Source: Mytilus trossulus
Taxonomy: Eukaryota
Direction: 5' to 3'
Assembly (NCBI RefSeq): GCF_036588685.1
Contig: NC_086373.1
Span: forward strand, 1,984,001-2,048,000
DNA: 64,000 bases
Both the position numbers and the translations under genes were made by a program. The notes under the pieces were generated by a model. The model did not search any database. It worked only from the letters and a program-made list of their open reading frames with translations, and was not told the origin of the DNA. Shown one piece after another: positions 1 to 64,000 of this stretch; positions within the stretch are counted from its first letter, which is position 1, and every line of letters starts with the position of its first letter.

Positions 1-580
1 ATGTGTCTTTTTTTATTGCTTTTTTATTATAAGATGGTGCTTTTCTATTATAAGATGGTGCTTTTCTATTATAAGATGGTACTTTTCTATTATAAGATGG
101 TGCTTTTCTATTATAAGATGGTGCTTTTCTATTATAAGATGGTGGTTTTCTATTATAAGATGGTGCTCTTCTATTATAAGATGGTGGTTTTCTATTATAA
201 GATGGTGCTCTTCTATTATAAGATGGTGGTTTTCTATTATAAGATGGTGGTTTTCTATTATAAGATGGTGGTTTTCTATTATACGAAGGTGGTTTTCTAT
301 TATAAGATGGTGGTTTTCTATTATAAGATGGTGCTTTTCTATTATAAGATGGTGGTTTTCTATTATAAGATGGTGCTTTTCTATTATACGAAGGTGCTTT
401 TCTATTATAAGATGGTGGTTTTCTATTATAAGATGGTGGTTTTCTATTATACGAAGGTGGTTTTCTATTATATGGTGCTTTTTTATTTTAAGGTGGTTTT
501 CTATTATAAGGTGCTTTTTTATTATAAGATGCTTTTCTATTATAAGGTGCTTTTTTTATTATAAGGTGCTTTTTTATTAT
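1..580. repeat. Minisatellite, 21-bp unit (ATGGTG(C/G)TTTTCTATTATAAG), degenerating to 18/15-bp units at the right end
   Basis: More than 20 tandem copies; the array start motif tgtgtcttttttattgctttt recurs at ~641. Confidence 0.95.
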
Positions 581-2089
581 GTGATGGTGGTTCCCGTGAT
601 TAACCGGAAGTGTGGGCTATGGAACGCCATAGCTGTCTTCTGTGTCTTTTTTATTGCTTTTCTATTATAAGATGGTGGTTTTCTATTATAAGACATGCCT
701 GTGTTGCTATTCAAGAATATGGTTACGAGTTGAAAATATACGGACAACTAAATGGCAAAAAAGACCACAAGACAAACATCATATTGAAACATAAAGACCG
801 ATCAACACTAATCACAGACCATAATAATCTGAAATGACCTCATGTGCTCCAGAACGGTAAGCAAATACTGGTCCCCATGTGGCACCCGTCGTGTTGTCAT
901 GTAAGTTCAAACACAATGATGAGTCTATTAACATTCGAGGAAAATTGGTCGGGGTTCTGGTAACGATAATTTGGACATATCCGTCCTTATCTGTAAAACA
1001 CAGATTTCATCATCAAATGTGCATATACACCATTAAAATTCGTCACATGTGAATATTCATCGTCAATTTCCTTTGCCAAATTTATGTTGATGTGTAGTGT
1101 CAGCTGAGTTTTATTTTTAAGGTTATAACTTATATTTGTTTTATTTGCTATCGGAAATATAGATAAACCTTAAACATGCGAAACATTACATAAATATAGG
1201 ATCCTTAGGGTGAAACCTTAGACCACAGTGTTTGGCTTAGTATTATGTAGGTAGTTTATACTAACTGCATGGTGCTTAATTTACCCTTATCTAAATGCTG
1301 ACATTCAACGTTATTTGGCACTGTTGCAGTGAGTTACGCTTCATGATCTTTATATGGTGACCCATATAGTTTTTATACATATTACAAGTAATATTTCTAC
1401 GAAGATAATAGTGTAAAATGGTTAAGATCTTAGTTCAGTCACAACTTTCTACAGCTAACAAACTTCAGTTAATTTTCACTACCTTCCATACTTACTTCCA
1501 ATGGGGAAGAATCTGTGTAAAACTACTGATGCATGTCTGTGCATTCTTCAATAACCATGACGATAACTTAATCTGCAGCTTTTATCAAGAAAACCAATGA
1601 ACCCCAACAAAAAGGTTATGGTCAATTGATAAAACTAATATGTTCACCTTGCATTTATTATACACCAAATATAACTTTCAACGTTACTGAAGAACCTAAG
1701 CAAGAACATTTAAAACGGACCTTTAATAATTTTTAAAAAGATGACAAGGTAAGAAGCCATTTACCATACCACTTTCACAGGCACTCACTCCTGTCAGAAG
1801 GACATGCACAACTTCAGTGCATCCATTCCATAGACAAAATATGATTGACTCGTCAACTCGTAACTGAAAAACTGACAAAACGAAGACAATACTTATGAGC
1901 ATAGCTTCATCAACTGATTTATATGCGTCATCACATGGAAGCTAAAATCGAAGCGTCCGTTGATTTTTTCATCAACTTCCATTAAACATTATTCCAGTTT
2001 CCTGGTATGACTCGAAAAAGTACAAAGATATTTCCCCTAGGGGTGGCACAACCAAGATTTAGATGGTCATAATTCAAAACAAACCTAGT

Positions 2090-2410
2090 AGTGTGTCAAG
2101 GTAACCCATATCAGATAGAAATACATCAGACGGAAGTCAAGGTCAAGGTATACCATATCAAATAGACATATACAAAACGGAAGTCAAGGTCAAGTAAACA
2201 ATATTAGATGGACATATACAAAACAAAAATCAAGGTCAAGGTAAACCATATCAGATAGACATATACAAGACGGAGGTCAATGTAAACCATTTCAGGTAGA
2301 CAAATACAAGACGGAGGTCAAGGTAAAGGTATGCCATATCAGATAGGCATATACATGACAGAAGTCAAGGTCAAGGTAAACCATATCAGATAGACATATA
2401 CAAGACGAAT
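2090..2410. repeat. Degenerate ~42-48-bp tandem repeat (GTCAAGGTCAAGGTAAACCATATCAGATAGACATATACAAGACGGA)
   Basis: About 7 imperfect copies, followed by a dispersed-repeat fragment (~2410-2640, cggccatcttggtt). Confidence 0.85.
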
Positions 2411-3417
2411 GGTCTGAAAATTTCAGGGCAGATAGATCTTGACCTTGTGAACAATTTTATCCTCTTCAGATTTGCCCAAAACGCTTTGGTTTCAGAGATA
2501 TGAGCCAAAAACTGCATGTACTATGTACTATTTTAAGCCATGTCGGCCATCTTGGTTCGCGGGCGGGGTCATTGGACACAATTTTAAAACTAGATACCCT
2601 AATGATAATAACCAAAAGCTGCAAAATTCGGACCAGATGAGCTAAAAAAATAAACCTTTTTATCAATATTTCCCAATGATGCAAGTATATTTAGTTAGTA
2701 ATATTGCGATTTAAGATCATAAATGTGAAGTTTACCTGAAAAATTTATTAAAAAAACAACTAAATTTAGAATTGGTTAATTTTAAGTTGGTGTCTTGAGC
2801 GTGGTCCGTGTTCAACAAAGAATGTATCTTTCAATATTTAATGTTTAATTGACACGGCATACCAAGAGATCAGATACGTCTGATAGAAATCCGAAACAAA
2901 AAGTTTGTACATATGCTTTTCTGGTGGAAGGAAACACTAATTGTACCTTTAAACTTAGTCTTTTATTTGTGTTAATTAGTCCGAATGTTAAGATAGAAAC
3001 AGTGAATTCTTAGGTAACCATATATGAAAGCTTCTTAGAAATGACAGGCTGCCAGATTTATAACATAAAGAGACATTCGTTATGTAACTTTTTTATTATG
3101 TAACTATCCATTTAAACGATTTTCTTTTTATTATTGGAATGATGCATATCTATATTTAAATTCAAGGACAAGCGACACAGTGGCTGGCCGATTAAAATTC
3201 TAAACGGACCAAAACAGAAATATATTAATGGAGAATTCCAGAAAATAGATAATGTCACAACTGAGAACTGACCTTAGAGTACTCCGTTGAAGATCTTCTT
3301 TTTAAAATTTATTGGTTTGATCAAATTTGCAATAAATTACTATGACACAAAATTGCACATGTTGAAAAGTACCATCTGCTTTACTGAACCTTGTTTTTTG
3401 CTGATAGTGCTAAAAAT

Positions 3418-3696
3418 AACCCCGCCGCAATTTTGCGCCTGTCCCAAGTCAGGAGCCTCTGGCCTTTGTTAGTCTTGTATGGTTTTAAATTTTAGTTTCT
3501 TGTGTATAATTCGGAGTTTAGTATGACGTCCATTATCACTGTACTATTATACTATTTAGGGGCCAGCTGAAGGACACCTACGGGTGCGGGAATTCTCGCT
3601 ACATTGAAGACCCATTGGTTGCCTTCGGCTGTTGTCTGCTCTATGGTCGGGTGGTTGTCGCTTTGACATATTCACCATTTCCTTTCTCAATTTTAT
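3418..3696 (+). mobile_element. Short interspersed repeat (SINE-like, non-autonomous)
   Basis: Its 3' end (ttcggctgttgtctgctctatggtcgg..ccatttcctttctcaatttt) recurs inverted at ~53700-53771 in a PLAA intron. Confidence 0.7.
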
Positions 3697-4586
3697 TTCA
3701 CAACACGTATCATATTAACATACTAGTAAACATGTTCAAAGAAAAGTCAGATAAACCAAACGGAAATACATGTACGACGTAGAATCAATGATTCTCTACA
3801 CCGAATACAGTTGACACTATAGTATACAAGAAACATACCATACCATGAAAATGTCCATGCACCAAATTCGATTGACCTACTGCATATAAATACAGTATCA
3901 GAAAACATACCAAAATACACTGTAAAACTTAACTTTTACATTTGACCATAAAAATTAGGTTACGGTCACATGACACCTGACAGTGTAAACTTTCTAATCC
4001 TTCCATACACCAAATATGGCAGACCTATTGAAAAACCTTGTTCACTGATCCATAAAATAAGGTCGATGGCAAATGAAAACGGTCCAGGACAGGCATGAAG
4101 ACCTTGCAAGGTACACACGTACTAAAAAGAGTTATCATGTTACCCATAATAAGATAATTTACATTATGAAAATTCATCAAGAAGTCACTGATTCATGAAT
4201 ATGAGATGAAGGATGGAAATATAACGGACGAAAACGTCATATCATAAGGCACCCATATATATACAAAGTATGAAGCATCCAGGTCTTCTACACTCTAAAA
4301 TAATACGCTTTTAGGTAGTAAGTTAACGCAACTGCAACCGCTGGAGCACTATCCCTTAGTTTCCCTTACTGCGATAGAGGTAGTAGGCTCGACAAAAAAC
4401 ATGCTGATATCAGAACCGGCACTCAACTCTTGGAAACTGACATAAAAACCTATTTAGTGGTTCAACTAGCAGTTGAAAGGTAATAGAGAACAAATAACTA
4501 AAAGGCTAACCAATTATTTGTCTCAACTTTTCTATCAAACACAGACACTAACCCCTTCCCTAATGTCGAAATAAACATGTACATAC

Positions 4587-4838
4587 CTAATGAGTTCTTG
4601 TAATAAATGAAGTTTTTCTCCTATTTTCAATCCACTTTTATCTAAGGCGGGTAGGTTAATGTATTCATGTAGTAATGCGGCAGCGGATGATTGTGTGTCT
4701 TCGCCATTAATAGATGTTGTTGCAGCCAGTGGATGACCGAAGAATGCCCGGATATCGTCCGGTGGGCCATCCTGTTCAATGTGTCCTTTTTTATCTAGCA
4801 CGTTGTTGTTTTCTGAAAGACCGGCTTTGAGTTCTTCG
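4587..4838 (-). CDS. Orphan putative internal exon (84 codons, phase 2-2) of an unidentified gene
   Basis: Strong acceptor ttttctttttcag, donor AG|gtatgt, open frame EELKAGLSENNNVLDKKGHIEQDGPPDDIRAFFGHPLAA...LHEYINLPALDKSGLKIGEKLHLLQELIR, higher GC than its flanks; partner exons not identified. Confidence 0.45.
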
Positions 4839-7561
4839 CTGAAAAAGAAAAGAAAACTTCTATCACATGTGGACTGTTTCACATCTTCTTCTTATATCCA
4901 TGTATTGTACGAATACTTGTTCCTCTACAAGTAAATTCTCACTAAATTCTTACCAAGGTTTAAGTAGTGAGCCAACATCGGACATTTTGCTAGTACATTT
5001 CCATTTATGATTTGTTGTGTTACACAAGGGTGGATCTGAAAAATGACTCAAATTCATGGTTTTAATCTTTACAAATAAATAAGAAGCACTTTCATAAAGG
5101 GTAGATTTAATGATTGAGAGATTTTATTTATGATCTTATTCCTTTCACGTATGTTTATTTCACGTAATTATTGTGGTACGCTCTGGTGCTTCTCTATAGA
5201 CACTCCACTTGTAAGGCTTAGATGTCTCAAAAATTTAAAATAACTATATATTCAAACTGTTTTTAATCAGAAAACACGTTGTTGTGAAAAAAAAAAATAA
5301 TTTGACTACCATGCATATGGTTATGAAATTCACATTATAAAAAGCGAATCTCAGGTTTCAATTATGAAGTTATGTAAATTTTCAGATCTTTTATAAAAAT
5401 ACCAAATAAAAACTTTATCATGCATGTAGTTTTTCACGATATACTTTCTTCTTTAAATGTTCCTTTACTTGTCAGTTATATTAGGCATTTATTAAAAAAA
5501 AATGTTTTTGAAATGTCAATTTTTACGGGTTCAGTTTTGATAGAGCTCCTCTATAATATACATTTATAGACTTAATCCATCATTTGCACATTTTATGTAA
5601 CTTTTTGTAATACAATGTGCAATAACAAATGTAATCATCTTAATGTTTCTTTTTTTATTTTCATTTTGTCAACTGCATACTAAATTGCATGTAAATCTTG
5701 ATCTAGAAATAAAAAAAGAGTGTATGCTTCGTACAGAACAGGTCAGGAGAGAATCTAGATCCTTGACACCTTCTTCAGCAAAATTGATCGTGCAATAGAA
5801 CTAGCAATTAAACTGACATTTGAGATTGAATTTATAATTGAACATACACTTGCAACTGAGGCGAAAGTTGAAATATAAAACAATCTTTCATATACAAGGT
5901 TGTCTTTTTCGTACACCATGGATTCTTCATGCACATGATGAATTACTTCATCCGAACGGACCCAGTTGAATTGTTTTACCACTTTTTAACGGACAATTAA
6001 TTTAAATTAATCTAAATACTGTCAAACTTGCATACATAAAATTTGTTTTAAAGTTTTGGTATAATTGCCTTCTCAGTAGTTGCAACATTATACTAATGCC
6101 ACGACTTTATATTGACTTATTTCAATGTTGTTCAAGTGACAAATATATCTCTTAGAGAGTATACTAAGTAGTCGTATTCTACCGTCTGTTTCATGTATAA
6201 CAATTTTGAGATTTTTTCAGGGAGGGTACGGGGTTGCAACATCAAAAAATTTCATTCTTTACAGTTATACCTTTTCACATAACAGACATTTTGATGCAAT
6301 TTCCTATTAAATTTTAAACATCTTCGAAATTTATCTTAAAAAGTAGTTCTTTGCTCCATGTATGCTATTAGTAATAAATGGTGTTATACTGGCTACCAAA
6401 GGTAATTCACAAGTCTTTATATACCAATTATAAAAAGATTTATATTTCGAAATGTTAAATATAAGCCATAAGGTGTACCATACTGTCAAAGCGTGACTGT
6501 GACCTTCTTAGATAATAAAGGATAAAAATATAGAACTTTAAATTACTAGCTTAGAAGACCAGCCCACACATAAAGACTCATCAAAATGTGTTCATTTGTT
6601 TAGATTCGTTGTGGGGCAATCTGAATTGTCAGTTCATTGTAATGTAGCAATATAGAAACGACTCATCAGATCTTATATATTTGTTTGGCTTGTTGTCCAT
6701 ACTACAATGAATCAACCAAGAGGAAATGAATTTCAATATTTATTTCATTTATTTTCAGGTATTTTCATTGAATATCACTGTTTATTACCTGGCCTATATT
6801 TCATTAAATTGTCAATTGCTTTGACTTTATCCATAATTGATCAGATCGAATTCTTTTTCTGTTTTCACTAATATTGATTGACAAGGCTATTAATCCGAGG
6901 AAAATAATTCTACAAAAGTATCAATAGTTTTGTTTATGAATTAACTTGACAATACACGTCTTGGGTAGCCTATCAATTCTTATTTTTACCAATAATGCAA
7001 CAGCATCGACTAAAAGTTGGAGAATAATTGTACTATTCAATAACCTAGGTTCTACAAATGAATACATAAAATTGATAATTTACATACAAAACGAATTTGA
7101 GTCATTTCAATAACACTGAACAGGCAAAAGCTTAGTCAATTTTACCTTTAAAACCAGATATGTAATAAAGTTTGAATTCATTTATAGCAACTGAAATGAG
7201 GGAATGTAGTGCCCAACAAAACAAAGTCGATAACATAAAAGAAATTGTCCTTCACACAAGAATATACATAATCATTCGACGTCCTTCAAAAACGAAAACA
7301 TTACGTAAAAGTAAAGTTCTTTTAAATAAATGCAAACTTCCCAATCCAGAGTACACAAAATAATACAAACAGTTTCAAACCAGAGATATTTTGAATTTGT
7401 TTTGTCCTTCTTTCTATAAAAGATGTGTACTCTAAAACTTAGGAGTAGTATTTCAGTATTTTCAATGATAATACACATTAACTTGCATTCTTGACAACTA
7501 AACTTCAAAATAAAACCAAAGTATGTATGCTTATACATTTAATACAGACTACATACACATT

Positions 7562-7690
7562 ACAGTGGCGGATCAAGATATTTTCATAAATGGGGGGACT
7601 CACTGGTGTTCTCCAGTCATGCTTCATTGATTCCCTATACAATCAATATTTTTTTTTGCCCAGGAAAGGGGGGACCTGTATCTACATATG
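7562..7690. mobile_element. Short MITE remnant (CAGTGGCGGATC terminus)
   Basis: Related inverted copy at ~58550-58686 ending gatccgccagtg. Confidence 0.5.
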
Positions 7691-10553
7691 GACAAATTGT
7701 TTTATATATACTTATACAACCAGTGGTAAAATATTTCGCGCTAACCATAAAAGCCAGTTTGTCAACATATGCATCAAATGTGCAAAAAAAATGTAGATGA
7801 ATCAGTTTTTACAAGTTAACTGTCAACACTATGTAATCTTTGTAACATTATAATATTCATTCATAATAGTTTGGAATATGATTGATTGCTGTTATGCTTT
7901 ACGTTCAGTGACAAATATATCACATAAAGTCAGACGAGGGCAATTCATACAATGTATCTATATAAGTATAAATATAAAAAAAAATAAGGAGATGTGGTTT
8001 GATTGCCAATGAGACAGTTATCCACTAAAGAGTTCAGATGACGTGTAGGTGTAAGATTTTATAGGTCATCTTATGGTCTTCAACGATGAGCAAAACCCAT
8101 ACCGTACAGAATTAAAGATACTTATATACAAATAATTGGCCAGAACGTGTTTTTGTTTTTTAACAAAAGACTAGTCAAATTTTCAATCATGACCTATGTA
8201 ACTTTACATATTTTCCTCGTGAAAATAAACATATTGTACTGCATCATGAGGCTCTGAATTGGGGGGGGGGGGGGGGGAGTCCTTCATTTCCATATTTTTA
8301 GGCCATTTTTCTCTTCTTTTTCTTTTGCCCATTATTAATCTCAATAATCTGATTTGCTTAGACTATTTTCTGTATGATTTATTTTTTACAAAACTCTCTG
8401 TTTTGTTAACCCATCTAGATCCTCACATCATTATTTTTCTGTATTTCTCGTTTCAGCTAATACTTTAAAAGTGTAATTTCAATCATGCCTCAAACATACT
8501 CCTCCTATCTTTAATGATTTTTAATTGATTTTAACGACCTTATGAAGTATGGATATAAAAATGTAATAATGATTTAACTGTTATCTCCATCATCATGACA
8601 CAAATTGTTTTTATTTATGTTCTGTAGACAAAATATGAAACAAATTTATACTAAATTTGGCATTTCACTAGTTTAAGTAGTGCAAAAATTATGATGTCTG
8701 AATAATTTGTTAATGAGATGTCAATACCTGTATGAACCAGGTAATATTTGTTTTAATGTACTTGTGAAATTGATGTTTAAGTTGAGGAAATTTGTTTATG
8801 CAAATGATATTAATGTTGAAGTTACGTGAATACGTATATTTTCCCTTTAATTTGTTAAAGTAAACATTAAGAAAATCTCATTATTAATTTACAATGATGA
8901 AAGATGTTTGCTTTTCATTTAATATTTGAAGAACTTCTTATTTTTGGGGTTTAATACTTTTTAAACATGAATACAAGCTTTTAAGAATACTGTTTGAACT
9001 AGTCAAAGTTACATAAAAAATCAATACAATAACTTAGAATATCCTTCAGGAACTTTTCAAAGAAGAAAAATTATGAATTTCATATTTTACGGCGAATAAA
9101 AAGTGTTCATACAGTATTCAAATATGCACCAAACAAACTCTATTGAATAGATAAATTCTACATTATTCTCTGTACATCAAATGATACACGCTGTTTGTTA
9201 CTCTTTTGACAATATATAATTTACATATTCAATATCAATATAGGTGTGTGTAAAGGACATTTTAATACGACTGATGCTTTTAAAAGATCATTTATTTCAG
9301 TAGATTTGTAGTTTTGATGTCAATTTCTGATACATTCTATCACTTCTCTAGTCGTACAAATATACAGAATAAGTTTATATAAAAACTGACTTCGTTTTGT
9401 GTTTCTTTTATTAAAGAAGATTTGAACATATTAGGCGGAGGTGAATATAAGAACCGACATTACTTTGACATTGCCTGTCATGTCAACGACCGTTACAAAT
9501 AGGATATTGTTATACAACTAGTTAAACCGTTGGAAAAGTTAACCTACAGCACTGATATGTGATTAATCGTGCTTAGAAAACTCTTTGCCTTATTTTGTAT
9601 TCACGAGATATTTTTTTTATTGAACACATGGTAATGGACATGTGGGCCGATGTAAACAAACCCAATTCTTTTTTGACAAAACTGGCAAAACCATCCTCAT
9701 CTACCAACTTTGACTTTAATTTATGTGGGATATTATATTATTCGCACTTTACCTTTTTGATACTTCTGTTTTCCCCCAGAATGTCAATTGATAGAATACT
9801 TCTTCACTCATTTGGATAGTAAACTGCGGTCCATTCAACTACTCAGAATATCAGGTGCGTTCTAATAACCACCCGACTATTATGGATGCTAATCAACATA
9901 TAGTGATTTATACGAGAAAAATATATCAGAGCTAAGAAACTATTTTATTTTTTTAAATGTGTTAAAAATATCAACATATTAGGGTTTAAAATTTAATGTT
10001 ATGTATTGCTAGTTTATAGTTTAGGGTTAAGGTTGGGGGCTGTCTACGATTGTTATCCGATTTTTTAAATAGCCTCACTTGTCATTTTCCACAACCATAC
10101 ATGTAAGTTCTGTTGGCTTTTTGTTCCTATTAGTTCATACATATTTTTTGTCCGAGTGATCATTCAAGTTGTATGCATGTTTTTATTTTCCTGTTGACAT
10201 AGTATGTGGTTGTTTCTGGATAATTGTTCTTTATTTTATTTTATTTCGAACTGATAATTTAAGAAACCGAACACTTTTAATAAGTGATTTAAAATCTATC
10301 TGTTTGTCAAGTTGGAGTCGAACACAATGGAGCCCTTTATTTTTTATCACACTCAAATCTTGTCAGCATATATATTTACTGACACGTTTTTTAAAACATG
10401 TCTGGGTTGAATTAATGTCATGGTCAGTTTTCGATCCTAAGCTTAACATAATAACCTTATGTTTTATTGGCATTCGTTCTGACAAGCTTTCTAATTCGTA
10501 ACTTGCATTTAAAAAAAAATGTGGAACGATCAAGGAACAACTCATTATCTATT

Positions 10554-10979
10554 TACATGGAAGATAAATATATCACGTGTACATGGAAGATAAATATATC
10601 ACGTGTACATGGAAGATAAATATATCACGTGTACATGGAAGATAAATATATCACGTGTACATGGAAGATAAATATATCACGTGTACATGGAAGATAAATA
10701 TATCACGTGTACATGGAGGATAAATATATCACGTGTACATGGAAGATACATATATCACGTGTACATGGAAGATAAATATATCACGTGAACATGGAAGATA
10801 AATATATCACGTGTACATGGAAGATAAATATATCACGTGTACATGGAAGATAAATATATCACGTGTACATGGAAAATAAATATATCATGTGTACATGGAA
10901 GATAAATATATCACGTGTACATGGAGGATAAATATATCACGTGTACATGGAAGATACATATATCATGTGTATATGGAAC
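10554..10979. repeat. Minisatellite, 26-bp unit ACATGGAAGATAAATATATCACGTGT, about 16 copies
   Basis: Near-perfect tandem units at 10555, 10581 ... 10945. Confidence 0.97.
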
Positions 10980-12189
10980 ACCTTGTGATTATCTGAAAGT
11001 TTTGTTTGTCTTGGTTGTTATATAAATTGAATGAAAAGGGGAGTTAAGAGAATCGGAACTAGTACCGCTTCTTATTTAGGTACATTTTTGTAATAAAGGA
11101 TTTCATCAAAGTGTTCTGTTGTTCAGTCTTCCACCCTATTTTGACAGCGGATTAACAACAAAACCACAATGAACCTTTTAAAATCGAAACTAATTTATAC
11201 AGCAACAGTAGCCTACGTATCACATCAAGAAATGACAAGCAATAAGTAGAACATATCTTAACCCAGGAATTCCAACCTAAGTCCTAAACTTTGAACATGT
11301 TTTATTTTTTTTGATATGAATAATATCTTTTCAAATTAGTAATTTTAATAACTATAATCATAAGAGTTCGCTTCCGTCTCGCTGTAGAATATTGCCTCGT
11401 TTCTTTTTCTAGAGATCAAAAACATAATTGTAAAACAAGCTGTGGTCGTGTTGCTCAGTAACATTAAACATGCAAAGTATCGCTTCGTCGTTTATAAATG
11501 TATCTAAAGCAGAAATTACGTATTGAGATTAAAGGGACAAGTGGTGGCGAATAAAGGAACAAATGGTGGCGATTAGAGAAACACATCAATTTCTACATAG
11601 AATCAATTACATGGAGTATCAGGTTCCAATTAATTACAAAAGTTAAAAATCCGATGAAAAGTGGTAAATAGCAAACATCTTTAATGGGAAAATACTACTA
11701 AGAATGAAATAAAAAGATATCAGATATGATCTATAATAATTTCATTGAGTGTTTAAAACAATGTCATAAGCGATTTGGTATCCAGGAAGTTTGAATTGCT
11801 GGTTTGACATCAATGATTCAGGAGTTGCTAAACAGACAATTACTGTATCGATCTGTAGCTGACATTCTTCAAAACATTTAATGTGGATTGATTATTTATA
11901 AACACTCTATTATAAGTATATAACTGTTTCTACATGTTTGGCGGCTTTCTTCACGATGAGAAACTGAATGACACATACGATGTACCATAGATTGAATGAT
12001 TTTTGTGGAAATGCATACGATTTTCTGGATTCGGTGGTGAAAGTTTTGAGTAGTTATGAAGATGGGAGGAGAAGAATAAAAACCATGAAATGAAATATAT
12101 CTTAATCATAGTAAATGTTTAAATGTTATTTCCATCAGAAGCAAGACAGTATTCAAGCACACTTATTAAAAGACCTTGTTTCAGAAAAA

Positions 12190-12524
12190 GGGAGAAGGTT
12201 TGGGCCCATTAAAACGTTTAATCCCGCTGCAAATGTTTGCACCTGTCCTAAGTCAGGAATCTGATGTACAGTAGTTGTCGTTTGTTTATGTAATATATAC
12301 GTGTTTCTCGTTTCTCGTTTTGTTTATATAGATTAGACCGTTGGTTTTCCCGTTTGAATGGTTTTACACTAGTAATTTTGGGGCCCTTTATAGCTTGTTG
12401 TTCGGTGTGAGCCAAGGCTCCGTGTTGAAGGCCGTACTTTAACCTATAATGGTTTAATTTTTAAATTGTTATTTGGATGGAGAGTTGTCTCATTGGCACT
12501 CACACCACATCTTCCTATATCTAT
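12190..12524 (+). mobile_element. Dispersed SINE-like repeat ending GGAGAGTTGTCTCATTGGCACTCACACCACATCTTCCTATAT
   Basis: 5'-truncated or diverged relatives at ~17645-17711, 29120-29215, 39520-39610, 13760-14040, 46040-46220 (+) and 7985-8105, 31010-31230, 42780-42890, 56690-56920 (-). Confidence 0.8.
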
Positions 12525-15500
12525 TGGAATGAGTTGAAAAGTGAAAAATTCATTTTGACATATTTTTTTACAAAACGCACATTCAGTTCTCTTGATGCTA
12601 TTTCTATTACCAATGTTATACAATATATATGACGTTAACCACTATATTACTATAGATAAAAACAAATTGTGTAAAACGGTCAAAATGTATAAATATCACA
12701 AAAATGCAAAGAAACTTGCAGGAGAGATAACTTGACATTGTGCATCTCTTCAGTTTGTAACATGTACAAAAGTTCATTGCATTCGATATCAACAAAACAA
12801 CTAAATAGTTGATCTCCATTGTATCATATGTGTATGTGTATATGTCTCACAGAACCAAGATAGTATTTAAGCGCAATGGTTTGAAGACCTTGGAATGCAC
12901 TGAAAACTTTACAGTGTTAAATTTCTTAATATTATAACTATAGTACATTACTTTATTATATTACTCGTCTCGATGCACATTCAGAACCACCACATTACTT
13001 TATAATATTACTCGATGCACATTCAGAACCACTCGAGACTAGATTTACTTAATATCAATGTTAATATACATCTATGAGTGCACTAACCACAATATAGAGC
13101 AAGAACATTGGTAGCAAAAAGCAGTGAAACCGGTAGGAAAGCTATTTTATTCGTTGATCTTCATATGGTGGTTAGTGTAGACAATTACAATATATTTGTA
13201 TATATACTTATCATGAAAGCTTTATAAGAACAAATCTATAACTTTTTATTTTATTGTTATTGTCATTTTAATACTTCAAAATGAAAAGCTGTGTGAAATT
13301 TAAAAGGTACTATGTAAGAGAAGATGTCGGCTTTATATTCCTCTTTTATTCAGTTAAGGATGATTTAATCGTAACTATTACAATACTTTAAATGTATATA
13401 GTCTGAACTTCAATTTTAATTCTATACCCGGGGCTATCATATCGTTAAAATCACATCATTTTGAAAACGTCGAATGATGTATCGGTGAATATTTTGGTCA
13501 CAAATTTAAATTGAAATGTGAAAGATACTGTGTTACATAATTGATGTAGTAGTTAACCAAGTCTGTGAGAACATGATTTATTTATTAGTTGTTATTTGCT
13601 TTGAATTGGCTTTCAGTCACTTCGAGTCCTCTTAGATCGGTACTTTTGTCTTTTGCTTCATTTATTATTGTTTTCCTTAGAGAATTAAAGAGTCAACTGA
13701 CTTCTAAATGATTTTTACAGTTGTTCTTATGTTACACTGTTACGCCATTGTCAAAGATTATTGGGAGGGTTGAGCCCTTTCACAATTTAGTCAAGCCACA
13801 TTCTATATATGCATGCTTGGTCCATGTCAGGAGTGGTCGTCATTGCTTTTCGTTTACTGTCTTGTAATAAATCAGGCTGTTGTTTTGTTATGTTTTATTG
13901 TTTTTGAACCATTTCAATAGCTTATTATGCGGTCAGGGTTTTTCTTACTGTTGAAGGCCGTGCGGTGACGTACAATTGCTATTATCAACGTAATTGGACT
14001 CTGTTGGACAGTTGTCTAATACATAATACCATGTCTCATTTTTTTTATACTACTACAAAATTTTGAAAATAAAATAATGATTTAATACTAGAATGCCGAA
14101 ATGTTTCACAGACTGAGTGATGTGAATAAAAGATTGTCACGGTAGAACTTATGAGAACCAAAACAATATAAAACCAAAAAGGGTGTTGGTTACGCATCTT
14201 ACAATTTACCATACAGTTTAGGTGTGTTTCATTCAGAAGTTTTATTATGTGTATCCAACCATTAAACCACAAAGTAAAAAATAATATTTTGCATTAGTTT
14301 TGAACTATTAAGAAATATCAATTTATTTTATTCACAATGAATGGGTTTTAAAAGGACAAGTGTAACATAACATCGGTGTGAGGAAATTTTAACTAGGAGC
14401 AAAAAAAAATGTTTTCTGTATAAGCGATATCATTGAAATTAATAAGTCATGATAAAAATTTGATATTTGCATATTTAGTTATAATTAAAACACTGAACTA
14501 GAACTTTATATTTTGCTTTATAAGCACACATGCAATAAGATAATTCACACCAAACATTGACACCTCTAACTCGGAAATAAAAAAGAGGCTTTGAGTGGGT
14601 TGACAAAAAACAACCGTGAAATCATAAGTGGTAGCGGGGTAGCGGTCAGTCGTATTTATTTCAATATTGATTTCCCTGTCCGTTAGTGAAATAACATCCA
14701 ATGAATATCTTTCACACATTATTCAAACTGAATGAAAAGAAAATGAGACATAAATAAGATGGCACCCGTAATGACCTTCCCACCTGCCGTTGAAGAAGCT
14801 AGGAGGTCACAGCTACCACCAATTATTTAAATACTTCACTGATTTAAACAATTCTAGTGAAAGTTTATTTTAAATACTAACAAATTGTGGCCGTGGGAAA
14901 AGGTATAAAATAAAATACCGTTAATTAAGAACTTCTAAGCCTAAGGTAGACAGATAAAAATCAAAACTCATGTCACCTATTAAATGTCTCTTTTGAAGGA
15001 TACACAGTCAAACTGTGTTTTTACACTATCATTTACTTAAGATATTGACAAAATATTGATGGAATTTTAATGGAAATGTTACGGATCAGCTAACTTGCAA
15101 ATTTGCCAAAAATAATTAAATTTAAAAGTACGTCTTGATCGTAATCAAACTTTTTCCTTTTTCTTTTTGCACTCATATATTTTCTAATTGTGTGTTAAGC
15201 TTTAAATACAACCCACACATAAAATGTGCACCAAGTGGTTTCTGTATGCGAGATAATAAGAGATTTACTACAATACAATTGTAAAACTTGTCATCTATGA
15301 CAGTAAAACTTTATTAAAGAGGTGTAATGTCTGCATGTAAATTTCTTTTGATCTAATTAAAATTCCACTTAAAATTTAAGTTCATTAAATTCGACTGAAA
15401 CATGCACAAATTATTTTTATTTTATTATTATCTTATTTTTATTTTATTTTTAAATTTTAGTTAAAATTATATGAGTTAAAAGTAATAGTGACTATGTTTC

Positions 15501-15785
15501 AAAAATTGAAGTTGCCTATTACAAAATTATTTACAAGTATATACACTTTATTCGAAATATATATGTTTTCTGTCAATATCAGAGGAAAATGTCTTCCCGA
15601 GACCCCCAATGCAGTATAAGAACTGCATGGAATTATCTATTTACTAATACCAAGGAGGTTTTATAATCTCATTGCTTATACCAATTAACCATGGTTACAA
15701 AAAGCAGATTTTTGATTGGTTGAGAATAATTAAAACTATAAACTTTTCTAAAAACTTTCTATGATAAAAAAAAAAGATACCTTAC

Positions 15786-16393
15786 CTCTTTGGTTTGTAA
15801 ATACAAAGTTTTTTGGTACGTCTCAAATTTCAAAACATGCACCTCTCTTGCATGCTTAATCTCTATATTGTAATTCCAATTATCAGAATCCATAAAATAT
15901 ATGTACTTTTAAAGATATTGATATTATATATCACACATGTGCAGTTAATTATACTAATATCGTCCTTTCGAGATTCCTAGACTTTGTCCTTACCTTGTAT
16001 CATCTGCTTCACTGAATGAGCTTTGATCACCGCTCATTCTAAACCTGGAAAACTTGTCTTGCAGGTCTTCAAAAATAACACTATTGTATATGGAACCAGT
16101 TTTTTCTTCAATAACAAATATAGACTTCAGTTCAATGTTCCTATTGGATACTTCCAACGCGAAGGCAGAATGTTTATACCTAGTCAGGTGAGACGAAGCT
16201 ACCTGTCCCACGTTGTGTCAACAGCAGTCGGACAAAAACCAATTATCTTCTGCATTATTGTATTAAATATTATCTTTGATGGAACCATCTTTAATAATTC
16301 ATCTCGTAAATGCGTAAAATAACAACAAGTTTTATCCGTATATTGTTTTGGATGTTTTTTCACTGTGTTAAGGTGGGAAATATGATTTGACAT
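15786..16393 (-). pseudogene. Probable decayed gene fragment (frameshifted exon plus an exon with a mutated acceptor)
   Basis: ORFs 16199-16393 and 15990-16211 overlap in different frames; the latter ends at donor AG|gtaagg (15994). 102 nt further on, a phase-compatible open stretch 15786-15891 (DSDNWNYNIEIKHAREVHVLKFETYQKTLYLQTKE) ends at donor GAG|gtaagg, but its acceptor reads ttttAT instead of ttttAG. Confidence 0.35.
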
Positions 16394-19300
16394 GCTTCAG
16401 GAACTCTACCATTCAATACGTAAGATTTTTGTTCATTGTTCGGACATAATAAGCTATTGAATGGAATTTGTTTAGATTTCTCAGGGTTCATTTAACTGTA
16501 ATAAGGCTTTGAGGAGAATATTAAAAGTAGTGGGGTCTCTCTACGGGTCGCCAGTTAAATACTACCTATAACAGTCAATTACAATTTTTATTTTAAATTA
16601 CGAGACTGCTTACTATATGCACCTTACTTTATTAAATAGTAACTTGTTATTTATGTAAAATGATAGAAGGAAATTATGATTCACCCAGGTGATTTGATTA
16701 ATTATTCATAGTCTTTATTATACTTTTTTTCTATAAAAAAATAATAATTGATTACGTAATAGACATGATTATTTGATAATGATACGTTTTTTGTTTAATG
16801 TTTACCTGTAGTCTATGATGATGATTATTTGATAATGATACGTTTGTTGTTTAATGTTTACCTGTAGTCTATGATGAACGATCTACAAGAGTGGGAATTT
16901 CCTTTTATTAGTTTGTTGAAATTTGTGTAATAATTTTCACCAATTATAATGAATATTTGTAAATATAATAATAACCTTTAATCTTAATTCTTATTATGGT
17001 GATTTAATTACGTGTCTATATAAAAGGATAACAGGGAATCCCAATACCAATATATTAGACAACACAACATATACCACCAACCGCCAACATTAGAAACATT
17101 AGAAAAACCATGCGCGGATAGTGACAAAAATAACATACGATCCAGCGACTTTTCACACATAATTTTAAAGTAAAAATATTCGTAGTCATACATATTTCAG
17201 TAAAACCTGCGATCAATTTTTATCTTAAGATTGTTTGTGAAAAGAGTTGCAGATCGCCTGACTTGTATGGACACGCAATTCAGTGTCATTACATTCAATA
17301 TCAATTACTAAGTGTTGTCAAATTAAAAAATGAAACAAATATATTCCTTTTTATCTACTTTTCAAAATGTATGTTCTCTCACATATCTTTTGGTTTTGAG
17401 CGAAAATTGTGTTGAACAAAATCTTAACAGCCGATGTTTATATTACAAAATAGCTCTCCATCGTTTTTATCTTGACAGATGCTGAATAGCCATGATCGTA
17501 CACAAATTCAACCAAACTAATGAGGAAAATTTTACATTTATTTTTACATATAACGAGTATGACATAACAAATGTTATTGTTAAAGGGGTTAATGACTTAT
17601 GTGTACTAAGGTTATGTAAGGAATAACCTAGCTGACAATACAAACTTTAAATTGTTATTTGGATGGAGAGTTGTCTCATTGGCACTCACACCACATCTTC
17701 CTATATCTATTGAACTACGTAGTACACATGTAGGATGTATGATACTTTTCAGTTTACATAATAATTTGTTTTGTTGTTTAGTACAAGAATGATATATAAT
17801 ATTATTTTCAAATTAGCAAAAGTATCACCTCCTCCAAAATATCTAAATGTATGATAAACTTATATAATATGAATGTTTGTTAACTTTGAGTTTTGTTTGT
17901 TTGTAAATATTGTCATGTTTGTCTTGGTAACAATGCATTATTTGGATATAACACTAATATTTTTTTTTTATATAGCATCGCAAGGATGTGTGGGCCCTTT
18001 ACTCCTGAATACATCAAAAGGGTCACAGGAATCACCGACAGTAATCATTATGGACAGTAGAACAGACCACACCAACCATCAACGCCCGTCTAAAAAAATG
18101 AAACAACATGATATAAATTTTATTTGTCTGACGTTCTTTTCCGGATTTACCTTAATCAGGAACGCTCACAGACGAACTTTTGAAAGCCAAGGAGGTATAA
18201 GGTCCGAAAACGTTGAAGAGCTATAAGTTAACCAAAAAATATTTTAAAAATAGCCAAGTCCATCTAAGGCCAACTGTGCCTGAGGGATTTGAAACCTTAG
18301 TTTCTTTATTCAAGATGCATATACTGCAGTGGAAAACAACGAACAACACATGGATCAAATAGTATGACTTAGGACAAACAAATAATTTTGGGAGGGGAGG
18401 GAATCCAGTTTGACGTGCTCACCAATATCACCTTTCTCTCTTTAGACAATGTGTCGTAAAAGTCAAACTCTCAATAAAAATGCTTCTCAGAATTATCTGA
18501 AATTTATGATACCAGTTAATAGAAAAACCATGCGATTTAAAAAAAAAAAAAAAAACCATATAATTTATACACTGAATTTTGATATTCTAAACTACATTGC
18601 GACAGCAGCAATAGCCACACTCAATGCAAAAAAGTAATTTATACAGGAAGCTATCGAAAAATACAAGGTTTCACGACATAAAATATGAATTATAAATGTA
18701 TGTTTTGGAAAGTAAAATTATTTAAAATTTTTCAAACAATCATCAAATATAGAGTTTTACTCGATGGTCCCATAAAATACTCAACTTTAACACAATACGC
18801 CGGATATAAAGATTGAAAAATTATACCATTTTCAAATTCAAAAGATATTCAGTGAAAAAACGTACTCCAGAAGATATTCTGATTAAAACAGCCCATTAAA
18901 TATATAAATAAAACTGCGGTCTATATTCCAACGACAACATGACGGTGCATGATAGTTCTTTTATTATACTTTGCATATGCCAACAACGGATTTATTTTAC
19001 TTTGATCTTCAGTTATATATATCGTGTATCTATTTTGGACAACCGCAAATGCAAAAAATAGTAACTTGCTTTCATTTAAAGTTTCGTTACGTTTACATGG
19101 TAGGTGGTACAAAGGAAACAAACTATCTTTCAATTTGCTTTTAACTCTACTAAAGCAGGGTTCTTGAACCAAAATTTATAACAAATAATTGACTATTTCA
19201 TTTCACGTTGCATGTTCGCATTATTTTAATTCGTTTGTCTTTTTTTTAAACTTTGAGTGCACTTGCTTTTGTGCTATCTACTACTAAGTATTTTATATTT

Positions 19301-22300
19301 TTATTTCATATTTGGTATTTATAACTTATGGCACATAAAGTGTTCGCACATCTCGCAATATCTGAAGTTTGCTGTAATGCACTTTTATAAATTTTACACA
19401 AATTAGAAAACTAAAACTCCTTTCAGTCGAAAAATCCAACTGTTACAAATAACACTTTATAAATTTCATGTGTCCGGAGCGCTTTTTTTGGACTTACCCT
19501 TATATGAAACGATCAATCCGAATAATTGAGAGCGAAGTATGTATAAGAAACAAAAACAGTTGAAGAGCTATATGTAAAAAAAAAGACATAAAACAATAGC
19601 CAAATCAATTTAATGTAAATTTTGCCAGAATGAGTTGAGACCTTTGTTTCTCTAGAAAATTATAATTGGAGAATTTATGAAAGGTGCGTTATAAGTATGT
19701 CAGTATCGAAGTACTGATTGACTACCTAGCTTGTAAGCGTGACAGTTCCTTGACAGTGAGAAGACCAGTGTTCTCGAAAAACTCAGTGTTTGTTTTTGTA
19801 GATCTCTAGATCTCGATGAAATGTAGCATGCTTATGACTATCAAGAACTCTCATCTAAAATTATTGAACGGATGAAGCTATAAAAATCTGTTTGCATAGA
19901 TTTTTACAATATAAAAATATTTTCGTCCATAAAATAGTTTACATGTTTTAGCGCATCTTCTCGATTTATGATGACTGTAAGTTAAAATGAATTTCAGAAT
20001 GATAATTGTTTTATACAGTTTAATGGATGATTTTAGATTTGTCATTGTGGTTTCAAAAAAGCAATTTTTACCTAAATAGTAAGAAGAGGTATTTTTGTAT
20101 TGTTCTTGACTAATGCACTTGTTGGAGACTTATTCGTATGAGGAAATATCTACAATAGGAATTTAAAACGTCTTTGGCTATGTAGGCCATGTAACAATGT
20201 TGTTAAAATCTCATTTAATATGTGATCTCAACCTTTTTTATTCTATTATTAATCATTCACCTTCCTGCACTTAAGAAAATTGCATATAAAAAATATCATC
20301 TCCGTCTTAAATTTATACCGTTCGTACGTCAACAACATTGTTTTATTATTAAACATTCTTAATATTTCCTTATTTTGATAAAACTATACAATTCTGTGTT
20401 ATTGAATTGCTCTTTGATAAAATCAGTACACAGGAAATTAGTTTTTAACAAAATGCTGATAGTGTAAACCGAATGGTTGATTGGTACCTACTGTAAGTTA
20501 CTAACCGTACTGTCTACATAATTATGATTCACAAAATCAACTTCACGTAGTCACCTGTCTGTTGCCGAATCTCACAAAGCTGACAAATTTAATATCTATT
20601 TATTAACATCAACTTCAACATCAACATTTTGTGACTAATTCTGAAAATTTGAAAGCCAACATGGTATGTTTGTTGATCAACATTTGTAGATCAGCATTTG
20701 ATGTCTGCTTTGATAAGACAGATCGCTACATTATGTGATATTACTTTACTCTTGAAAGACGTGCGTTGTTTCAGTAAAATATGTTTTTGTTGTACAGTTA
20801 TCTTGTTTTATTTCAGAACTATCAAGAATTTTCAGAATTTGCAGTACAGCATTCAATTCCAGTGCAAATAGAGAAAAAAGGTGCTATTTTAATTTTTGTT
20901 TGGTTAAGTTCACATCAATTGTCAGGCCGCTCAGGCGACTTTCAGAATCTGTTCAAAATTACTTGGAAGGTACATGATGTGTGAAGGAAAGCGCTGCGAT
21001 GTGTTTCGTTATCTGTAATCAAAATAAGGTATCCAAAAACACGAATGCCTAGTTATCATAATATCATCATAGACTGTATGGTTCAGATTTCTGCAATAGT
21101 ATCTGCACCCAAACATATACAATCTGGAGATTAAATCTACCTATGAAATATGTCACTTCTTTTTAATTAAACTGAAGTTCGTGAAATTAGGCTAAAGTTC
21201 TTGCAAAGCGAATATAGATGCGAATAATGTTTCACTGACAGAACGTTGAACTTGCTACTCAACACCGAGGAACTGCAAAAAAATATCTAGTTTTTAAACA
21301 ACAGACATGCAATGGTTCGTTCTTACCAGACTAACTGTATACACATTTGTTTTACTAAATAACCGGTGGGGAACGAACACGATGTTATATGTCACCTTAT
21401 ATGCATGTAACTTATTCTCCTTACTGATTAAAGAAACTGCATATTTAATAGTAAACATTTTTAACACGACATTATTCGATTCCTGTTTTTATATATATAC
21501 ACCTCTTAAAAACTTTTGATTCATGATATGAATGAAATCATTTCACTAGGTGAGAGCTGAGAACCATATACCACTAGGAAAACCGTTCAGAAGCCTGTTA
21601 CATTCTTTTCGACAATTGCTTTTTTTTTATGGAACAGATTTATCTAATTTATGCGATTCAAGATTCGGTCGCACTTGCTTCTCGGATAGCTTTTTGAATT
21701 TTGTTGACTTCTTGTCAGAAGCTAGTTTCTGTCCAGATAGTTACACGTCACCAGCTATCGGCATTTTAAAACAGAATAATGAACAGATATGCCTACATTG
21801 TTCGCTAGCAATGTTCTGTGCAACACAAGACCTCAGATCTCTGAGTAAAGATACAATTATTTTCATGTGATTTAATATTCTATTTGATTTATTTTCAGTT
21901 AAACATGAAAGTTAACTTCAAAAAAAGAATCGTTGACACTTTATCTACAAAACAAGGAAACAACTATTGGGTGCGCACGACGAATCTAAAATTGAGCATA
22001 TGCTATGCACAAGGACAATGTTGTACCGAGTTTAGTAACAATTGGTGACTTTAAAGCGTCACTTAAAGAAGATTTTGGCAAATTATAACTTATTTTACTT
22101 CAAAATCTTAGGTTTCAATAATGTTAAGCAATTTATGATGCATAGTTTATTTATTCCGCTTTTATAGGTTTGTAATCTAGTGATCCTGTCTCAATCTCTG
22201 CTTCGCGTCAGTAGGTTCTACTGTCAAGCAGTGAACCAGTACGAATAATGAAAGGACAACGCAAATTACATGACACAAACTAAATCAAGGTCGAAATCTT

Positions 22301-25300
22301 ACTAATTTTACAATCGGCATTTAAACAACTTCACACGTTATGATGGCGTCATTAAAGATCTTATTTATGCGTAAATAATAGTAACTATACTGATGAAATC
22401 AAAACTCTTTAAAAAGAGAAAATATTCATTCATTTTCAAACTTAAGAAAACTATTATATCAGATAACTTGGTGTACTAACTGAATAAATGTTTATTATGC
22501 ATTTCAAAAAACCACAACAAATTTCAAGGTAATGGGTTTTTTTTATTGCTAGCGTATACATTTTTACATCTTGATAAAACTGATAAATAAGTTTGGAGAC
22601 GTAGAAATGACATAAACTGATGCGTCTTTTAGAAATTAGAATTTAATTCGTACAGGCAAGAGCTGTTTCAATTATTTTTATTGGATGTTATCTCTTTTTA
22701 ATGAGAACTATATATGCATTGCAAAATCACCATACAGAAATCGTTGAAAAGCCAAAAAAGAACATACATGAAAATTATGTGATATTAGTTGCATCGCAAC
22801 GTGCTTATATTGTTGAAGGCTATACGGTGACTTTTCATGGTTCATGTTGCTGTCCTTTATGTGACGATAGGGTATCGGGGATTGGGTGGTAGGAGGAATT
22901 TGGAAATTGATAAACTGGTTTGGTAAAGACCTATAATAAGTATTCTTAGGAGTAGCCTAACCAAAACCTCACTGAAAAGTTCGTTGCAAATTATACAGTT
23001 CAATCTGTTTCTCATAGTAACACAATTTTAAACTGAATCGTCTCTGAAAAAAATGAACAATATGGTTTTTTTTCATTGTGCAGGATCTTAGGTAAGACAA
23101 TTGTAAAAGAAAGGAGTGGGTCAATTACAAAAACTATAAGTTGTAGGTTAATGCGAAATTTACGTTGCAAAGTGCAGACTAATAATCGAGTCAAAAATGG
23201 AACAAACAAACGTACATACAGATATATAGAAATTGAAGCAATTTAAATTTCTTGACGGTTAAACTAAGCAAGGCTATTTGGTCTTTATCAAGTATTTTAC
23301 TAACATTTAACCTTTTAGACTTTAAAACGAGCCTGTATAACTAGATGCTGAATTGAATGTAATAAAATGCAATACCCGGATAAACTAACGGACTTGTTAA
23401 ACGTCACCTTCTTATTAACGGACAGACATTTCAAGTACCAACGAGATTTCAAAATCGCTTTAGTCATCTCGAATATGTTGATCCTTAAAGCATTTCATAT
23501 GCGTAAACGAATATTGCATTTGCGACTAAAACTATATTGCATTTAACGATTCAACATACTTAACAAAAATTGCGCACTAGAATAGCTTTTTGAATTTTGT
23601 TGACTTCTGGTCAGAAGTTAATGTCCAGATTATAACACGTTATTAGAGAGAATAGATTTACGATTCAACTTTAGTCTTACTTAACAAAAATTGCGCAAAA
23701 TAAGAACTTTTTTGGTCGCAAACAAATCTGATAGGCCGAAAATGCAATAAGCTTGAATATCTGCAAACAAACTGCGTTATGTGTATTAGAATGGGTTCTA
23801 ATACAATATCAGTTTTAGTTGAAAAACGACCCGAAATATAGGCAATTGATATTTTTGAAAAATTTCGTGATTCAAGTCAAATTGCAATGTGCACGGAATA
23901 TTGAATATATATATATACTTTGAAATTTTATCAATTAAATGTTACATAATATATCCTACCCAATTCAACGGATGGTGAAATTAATAGAAAAAAAACATTT
24001 TATTTCAATTTTCTATACTTAATTCTACCCACGCCATATAGCCGGTGTTTACACCAAATGATATGGATGCACAGATGATATACTGTTCACATTTTACGTG
24101 GTAACCTTAGAACCTTATCAGTTCCGAAACTGACAGAAAAATCATAAATCATGCACAATTAATATTCTGTTTCAACTATTTAAAATTGAGATAACCACAG
24201 AGAAAATCACGAATGCAATTAAAATGAACAAATGTTGATTACATCATATAAGACTGGAAATCCACTATAAATAAATATGTTTAAAAATGGCCATAGAAAA
24301 AAGTCCTTTTGGATTATTTTTTTAACTTTAAAGTCGTTTATTAAAAAAGTTCACAATATATATACAGACGTTACGCACAGTATTGGTGCTACGTTTGTAA
24401 CGTCAGAAAACGTTCATCGACGGAACATTGAGAGAACGTTTTTAAAGCCTGTGTTAACGTTTGCATCTAAATCTTAGCATCCCACTTTTTCTCTTCTTCT
24501 TTTTTCCTTTCTTTCTTTATTTTATCTTATTCTTTCAGTAGTGGTTAAATTTGTTTTGGCCGGCAAGAACGTAGTTTATGCATAAAAAAATAAAATGACA
24601 AAATAAACGTTTCGTTGAAAATCACGGAAAAACGTTACAAGATTGCACGGTAACAAATCAGACTAGACATTTCGATTTTCTTATTATTTTTTTGTCTTTC
24701 ATTATTTATTCAAAATTCCTTTTATATGAGAAAGACTTTCAAAAACACATTACGAAAACAATACATAAATTAAAGAATAAGATACACAATTCATTTATAT
24801 TTGCGTTCGAATGTACAACATCTTTACGAAAACGTACATAATTTGTGCATTTAGCACACGGTAACAAAATGGACTAGACAAGCAAAAAGTTAAAATTCGA
24901 TTAGAAAATTCCACTTCCAAGCCATATTTTTGTACTATTTGTAAACGGTTATAAAAGCACATTAAGAATAATTGTTTTTTTTTTCGTTTATATATTATTG
25001 CATTCTATAAAATTTCTTACCGTAGAATCTATTGTAATTTTCCCCCCTATTTCATATGTCTTGTTTCATCCTCTTATGAACATTTCAATGCATCTTCTAA
25101 CTCGCATATTTGAAAAAAATGCCCAAAACGTCGGATGCGACGTCGAAGCGAATTGTGCTAAAATTTCGCATAGAATTTCCCGCTAATTTGCGTGCATAAA
25201 TAAGATTTTCTGATTCAAATTACTAAAAAAACTCGATTTCCATGTTACAAGTTATGCTCATTTTTTTGACGTTTTTTTCCCTTTAGGGTTATTTGATTTT

Positions 25301-25594
25301 ATTTTATGTTATAATTTTATTATTTCAAAGATATTACTATAAAACTATAGTCTTTTAGACATTACATATCATACCAGTTTTCATTTATTCTAAAAGACAT
25401 GCTCAAATTAGGAAGAAAAAACGTGGAACTAGTATGGACATACAGGTGTCTGACTATCAAACAGCATGAGCGACATAAAAAATAATTCTTCGGATCTCTC
25501 CACATATCATTGTTTGGAGTAAGAACGGTAACTCTAGTATAACATAAAAAACTGCTGTAATGATTCTTTGTTCATTTGCTATTTGGTACGGACC

Positions 25595-25699
25595 TAGTCC
25601 AAATAATTATTACTTCTAGCAATGCTAATTTTACGTCGTCGTAGGGAAGGCGTCCAAGAAAACAAATAACCTTGCCAGACGTCATAATTATTTGGACTA
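25595..25699. mobile_element. 105-bp MITE, TIR TAGTCCAAATAATTAT, 9-bp TSD
   Basis: Flanks GTACGGACC / GTATGGACC (1 mismatch); TAG..CTA termini. Confidence 0.7.
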
Positions 25700-27654
25700 G
25701 TATGGACCATATTATGCTTTATATCAAGTTCACGTATAAGGGTTGATTAGGCTTGTCGAAACAATATGCATAGATGTACACATTTCATATTTGAAAGGCT
25801 TTTGAAGTGATCAACTGTGACTACTCACACCAGGTATTAATGCTTGCATCAAATTTTGATGATTTTTCAATAGCTTGTTCAAATTATTTATATTATTTTA
25901 ATGATAAGTTAATGTATCTTTTTATTAATATTTTCTTCATAATAGTCTACTAAATATGTATAAACACAATTTATTTGTATATAAACCCAAGGAATAAGAT
26001 AAGTTGCATGTTCTTAAAAGACGACAGAAAAATTAAGCAACGTTTTTACTCTAATATTATTGAATGGTTAATCATGAAAGTTTGCATAGACGACACTCAT
26101 AAAAAGTGATTTCATAGTTTATCAATTCCCTTAATATTTCTAAAATTTAGGAGTCATTGGATGTTCTGAAGGTGGTTTAGTTCAACAACACCAAAGTAAT
26201 GCATTTAAACGTTGATGTACGTAGTATAAACCATACGTACTAAACCTCTGTGTCCATTTACAAATGAATTTGAATTTCCAATTGAGCCAACATATCGATA
26301 GCGACATCAAGTTTTAGAAACGTCGAATATTGTTAAAAATCGTGGGTTCGCTGCAGTTTTTTTTTTTTATAGAACTTTCAAAATGCATTGCTTATAAAAT
26401 TTATGTATTTCAAAATTAAACTCGCCTTCTGAGCCAAGATATCGGTGCTGATAACAAACGAGTAGAAACACCAAAAAAACTTAAGACGCTTTTTAAGCCT
26501 CATCTATATAATAGATATTTCAATAATTGTCTACTTTCCTGCAAACATATAACTGTACGTGCCCGTGCTCGACATTTTTCATTGTGGCTCACCGACCTCG
26601 TAAATTTTAAGAGCGCTACAACAAAAAAGTAATTAAACGAAATGTAATAAATTAAACAACATCAGTAATTATAACATTCTAACTTAAGCATACAACTTAA
26701 TTAAAGATAGTAATTGACCTAGCTGCTTGAATGATGAGGTCCAACAGTTTCTTCAAAAACCTGTCCATGTTAATTGAGCAGACGGTTTTCTTCCGAGCAG
26801 GTTCTACAAGTGTCTACTAGTCTCACCTAACTAGACGAACCAGAATCCTTATAAACCACATCCAATGACGGTGTACAAATTAAAGAAAAACAACATTAAA
26901 GGCAAACTCTGCGACGGGTACTGATGTCAAAGTTCATTAAACGAAATAAAAATAAATCATAATAATCATAAGTAAGCAACGAACTTTCGGTGAATCTTTG
27001 ATTCTTTTTGAAAATACAAGTAATTAAAAAAACAAATATAAGATATATGAAAATTAACGAATCAGATCAAGATGTTGTCTCGTGTTTATGATTATAAGAT
27101 CAGTGGTCCAAAGCAACAATTGTTAACATCGTCATTTACTTATTTTCATTTTTATTATCTTTTTTTATTTTCTGAATTTACATTCAAATGTAAAAAAAGG
27201 TTTTGGTTTGATGCTCTCATGAAAACATCGCAGAAAGTCTGAACAGTCAGAGATTGCTCTGACGTCCGACAAGCAAGGTAGTTCCTTGTTTCAATATATA
27301 AATTATAAATTCTTTTCAAACTTTTCCATTCTAACAGAACTTTATATTTGTTTTTCTTTTGGAAATTGCAAAACCACTGTCGTAGAAATATTTAGATAAT
27401 TTGTGAAGAACTCCCCAAACTTGTGGTCTCGAGCATATGTTGTAAGGTGTTTTCGGGGCAATTAATTGCATCTTGCATTTCTATATTCCCTTTTATCTTC
27501 GTTTTTACACCTCTTTACCCTGTATTGCAATATATGATCATATATTTTTGACAACTGTATTGTTCAAAATAACTTGAGGACACCATTTTATATCAGATAA
27601 AAAGAAAAGGGTATTTCATTTTGTTGTTAAGTTTTCTTCTTTTTCTTAAACTGT

Positions 27655-27857
27655 AGCAGGATCTGCTGACCCCTTTAAAGCACCTAAGGTCAACAACAAA
27701 ATTTGGTGGGGTTCATGTTGCTCAGTCTTTAGTTTTCTGTGCTGTGTTTTGTGTACTTTTATTTGCCTAGTTTGTTTTCGTTCTTAGCATTGGTGTGGTC
27801 AGTTTATTTTTGACATATTGATTTGAATGTCTCGCTGTTATCTTTCGCCCCTCTTTT
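27655..27857 (+). mobile_element. Dispersed repeat (gcaggatctgct-acccttc..gtggggtt-gtgttgctcagtctttagtttt family)
   Basis: Related copy at ~54228-54435 and an inverted remnant at ~760-900. Confidence 0.6.
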
Positions 27858-29570
27858 ATCGGACAACATACAATCATAACAAAACATGATTCAGTGCATA
27901 TTCATCTTCTTTTTTTATTGTTCTTTAAATCTGATTTATTGTAAAATAATGATAGCTGTTATCTGTAGAATCGATGTTTAACGACTTAACTTTACTTTTA
28001 TGGACAAAATAAGACAGTAAAGTAGCCTATCTTAAGCTTTATAACTTTTAGTAATAACACAGCCTTTTACGGAATTAGTATATGACGCAGCTACATACAT
28101 TGCATTAATCTTTTATATCATATTTCTTTTCAAATCCAATTCTGTTTATACAAATATATACTAATAAATAATAATTTCAAAGGCGATGTTGGATTAGATT
28201 ATTGTATTCGAACAGCTTCAATGGCGTCAGTTTGACCTTTGAAAATATATGTGTTACCAAATCGGATCCTTAAATACTTTATAGTTTTACCTTTATGATA
28301 ATTTGAAGTGTTGATGTCAATGCTAGGACGACTTCTTTCGAACATTGGATTCGATGGTAAATCTATATAAGATTTGCTTGCAAACCTAACGAAGAAAAAC
28401 TTGCCAATTATTTTGTCAGTATAATTGGCCTCTGATCTATCTATTTCAATACTCTGATGTTATTTTTTTCCTCATAAAAACCTGTCAAAATCGTGATATA
28501 GTTATAAATGATTCACGTATCAAGCTCCATTGTGAATTTTTGTTTGCTTTTATCATGAACTTCTATTTTTTACTGTTGTTCAATCATTTTTTAGGCACAA
28601 TGTGACTAAAATTACTGTCTACATTGCATGCTCCGTTGTGTAGTCATGACAAACTCAATACTTTTATATTGTTGATCTAAAGATTTCCATATTTATTTTA
28701 TCATAAATAGTGCTCATATGTGATATGTGTTCTTGTTGGTAAATGTTGTTTAGGCAGCATTCAGATGGAATAACTGTACAAAAAAGACAGGATAAATGAC
28801 ATCTTATTTTGGAAGAGTATCATTTGTAGAAAAAAAGAACGGTGCATGACATTAATTAAAAGTGCACACTGATGTCCAAATTCTGACCACAAGCTAGCAC
28901 CAATAGATACGTATAGTAAACTCTTTGCAGTCAAGACGAGTCTCAACTAATCACTTTTAATGTACCTATGTAAATTTTGTAAGATTTATGCTGTGCAAAT
29001 GATAGGTCTTGACCATTTTCTTGTATCTAAAACTGAAAAATAAAAAGTTCATAAAAACTGAGTTTGAAAATTAGCTGAGATTTGTTTTCCGTGACCCTAT
29101 ATGAATCAGGTATACACATTAACCTTGGCCTGTAATGTGTAATGGTTTACTTTTATAAATTGTGACCGTTAGATGGAGAGTTGTCACATTGGCACTCATA
29201 CCACATCTTCCTATATATACATATATGGTAACGTTGCATATGTCAATGAGACATAATTAAATGACACACATACCCACAATACATCTAGAAATTAAAATTG
29301 TCTTTCAAACCGAGTCGACTAATGTTCAAAATTCAACAAAAGCACATAAAGTAGCAAAATCTGCCACTAACCCCATCATCACAAGGGACACATACACAAT
29401 ACTATATAACTAATGACGATCATTGAAGAGGTTCGATTATCAGTAAATTTTTGACCAAAATATTCTCTGTAAAACTAAACAAAAATGAGGACAGGCAAAT
29501 AACTTTTAATATCCCTTATATATATGTAAACACACACTATATACATTTGGCAATATAATGATATACGTCT

Positions 29571-29988
29571 TCAGTGTCTTTTGTACTGGAAATAGTCTGT
29601 ATCTGATTGTTGTGAGTTGTACCGGGAATTTCTATTGGAAACATAACTGCTAGCTTTGCTTGGTTGAGGTGCCGGATATTTCTTAAATCCGGACAGTCCA
29701 GCATATTTAGAGTCCTGGTTTACTCTGTTCGGACTATGTCTAGGAGTAGAACTGGTTCCGAATGTCGATTCTCCGTAAGTCTTGTTGTTAAACCTCTGGT
29801 CTTCTACTTCCATCATTTCATCGGTAGTAGAATCCGATACCTTCCGAATCTTTATAAAATCCTGTGTAGCTATCGACGACGGTACATCATTAATAAAACC
29901 CGTGCTATGCACGAAATCATCGCTACAGAACACTGTAGAAATGGCTTCTGAAGTTAAATCAACGTTCTTTCGGCTCTTATATAGAACC
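29571..29988 (-). CDS. Gene B exon 7, cytoplasmic tail
   Basis: Basic stop-transfer VLYKSRK; SKYAGL, KYPAPQPS; ends YFQYKRH*. Confidence 0.8.
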
Positions 29989-32900
29989 CTAAACAAAAAC
30001 AAAATAATATTACTAGTAATAGTTTGTATAGAGATTTCCTTCAGACCATTTGGACTAGTGATATGAACGCACAACTTTATTAGCAGGTGCTTGTTTTGAA
30101 TCTAACTAGGCATGTAATTTTTTTATTTATCTAATTATAATCATTTAATGATGAATATCGATATTTATACTAAAACTAGAAGAAGAAAAAAACACTAACA
30201 AAAAAGATCGACCTTTTTAAGATCTGATCGGTCTTTGGTCCAGTGTAAACGGGTAAGATCGATCTTCAATCGGACTTAAAAAGTCTACCTCTAATGGTGG
30301 TTTTAAAAAGATCGATCTTATTTGAATCGATCTTTTTTTCAGGTGTTTGTTATATTTAGATAGGAAAATAAAGGTCTGACCGGTTCTTTTTATGTTGTAT
30401 AGTGTAAACGCACTAGATTAAATAATATCGATCTCAATTGATCCTGCTTATGCAATGAAAACGCGAACTGGTCTTTTTAAGGTCGATTCAAAAAAAGATT
30501 GATTCAATTTCGTTGTCAGTGTAAACGGGGTCTTAGTCGTGATTTTTTTACGCTTTCAAGTAAAATATTTAGATTGGTTTTCCCAAATTTTCTGTAAATT
30601 GTAAATACTTTATTATACACAATTGAACAACTTTTTATATCAACAGCAGACCCACAATTCAACCTATTTTTATCATTTAAATTGAAAATATCAAAGGATA
30701 TCGCATTCAAAGTGAAATATTGCTTAAAAAAGGGGTACTAGATTGCCTGTCCTCATTTCCGTTTTTACCAAATAATGTTACTGTTATAATTCGTCCATAT
30801 TATATTTTTTTCTAGAATTACCTGATAATCATCAGAGCAATGATGATAACCGCCAAAGCAAATAGGGAAATTGTTATTCCAAGGGCTATCGTGGAATTGG
30901 GATTATCTGTAAATAAAAATTATAAAAATATAAACTGAATCATATGATAAATTCCCATCCTACAATTTTGAATCAACTGCAAAAAAAACAGACTGCCAGC
31001 TGTCAATAGTTATAAGAAGATGTTGTATGAGGGCCAATGAGACAACGTTCAATAAGTAAAAAGTCTAGTAAAAAGTAAACCAAGTACGGTCTTCAACACG
31101 GAGCCTTTGCTCACACCGAACAGCAAGGATTCAAAATTACTAGTGATAAAGCATTTAAAGAGGTCTAATCTATTGAAAACGAAAAAAAGAGAAACTCGTA
31201 TGAACCACATCAACAAACGATAACCACGGAACAAAATGTTCCTGTTGAGTGCTCTTGTGTTTGTCCGTATACCTGTCACATAGTTGTCATTTCAGCTATA
31301 TATTTTTTAACATTACCATACAAGCGTGAGGTTTGGCTAACCATAAAACCAGAATTTAATCCCTGACTTTTTTTCTAAAAAAAAATGTCTTGTAGCAAGT
31401 CAATAATTTGAGTCATTGATAGCTGTTATACAAAATCAAGTAGATCATTTCTAAGTTTGTATGCGTTTGTTTTTTATGCATGTCAGTGATTATGTTGTTC
31501 CGTTGTCATCCTCTTATAGTTGATGTGTTTCGTTTGGTTTTAAATTGTAATATGGAGTTATTTATCTCAATCGATTAATGACTTTTGAACAGCAGAATAC
31601 TGCTATTGCCTTTATCCAGGACATGTTTAAACAGATGCAGCGGGGTTTAACGCTTTGACAGGCGCCAACCTTCATCATAACCTGAGGTAGCTTTCCTACC
31701 TTGTCTTATAATATTGACTTACTTTTCTATATTAAGCAGGTAATGAGATATTAGTATGACTTTTGCTCTATAAATTGAGATACTTTTGGTTGAATCATAA
31801 ATTGATGTTCCCCACCCCACTTTCAGTCTAATCTTACACTACTGTTTATTTCGTTAGCTTATAAAGTTGAAACAACGATGACAATTTACCTTTCTTTGTA
31901 TTTTCTTGTTTAACATCAACAGTTGGAGATGTCGACAGATCTTTGCTATCTGTAAAAGAAAGAAAAAATGTCAGAAATTGTAACTTTATTCGGTAATACC
32001 ATGTCGTTTTTTTTATACTGAAACAGGGAAACATGCGAAAATAGCTGCTGATTATAACTCTATGAACATTTTCTAAAGATTATTTAGCATCAGTTCATAG
32101 GATTACTAAGTGTTGACCAAAACATGATAACACCACAAGCTTTTGCTTGGATATACTTGCCTCATTTTCAAAAAATTGATATCGCTGCATTTTTTTTTCT
32201 CGCCTTGTTATTTGATAGACAAGATAGTAGTAATTAACATTTCACCACTGTTTAAGGTGTGTCCGTGTTGGCTAATCTTTAGTTTACCATGTAATGTTTG
32301 TTAAACTATTGTTTGTCTTTTCGCATTTTTATTTATTTTAAAATAGGGCTATGTGTTCTTCAAATTATGTTTTACCGTCATAATATTAACTGAAACTTTA
32401 ATACTGTACTATATCATAGTTTTGAAACATATGTAGATCTTAGTAACTAGACCAACACTGATAAAATGAAAGAAAGTTAGGTACCTGGTGGCTCTGACAC
32501 GTTCGCCTTAAAAGTTGTTAAACTGTCTGCTATGGTATAGTGAACTTTACTTGGCACAACCGAAATCACTTTTAAGATTTTTGGGGTGGTATTCGAAAAA
32601 TTGAGTGGCAATATACTTTGAAGAGCTGATGTTGAAGATAAGAGTTCCATGTTTGTTGTGATAAAGTTTGGTTCTTGGCTACTAAACAAAATTTGATTAT
32701 TCGGGGAAACAAATCCAGACGAGGAACCAGTTGTATAGAAATTAAGATTACCAGTTGTTTGAAGGTCGATTTTGTTCGAGATAACAACCCCTGATACATT
32801 TGACAGCGTCGGGGTATAACTGGTAAACGGTGAAGATTCTGTTGTAGACGGTTCTAAATTTGTAAGATAGTTTTCCGTTTTGGTTGATGGTTTCTCTGTC

Positions 32901-35900
32901 GTAGTTTGTCTTCCCAATTCGGTTGTAGATCCGACTGTTACACTATCTAAACATAAACAAACAAAAAGTTGCGTGCAAATATCCCGACGAAGTTAAAAAA
33001 GGATAACTTGCAAAGTATTCGTAAGTTAAATACTTATTCTATACTTGCCAGCTATAAGAATTAATAAGACCAAATTTACTTGACTTTAATGTATTTTCTA
33101 TATAAAAATCCTCTTACACAATTTGACTGTTTATTTGTTTGTAATTTGTGTTTCAGATTCATTCTGTGGTCAAAGATACTTAGAATAATATTTTGAAGTA
33201 CTACAAGTTTGGTAGGCACATAGCAAATTTTAGGAGAAATAAAAAAAAACATGAATTGCGAACAGATCTGTATAGTCTTGTTTAGATATGCTATCATTTT
33301 AAACTATGTTCTCAAAAAGATCTTGTGTGTTTGCGGGTTTATCATTTGTCTTGAATATTTTGATACTTGAGACTCATTAATCACACCAAGTGATGTTGTA
33401 CTTTGACTTACTACATTATATATATAACATCATTATCATTGTTTTGTGTTATGGTGTTAAGTGTTAGTTGTTGTACCTTTTCTATTCAAAACAATGAAAG
33501 TCGTGTTCCTGCACGAGTCGTTCCTCGCAAAACTAAGTATATACTTGTTTCCTAGATGTATAGCAGTTTTGGTGACATTTAGACGAAACAATGCTCTTTT
33601 ACGACTAGTCGTGAGATTGTAAAGTAGGCCGGAATTGCAGTCTTGAAGCCATAACGAAGGGCTGCACTCCAATGGTAAAATAAGAATGGTTATTGAATAC
33701 AATGAAGAAGCATTTTGAAATGCAATGTTTTGAGTTTCTTTGCTATTGATCTTGAACTGTCTGTGTGTTGAATCATATATCTGACCTGTTAAAATAAAGA
33801 TATTTAGTATTTCATATTGAAACTACATCGTATTTAACCTAACTCCGATTATTAAAGTTAGTTTATTTAAACATTGATTTGACAATTCATCAGAAAGTAA
33901 GAACTGCTCCCTCTTTTATTGCAAAAGTTGAATTTTAATTCGTATAATGATATGTCTCTGTGTAATATAGTTCTGTCCTTTATGGTACCGATTTTCTACT
34001 ATAAAAATGTAGTAAATCGAAGTACCATACATTCTGCAAAGTATGTTTACGAACTAAAACAACTGCGTTCAGACAATAATAGGACATTCCAGATAATTGA
34101 GGATACTAATCCGACTTTTTCACTTTTCGTGTCGTATCGCTGTCTAATGCGGGGTTCACACATTGCCGATTATTGCTCCCGATTGAGATCAGACAGCAAT
34201 ACGACACGAAAAGTGAAAAAGTCGGATTAGTATCCTCAATTATCTGGAATGTTCTATCATTGTCTGAACGCATTCGTTTTAGTTCGTAACAGATTCCTAC
34301 GGATCGGGAAGGGTCCGAATAGTTCGGCAAAGCATCCCGACAGTTAGGTGCGTCCCGTAACATTCGGGGCAACTCAGCCGATTTTGTCTAGTCGGATTAC
34401 AATCGTGGCTATGTCGTGACAGATTCTGCTGTATCGGATCGAATTCCGAACAATGTCTTGTGTATTCTGGACGGTGTCCTGTGGAACGGGAATGATCTGG
34501 AGTAATTTTTCATAGTTGTTTTTCTGCCGATTGAGTCCAGATTGCATCCAGATCTTGTCGATTGCGAACCGTTTTTTGCCGAAACCGTTCCGAAACAGTC
34601 CCGTTATTAATACGAAATTCGTCAATGATACCCACGTCAGAGTCCCGACAATTACAGAATACAATACGACTGAGACCAGACAAAGCCGTTTGCAATGCGA
34701 TAGAGCGGACTATGATAGGATTACGTTCCGACAGTACTTGATCATCCCGAATATGCCGACAGTTTTCGAACGGATAACTTCCGTCAGCGTCGGTTCACTG
34801 TCCGGTCACTGTCTGATCTCAGTCGGATAACATTCGGTAGAGTCGGGACGCAGTCGTGACAGACTCGGTCGAATTTTACCTGGCGAAAAATACAAATCGG
34901 ATTAGAAGCGGATTCAGAACGGTATTATCGGGACTAATTCGCTTAGAAACGGTTGAATATCGGTGCTTCCTGAATACTATCTGATTGTTGTCGTGATCAA
35001 ATTATTTTTTTTACAAATTTTAATTTAAGTTTGAATTTCCATCCACGATTCACAGGATCTTGATCAGACTTTTAATAAATTTTAATCGGGAATGGTCCTG
35101 TCAAGAACGGTAGTAAAAATCGTGAATGTGTGACCCCAGCTTAATCTAAAACTGGAGCAATAATCGGCAATGTGTGAACCCCGCATTACCTGGTGAAATT
35201 CGATCGAGTCTGTCACGACTGCGTCCCGATTCTTCCGAATCAAATTCGATAGAAATCAAACAGTGACTAGACAGTGAACCGACGCTGACGGAAGTTATCT
35301 GTTGGAAAACTGTCGGCATACTCGAGATGATCATGTACTGTTGGAACGTAATCCTATCACGGTCCGCTCTATCGCATTGCAAACGGCTTTGTCTGGTCTC
35401 AGTCGTATTGTATTTTGTAATTGTCGGGACTCTGACTTGTGTATCATTGACGAATTTCATATTAATAACGGGACTGTTCCCGAACGGTTTAGGCAAAAAC
35501 GTTTCGCAATCGGCAAGATCTGGATCGAATCTTGACTTAATCGGCAGAAAACAGCAATGAAAAATTTCCCAAGATCATTCCCGTCCCACAGGACACCGTA
35601 AAGAATACACAGAACATTGTTAGGATTTTGATCCGATACCGTCAGCATAATCTGTCACGACACAAGCACGACTATCATCCGACTAGACACAATCGGATGA
35701 GTTTCTACGAATGTTACGGGACGCCCATATATAATTGTCGGGGTGCTTCGCCGAACTATTCGGACCCTTCCCGACCTGTAGGAATCTGTTACGAACTTAT
35801 ACGACTTTGTTCAGCTAATGATAGAACATTCGAGATAATTGAGGACAGTAATCCGACTTTTTTCATTTTTCGCGTCGTATCGCTGTTTGGTCTCAAACGG

Positions 35901-37940
35901 GAGCAATAATCGGCAATGTGTGAAAGTCGCATACGAGACATAGTAAGGCCGTTAGTTTTAGGCCCCACATAAGGAACATAATAAGGCCGTCTCATTGGCA
36001 ATAATACCACATCATCTTTTAATATATACATATGTAGTAGAAATAAAATTAGTAGTGAACTTCTTTTTTCAAAGTCGAAATTTGGCATTTCAAATCTGTA
36101 AATTTCGATTTTAACTCGAAATTTTAACTTTTAAAATCTCGAAATTTTGACTTTAACTTAAAACTTTGACATTCTTTGATCTTGAAATTTATTCAAACCA
36201 AAAATTTCTGTCAACATGCATGTTCTTTCCGAATGAAAAAAAATCAAATTTACAATTTTTACTTATTCGGAATTCAGAAATTTGAGAAGGTCAAAAATTT
36301 GGGAGTCAGTCGAAATTTTAAAATCTGGAATGTCAAAATTTCGAATTTGAAAAATATTTCATTACAAATTTTATGTTAACCATGTCCCTAATACGCTTTC
36401 GTAAGAAATACTTTGAAAAAACAAGGGTTCATGCTTTTTATTAGATATATATATACTATTGGGAGTAAAAAACCAGCGAATTGATCTTTTGATAATAAAA
36501 AACAAATGTTTGGACTTTAACGGTGCTTTTTTGTGGACTTTAGCGGAACTTGTTATTGTGGACTTTAACGGCGTATTCTTGTGGACTTAAGCGGAGGTCA
36601 TTTTGTGGACTTTAGCGGCGTTGTGGACTTTAGCGGAAAATTGTTGTGGACTTTAGCGGTGTTGTGGACTTTAGAGTAATTTTGGACTTTAACGGTGCCA
36701 CAATGGTATATTCTACTATTAAATGTATTGTGTAGCGTGATTTTCGATTAATATTCATTTCAGTGTTTTGTAACGATATTTCATGATCTTTATTAAAGGT
36801 TGCATTGCACAGAAATTAACAAGTTACCGCGACCAAATTAAACGTAATTCATGGCTAACAATTTCGGCCATGTATATATAATAAATTGTTTTTAGATTCG
36901 GACGCATTTTTGAGAGAGAATCGAATTTCACAATCTGTATACATTTGTTAGTTAATACATATTTTATCTTACCGCTGTGGCATGAATGTTTGGTACCATT
37001 AGTTACATGTTTGGTATTAATACTATTTACTGCATTGCCTGAAAAATAATACCGGGATTTGAAGGTGTTATATCAGAATGATTTAAATATCACATGTGTA
37101 TGTATATACTAGTATACGGACAGACTTGGCTATCGTGTAAAAAAGCTAACATCTAGAGATGCTTGAGAAATTCATGTTCAGTGGCAAGTATCATGATCAG
37201 GTTCATAAAAAACACGGGATGTTATATGGTGCATATGGGTGCAACCACGCAAAATCAGTAAGTCCCTAAAATGTTAGTTAACAAGACACCGTAGTATGAA
37301 CCCTGCCTTTCTGAAACCCCTTTGGCAATAGTGTGTCTATATCTCTAAAACACCATATAAAGAAACATGCATTAGCATATCTCGTAAAAAAATGAGATAC
37401 GTACAATTGTCCATGATTTAGAAGGTGGTATTAACAAGGTTACAAAAAAATAACATTGTTACATCTATGAGTCTTCCAACTAAAAAGAAGAATTCATACT
37501 TTAAACCAAAAAATAATACTGCAAGTAGTAATTTGTATGACTCTTTTGGATTTGGACTACCAATTAAGTGTAGCACTGCTGGCAAGTTGTATGGATTGCT
37601 CCTTGTATCTTTGATGCTTATCAAGACACTCGAGTAAGTCTTTTGACGTTATTTTAACATTGAGGGTAGAATATACGTTTTCACAATATTATAAACAGCC
37701 TTAAACCAAATGCAGTCACGTCAATGTTTATACACAAAAAATGGGATATTAAAAATATGTTTGTGATATACTTTTTTTATATTGATTGATATTATTTAAG
37801 TTTACAGTCTAACAACGTTTTTACCAAATAAAGTAAGAAATTAAAAAGGTTATAGGTTCGATATGAATTTAAAAAATACCTTTGACTCCTAATATCACCA
37901 ATTGTAACCAGCAAGCAGACATTAACAATTTAGACTCCAT
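29571..37940 (-). CDS. Gene B: uncharacterised type I membrane protein, 486 aa (signal peptide, N-glycosylated beta-rich, possibly CUB-like ectodomain, Ser/Thr mucin stalk, TM, ~135-aa Tyr-rich tail)
   Basis: Exons 37880-37940 (MESKLLMSACWLQLVILGVK), 36973-37038, 33477-33785 (GQIYDSTH..LECSPSLWLQDCNSG..YILSFARNDSCRNTTFIV), 32485-32946 (S/T-rich), 31890-31949, 30822-30906 (TM IALGITISLFALAVIIIALMII), 29571-29988 (tail). All GT-AG, phases 1,1,1,1,1,2, 1461 nt open throughout. Confidence 0.83.
30200..30533. mobile_element. Harbinger-like MITE remnant in the last intron of gene B
   Basis: Repeated agtgtaaacg and (g)atcgatct motifs; terminus cagtgtaaacggggtct followed by tag. Confidence 0.5.
30822..30906 (-). 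CDS. Gene B exon 6, transmembrane helix (not in the ORF track)
   Basis: DNPNSTIALGITISLFALAVIIIALMIIR; tttacag acceptor, AG|gtaatt donor. Confidence 0.8.
32485..32946 (-). CDS. Gene B exon 4, mucin-like stalk
   Basis: Ser/Thr/Pro-rich 154-codon exon, phase 1-1. Confidence 0.8.
33477..33785 (-). CDS. Gene B exon 3, globular ectodomain
   Basis: ttttaacag acceptor, AAAG|gtacaa donor; sequons NAS, NLT, NVT, NDS, NTT; 3 Cys. Confidence 0.78.
34148..35141 (+). mobile_element. PIF/Harbinger-like MITE, 994 bp, TAA TSD
   Basis: Imperfect TIRs TGCGGGGTTCACACATT / AATGTGTGACCCCAGCT; TAA at 34145-34147 and 35142-35144. Confidence 0.8.
35187..35930 (-). mobile_element. Inverted, truncated older copy of the same Harbinger-like MITE
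   Basis: Diverged reverse complement of ~34148-34885; ends gggagcaataatcggcaatgtgtgaaagtcgca. Confidence 0.8.
36505..36702. repeat. Array of (G)TGGACTTTA(G/A)CGG units, probable subterminal repeats of a MITE end
   Basis: About 9 copies, ending ..ggactttaacggtgccACA; same architecture as the element at 42512-43290. Confidence 0.7.
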
Positions 37941-39415
37941 ATCCGTTCCATGAAACAAGTATCTTTGACTAACACAACAAAGGAGACAGGTGGAACGTGA
38001 TCGTATCTGTATTCTTTATCTCCACTAAATATTATATTTACTTCTTTATCTTCTAGTATCAAACTCTTTGTTTAAGAATGATACATGCGTACTCCGTTCA
38101 TTTTTTTCCCATTTTTTAACGAATGATCAATGTTCTTCTATTTATCGTTTTTATTTTTTTATTGTTTGAGCCTCAGTCTCCTTCCACTTTTTATCTTTAT
38201 GATTAGTTGTCGGGCCCCTCTCCCCCCCCCCCCCCCCCAAAAAAAAACCAACCCCACACACACAAAAACACATGGTTGCACAAAAAAATACAGCTAATTG
38301 AGTACCCGTAGGCCAACTTAAACTGGTGTAAAACTGATACAGGTGCTTGGGAAAGGTCTACAGTTCGAGCTTCACTAGTGGCACCCGCCTTTTGTTCAAA
38401 TCATTTGATAAGTCATATATCATTAACGCTGATAGACAACATATAAAAGCAGATTTGTATATATCTCTCCCTTTTGTCAAAGACATTACTTTACAGAGGT
38501 GTTTTTTCTCAAAAAATATTTTCATGACACATGCAGGAACAGACTCGTTTCCCACCTTTCGGTACTACATATGCAAGCAATAGGAAACATGGACTACAGT
38601 CTCCTGTGAACGATGAGATCTAAATCAAAGATGGCGTAAAATAATAGTTTTGAATGGAAATATAGGAAACACGTTCAACACATATCATTATGTAACTGGT
38701 ATAATACCACTGGCACTGTCTCGTCTCTGAAGATCTCTGAATATACATTTAGTTTAAAAGTTTAGCAACCGACAACTATCTTCAAAATCATGACATAAAA
38801 CGCGGTATAAGGTTTTGATTTTCGTATTAACATTGGAGATACATGCTCTTCATATGTTTTAAAGATTTCACATTTCCATTTTAGATGAATCGTATTGTTT
38901 ATGAACAGAAATGATTCTGACAGCCTAAAAAACAAATATTTCAAAATTTGTACAATACATAACCTGGCCTAAACAATCGTTGGTGTGATTGTAATATTAT
39001 CTTAATTTTTTTGGAAAGCATTTTGACCGCCTTCCTTTGGCCGTTCTTTAGACCGAAAATTCAAATTGTAAAAAATTATCAAAACTATCAATTTCATTTT
39101 ATATTTCATTTCAATCTTTTTATTTATATTCAGAATATAGAAGCAATTACTTTATTTGTGGTAAAGAGTTTTATTATTTGTAAAACAACGAGAAATTTAT
39201 GGAAATATTTGTGAAAAGAGGGGTGACTATCAATTATATTACGATTTTCACTACAACAAAGTATCGATCCTTTAGCTGATAATGTTCTTTTTGCATATAT
39301 CTAAAATACCTTCAAGGAATAAACATATTAGATAAGATATTCAACAGGTGTAAGATAATATACAAACAAACAAATAGTATACAACTGTGACCAGAATGAC
39401 AAAAGATGACAAAAG
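37941..39415. promoter_or_regulatory. Putative shared (bidirectional) promoter region between genes B and A
   Basis: Start codons diverge 1476 bp apart; several AGATAA/TTATCT sites and CAGGTG E-boxes (~37987, 38340, 39345); TSSs not determined. Confidence 0.4.
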
Positions 39416-42400
39416 ATGATATTTGTTGACATTGTTATATCTGTGACTATTTTGCAGTTTGTCGAGGCTACACTGAAAGATGGTAAGTGAATGTATTTGA
39501 CGGTGAAGGGCATAACTTAGGCCGTACGGTGACCTATAGTTGTTTGTGTCATTTTGGTCTTTTGTGGATAGTTGTCTCATTGGCAATCATACCACATCTT
39601 CTTTTTTATATAGTCTTTATTTTAAAAGAGGTATGACAAATTATCACTGTATTAGCTTTGCTTGTTCAGTAAAAGTGTAAAGTTGAAAAACTCTAGACTA
39701 AAAGATACTTGCTATTAATAGATGCAACATACCAATCTCTCAATTTCGGTATAATATGAGTGGCTAAAGCCTGGGCTCTTAACAAATACTTCAGAAAAAT
39801 TGGTGTAAATGGCCCTTCAAGGGAACTATGTTAATTTCAATATGTTACTACATGTGTTGTTACTTCTGAAATTAAGTGTGCAGAATAATTCACCAATCAG
39901 TAGAATTAATATTATTTTGATAATTTGAGGGGCCAAATAATACCCCATTTGCCGAAATCGATCCAAATTGAACTTCCTGACAACCAGAAAAGTTTTAGTT
40001 TTTCTGATAGATTGTACAGATAGATTTAATGTCCAGTGACAGCCATTTAAGGAATATTCGGGAAGAGAATGATCAAACCATTTATGCAATAGGAAAGCTC
40101 TTCAAAATGTGTAGGATAGTATCAAAACTAAATAACCTGTTTATTTTTCGTATTTTGTAGGTTGGTGTGACAAATATTCCCAGAGATCAACTAAATTACA
40201 AGAAGATATATCTATCAGAGAGTCTTCACATACTCAATATCCAAACTGTCAATGGCAAGTTAAATTTGAAAACGCTACAAAACTATTAATGGAAGTTAAG
40301 ATTGACCAAATGCCTTTCAATAATATCATCGAATACGGCGGTTTTCAAGGACAAAAACATACAGTCAAGTATGATAAACTAACAATTATAGAAGGGGATT
40401 GTAACCATGGAAACGCTACAATATCTTTTTCGGAAACGGTTCAAACTACAACTAGATCTATAAACGCTGGTGCCATATGCTTCCAGTATAAATCGGAAAG
40501 TGATAGTTATACGGACAACAGGCTTCAAATCCGTATTCGACTTACAGTTAAAGAAGTGAAATGTAGAAATGAACAAATTCATACAGATTCTACCGCGTGG
40601 TGTAAAACAGTTTGTTTTCCTGATGATAGAACAAGAGAGGACTGCCAAATGCCCATAACAAAATCCAGTAGGTATAAGTTATCAAGCTCAACTAAATCTA
40701 GTAGTTACGTGAAGTACAGAGATATTTACCGCTTTTTTAATTCTTGTACTTCTTAAGTTATTGTATATTTTTTGGAATATGTTTATTTAAAAAAAATATT
40801 CTTGGTTGTTACAAGTGAGCATTTGAAAAAGACCGTCATACTATATCTGAATGAATAGAAGTCGTTCACAGAACAGCAAATATGTAACAAGTACATTTTT
40901 ATGGACGTCAAGTTGGTTACTTATTCCCTATTCCCTATTCGTTACCTATTCCCTATTCCCTATTCATTTCTTATTAGGTAACGAAAAGGTAACGAATAGG
41001 GAATAGGGAATAGGTAACGAATATAAGGGAATAGGGAATAAGTAACCAACTTGACGTCCATTACATTTTTCTTATATATAATTTAATGTAGCTCAAAAAA
41101 ATAAAATGTTCGTTTTGTAATAAAAAGCCCTATTCCATTTAGACTTTCAGAACGAATTTAAACTCTTGCTAGGTTCAGTTCTGTCCTTGCAAAATTTCTT
41201 GTGGTAAAATTAGTTTTGCAACACGCTTTTAGTCAGTTGTTGGCACCACTTTATTACTAATCATATGAATTTGCTTTAGATACAAATCAACTGTCTACAA
41301 CAAAGGAACTTCAACAAACAGGAATGATCAAAAATTTTAAATCAACATCTAAACCTACAAACACAGCAAATACAAAGATGGCAGAATTACCAGAGACTTC
41401 GACTCAAGCACCATCTACAACCAGTATAAACGTCTTCTCACAGAAACAAACTACTGATGATATCTTAACAACGCATTACAGAAACAAAGTTCATTTGCCA
41501 TCTAAGGCACCAATAGAGGCAACCACTCATACAAACATTGTTGTATCAATTGGAAGGACTAGTATCACTGTATCTGATGGTAGTACCGTCTCTGATGGAA
41601 GGAACAATATCACAAAACCAACTCTACCACCTGATGTATACAACAATAACTCCTGTTCAAACCAGTATAAATCTTCTATGACAAAGAAAGGTAAGGTTTA
41701 TTGTTACATACGTCTTCAGATACCATGTAGATAGAAGTTTTAGTCAAAATAAGAAGAAAAAAACATATGTGTATATACTTTTGTTGTAGAAGGTAATTAA
41801 AGACTAGAAATGTTAGTAAAACCGTTTTTTTTTTGGTAATGGAATAAAATATTTGTACCTCAAACAAGTGAGGATGGCATGTTTGTTGTACTTTAAATTA
41901 TAATCTCCGAAAGGATTTATCGTGTGAAATCTACGAAATCTATGAATCTAGAAAAATAAGAAATGAATGTTGATGTTAACATAAAAAATAGGTGCTCCGC
42001 AGAGCGCAGCTTTATACGACCGCAAATGTTGAACCTTGATCATATGGGGCAAGTATGGACACAACATTCAAGCTTGATACAGCTCTAAATATGGATTGTG
42101 ATCAAATTTTTAACATTATATAGGTTTCTGTGCAACAAAAGATTTCTTCTTGAGACTTTTCAAAAATATGAAATTCGAGAAATTTTGAAGAAAAAATGAA
42201 ACTCCTTTAAAAAATTGGCCCCCCTCCAACTTTTGAACTCCCCCCCCCCCCCTTGGAGCAATTACCCAAAAACTCTTTCCCAGCCTTTCCATTGTAGTAT
42301 ATATGAAACCTTGTACAATTTCAGAGAGATCCATACAATTTAACACAAGATATTGGCTGTCTGCTATGGAGACTAGAAAAATGCTCGTTTTCAGCTCTTT

Positions 42401-45400
42401 TTGGGGCCCCTTATTCCTATATATTCCAAAAAAACCAACCCCAAACTGAATCCAAGCCTTCTCTTAGTTATATGGAACCTTGTAGTACAATGACAGAGAC
42501 ATCCATACATTTGTAGGACTCTAAAGTGCGATGGTCACGCTAAAGTACAATGGTCTACACTAAAGTACGATGGTGTATCACGGCGCGACGCTAAAGTGCG
42601 ATGGTTGTTTTGTAAATACGAACGTACGATTGTATATCACGCTTAAGTGCAATGAACCAATGTAGTAAGGTTCGAGGGATTAGAGCTAATTTCCTAATGC
42701 TTGTAGAGTAAGACTTTAGTCAGCTTGCTTGCATATATGCAATATTCGCATAGTTTTCTTCTTCGTAATGAGTACAACTAGATATAGGTAGATGTTATAT
42801 GAGTGCCAATTAGATAACTTTTCATCCAACTGCATTAATAATTTATAAAAGTAAACGATTATAAGTCAAGATACGACCTTCAACACAAAGGTATCACTAC
42901 ATGTTATATTTATCTACACTGTACAAAATAATGTTTTAGCGGACAATTTATGATTTACGCATGAATCTACTAAATAACGAAGGAAAATGGTCGATACTTC
43001 AGCCAACAAAGCACGGTTAGGTTTAACTTAAGAAAGTCATGGACATTTCGTTTAAAGTTATTTAAAATCAAATACATTTTTTTGTATTTTTAACTTTTAT
43101 CTTTCGGCTTGTTCATTTTTCGTTTGTATAAACGACTGTTCACGTCATAATTCATTGTACGTTTATTACGTCTATACTTTCGCGGACAATCGCACTTTAG
43201 CGCATGTAGGCATCGCACTTTAGCGTAGACCATCGCACTTTAGCGTGACCATCGGACTTTAGCGTCCCCATCGCACTTTAGAGTCCTACACATTTAAACA
43301 CAAATTATCATCCGGTAACTTGAAAAATGTTTGTTTTTGACCCTTAATTTCAAAACTGTTTGACCCATAACCCGTAAATTAAATACCAGTCTTCTAATTA
43401 TGTTATTCCATATTGATAAAATATTAGTAGGTTTTCTATATGAATGGGATTTTGAATAAATAAGCATATTCACCTGAGGAAAAAGGATATTCACCGCGCA
43501 AAACGTCGCGTGCTTTTACATGTATAATTTTGGTAAAAAAAACGTTTGATGTACAATTGGTTTGGGTAAATATTTTCCATTACAATAATTTCTCTCGGAA
43601 TATGGAATAAAACATTTACTGTCTTTTGTTTCGGTAAATATTTGGTTTTATTGACTTTTGAAAAACGGATATTCACTTCGGCCGTTGGCCTCAGTTAATA
43701 TCAGTTTTTCAAAAGTCAATAAAACCAAACATTTACCTCACCAAAAGACAGTAATTGTATAGTATTTAACAGTGTAGTACAATTTCAGAGCAATTGAAAT
43801 ACTAATACACAACTTATTGTCCTACTTGTTTTGGCCCCAAATTCTTTAACCATTTGGACCATAACCCGCTTTTGTGGTTATAAACATTGTGTTAAAATTT
43901 TATTGATTTCTATTCGCTTATACTAAAGTTATTATCCGGAAACCATCTGTCTTCGGACGACGCTGAAGACGACGGCGACGACGACGCAGACGACGATGTG
44001 ATACCAATATATGATAATAGAAAAAATTTGATTTTAGATTTAAATATTGTAGGTGCACAAACATTATTCTCGAATAATCTTGCATTATTGTTCACCACCA
44101 AAGTTTTTTCTTATTCTAACTTTTATTTAACAGACTTACAGACTGGACTATACATATCCAGTACCATAGCGGGAGTATTTACTGTTACTGTCATAATCTT
44201 GTTGATTTGGTAAGTTGTTTGTTATTTTGACAATGAGTTGTTACACAAAGATGTCAGTAACTATCTTATCTATAGTCCTCTGCATCTAACTTCTTTGTAA
44301 TGGGATAAAAAGTCTCATGATTTCTTATCCAAATGGTCCAGCACATTTAAGTTATACAAGTACACTAAGCTATGAAAAATGTATCATCTGGTTTTCTCAT
44401 TCTCATTACTGATTTCTTGTACAATGGTTGTGTCAACTGATTATCAAAACAAAATTGGACTAAGTTTCTCAAATCGAAATGAAAATACCCCCATCTTCTT
44501 TCCATTAGAAGAAAATCGATTTTAGAATCAAGTAATCAATATTTTAACTATAAAGGATTGCACAAATTTCGAAAACTGAAAAAAAATGCTGTGGAAATGA
44601 ATTTCAGTCTAAATCATAGAAGTGGACAATGAAGGTGACATTTCCAACACTTCTTTTATCTCTTTTCACCAAAACTACTACAACTAGCTTTACTGTTAGT
44701 GATATTTTAAAAGTCTTCACTTTTGAACCTCCAGATTTTAAAATGACCAAATTTGAGTTGGCAGCTTCGACTACAGACTGAAAGTTCAAGTTTACGGGTT
44801 AACCCCTTGTAAAGGCTTGTAAGTATGGAAAAGTTATATGTTGAGTACAGCTTAAAAATAAGAATGCCTGATCCATCCATAAAAATGCTGGTATTTAACA
44901 TACTTTAGACATTTTGGTCCCCTAATGTCTATTTAAAAAGTTTAATTATAATGTTATAATCCATCTGTAAAGGCTATCATGGATAAAAATAAGTTTATAT
45001 TTTTTACTTTCAGTTGTGTGAAGAAAACAAAAGATGTGGAGAAACTGACAACAATTATGGTTCATCTATCTAGATCTAAGGCCATGGCAGATCATAATAA
45101 ACTGCAGAGAATACAGATGAGTAGCTGGTCTTCTGCAACCTCTAGCGTGAGACCTACATTGCCTCCACGTCCTCTCGACCTTCCTAGTATTGGTGATACA
45201 AAATCTCAGTCTGAAATAAGCCCTTATCGCTACAGTGATGAAGTATATGATAACATAGGAAACATTCGTAGACATGATAAGTCCAGAAGTCATGAAAATT
45301 CAGCACTAAATCTTTTAAAACAGCTTTCAAGTAATACTACACAGACACAATGTCAGGGAATTGATAATGACCATTCATCAACAAGTAGTGGTAGAAGCCA

Positions 45401-45521
45401 CAAAAATCAGTCTGATGACCAAAGAAGCATTGGTACGCACAGTCATGGGAGTGGTGTTTATATTGACAATACATCTATCAAATCCAATACTTACAGACAA
45501 GTTCACAAAGTTAGACATTAA
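39416..45521 (+). CDS. Gene A: uncharacterised type I membrane protein, 522 aa (signal peptide, divergent CUB-like domain, 4-Cys module, Thr/Ser mucin stalk, TM, ~165-aa cytoplasmic tail)
   Basis: Exons 39416-39482 (MIFVDIVISVTILQFVEATLKD, donor gtaagt), 40161-40667 (WCDKY..YPNCQWQV..KYDKLTIIEG..ICFQYKSESDSY..LQIRIRL, CUB-like), 41280-41690 (T/S/P-rich, donor gtaagg), 44134-44209 (TM GLYISSTIAGVFTVTVIILLIC, donor gtaagt), 45014-45521 (tail). All GT-AG, phases 1,1,1,2, 1569 nt open throughout. Confidence 0.85.
40161..40667 (+). CDS. Gene A exon 2, divergent CUB-like ectodomain
   Basis: Frame is open upstream of the ORF-track start at 40289, back to the ttttgtag acceptor; CUB-like motifs C..YPNCxWxV, YDxLxIxEG, FxYxSxS. 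Confidence 0.8.
40901..41061. mobile_element. 161-bp foldback MITE with 9-bp TSD (Mutator/MULE-like)
   Basis: TIR ATGGACGTCAAGTTGGTTACTTATTCCCTATTCCCT...; perfect TSD TACATTTTT at 40892-40900 and 41062-41070. Confidence 0.88.
41280..41690 (+). CDS. Gene A exon 3, mucin-like stalk
   Basis: Thr/Ser/Pro-rich; tttag acceptor, AAAG|gtaagg donor. Confidence 0.8.
42512..43290. mobile_element. Non-autonomous DNA transposon with TGT..ACA ends and 4-bp TSD (Ginger-like)
   Basis: TIR TGTAGGACTCTAAAGTGCGATGG / CCATCGCACTTTAGAGTCCTACA; TSD CATT; subterminal CTAAAGT(G/A)CGATGG repeats at both ends. Confidence 0.85.
43616..43754. repeat. Foldback palindrome (~68-bp arms, 3-nt loop GGCC-GTT-GGCC)
   Basis: ttactgtcttttg..ggttttattgacttttgaaaaa..cggcc / ggcc..tttttcaaaagtcaataaaacc..caaaagacagtaa. 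Confidence 0.8.
44134..44209 (+). CDS. Gene A exon 4, transmembrane helix
   Basis: DLQTGLYISSTIAGVFTVTVIILLIC; ttaacag acceptor, TG|gtaagt donor. Confidence 0.8.
45014..45521 (+). CDS. Gene A exon 5, cytoplasmic tail
   Basis: Basic stop-transfer CVKKTK, PTLPPRP, VYDNI; polypyrimidine tract and cag acceptor. Confidence 0.8.
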
Positions 45522-46593
45522 AATATATTTTTTGTATACCGGTAATCCATTTCTATGGCAATACACTGGCATGTGATGGAGTTGCAAGATATTTGCTCAT
45601 GATTAATTCTTTCCCTTAGCACTTTTTAATTGGCTACCTGGTGCTTTATGTGCAGAGGCAAATACCAAATCCATATAAAAAAAATATGCAGATATGTTAG
45701 TTATAAATGTTTAATATAAATGTATTCATTATTATTTGAGACCTACATGTACCAATTTTTTAAGGATTTTTTGTTGATTGATGAACAACGAGTTTTAATG
45801 TTCAATGAAGTACACATTAAATATAAGCTTGTATGATCTTGTATGACCTTGTATACACACTTTGGTAAAACCAAGAAATCATATACTAGTATACACAAAA
45901 ACACAACTTTTATCTCGATAATATCAATCAGTGAAAATTGATTCACATGTAAATTAAATGAATCCACAATATTCTACTTGTAATTCTGTGTTTGTCTTTG
46001 TTGCTATCATATTTTTTGTTTGTTTATTGTTTGTACATACATCAGGTTGTAAGTTATCTGGTTTTACATTCACCATTTTGGGGCCTTCTAAAGCTAGCTA
46101 TGCCATATGGGTTTTGCTCTTTGTTGAAGGTTGTATGATGACCTTCAATTGCTTGCATCCACTTCATTCAAACTCTGGTGGAAAGTTGTTTCTTTGGCAA
46201 TTATATCATATCTTATGTTTATCCTACTTGGATTTGAATCTATAACCCCCCCCCCGCTTAAAATGAAACCAAAGAGATGATTCCAAGAATTGATCTCTGT
46301 CAAAAAAGGGAGACATGAACATGATCTTGTTACAACAAATCAATAAAACATATACACGTACATGTACCAAAAATATGTCTCAGACAAAATGAGAATTTCT
46401 TCTTTTGTAATTCAGTTCATTTGCTGATACAACAGGTATCAACATGCTGAAAGGTATTCATATAATATTTACATAATTAAGGAAATCTTATTAAGACAAA
46501 CATCTAATGGATAAATTAATTTAATGAATTTGAATGACAAAAATAAATTTGTTTGGATGGAGCTCTTGCGAATATTCCTACAACTAAATGATG

Positions 46594-47147
46594 TCAAAGA
46601 ACATTAAACACAAATGTGGCACAGTCAATAAGTTTTTGTGGCTCAGCTCTCTTCTTTAATGGAAATATGACGGTCTTGGCATTTATTGAACGAGCTAATT
46701 CTTTCATATTTGGATCACTATCTATTAAAGTCCCTATGCATACTAAAAGTCTAAATCCTGCTTCAGAATCAATGTTCGTATTTTCTAACACGTTTCCGGC
46801 AGCAATCAAACACTGTGATTTAGCTTCAGGATCTAACTTGTCTTGTAAATGAACAGAGTAATTCATCAGAAGTGTGGCTAAAGCTATTACTATATTTTTA
46901 TTTGTTGATGCTTTGCAGTTGAGTGCAGAGGTCAAGATAAAATCTCTATGTTTAACACACATCTTTTCTCCAGTTTGACCTTTAAACATATTACACAATG
47001 TCCTCAATGCAAGCATTTGAGTGGGGGCTACATCGGAAGAAATGAAGTTCACAAGTTTATCTACAAGTCCATCTTTCTCACAAACAATCTTATTGAGGGA
47101 TGTTAGAACACACATTCTCAGAACATCTAAAGCTGGAAACACCATAT
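46594..47147 (-). CDS. PLAA: PLAA exon 12 (PUL domain, stop)
   Basis: [11 protein letters not shown]...[13 protein letters not shown]. Confidence 0.94.
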
Positions 47148-50100
47148 CTGAAATAAAGTAAAACATTTTGGCAATTAATAATTATATAATTGCTTTAAAG
47201 AGATTAAGCCCAATACCCACACTTTTAGAATTTTTTCACTTTAAATAAGTAATCATATTTTAGGAGTCAATAACCCAATTACTTGTATGTTAAATTCAAA
47301 AATAATTCAAGAATAGACAAATTAAACATTAATACAATCACCATAGTTAAATTGAGGAAGAAAAAAGTCCAGTACACGTATTGGGTTATTTTATATCATC
47401 CATGTTCTGAAGTCACTGTTAGTTAACCAAAGCCCAAGTGTACACCTATATTTTTAACCTGGAAGAAGTATATATTTTATAGATTTACCCTTACCTTGTG
47501 TGCAAAAACGAAAAAAAAGAAAGCTTTTATTTTGGGGAAAATATATACATGATGGATCTAAAAAAATATGTTAATACCATTTGGCCATGATAACATTTTC
47601 TCCAATGTATTTAATGTATCTGTACTTGTCCCATCCATCAACAATGGCAGTTTTTCTAAATCGCTTTCTTCAACTTGCATAGACTGGTCAATCTTTATGT
47701 TGAATTCTTTCAGTTTACCTAAAACATAGAAACAGTGCTTATTTTTTTATGTAATGTACTTGTTAAGCAGATCATGCATATTACAGCATATAATAGTGTA
47801 AACTTTTAATTCAGACAACAAATTAAATGATTCTTTTAGTAAATAGCCACTTAAAATATGAACCAAAAAAATATAAAATGATGATGGATGTCTGTTTAAC
47901 ATCAAGTGGCAAATTACATGCATATTCAGGACAAGAACAGGGTCAATAGGATATATTATGAACCATGCTTTATACTAGATTGACATGCTGAGTGATATTT
48001 TTAACATATTAGTTCACAAGGTAACAGTAAAAAAACTCATTATGTCACCCTTATCTGGGTATAATTTTTTGACACTGAGCCAACCAGTCATTGCCTCTGC
48101 CAATTAAAGTTATATGCATAGCAGAGAAGCAGGAAATATCAATTTTTAAAGTCTTTGGTTTGACCTAGTCAGGTATCAAATTATTGATATATCGCAATTG
48201 AGTCTAGCTAGATACTGGATAATTTTGTATTTATTCTCATCTACGTACGGGTAAGATGATAAGAATTATTTTTTTTTTTATTTCAAGATCATTCCTTTTC
48301 TTTCAATACTTTGAAGCAGATCTTAACTCTGCAATATATATTTTTTAAAGGATAAAATTAATCTTGAGAATTTGATATATTCAATCCTATTAATGAATTT
48401 GAGAGATCAGTATAAAAACTTACCTATAATTTGTTGTGGGTTAGCAGTCTCAAATGTTACGAATGTCTTTAGAGGAAAGTATGAATTGTCTTTTGATGCT
48501 GTAGTACCAGTACCTTTGGTGTGGTAACTGCTAGCACCTATTAATACAAAAACAAAGAATACAGCATAAATACAGATTATAAAACATGAAAAAACAAGTT
48601 TATCCCGAACCACTGGTAGTATATAAATGATGCTGTTCATCTCAATGTTTTAAACTTAACATTTTATAAGGTTTTCCATACATATATATATAATTGCAGA
48701 GTAGAAGAATAATATATACTCCAGCCTTACTGCTGGTTTTTCAAAGTTTCCATCAGTCTTTCATTCACAAAGGGAATCAATAACATCATTGAGACTATAC
48801 AAGTCAGCAGCTGCATTGGGTGGAAATTGTTTAAAAGATTAAGAAGGAGGGTTCTTTTTTTTTTCAAGGCAATTGTCATGGTTGCCTCAGCATAAGCATG
48901 CCGAATTAAAACTCATTTCATTGCAACATATCTTGCAATGTTAAAAACAAAATTGAGCAAATGGAAGAAATTCTAGCGGATCCTACTGCATTTAGCTAGT
49001 GATTTTACCTGTGAAAGGATCAACACCATTGCTAGCGGAACCCTTTGTATTGGTTTGGCCTGGTACATATCGTCCTGACCCCGTCAGAGGATCTGCCCCT
49101 CCTGTTGTACCTGTGCCTGCTGCTCCTTGTGGGACATACCTCCCACCACCTGTTAAAAACATAAACTTTTAATTTCAAAATGTACATTTGTGTTGAGAAA
49201 TCTCCATTTGAAGCAAAATTTCAATACAGAATTTCTTTTAAAATCAGAGATTTTTCAAGTATTAAAAATATAGCTTGTGTTTTTTTTTATTTTGCTAAAT
49301 TTTTTGTTTATGTTTTTTAACTTATAACAATATGTTCCATTATAATAGAAATTAAAATCATGCATGTGAATGGAAATAACTAACCTGTGAAAGGGTCACT
49401 GACTTGAGGTGGACCCTGGCCCAGAGTGACACCTTTTGTATTATCAATGATAAAGTTAGCGACTTGGTCCAGAAATAAAGGACTGAGTTCATTGTTTTGT
49501 AGAAATCTTTGAGCAGCAAACCAAGGATCTTCTTTGATGTCATATGGTAACTTCAGTGGTGGTTTCCCTTCCTCTATATCTACACTGAATACATAGTCAT
49601 ACTCCTGCAAATAATTGGTAAAGGTTATTTTTCACTCTTTTTAAACATATTTTATGTATTAACATGGAAAACATTAATACCTTAGTTAATAAGGATTTAA
49701 TGACTCATTTGCCAGGGAATTACGAGCATGAGAAAATAAACTTTATCCATTATTAACACCATCCTTTGACATATGCTGTGTACTTCTGATAATAATATTA
49801 ATCTTTATATATTTCTTTTCACTCCTTTGGTATGCTTATTACAAATGATACTATACATTTTATCCACATTTTCAAAACAATGTGTTGATAGGACTTTTAA
49901 AACACAGGATATTGTGTTAAAATTTCATAGGTTTGAGCAATCATCACCTGAAAACAAAATAAATAGGGAATGTTTCCTAAGGACAAAGATGATGTCCCTG
50001 CTTGCATTTAACATTATAAAGGAACATAACTTAAGAGAAGTAAAAGTGACACTACCCAAAATTCTTACTAGATGTCAGTTTTGTGGTAATAAGCATAGTA

Positions 50101-53100
50101 TATAAGTTTCATAACATTTGGTTTATGCAATCTAAAGTGATAGAACCGAAACGAAAAATTCGGCAATTTTTCCACTTGTAAAGGGGAATAACTCAAGGAC
50201 AGTAAAAGTGACACCACCAAAATTCACACTTGATCTGTGTTTTGTGGTAATACGGATTGTGTACAAGTTTCTAAACATTTGTTTGAGGTAAAGTAAAGTT
50301 GGAGAATGGAAACCAATTTAGAGATGCATGTATAGACAGATAATGGTAAAACTTGATGGGGCATAACAATACTAACTAAGTCTCATATCTGAAGTAAGTT
50401 AAGGGCCTTACTCTTGAGTGGTACATATTAAAACCATTAATATCAAACTTAATCTGTATTCTATGGTTCATGACGTTGTGTTTTAATTCCAAAAGACTTG
50501 GTCAAGTGGTATTTGAAATATCATCTGGAAAGAAAACTGATGGATGGATGAACAGAAGCTATAAAGATGTGTATATCTCTATATACCCCTTCCTTGAGGC
50601 AGAGGAATAATATCATCAATGTACCTTTCCATCATGTAGAGCTTTGCCTGATGTTGCTTGACTCCCCCCACTGGAGCCTACGACATCGCCTATCTTCTTC
50701 CATTGTGTGGCAGAAGCTTCCCAATGATACAACTCCACTTTCCCTCCATCTGTTTTCACCATTTTTGTCTGTCCATCTTTCTTTCCTAACAACAGAACAT
50801 AGATATATGCATTTATTCTACTTGATGAAGTTACTGTAGAAACATTATTATGTTTTGCCTGTAAGTGCTGTAAATCAGTTTAAAATGTTGAAATCAAATA
50901 GGCAATACAGCATATAAAACTAAGTAAATCATTCATAGTCAATGAACCATGACAGAAGGTGCAGGGTACTGTAAATTCAGAAATTAATGCGAGGTTTTTA
51001 TTATTGCGAAAAATGCGACTGAGTTGTAAACGCAATAATTTAAACTAGCATTTTGAAATATTTTATATGAATTTAACAGGATTTATCTCAAAGTCGTAAA
51101 AAGTAAAATTGCATTTCAGTCTAAAAATGACAAAATCGCAATAATAAATGCACACAATAATTTCTGAATTTACAGTAAAATAATCTCCAAGTAAATGAGA
51201 TAAGCCTATTGTAATACAAATTAAATCAAATATTTTTTTATATTCTATAACCCCTTAATTAGAACTTACCAGGGTTCAACAATGCCTCAGGACCAGGTAA
51301 ATCTGACATCTTTATATCTCCAACTTGTGTAGGCACCTCTGCAGTAGCTACTGCTGTATTAAAAGCAGTTAACTCTTCTGTATTAGCCACTCGACTCCCT
51401 TCTGTTGTAAACACTCTTATAGCACCATCACTGTTGAAAAACAAAATATATTTATAGGGATTCAACTTTAAAATACACACATCTCATGTAACAAAATTCA
51501 ATCAAATTATGGTTAAAATAAATAAACTTGTGTCAATTTAGGTATCCAAAAGAATACTGAATGTAAGGGTATGAACTAAACATTTTCAGCAAATTAATTA
51601 ACTTTTTTGACACATATAAATATTAATGACTGATATGAGAACTACTGAAGATTCATTATTTTTTTGTGGGATACCAATTTTCATGAACTTTGTGGCATTT
51701 TGTAAACCACAAATCTAAATGTTTAAAGTTCAAATCATCCTGTATGCAGACTTCTCCAAAACAATAAAATGAAATAACCTTGAAATTATAAGTTTTTCTC
51801 AATCCGCAGAAAACTGGTACCATAGAAAATAAATAAATACACTATTATTATAAGTTACTATATTTCATTTTATTTGTTTATACCTTGCACCACTAGCAAT
51901 GTCTCCATTTCCTAGTACGCAGACCGTCCATACAGACATTGTAGGGTGAGGAATGGTCTGTACACAAGTGCCATCCCTCCATACCCTCACTGTCCTGTCC
52001 TCACTACTACTAACAAAATCTTTACCATTGGGTAGGATAGATATACTGTAAACAAAGTTCTCATGACCGTAGTAAATCTGTAAACAATCACCAGTTATAG
52101 CCCATCGTCTGATTGTTGAATCATTGGAGCATGACAGAAATTCTCCAGATCCAAGAACTGCAATTCCTCTTACACAATCTTCATGACCTATCAAAACAAC
52201 AGAAACCTTTTTAATACCAGTCTATTTTTTTCTTAGGACCTATAGCATTACCCTTCAAAAGTGTTATGTTTTACACTAAATTATTAATTTTTACTTGTTT
52301 TGTAATGTGTTCCCACATTTCACAACTCCATAAACATATGTATGTTTTTACTTTTTCTTTTCTTTTTTTTTTTGTATTGATAAAAATAACTAAATTTTAT
52401 CAGTCATGAGTTAGGGTAAATTCAAATATTGGTACAGGTAACATATTTTAAGGTAGAGTTATCTCCCATGGTCCTCTTGATTTTCTAATATGCTTCACGT
52501 AAAAAAGGTCATATTTTTTATTCTCTTCTAAGACTTCTTGTTTTTTCTCTTGACCGCATTGCTCTTATAGAGTGTTAAATTGTTTGTCTTTACATCTCTT
52601 CAGAAAAACTATGGGGTATTCAAGTAATATTTTGAGAAGGATAAGGGGAGATTATTCAAACAATGAAAAGTAAATATATATAAAACTCAACACTAGTAAA
52701 TTTTACTTACTTTCATCTTCAAGTGTACAAAATAAAATAATAAATTCTAATTAAAAATTACAAGAAACTTATAGTACCTGAGAATGTCTTTTCACATCTT
52801 CCTGCCTTCCAAAGTTTAATGGTTCTATCTGCAGATCCTGTTAACATATAACCATGTTCTGGCATGATGCCAACACCCCATACAGCTGCTTGATGTCCTG
52901 AATAAAAACATTTATTTATTGCCAGACAAGCTATACAAACTGCACAGAATATATATACATGTAGCATAAACAAAAGGATTGTCAGAATAGTTGAAAACTT
53001 GAAATCCTTTAATTTTTCTTTTAGAATAACTGATATGTTTTTAGTGGGCTTTTCTTCCATCACGATAAAAACTACAAGTGGGCTGTTTGATATCTGACAA

Positions 53101-55989
53101 AGAAAATGACTGATTGAGTAAATCAAGACAAGTATACACAGCATACTAAACACATTAAACACAAGTACATTTCAAAAATGATGTATGCTGCCATTTTTGA
53201 AAAACAACCCAAGAGTCTCTATGTACTGTTGGAATGTTGGAAAGCCTTAAGTGTATATGTAGATATCGAGATATCAACCACTAGTACTCCCAATTATTAG
53301 GACCAAGAAAGATTACTATAGAATGGTGAATTAGTATTTTTCACCAATGTCAATCATTGTTATGTCTGTACATCTATATTCAAGTATCCCAGGTATGCTA
53401 TAAAATAAGACTAATGAACAAAGAAACATCTTCTCTACTGTTAAATGTGTAACATACCTTCTAATTTCATTACACATTTTTGCTTTAGCCAGACTCTAGC
53501 TGTTTTATCCCAGGATCCACTTAGTAATGTACCAAACTTGCCAGCTGTCAGTGCACAAACTGTAAAGGTAAATAAAAAGCTTTGTAACAACAGTAAAAGT
53601 AATGCTTACTAATGGTCTCATGCTTTTAAATTATCTGTTAGTATCTTTGTCTCTGTAAGTTGTGCTTCAGCTAGAGAATTTTCAGTGTACTTTTAAAATA
53701 AAATTGAGAAAGGAAATGGGGAATGTGTCAAAGCGAAAACAATCCGACCATAGAGCAGACAACAGCCGAAGACTTTTAAAAAGCTTGATATCAGCATATT
53801 GTAATATTATCAAGACACATACAGAGGAATTATTTGAGAATCATACATGTAGCTGAACATATTATTACTGATTTGAAAATAATTGCCTACAAAATTGTGA
53901 AATCAATCTACATGTAATTTAAATTACTTAAAAATATATACATTGATATTAAATGCTATACCATTTTCAGTATGTCCTTCAAGTTTATAGATTGGTGCAG
54001 GAGAATTTAATGTAAAAGCTAGTATGGTTGAATCGTTGCTTCCTGTCAGAATGATGCCTTGTGGGTAAGTTTCATCTGGTGGCATGTAACAGACAGAAGA
54101 AATGAAGTTACTGTGGCCTGACATAACATGACCTTCATGGAATCCATTATCTGACCTTTTAAAATACAAATAAAGTAATTAGCAAAATCATTTGTAAAAG
54201 TTCACTATTTATTTTGTGTCATGAGTGGAGAAGCTGCAGGATACATCTGCTTACCCTTCCAGAGAATTTGAGATCACATCCAGTTTTTAGTGGGGTTTGT
54301 GTTGCTCACTTTTAAGTTACATGTACCTAATCATAGTGTTTTATATACGTTTGGTTGACTTTAGCGATGACAATTTCTGAACAATTCAACTTAATAAGAA
54401 TTTGATTATCCATTTGGAATCTTCAGTATCTCTTTTAGAGTTATTTCGTTGTAAATTATAACTTCCATTGTATCTACGATGTATATTATTCAAAGCTACA
54501 TGTATTTACCTGTCAACAGTTTTGTCATTATCAATTTAGTTTTAATACATACTGTCAATGGCTACTTGTATATGTTAAGTGTCATTGTATTGTACCAGAC
54601 TAAACGAATGAATTTTATTTTTAAAGGACATTCGGTCTGGTAAGCATCCTAGCTTTTCCAGACCGAATGAAATTTTACCAGACCATTTTTTTTTACATCT
54701 CTTTGTATATTATCCAACAAAAAACAACAAACATACGACTTTGTTGTGCCCTACTCCTCCCTAAAGTGCACAAAAACAAAATGATGTAACAAGAGAGTAT
54801 AATGTTATGAAAGTTGTGCTGCAGTGCAGTGCACACTTGCTGGAATGCATTTCAGTGAAGAGTAATGTCCCATTTTATTGGATTTTAATCATGGCAATGT
54901 TTGTGAACTAAACATAATTTAGAGTTTCTGTACAAATATTATTTCCTGCTTCTTCTTCCTTTGTCATATATCTTTTGGTTTTCAATTCTAGTGTTCATAT
55001 TTCATAGCTGAATTTTGTGATCTGCCTGGATTTTTATTCGTTTAGTGTATTAAATTGGCAAACCAGGAATTATCCTTTCGTTCCAGGAATCTGATCCGGT
55101 TTTATTTAAATTTCCATTTGTGCCAATGATGGCAGCCATTGTTGTTTTTGACAGGCAGATATGTTTTTGTCCGGATTTACACATTACTGCCAGGTTGGCT
55201 ATTTTCGCCATAAAGCTAGCGGTTTAACGAAACAAATAAACATCGCTGTGATGAATACTAAAGATGAAAATGAATTTGAGATTGTTTGGCAATTTTTCTA
55301 GAATGTTAGAAAAAATCCACGAAAAAAAACACTGGACATTTGGACCAGAATTCAACAAAATTTTACCAGACCAATCTATTATTCACCAGATTTGTCTGAC
55401 TTATTTCGTGTAGCGTTTGTACATGATTGCAATCCATGATATTGTTTGCCTGAAACTACATCGGACATTTGGATTTAAATATAAATCATTACTATACTAT
55501 TATGTCATAGAATGACGATTATGAAAGTGCTGGATACTAACGTGCCTTCTATCTGGTAATTGACATCTTAAAGGCATGCAAATTTTCTCCGGTGAAAGAC
55601 ACTAAATTGTATGGGACTACCTATGCCGAAATTGAAGTTTAAAACCTGATGACGCCAACTAGAACGAGTACTTAAACTATCACTGTAAGGACAATCTTAA
55701 CATGTACAATCATATACAGAGCAAAGCAAGGTACAATGGACACATCATTATTCATACGCATTTTGATTACATTTTGTAATCATGATAAACTGTCAAATGC
55801 AATAAAACAGTAATCACTGAAATTGCTGGTTTTAGATCGTTTTACATACTCATTTGGTACCCAAACTTTAGCTGTTATATCCCTAGACCCGGACAAAAAG
55901 GAGTCGTCGGGAATCGCTAAAGCTGTAAGCGCACGAACATCTTTTTCATGTCCAGTGACACAGCAACGAAGTTTGTAGTGAGTCGCCAT
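46594..55989 (-). CDS. PLAA: Phospholipase A-2-activating protein (PLAA/Doa1/Ufd3): WD40 propeller + PFU + PUL domains, 12 coding exons, 783 aa
   Basis: Hand-spliced exons, all GT-AG with matching phases: 55850-55989, 53962-54155, 53458-53559, 52778-52897, 51884-52187, 51270-51430, 50625-50785, 49385-49604, 49009-49149, 48424-48537, 47578-47718, 46594-47147 (2352 nt including stop). WD40 repeats ([75 protein letters not shown]); PFU signature [40 protein letters not shown]; DPFTG/DPLTG-RYVP repeats; [44 protein letters not shown]. Confidence 0.97.
47578..47718 (-). CDS. PLAA: PLAA exon 11 (start of PUL), not in the ORF track
   Basis: [23 protein letters not shown]...LEKMLSWPN. Confidence 0.9.
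48424..48537 (-). CDS. PLAA: PLAA exon 10
   Basis: [10 protein letters not shown]...[20 protein letters not shown]. Confidence 0.92.
49009..49149 (-). CDS. PLAA: PLAA exon 9 (Gly-rich linker), not in the ORF track
   Basis: [47 protein letters not shown]. Confidence 0.92.
49385..49604 (-). CDS. PLAA: PLAA exon 8 (PFU ubiquitin-binding domain)
   Basis: [21 protein letters not shown]...[13 protein letters not shown]...SDPFTG. Confidence 0.94.
50625..50785 (-). CDS. PLAA: PLAA exon 7, not in the ORF track
   Basis: [53 protein letters not shown]. Confidence 0.92.
50969..51175. mobile_element. 207-bp MITE with TA TSD (Tc1/mariner-type) in PLAA intron 6
   Basis: TA|CTGTAAATTCAGAAATTA ... TAATTTCTGAATTTACAG|TA. 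Confidence 0.85.
51270..51430 (-). CDS. PLAA: PLAA exon 6
   Basis: SDGAIRVFT...[12 protein letters not shown]. Confidence 0.92.
51884..52187 (-). CDS. PLAA: PLAA exon 5 (WD40)
   Basis: [12 protein letters not shown]...[11 protein letters not shown]...[11 protein letters not shown]...GDIASGA. Confidence 0.93.
52778..52897 (-). CDS. PLAA: PLAA exon 4 (WD40)
   Basis: [41 protein letters not shown]. Confidence 0.92.
53458..53559 (-). CDS. PLAA: PLAA exon 3 (WD40), not in the ORF track
   Basis: [35 protein letters not shown]; tttacag| acceptor, G|gtatgt donor. Confidence 0.92.
53962..54155 (-). CDS. PLAA: PLAA exon 2 (WD40)
   Basis: [23 protein letters not shown]...LEGHTEN; ttaaaag| acceptor, G|gtatag donor. 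Confidence 0.92.
55850..55989 (-). CDS. PLAA: PLAA exon 1 (start codon, first WD40 repeat)
   Basis: [21 protein letters not shown]...VWVPNE; donor GA|gtatgt. Confidence 0.93.
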
Positions 55990-57166
55990 ATTGAAAAATA
56001 CCGGAACTGTTTTTGGTTGGTAAAAAATAGATTTTATATATCATGATTATCAGTAACGTCAGAAAAATACATTATATTATATACATGTGAAAGTTTGAAT
56101 AATTTTGAAACTTATATTAACTCAATGCGTTTTCATTTACTAAAGTTTTGATATTTTTATTTTTGATGTACAACGTACATATTTTTGCTGCTTGTTGACT
56201 CGGCCTACATGAAATCTCGGCCCATTACAAACTCGACCTTTCATTATTATAAACATTTGAAGTGAACAGACTCGTGATGTTTGCTTTTTTTCTACATTTT
56301 TTAAAATTACTAAGTTTGAAACCTTTTAAAAAAACGATTTTATGAAAAAGTCAGATAATTAAAATATATAAGAAATGTATCAAAATTGGCACATAATTGT
56401 AGCAGAGACATATTATATGTCTCTGATTGTAGGTACAAAAGTCCCAGATTGAAATAAACTAAGATCCGTAGAACAAATTATTTTCTTAAATTAGGTAAAA
56501 ATTTATAGAAATATAAGTTTGAATTTAAAAATTTCAAATGAGGATAATCAAGATATTTCACTTTGAAATTTTGTTTTGGATTTCTCGTTTGTACTTTTAT
56601 CTTGAAGTAAGTAAGTAATTATGAGTGTTGAATCAACATTCCGTACAAGTCACTCACAATGTATAAAAAAGCAAAATATTAAAGGTCAAGATACTACCAT
56701 CAACGCGGAGGCTTGGCTCACACGACCAGCAAGGTATAACTTGAAGGGCCCTAGTAACTTGAAATTACTAGTGTAAAACAATTAAAAGAGGAAAACCAAC
56801 GGTCTAATATATATATAAAATTTAAAAAAAAACGAGAAACACACCACACCAACAAACGACAACCACTGAACAACAGACTCCCGACTTAGGACAGGTGCAC
56901 ACAAATGCAAAAAGGTTAGACGTTTTGCCGATGTCCACTTTCACCATTACCTTAGATACGGTAGTGTGACATTTCAACATAAAAGACACACTCTAAAATA
57001 GCAACTGAAATGGTCTAAAATGGCTCAACTTGGTCAAATAGACATTCAAACAAAAACAAAAAAAGTACACTGAAGGAATAAATCATCGAATGAATAAACG
57101 TTTCGATGATTGCACTAGCAGTAATGTTGCTTAAAAAAATGTAGCAAGTTACACCGATATGTTTTA

Positions 57167-57285
57167 TGCAGGACAAATTAACATCAAATGGTATCCATCT
57201 TCAATATTATTCATTTTACAACATCTACAAATACGGTTGTTTCTAGGAAAATTGTCATTACGACCGGTTTCTAGTTTTGATTTCA
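57167..57285 (-). mobile_element. 3' fragment of a non-LTR retrotransposon ORF2 (C-terminal CCHC zinc knuckle)
   Basis: LETGR..PRNNRICRCCKMNNIEDGYHLMLICPA matches the ETGR..RICxxC..ED(E)xHxxxxCPxY motif typical of invertebrate LINE ORF2 ends. Confidence 0.75.
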
Positions 57286-58007
57286 ACTTTTTTTTTTTTA
57301 ATTTAGTTAGTATATTGGTGTTATAAAACTGAATTATAATAAACATACCTGCAAACTTTTTCAAAATGCCATGGGGCTTTTACGTGCAAGACTGCTCATA
57401 TGGGGCAATATGCGCAATTGTTTCTCCATAGGCCGTAATGGTAACGTTTTCTTCTGTTGCTCAGCCCATATCGTAAACTTGTATTTGTATGATGGCTCGT
57501 TTCGAAGCTGAGACATTTTTACATATGTGGTTAAATTTTCGGGGTACGAAGTGTGATTCATTTTTCCGTAATTTAGCAAACCCCGAGTATCCTTTTGCGA
57601 TGTGGCTCCTCATGGTAAAAAATCCCATTTTTAACACAATAAGTTCTTTGAAATTTTAATACTTTGAACACATTAAATAGCTCCATGGTTTTTACACATT
57701 TGTTCTGTGTTCCCCTACTTTCTAAATTAACACTTATAGTTCAGCTCAGTCATTTGTTTATCATAGAAATGTGTCAAATATCACTACACAGAGATTTTTT
57801 GTTTACACGTGACTTTTGTGTTCCTCAGTTCAAGGCGCATTAGGGGTATTGTCCCATATGGTCACACAAAACCTTCAAGGAGGGCTTTACGTATATTTTA
57901 ATGTTGAATTTTAACTCATCATACATTGACAAGCCTATAGCCATTGTAAAATTATTTGCTTTCTTTAAAATTGTGGGGAAAAAAATCAGGAGAACCACCA
58001 AATTATT

Positions 58008-59485
58008 TCTAGTCAAATCGGCACCTTGTATAGTCAAATTGGCACCTGGTTTAATCGGCACTTGATAGAGTCAATTCGGCACACATGTTAGATGTGTTTA
58101 ATTTACAATGTATATTTTTAACAGTATTTGAAACAAAAACAGTAAAAATAAGGAATGGGTTGTCCAGAAATTGAACAGTATATATTCAAGAAGAGATAAA
58201 TAAGGAAGGAGTTGGCCAGAATTTTATTCACATTTTTAAGGGTTGCTGTATATATTTTTTCTCTTTCAACTAAATGTGTATTTTAGATTATATATATGAG
58301 GTATTGGGTATTTTTTATGCATCTTTCAACCAGTGGAGCATTTTGCAGGATTATTGGTTTAATGCTGTTTAAACTTTCCTAAAAAAAGCACCTCCTACAG
58401 TAGTAACTGGTAATTATTTTGCATGAAAGTTTGAATTATTGAAAGGGACTTATAGTTTTCTGTTGTATTGCTTCTTATTGTTTCATTGTTTAACAACAGT
58501 TTGGTAAGGGTCTCGATGTTTCTTGTGAAGTTTTTAAGAATAAAACACCTAGAGGCCCCCCTTTTTGGGAAGAACAAAGGTAGCTTATATAAAGGGAACT
58601 AGTCACTGAAGCGTGACTGGAGCCCCCTCTTAGTCAGTCAGTGGGCCCCCGAGTTGAACGTATGAACATTTATAGATCCGCCAGTGACATCACTAATTGA
58701 ACTACCTGTATACTGTTGAGTTAAAACATATTAACTATGTACTTATTGATTAATCAAAAAAGAAACACTGATCAAATTGAAAACATCATAGAATGTTGGG
58801 AAAACATTAAATAATTAAACTTTTGTATTTTATTTCTAACTGCTTGATGCTTTTCAACGATAAAATGCATGAAAAATCCCAACCCCAAAAATACATCATG
58901 GTTTATATATTTTTAGAATTATTCATATATATCATTGGATGCCGAATTGATTTTAAATAGATGCCGATTTGACTAGATGCCGATTTAGCAAGGTGTCGAT
59001 TTGACCAGGTGCGGATCACAGGGACTCGGTTAGCAGATTAAAATTTTGTAAATCAATGTTTTTAATTTTTTTTTTTTATTTCCTGTCTATTTGCATTACT
59101 ATATTAACGTATTTAAAGTTTCCATCACTATTTCTTTGTTTTCTGGCAATGCGCAGTTTACTATCCATATCCATATACTGAAAAACTTTTCAGTATATGG
59201 ATATGGATAGTAAACTGCCCATTGCCAGAAAACAAAGAAATAGTGATGGAAACTTGTTAAAAATACGTTAATAACTTTTCAGTATATGGATATGGATAGT
59301 AAACTGCCCATTGCCAGAAAACAAAGAAATAGTGATGGAAACTTGTTAAAAATACGTTAATATAGTAATGCAAATAGACAGGAAATAAAAAAAAAATAAT
59401 TAAAAACATTGATTTACAAAATTTTAATCTGCTAACCGAGTCCCTGTGGTGCCGATATGAACAGGTGCCGATTTGACTTGTACCC
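58008..59485. mobile_element. MITE with subterminal GTCAAATCGGCACC repeats, interrupted by younger insertions
   Basis: Direct units at 58008-58085, inverted units (GGTGCCGATTTGAC) at 58938-59016 and 59449-59480; diverged inverted copy of its left ~400 bp at ~61640-62020. Confidence 0.7.
59017..59448. mobile_element. Foldback MITE, CACAGGG termini, 8-bp TSD (P-element- or hAT-like), with an internal 89-bp tandem duplication
   Basis: CACAGGGACTCGGTTAGCAGATTAAAATTTTG.. / ..CAAAATTTTAATCTGCTAACCGAGTCCCTGTG; flanks GTGCGGAT / GTGCCGAT. Confidence 0.85.
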
Positions 59486-59869
59486 ATACCAAAATTATAC
59501 TCCAGATCGGCGTAAAATCCCTTATACATACGTTTAAAAATATTCAGTTGAGTTAAAAGGTAAAACTGTTAAAGGTTAAAAAGAGATTATAAAAAAAACC
59601 TCTTCTAGGGTATTCAATAAATGACTAGAAGTCCGGGTTTGTGAGGCCGATTTCGTTATATCATTATGCCGAGTTTGTTACAGGCCGAGTTATGTTTGGG
59701 GACGAGACTTCATCGATACCCCCTTTTTTTTTTTATTGAATACAGATTTTTTTTATTAAGAAAACAGCTTTTCAAACTCTCACTGAAGAACATGTTCAAA
59801 ATTATCGATCAGAAAATTATTTTAATCTTTATCATTTTTCATATAAAATATTTTTACCTTATCATCACA

Positions 59870-59948
59870 TAAGAAACCGGAAGCCAAGTTGTTTACATTT
59901 GACCGCGAAAGACAGCTTGCATTCAAACAGAGATTTAGCTTGTTTAAA
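59870..59948 (+). promoter_or_regulatory. Putative housekeeping-type promoter with an ETS motif
   Basis: ACCGGAAG at ~59876, about 70 bp before the ATG; a CCGGAA also lies ~12 bp upstream of the PLAA ATG (56001). Confidence 0.35.
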
Positions 59949-62900
59949 ATGTCCGGAAAGCGTAAAAGAGAAGAAGATGACGGTGATTTCCCCCCTCAAT
60001 CAATTAAGTTGTCTGAAATTCCCAAAGAAAAAGTTACCACACACCCGTTCTCTTGGCATTTTGACCACATGCACTAGATGCTAGAGTATATATCTCTCAA
60101 AATGAGTCCACTCCTTGACGGGAAGATAGACAGATAGACGTTTCATGTAATAGTTAAGTTCCCTTCAATACACCTTATCGCCAATCCCGGCTGACGCAGA
60201 CACTTGAACTTTTGATGCACACAACAATGACTTTTTCATTGTGGCGTCAGCTTTTTTGTTTTATGACGTCATAATTTTACGGGAACCTGTGTGATATCCA
60301 GTAATGGCGTACAAATAATGATAAGTTGTATGGGCTTCATCCCCTAGTCCTTCTCTCTGGAAAGTAAGAGGAAGGGGGTCTTTACAATCCATACTCAAAT
60401 ACCTGCCCAGGGATCTCCATGGCCTGTTTAACGATGGAGCCCTGCCATCGTTCAAATGTCTTGCGCCATCGTCAAATGACTCACGCCATCGTTCAATTGT
60501 CTTCCGCCATCGTTCAAAACTGTGATCGTTTTTTATAGCCTGACGCCATTTTTTTTTAGCAATTAAAATCAAATGCATGTAATTGCATAACCCTCAGGCT
60601 TCTTTTATAGTATAATCCAATACAGTTCTAAAGCCTGAGGGATCTCCGGATTAAGATCGCTAATCACTTGTACCTGAGCTTGTACAGGTAGATCAACAAA
60701 CCAGACAGGAGAATATTATCTGATGATAGACAACATGGACAATTGATTCATTTGTCGAATTATTTATAAAGTTTCCGCAAATGCTTATGATAATTCAGAT
60801 TAAATAAATAAATTAATAATCCAGTTACAAAGTTTAACAAGTCAAACACGTGTGTTTATTTTGACTTACACAATCAGCATCCCCCTTTTTAAGAAGTACA
60901 AATTAAGACGTAAAACAGTAATTATTATTTCATCGCAAATAACTCGAGTACTGCTGTATTGTAATGATAACATAGAATTACTTTAAAAGTTAAAAAGTAA
61001 AAACTTTAATATTTCATGAAAAGATATCGTATCGTAATTCCGAATTCATTTCGTAGTTTACAATCAAATTGATACATCCGCCTTTCCGGTTTCTTTTCAG
61101 ACTCGAAAGATGCATGTTGCATAGCATTGATTTGCTACAAATGTAGATAAAGTCATTAAATACCTTTTCATTTGACAACGTTTTCTTTATAAATCTTTTT
61201 AAAATTTTAAATAAACCGTACGACCCGTTTTGTCGTTGCTGCAAACCAGCCATACCGGTAATGGGTTCATGACTTCTGAATTTGACAGTGTCCGTGAAAA
61301 ATAAGCTCCACATGATTTTTAACCCCCATACAATTATTAAAAATAGCAAGAAAACTACATTAGGACCTTCGTGATAGCTATTGGTAATTCTCGACTAAGG
61401 TAAAGGGAGGGGCATGAGGGCTTGGCCTTTGAAGGGTTACAAACGGCAATTATTGAAAATATATATACTTCTATATAGTTTTTGTTAATGAAAATTCAAA
61501 TAAATATAATTTAAATAAGCAATGAATTAGCATGTTCACCTAGCCTTATGTGGAGGGATGAAATACTTCGATCGCACTACACTGTACGGCGTAGGAAAGT
61601 TCTTTTCATTAGTATTTCTAATTATCGCAAAATTCTAAGGTTGTTTTGCAGAAAAGTTTAAACAGCATTAAACCTTGAAACAGTATATGATCAACAATCA
61701 TGCAGAATGCTCAACTGGTTGAAACATGCATAAAAAATATCTTACACCTTTAATATACTCACATTAATTGGAACGAAAAAAATACATATACCCCCCCCCC
61801 AAAAAAAAATGTAAATTAGTCAATATTTTGGGACAACCCCTTCTTTATTTTATTCATTTTGCTAATAGTACTACCAACAAATATATATTAATTGATATAA
61901 AATATATACATGTACTAGACATATTTAACATGTGTGCCAAATTACTACATCAGGTGCAGATTTAACCAGTTACCAATTTGACCAGGTGCCAATTTAACCA
62001 AGTGCTGATTTGACTAAAATTCTATTAATATAATGAGCTTACAAATATTTTTCTTCTGTTTATTTGCATGATTCTAGTTATTATATCAGAAGAAAAGATG
62101 AACATGTAGCTATTTATTTTCTTGTGTAAGAATATTAAGTAATTGTTGACTTTTCCAATTTCAAATTATGCACAAACAATGACAAAGAAGGTTTTACTTT
62201 AAGTGCTGCATCATTAAATTCAGACTAACTCAGGAATACAACACAAATTCAAAATTTAGCATGTCCCAATAATCTTGAGAGAAAACATTTTTGATTGGCT
62301 GATTAATTTGATCATGAGAAACACAGACCTTGATTGGTTGATTACTTTCGAAATCCAGAACAATCATATTTTTCGTTTAGATTTTCACAAAATTGTGGTT
62401 TAGTGTATTTTTCACAATCAGGATCGTGCAATCGTGACAAAGGGTCAAAATCTTTTTCAGGCTTAAATTGGGAATGTTGGCAGGTACATAAATTATGTAT
62501 CGCCAGATCATATATTTCGTACGTCATATGAATTCCTACATTGCATGCTTTTTCAACAGAGATTTTGACGTCACAATGCATTTTTAATAGTACGAAAACC
62601 CATGAGGAAAGGATACAGCTTTTTTTGGTGACTGAGCAACATGTTTCTGCAATAGAACCAGTTCTGCCAGGCACCTTGGTTGTTTCAATCATATATAAAT
62701 TGTTAAGGCAAAGGAAAATATGTCCTTCTGCTTGTTAAGGCCATTACAAATGCAGAAATTTGGCTTATTCCTTTGATATTCTGACTTGTACAAAATGTAC
62801 CTATTGCCATGTTCCACTGTGAGGCATTTGGAACTTGTAAAACTAGATGTGAACAAAAGGTAGGTAGTCTGTTTAGGTCTGTTTACTCTATACTGGAATT

Positions 62901-63645
62901 TGATTGGAAAATAAACATTAACTTCATTGCATGTCAATTATTATTGTACAATCAAATCCCAGAACATGTATATATAAAACTGACTGAAACTCCATCAAGC
63001 AAGTTAATCAGAGTTTTGCTTTGCATGCTTTTATAGAAGAGCAGTAACAAAACTGGATAATAGATAACTTGATATAAAGTGTCAGAGTAAAACTAATTGT
63101 ATAAGTGATTGAGGTAACCAGTATATATGTATTTAAATCAGATTAAAATGAATAAGTTATTATTGTGCAATGATTTTATATGTATCTCTAACTTGTTTAC
63201 AGAGATCTAATTTTTAAGTCTACTTTTAACTTCAGTGAAAAGATCCGGTAGAGCCAGGAAGAAACCAGCTCGATTTCTGGAAGAAGATGTTGACAAGTCA
63301 TCGGATGATTCTGATGAATCTGACGAGGAATCTCCTCAAATCACCAAATCTGGTATCAAAACTCCACCTATTAAATCACCACCTCCACCGTCTAAACTCT
63401 TAATGCAGACCCTTCAGGCAGCACCAAAACCAATTATAATACAACCAGTTCAGCAGCAAATTAAAATACAGGTACCAGCACAGCAGCTTCTACAAACAGG
63501 TCCACAGATTACACCAATTGTCTCCCCTAAGATACCACTAAAGGTTATCACACAGATGGTGCCACAGCAGCAAGTTGTACATCAGTTAGTGCCCCTGTCA
63601 CCAACAACACCTACAGATAATTCAGAGGCTGGCAAAAGAGGAAGG
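59949..63645 (+). CDS. 5' part (exons 1-2) of a probably nuclear, low-complexity protein that continues beyond the window; tentatively reminiscent of HMG-box-containing (HMGXB4-like) N-termini
   Basis: Exon 59949-59982 (MSGKRKREEDD, G|gtgatt) joins in phase 1 to exon 63236-63645 (VKRSGRARKKPARFLEEDVDKSSDDSDES.., P/Q-rich, ..GKRGR|gtaaga). NLS-like basic clusters, acidic patch, SP/TP sites. No folded domain is visible, so the family is a guess. Confidence 0.7.
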
Positions 63646-64000
63646 GTAAGATTAGATAAATAAATTAGTCAAGATACTAAAACAATATTGAAAGAAACAA
63701 AAAAAATTATAGAAAAGGAAATAGGAATTCTACATGTATTATAGCCCATCATATGCACAACTTATACATTGTACAAGTTCATGATGATGTTTACAAAATT
63801 TTTAAGATATAAGATACATGTACACATATAAAAGTATACATACATGACATACAGAATATAAATTATATACAAAACGTACTTACTTTCAATGAGTTGCTGA
63901 TAAGTACCAAATGTACAGCATGAATTTGTACATGAATATGTACATGTACCAAAGGTCTGTGAAATTTCTGACCAAAAAAAGTATGCATACAATGTACATG

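What the first reader, a model, noticed from the sequence alone, without database searches (positions are those of the whole stretch)
29571..45521. Head-to-head pair of orphan CUB-like/mucin type I receptors: candidate paired-receptor system
Seen in sequence: two complete spliced genes, mostly invisible in the ORF track, diverge from a 1.5-kb intergenic region. They share an architecture (signal exon, globular exon, S/T stalk, separate TM exon, single tail exon) and an intron-phase pattern (phase 1 throughout the ectodomain, phase 2 right after the TM). Residual sequence echoes are DCNxG in both globular domains (EGDCNHG / LQDCNSG), the same pre-TM exon end ACA AAG AAA G|gtaa (TKK) and STIA at the start of both TMs. 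Overall identity is otherwise very low. Inference: ancient inverted paralogues, probably co-regulated. Their tails differ in kind: gene B has an ITIM-consensus motif, gene A has SH3/SH2 adaptor motifs. This recalls vertebrate paired inhibitory/activating receptors or a two-chain receptor, but built on an unfamiliar CUB-mucin scaffold. I do not recognise either protein as a named family.
Basis: partly seen in the sequence, partly recalled or inferred. Interest (0 to 1): 0.8.

Follow-up and report, generated by a model that had tools for sequence, protein, structure and literature searches.

The report
Two head-to-head mussel membrane glycoprotein genes
Two neighbouring mussel-specific genes pointing away from each other each encode a sugar-coated cell-surface protein with a signalling-type tail; both look real, but there is no sound evidence that they are duplicates or a matched activating/inhibitory receptor pair.

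Summary
The sequence observation holds. The genome is Mytilus trossulus. Gene A (+, 39416-45521, 5 coding exons) and gene B (-, 37940-29571, 7 coding exons) diverge from start codons 1,475 bp apart. Both follow the same plan: signal peptide, Cys-containing domain, S/T-rich stalk, separate TM exon, one tail exon. Introns are phase 1 through the ectodomain and phase 2 after the TM.

- **Gene A junctions:** three are confirmed exactly by intron-less contigs in four runs.
- **Gene B exons:** all seven match full-length M. edulis and M. galloprovincialis proteins.
- **Copy number and range:** both genes are single-copy. Relatives were found almost only in Mytilus.
- **Gene A domain:** a divergent CUB domain (hhalign 66%, E 5.5e-5 against CUB domains of this genome; weaker fold, language-model and Pfam support).
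- **Gene B domain:** no detectable CUB similarity (0.25%).
- **A versus B:** no significant similarity by BLASTP, Smith-Waterman or hhalign. The only non-trivial echo is an identical 14-mer at both pre-TM donors.

Paired-receptor criteria fail: the ectodomains are unlike, no TM residue is charged, both tails are long, and there is no gene family. The ITIM consensus arises in 25% of shuffles. The genes are uncharacterised lineage-specific receptors, of modest interest.

The parts
39416..39482 (+). Gene A exon 1: start codon and signal peptide (MIFVDIVISVTILQFVEATLKD + 1 base, phase 1)
   Evidence: Direct reading. tblastn of the M. galloprovincialis orthologue P0001, residues 1-23, at 96% identity. 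Donor ATG|GTAAGT. The junction to exon 2 is not among the joints listed.
40161..40667 (+). Gene A exon 2: divergent CUB domain (about residues 1-132 of the exon) plus a 4-Cys C-terminal extension; 8 conserved Cys
41280..41690 (+). Gene A exon 3: S/T-rich (31%) stalk, ends ACA AAG AAA G|gtaa (TKK), phase 1
   Evidence: Joints 40667>41280 and 41690>44134, GT..AG, in four runs. Composition.
44134..44209 (+). Gene A exon 4: transmembrane helix (LQTGLYISSTIAGVFTVTVIILLI), no charged residue, ends in phase 2
   Evidence: Joints 41690>44134 and 44209>45014 in four runs. Translation.
45014..45521 (+). Gene A exon 5: 168-aa cytoplasmic tail with PTLPPR (class II SH3-ligand consensus), YDNI (YxN) and YRQV; stop at 45519-45521
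   Evidence: Contigs cover it. The motifs are conserved in P0001. Single copy.
37880..37940 (-). Gene B exon 1: start codon and signal peptide (MESKLLMSACWLQLVILGVK + 1 base, phase 1)
   Evidence: Python scan for ATG, hydrophobic stretch and phase-1 donor. 95% identical to the N-terminus of M. edulis P0022.
36973..37038 (-).
   Evidence: Present in P0022 and P0027. Found intact in the window by tblastn, with AG and GT flanks.
33477..33785 (-). Gene B exon 3: 102-aa globular exon (LQDCNSG; 3 Cys, 5 N-glycosylation sequons), fold undetermined
   Evidence: 84-88% identical to P0022 and P0027. No Pfam hit, no PDB hit, no CUB similarity. Single copy.
32485..32946 (-). Gene B exon 4: S/T-rich (33%) stalk
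   Evidence: Its 3' part and the junction to the next exon are in the RefSeq model P0019 of this genome.
31890..31949 (-). Gene B exon 5: mini-exon SKDLSTSPTVDVKQENTKK, ends ACA AAG AAA G|gtaa, phase 1
   Evidence: Joined exactly so in P0019, P0022 and P0030.
30822..30906 (-). Gene B exon 6: transmembrane helix (NPNSTIALGITISLFALAVIIIALMII), no charged residue, ends in phase 2
   Evidence: 100% identical to P0022. Almost invariant in the four Mytilus species aligned: one I/V in M. coruscus and one L/V in M. galloprovincialis.
29571..29988 (-). Gene B exon 7: 138-aa cytoplasmic tail with 8 Tyr (SKYAGL, KKYPAP, DYFQY and others); stop at 29571-29573
   Evidence: 100% identical to P0019. 93-94% identical to the M. 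edulis and M. galloprovincialis proteins. All 8 Tyr are invariant in the four species. Single copy.
37941..39415 (.). 1,475-bp region between the two start codons: candidate shared, bidirectional promoter region. Holds a C17 A9 tract at 38222-38247.
   Evidence: Coordinates. Contigs of gene A carry 431-508 nt upstream of exon 2, which is more than the 67-nt coding part of exon 1. Where the remainder maps was not shown. Promoter function was not tested.
41681..41694 (+). 14-mer ACAAAGAAAGGTAA at the donor before gene A's TM exon. The identical 14-mer lies at 31886-31899 (-) before gene B's TM exon.
   Evidence: The only two occurrences in the window, against 0.00 expected in 100 shuffles. 94 occurrences in the 1.3-Gb genome.

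Best explanation
These are two real, single-copy genes for single-pass (type I) cell-surface glycoproteins, with relatives found almost only in Mytilus. They are transcribed divergently from a 1.5-kb shared upstream region. Each protein is targeted by a cleavable signal peptide. Each displays a small disulfide-bonded, N-glycosylated beta-rich head on a mucin-like S/T/P stalk, crosses the membrane once, and ends in a 140-170-aa, probably disordered, tail.

Gene A's head is a strongly diverged CUB domain followed by a 4-Cys knob. Gene B's head is an orphan domain of unknown fold.

The most likely working mode is inferred, not shown. The heads would bind an extracellular protein or glycan ligand. 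The tails would act as docking scaffolds. A's tail carries a PxFPxR SH3 ligand and a YxN site. B's tail carries eight invariant tyrosines, including YxxL and YxxP sites. This resembles vertebrate CUB-type scaffold receptors such as CDCP1, which Src-family kinases phosphorylate before it recruits partners (PMC4395315).

The two genes are neighbours and may share regulatory DNA. They are not demonstrably duplicates, and they do not form a paired activating/inhibitory receptor system in the accepted sense.
For: Shown:
- Exact spliced junctions of gene A in four runs.
- Full-length orthologues for both genes with the same exon order, and the RefSeq model of this genome for the 3' half of B.
- Canonical splice sites and phases, S/T content, glycosylation sequons, and uncharged TM helices.
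- Single copy in the 1.3-Gb genome.
- Only three homologue clusters for A's domain among 1.84 billion representatives. B's relatives were found only in Mytilus.
- A's head is CUB-like.
- B's TM and tail are almost invariant across four Mytilus species, while its head (84-88%) and stalk (about 75%) vary. This points to purifying selection on the intracellular part.
- A's PxxPxR and YDNI motifs are conserved in M. galloprovincialis.
- Of the 33 listed coding differences in gene A, 16 are synonymous and 17 non-synonymous, giving pN/pS of about 0.29. The gene is therefore constrained.

Inferred: ligand binding, tyrosine phosphorylation, adaptor docking.
Against: - There is no expression evidence for the 5' half of gene B in this species. 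RefSeq models of B in M. trossulus and M. edulis start inside the stalk.
- Pfam CUB is below threshold, and a family profile finds no PDB sequence.
- The short linear motifs in the tails are common by chance.
- No ligand, tissue or phosphorylation data exist.
Confidence: 0.57

Rival explanations
1. One reading: A and B are ancient inverted paralogues that stay together because they work as one co-regulated unit. That unit would be either an antagonistic (ITIM versus adaptor-motif) pair or a two-chain heterodimeric receptor.
For: - Head-to-head orientation, with start codons 1,475 bp apart.
- The same module order and the same intron phases.
- An identical 14-mer at both pre-TM donors, rare in the genome, followed in both by a split Asp codon and STIA.
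- ESM features place B's head loosely near the CUB, CRF-BP_N and CUB_2 clusters (0.75-0.78) and A's near CUB.
- SKYAGL is invariant in four species.
Against: - No pairwise or profile similarity anywhere.
- B's head fails the CUB profile test that A passes.
- The genes differ in exon count (5 vs 7), in how the heads are split over exons, and in Cys pattern (8 vs 4).
- Phase-1 introns are generic for ectodomain modules (own knowledge).
- The 14-mer was picked post hoc.
- The defining features of paired receptors are not met (PMC3533184): the ectodomains are unlike, no TM residue is charged, both tails are long, and there is no multigene cluster.
- The ITIM consensus arises in 25% of shuffles.
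Confidence: 0.15
2. Both are mainly structural membrane mucins (glycocalyx, lubrication or barrier on epithelia or haemocytes). On this view the tail tyrosines serve as YxxF endocytic or sorting signals rather than phosphotyrosine switches.
For: - The stalks are 31-33% S/T with 8-11 Pro and several N-glycosylation sequons.
- YAGL, YDNI and YRQV fit the YxxF consensus.
- The ectodomains evolve faster than the tails.
Against: - The stalks are short (136-172 aa) and lack tandem repeats (one search lists none there).
- B's whole 138-aa tail is almost invariant, which is more than sorting signals require.
- A's tail conserves a full PxFPxR site.
Confidence: 0.15
3. Gene A is a CUB-type auxiliary subunit of an ion channel or another receptor, in the manner of NETO, SOL-1 and LEV-10 (own knowledge). 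Gene B would be an unrelated neighbour.
Against: - No sequence similarity to those families.
- They lack a mucin stalk and have LDLa or several CUBs (own knowledge).
- The gene is restricted to mussels, whereas the known channel partners are widespread.
Confidence: 0.05
4. In M. trossulus gene B no longer makes the full protein. Only a 5'-truncated transcript, from within the stalk exon onwards, is used, as the RefSeq model has it. The signal and head exons would then be relics.
For: The RefSeq model of this genome begins at an internal Met of the stalk exon (242 aa). Two M. edulis RefSeq models are also truncated, at 177 and 319 aa. A 1.9-kb foldback element sits in the intron upstream of the head exon.
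Against: - All seven exons are open, in phase, and flanked by good splice sites in the window.
- Head identity to congeners is 84-88%, without stops.
- Full-length models exist in M. edulis and M. galloprovincialis.
- A type I TM protein without a signal peptide is unlikely to be the functional product.
Confidence: 0.08

Closest known systems
CDCP1 (CUB domain-containing protein 1) and DCBLD1/2 (ESDN): vertebrate single-pass CUB-type scaffold receptors
   Same: Type I glycoproteins with CUB or CUB-like ectodomain modules. Their tails act as phosphotyrosine docking platforms. [quoted passage not shown] The DCBLD tails use YxxP sites (own knowledge). Gene A has a CUB-like head plus PxxPxR and YxN. 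Gene B has YxxP (KKYPAP) and YxxL.
   Different: No sequence homology was detected. Here there is a single head domain on a mucin-like stalk. CDCP1 has three CUB-like domains, and DCBLD has CUB + LCCL + discoidin. Relatives were found almost only in Mytilus. Phosphorylation was not tested.
Canonical CUB domain (Pfam PF00431), e.g. Kremen, MASP/C1r/C1s, neuropilin, TSG-6, spermadhesins
   Same: Gene A's head aligns in register with genuine CUB domains of the same genome, through the CxW motif and the YDxLxIxxG strand. It gives CUB domains as most of its best fold matches.
   Different: It falls below Pfam's threshold. It has a 10-residue insertion. It lacks Cys at the canonical positions of the second disulfide in the hhalign alignment. 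It adds a 4-Cys extension. Gene B's head shows no CUB signal.
Vertebrate paired activating/inhibitory receptors (KIR, LILR, PILR, SIRP, CD300/MAIR, Siglec pairs)
   Same: Adjacent genes for type I receptors, one of which carries an ITIM-consensus motif.
   Different: Paired receptors have nearly identical ectodomains. The activating member has a short tail and a charged TM residue for an ITAM adaptor, and the genes lie in multigene clusters (PMC3533184, PMC2211832, PMC2803305). None of this holds here.
Membrane-tethered mucin-like sialoglycoproteins (e.g. CD164/endolyn, podoplanin, CD34 class)
   Same: Signal peptide, S/T-rich O-glycosylation stalk, single TM, and a tail with tyrosine-based motifs (own knowledge).
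   Different: These have no CUB-like Cys head, their tails are usually short, and there is no homology.

Membership tests
CUB domain (PF00431): gene A head | Score over Pfam's gathering threshold (21.4 bits) | tested here: not met
   No hit at E <= 10 for the window's exon or for P0001. The 41%-identical homologues P0003, P0007 and P0017 reach 14.6-14.7 bits, E 0.04, profile positions 26-101.
CUB domain (PF00431): gene A head | Profile similarity to genuine CUB domains, in register (CxW; YDxLxIxdG) | tested here: met
   hhalign of 7 single-exon CUB domains of this genome (A3) against the gene-A family (A1) gives prob 66%, E 5.5e-5, over 72 columns. The strength is moderate.
CUB domain (PF00431): gene A head | Beta-sandwich jelly-roll fold of CUB | tested here: inconclusive
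CUB domain (PF00431): gene A head | Four Cys at the canonical positions (two disulfides) | tested here: not met
   The first pair fits (Cys2 and Cys29, the CQW motif). In the hhalign alignment the canonical third and fourth Cys columns face Val and Ser. The family's own conserved Cys80 and Cys106 lie elsewhere.
CUB domain (PF00431): gene B head | Any sequence or profile similarity to CUB | tested here: not met
   Pfam finds nothing at E <= 10. hhalign against the same CUB profile gives prob 0.25%. ESM features score only 0.75-0.78 for the CUB, CRF-BP_N and CUB_2 clusters, which is below lead level. The Atlas's own model has pLDDT 0.44.
Paired activating/inhibitory receptors | Highly similar extracellular domains in the two members | tested here: not met
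   BLASTP E 0.25-0.41. hhalign 0.1-0.2%.
Paired activating/inhibitory receptors | Activating member with a short tail and a charged TM residue that recruits an ITAM adaptor | tested here: not met
   Neither TM segment contains K, R, D or E. The tails are 168 and 138 aa.
Paired activating/inhibitory receptors | Inhibitory member with a functional ITIM | tested here: inconclusive
   There is one consensus match, SKYAGL, invariant in four species. The consensus arises in 25% of shuffles of the tail. Phosphatase recruitment cannot be tested here.
Paired activating/inhibitory receptors | Members of a clustered multigene family | tested here: not met
   Every exon tested is single-copy in the 1.3-Gb genome.
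Bidirectional (head-to-head) co-regulated gene pair | Divergent orientation with a short shared upstream region | tested here: met
   The start codons at 37940 (-) and 39416 (+) are 1,475 bp apart. The transcription start sites are unknown.
Bidirectional (head-to-head) co-regulated gene pair | Correlated expression, and conservation of the arrangement in other species | not testable with these tools

The most novel reading that the evidence does not exclude
A and B descend from one CUB-mucin receptor gene by an old inverted duplication, of which the identical pre-TM exon end is a relic. They have been kept head to head in mytilid mussels because they act together, as a heterodimer or as an opposing signalling pair. 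That would be an invertebrate, non-immunoglobulin counterpart of two-chain or paired receptors.
Probability: 0.1. Interest if true: 0.6.

Novelty: new member of a known kind. Interest (0 to 1): 0.27.

Why it matters
If the best reading is right, the locus adds two lineage-restricted cell-surface receptors to the mussel repertoire. One shows how far a CUB domain can drift and still be recognisable. The other has an orphan head, but its cytoplasmic tail is almost frozen across Mytilus, which marks it as a good candidate for finding a mussel-specific signalling route.

Both already exist as 'uncharacterized' or automatically named models in public annotation. The gain here is therefore a corrected exon structure for M. 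trossulus gene B, a tested domain call for gene A, and removal of the paired-receptor label. It is not a new kind of system.

Tried and rejected
- **Pfam on every exon at E <= 10.** Nothing relevant.
- **Single-sequence AF2 of A's head.** pLDDT 39, unusable.
- **Family profile of A's head against PDB sequences.** No hit. phmmer of B's head and of P0003 against PDB gave noise only.
- **The search for homologous proteins with B's head exon.** Blank, but the length window excludes full-length kin. Orthologues were reached through the tail exon instead.
- **ESM Atlas.** The stored orthologues P0022 and P0001 were used instead.
- **The look-up of encoding contigs.** Closed. Head-to-head conservation in other mussels therefore could not be checked.
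- **JGI metagenome scan with P0007.** No locus found.
- **Apparent juxtamembrane similarity** (TKKD..STIA..KxxK[DN]V[ED]xLT[TS]). Tested by Smith-Waterman with whole and partitioned shuffles and rejected as chance (707 and 1,319 of 2,000 shuffles reach the score).
- **hhalign hit of the CUB profile in B's cytoplasmic tail** (ISTVFCSDDFVHSTGFI, prob 6%). Rejected as spurious.
- **Positive selection on A's head.** An early rough estimate suggested omega near 1. The 33 listed variants give pN/pS of about 0.29 instead.
- **Literature and earlier scan notes.** Nothing on these genes.
- **Joined spliced models.** The window's exons were never joined for any search or fold. Exons were searched one by one, and stored full-length orthologues stood in for the joined proteins.


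Full report
**What is there**

The window is chromosome-scale contig C1, 1,984,001-2,048,000, of a 1.3-Gb assembly. The species is Mytilus trossulus. Gene B's tail exon is 100% identical to RefSeq XP_063421016.1, 'uncharacterized protein LOC134706207 [Mytilus trossulus]'.

Reading both strands and checking by script gives two divergent genes.

Gene A (+) has five coding exons: 39416-39482, 40161-40667, 41280-41690, 44134-44209 and 45014-45521.

Gene B (-) has seven: 37940-37880, 37038-36973, 33785-33477, 32946-32485, 31949-31890, 30906-30822 and 29988-29571.

All ten introns are GT..AG with pyrimidine tracts. All are phase 1, except the phase 2 intron directly after each TM exon. The start codons are 1,475 bp apart.

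One correction applies. Gene B has a 66-nt phase 1-1 exon (NAVNSINTKHVTNGTKHSCHS) between the signal and globular exons. It supplies the fourth ectodomain cysteine, so B's head is split over two exons while A's is in one.

**Are the genes real?**

For gene A, contigs of four runs from two studies and two organisms were laid on 39400-45399. One organism is near-identical to the window and the other is about 93% identical.

- The contigs skip 40667>41280, 41690>44134 and 44209>45014 exactly, with GT..AG ends.
- They leave the non-repetitive intron bins at zero depth.
- Two contigs, of 2,346 and 2,169 nt, span exons 2 to 5.

These are therefore spliced transcripts.

Exon 1 is supported by the N-terminus of the M. 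galloprovincialis orthologue P0001 (VDI13165.1, 488 aa, MIYVDIVISVTILQFVEATLKDG-WCEKYS). The A1-A2 joint itself is not among the joints the tool listed.

- P0022 (M. edulis CAG2209676.1, 486 aa) and P0027 (M. galloprovincialis XP_076099684.1, 397 aa) contain all seven exons in order.
- All seven map colinearly and open in the window.
- The RefSeq model of this very genome joins exons 4-5-6-7 exactly as read here. It starts at an internal Met of the stalk exon, and two M. edulis RefSeq models are likewise truncated.

Whether M. trossulus expresses the 5' three exons thus remains open. They are intact.

**Distribution**

Every exon tested is single-copy in the genome.

An exhaustive HMMER search of 1.84 billion cluster representatives with A's head found only three clusters:

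- M. galloprovincialis, 86% identity
- M. californianus, 83% identity
- a 41%-identical cluster of unnamed ENA/JGI/Logan proteins from an unidentified source

B's relatives were found only in M. trossulus, M. edulis, M. galloprovincialis and M. coruscus. That search is length-limited.

**What are the heads?**

*Gene A.* Pfam finds nothing in the window's exon. It gives CUB as the only hit, below threshold, in the distant homologues (E 0.039). UniRef labels P0001 'CUB domain-containing protein'.

As a same-genome control I took seven genuine single-exon CUB domains of M. trossulus and compared profiles.

- Gene A's family matches with probability 66%, E 5.5e-5, over 72 columns.
- CxW and YDxLxIxxG are in register.

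An AF2 model built on a 7-sequence alignment is only pLDDT 54.5.

- Foldseek finds nothing at E < 0.001.

ESM-Atlas features give CUB clusters as 9 of the 10 best named hits (0.88). Each of these lines is individually weak or moderate, but together they make a diverged CUB likely (about 0.8). It has non-canonical second-disulfide positions and a 4-Cys extension.

*Gene B.* The tests gave the following:

- Nothing in Pfam or in PDB sequences.
- 0.25% against the same CUB profile.
- Only sub-lead ESM scores for the CUB, CRF-BP_N and CUB_2 clusters (0.75-0.78).
- The Atlas's own model is poor (pLDDT 0.44).

Its fold is undetermined. Both structure-prediction jobs went to gene A.

**Are A and B paralogues?**

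No test shows it.

- BLASTP exon by exon and between the full-length orthologues gives E 0.25 or worse.
- Profile-profile probabilities are 0.1-0.2%.
- The tempting similarity around the TM is no better than shuffles.
- DCNxG is a 5-mer with E 0.41.
- Shared phase-1 introns are what shuffled extracellular modules show in general (own knowledge).

One item resists dismissal. The 14-mer ACAAAGAAAGGTAA occurs twice in the window, both times at the donor just before the TM exon. None was expected in 100 shuffles, and it occurs only 94 times in 1.3 Gb. It was noticed post hoc and no similarity flanks it. I take it as a hint of common origin of the C-terminal module. I put paralogy at roughly one in three.

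**Paired receptor?**

By the accepted definition, such pairs have very similar ectodomains with opposite signalling. The activating member has a short tail and a charged TM residue that recruits an ITAM adaptor, and the genes sit in clusters (PMC3533184, PMC2211832, PMC2803305). Every testable criterion fails:

- The ectodomains are unlike.
- There is no charged TM residue.
- Both tails are long.
- There is no gene family.

The ITIM consensus SKYAGL arises in 25% of shuffles of the tail, and the same sequence is also a YxxF sorting motif.

**How it most likely works**

Shown:

- Signal peptide, glycosylated Cys head, mucin-like stalk, single uncharged TM helix and long tail.
- B's TM and tail are almost invariant in four species, including all eight tyrosines. 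Its head (84-88%) and stalk (about 75%) vary.
- A's PTLPPR (class II SH3 consensus) and YDNI (YxN) are conserved in M. galloprovincialis.
- The listed coding differences in A give pN/pS of about 0.29.

Inferred: these are ligand-binding surface receptors whose tails are phosphotyrosine or proline docking scaffolds. They would be functionally analogous to CDCP1 (PMC4395315) or DCBLD2, without being homologous to them. Rival readings are structural membrane mucins, a CUB-type auxiliary subunit, and a 5'-decaying gene B. They are scored in the report sections.

**Limits**

- The Atlas could not read new sequences.
- The window's exons were never joined. Exons were searched singly, and public full-length orthologues stood in for the joined proteins.

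**Verdict**

The genes are already present in public annotation as uncharacterised proteins. They are new members of a known kind, of modest interest.

Noticed in passing
window 34047-35932: A foldback element of about 1.9 kb made of nested inverted repeats. The arms reach 311 nt at 90% complementarity, and GC is 43% against about 32% around it. It lies in gene B's 3.2-kb intron between the 66-nt exon and the globular exon. It may explain why automatic models lose B's 5' exons.
   Followed up: partly
window 42506-43296 and 36511-36674: A MITE-like element in gene A's intron 3. Its 50-57-nt terminal inverted repeats are built from 'ACTTTAGCG...' sub-repeats of about 19 nt. A tandem array of the same GGACTTTAGCGG motif lies in gene B's intron. 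It is probably one repeat family.
   Followed up: partly
window 40889-41073: A palindromic element rich in TATTCCC/GGGAATA units, in gene A's intron 2. It is covered by many contigs in two runs, so it is a dispersed repeat.
   Followed up: no
window 39541-39612, 41993-42199, 43800-43999: Short stretches inside gene A's introns with summed contig depth up to about 1e5 in transcript-like runs, and many loose ends. They are highly abundant, apparently transcribed, dispersed repeats.
   Followed up: no
window 40191-40283: Run X1 holds two haplotypes of gene A's CUB exon. One is identical to the window. The other differs at 9 of 120 bases and shares those letters with the contigs of the second organism. 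This could be introgression within the Mytilus edulis species complex or an old shared polymorphism.
   Followed up: partly
window 29571-37940 (gene B): The RefSeq models of gene B are N-terminally truncated in M. trossulus (242 aa) and M. edulis (177 and 319 aa), although all seven coding exons are intact here. Full-length models exist only for M. edulis CAG2209676.1 and M. galloprovincialis XP_076099684.1.
   Followed up: yes
   Followed up: partly
window 17-589 and 10554-10978: Two clean minisatellites: 21 bp x 28 copies (89% matches) and 26 bp x 16 copies (96% matches).
   Followed up: no
window 38222-38247: A C17 A9 homopolymer tract in the middle of the region between the two start codons.
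   Followed up: no
G000:C2:51340224-51427584: A dense array of at least 20 CUB-domain exon matches within about 90 kb on contig C2. It is a very large multi-CUB gene or a gene cluster, seen while collecting reference CUB domains.
   Followed up: no
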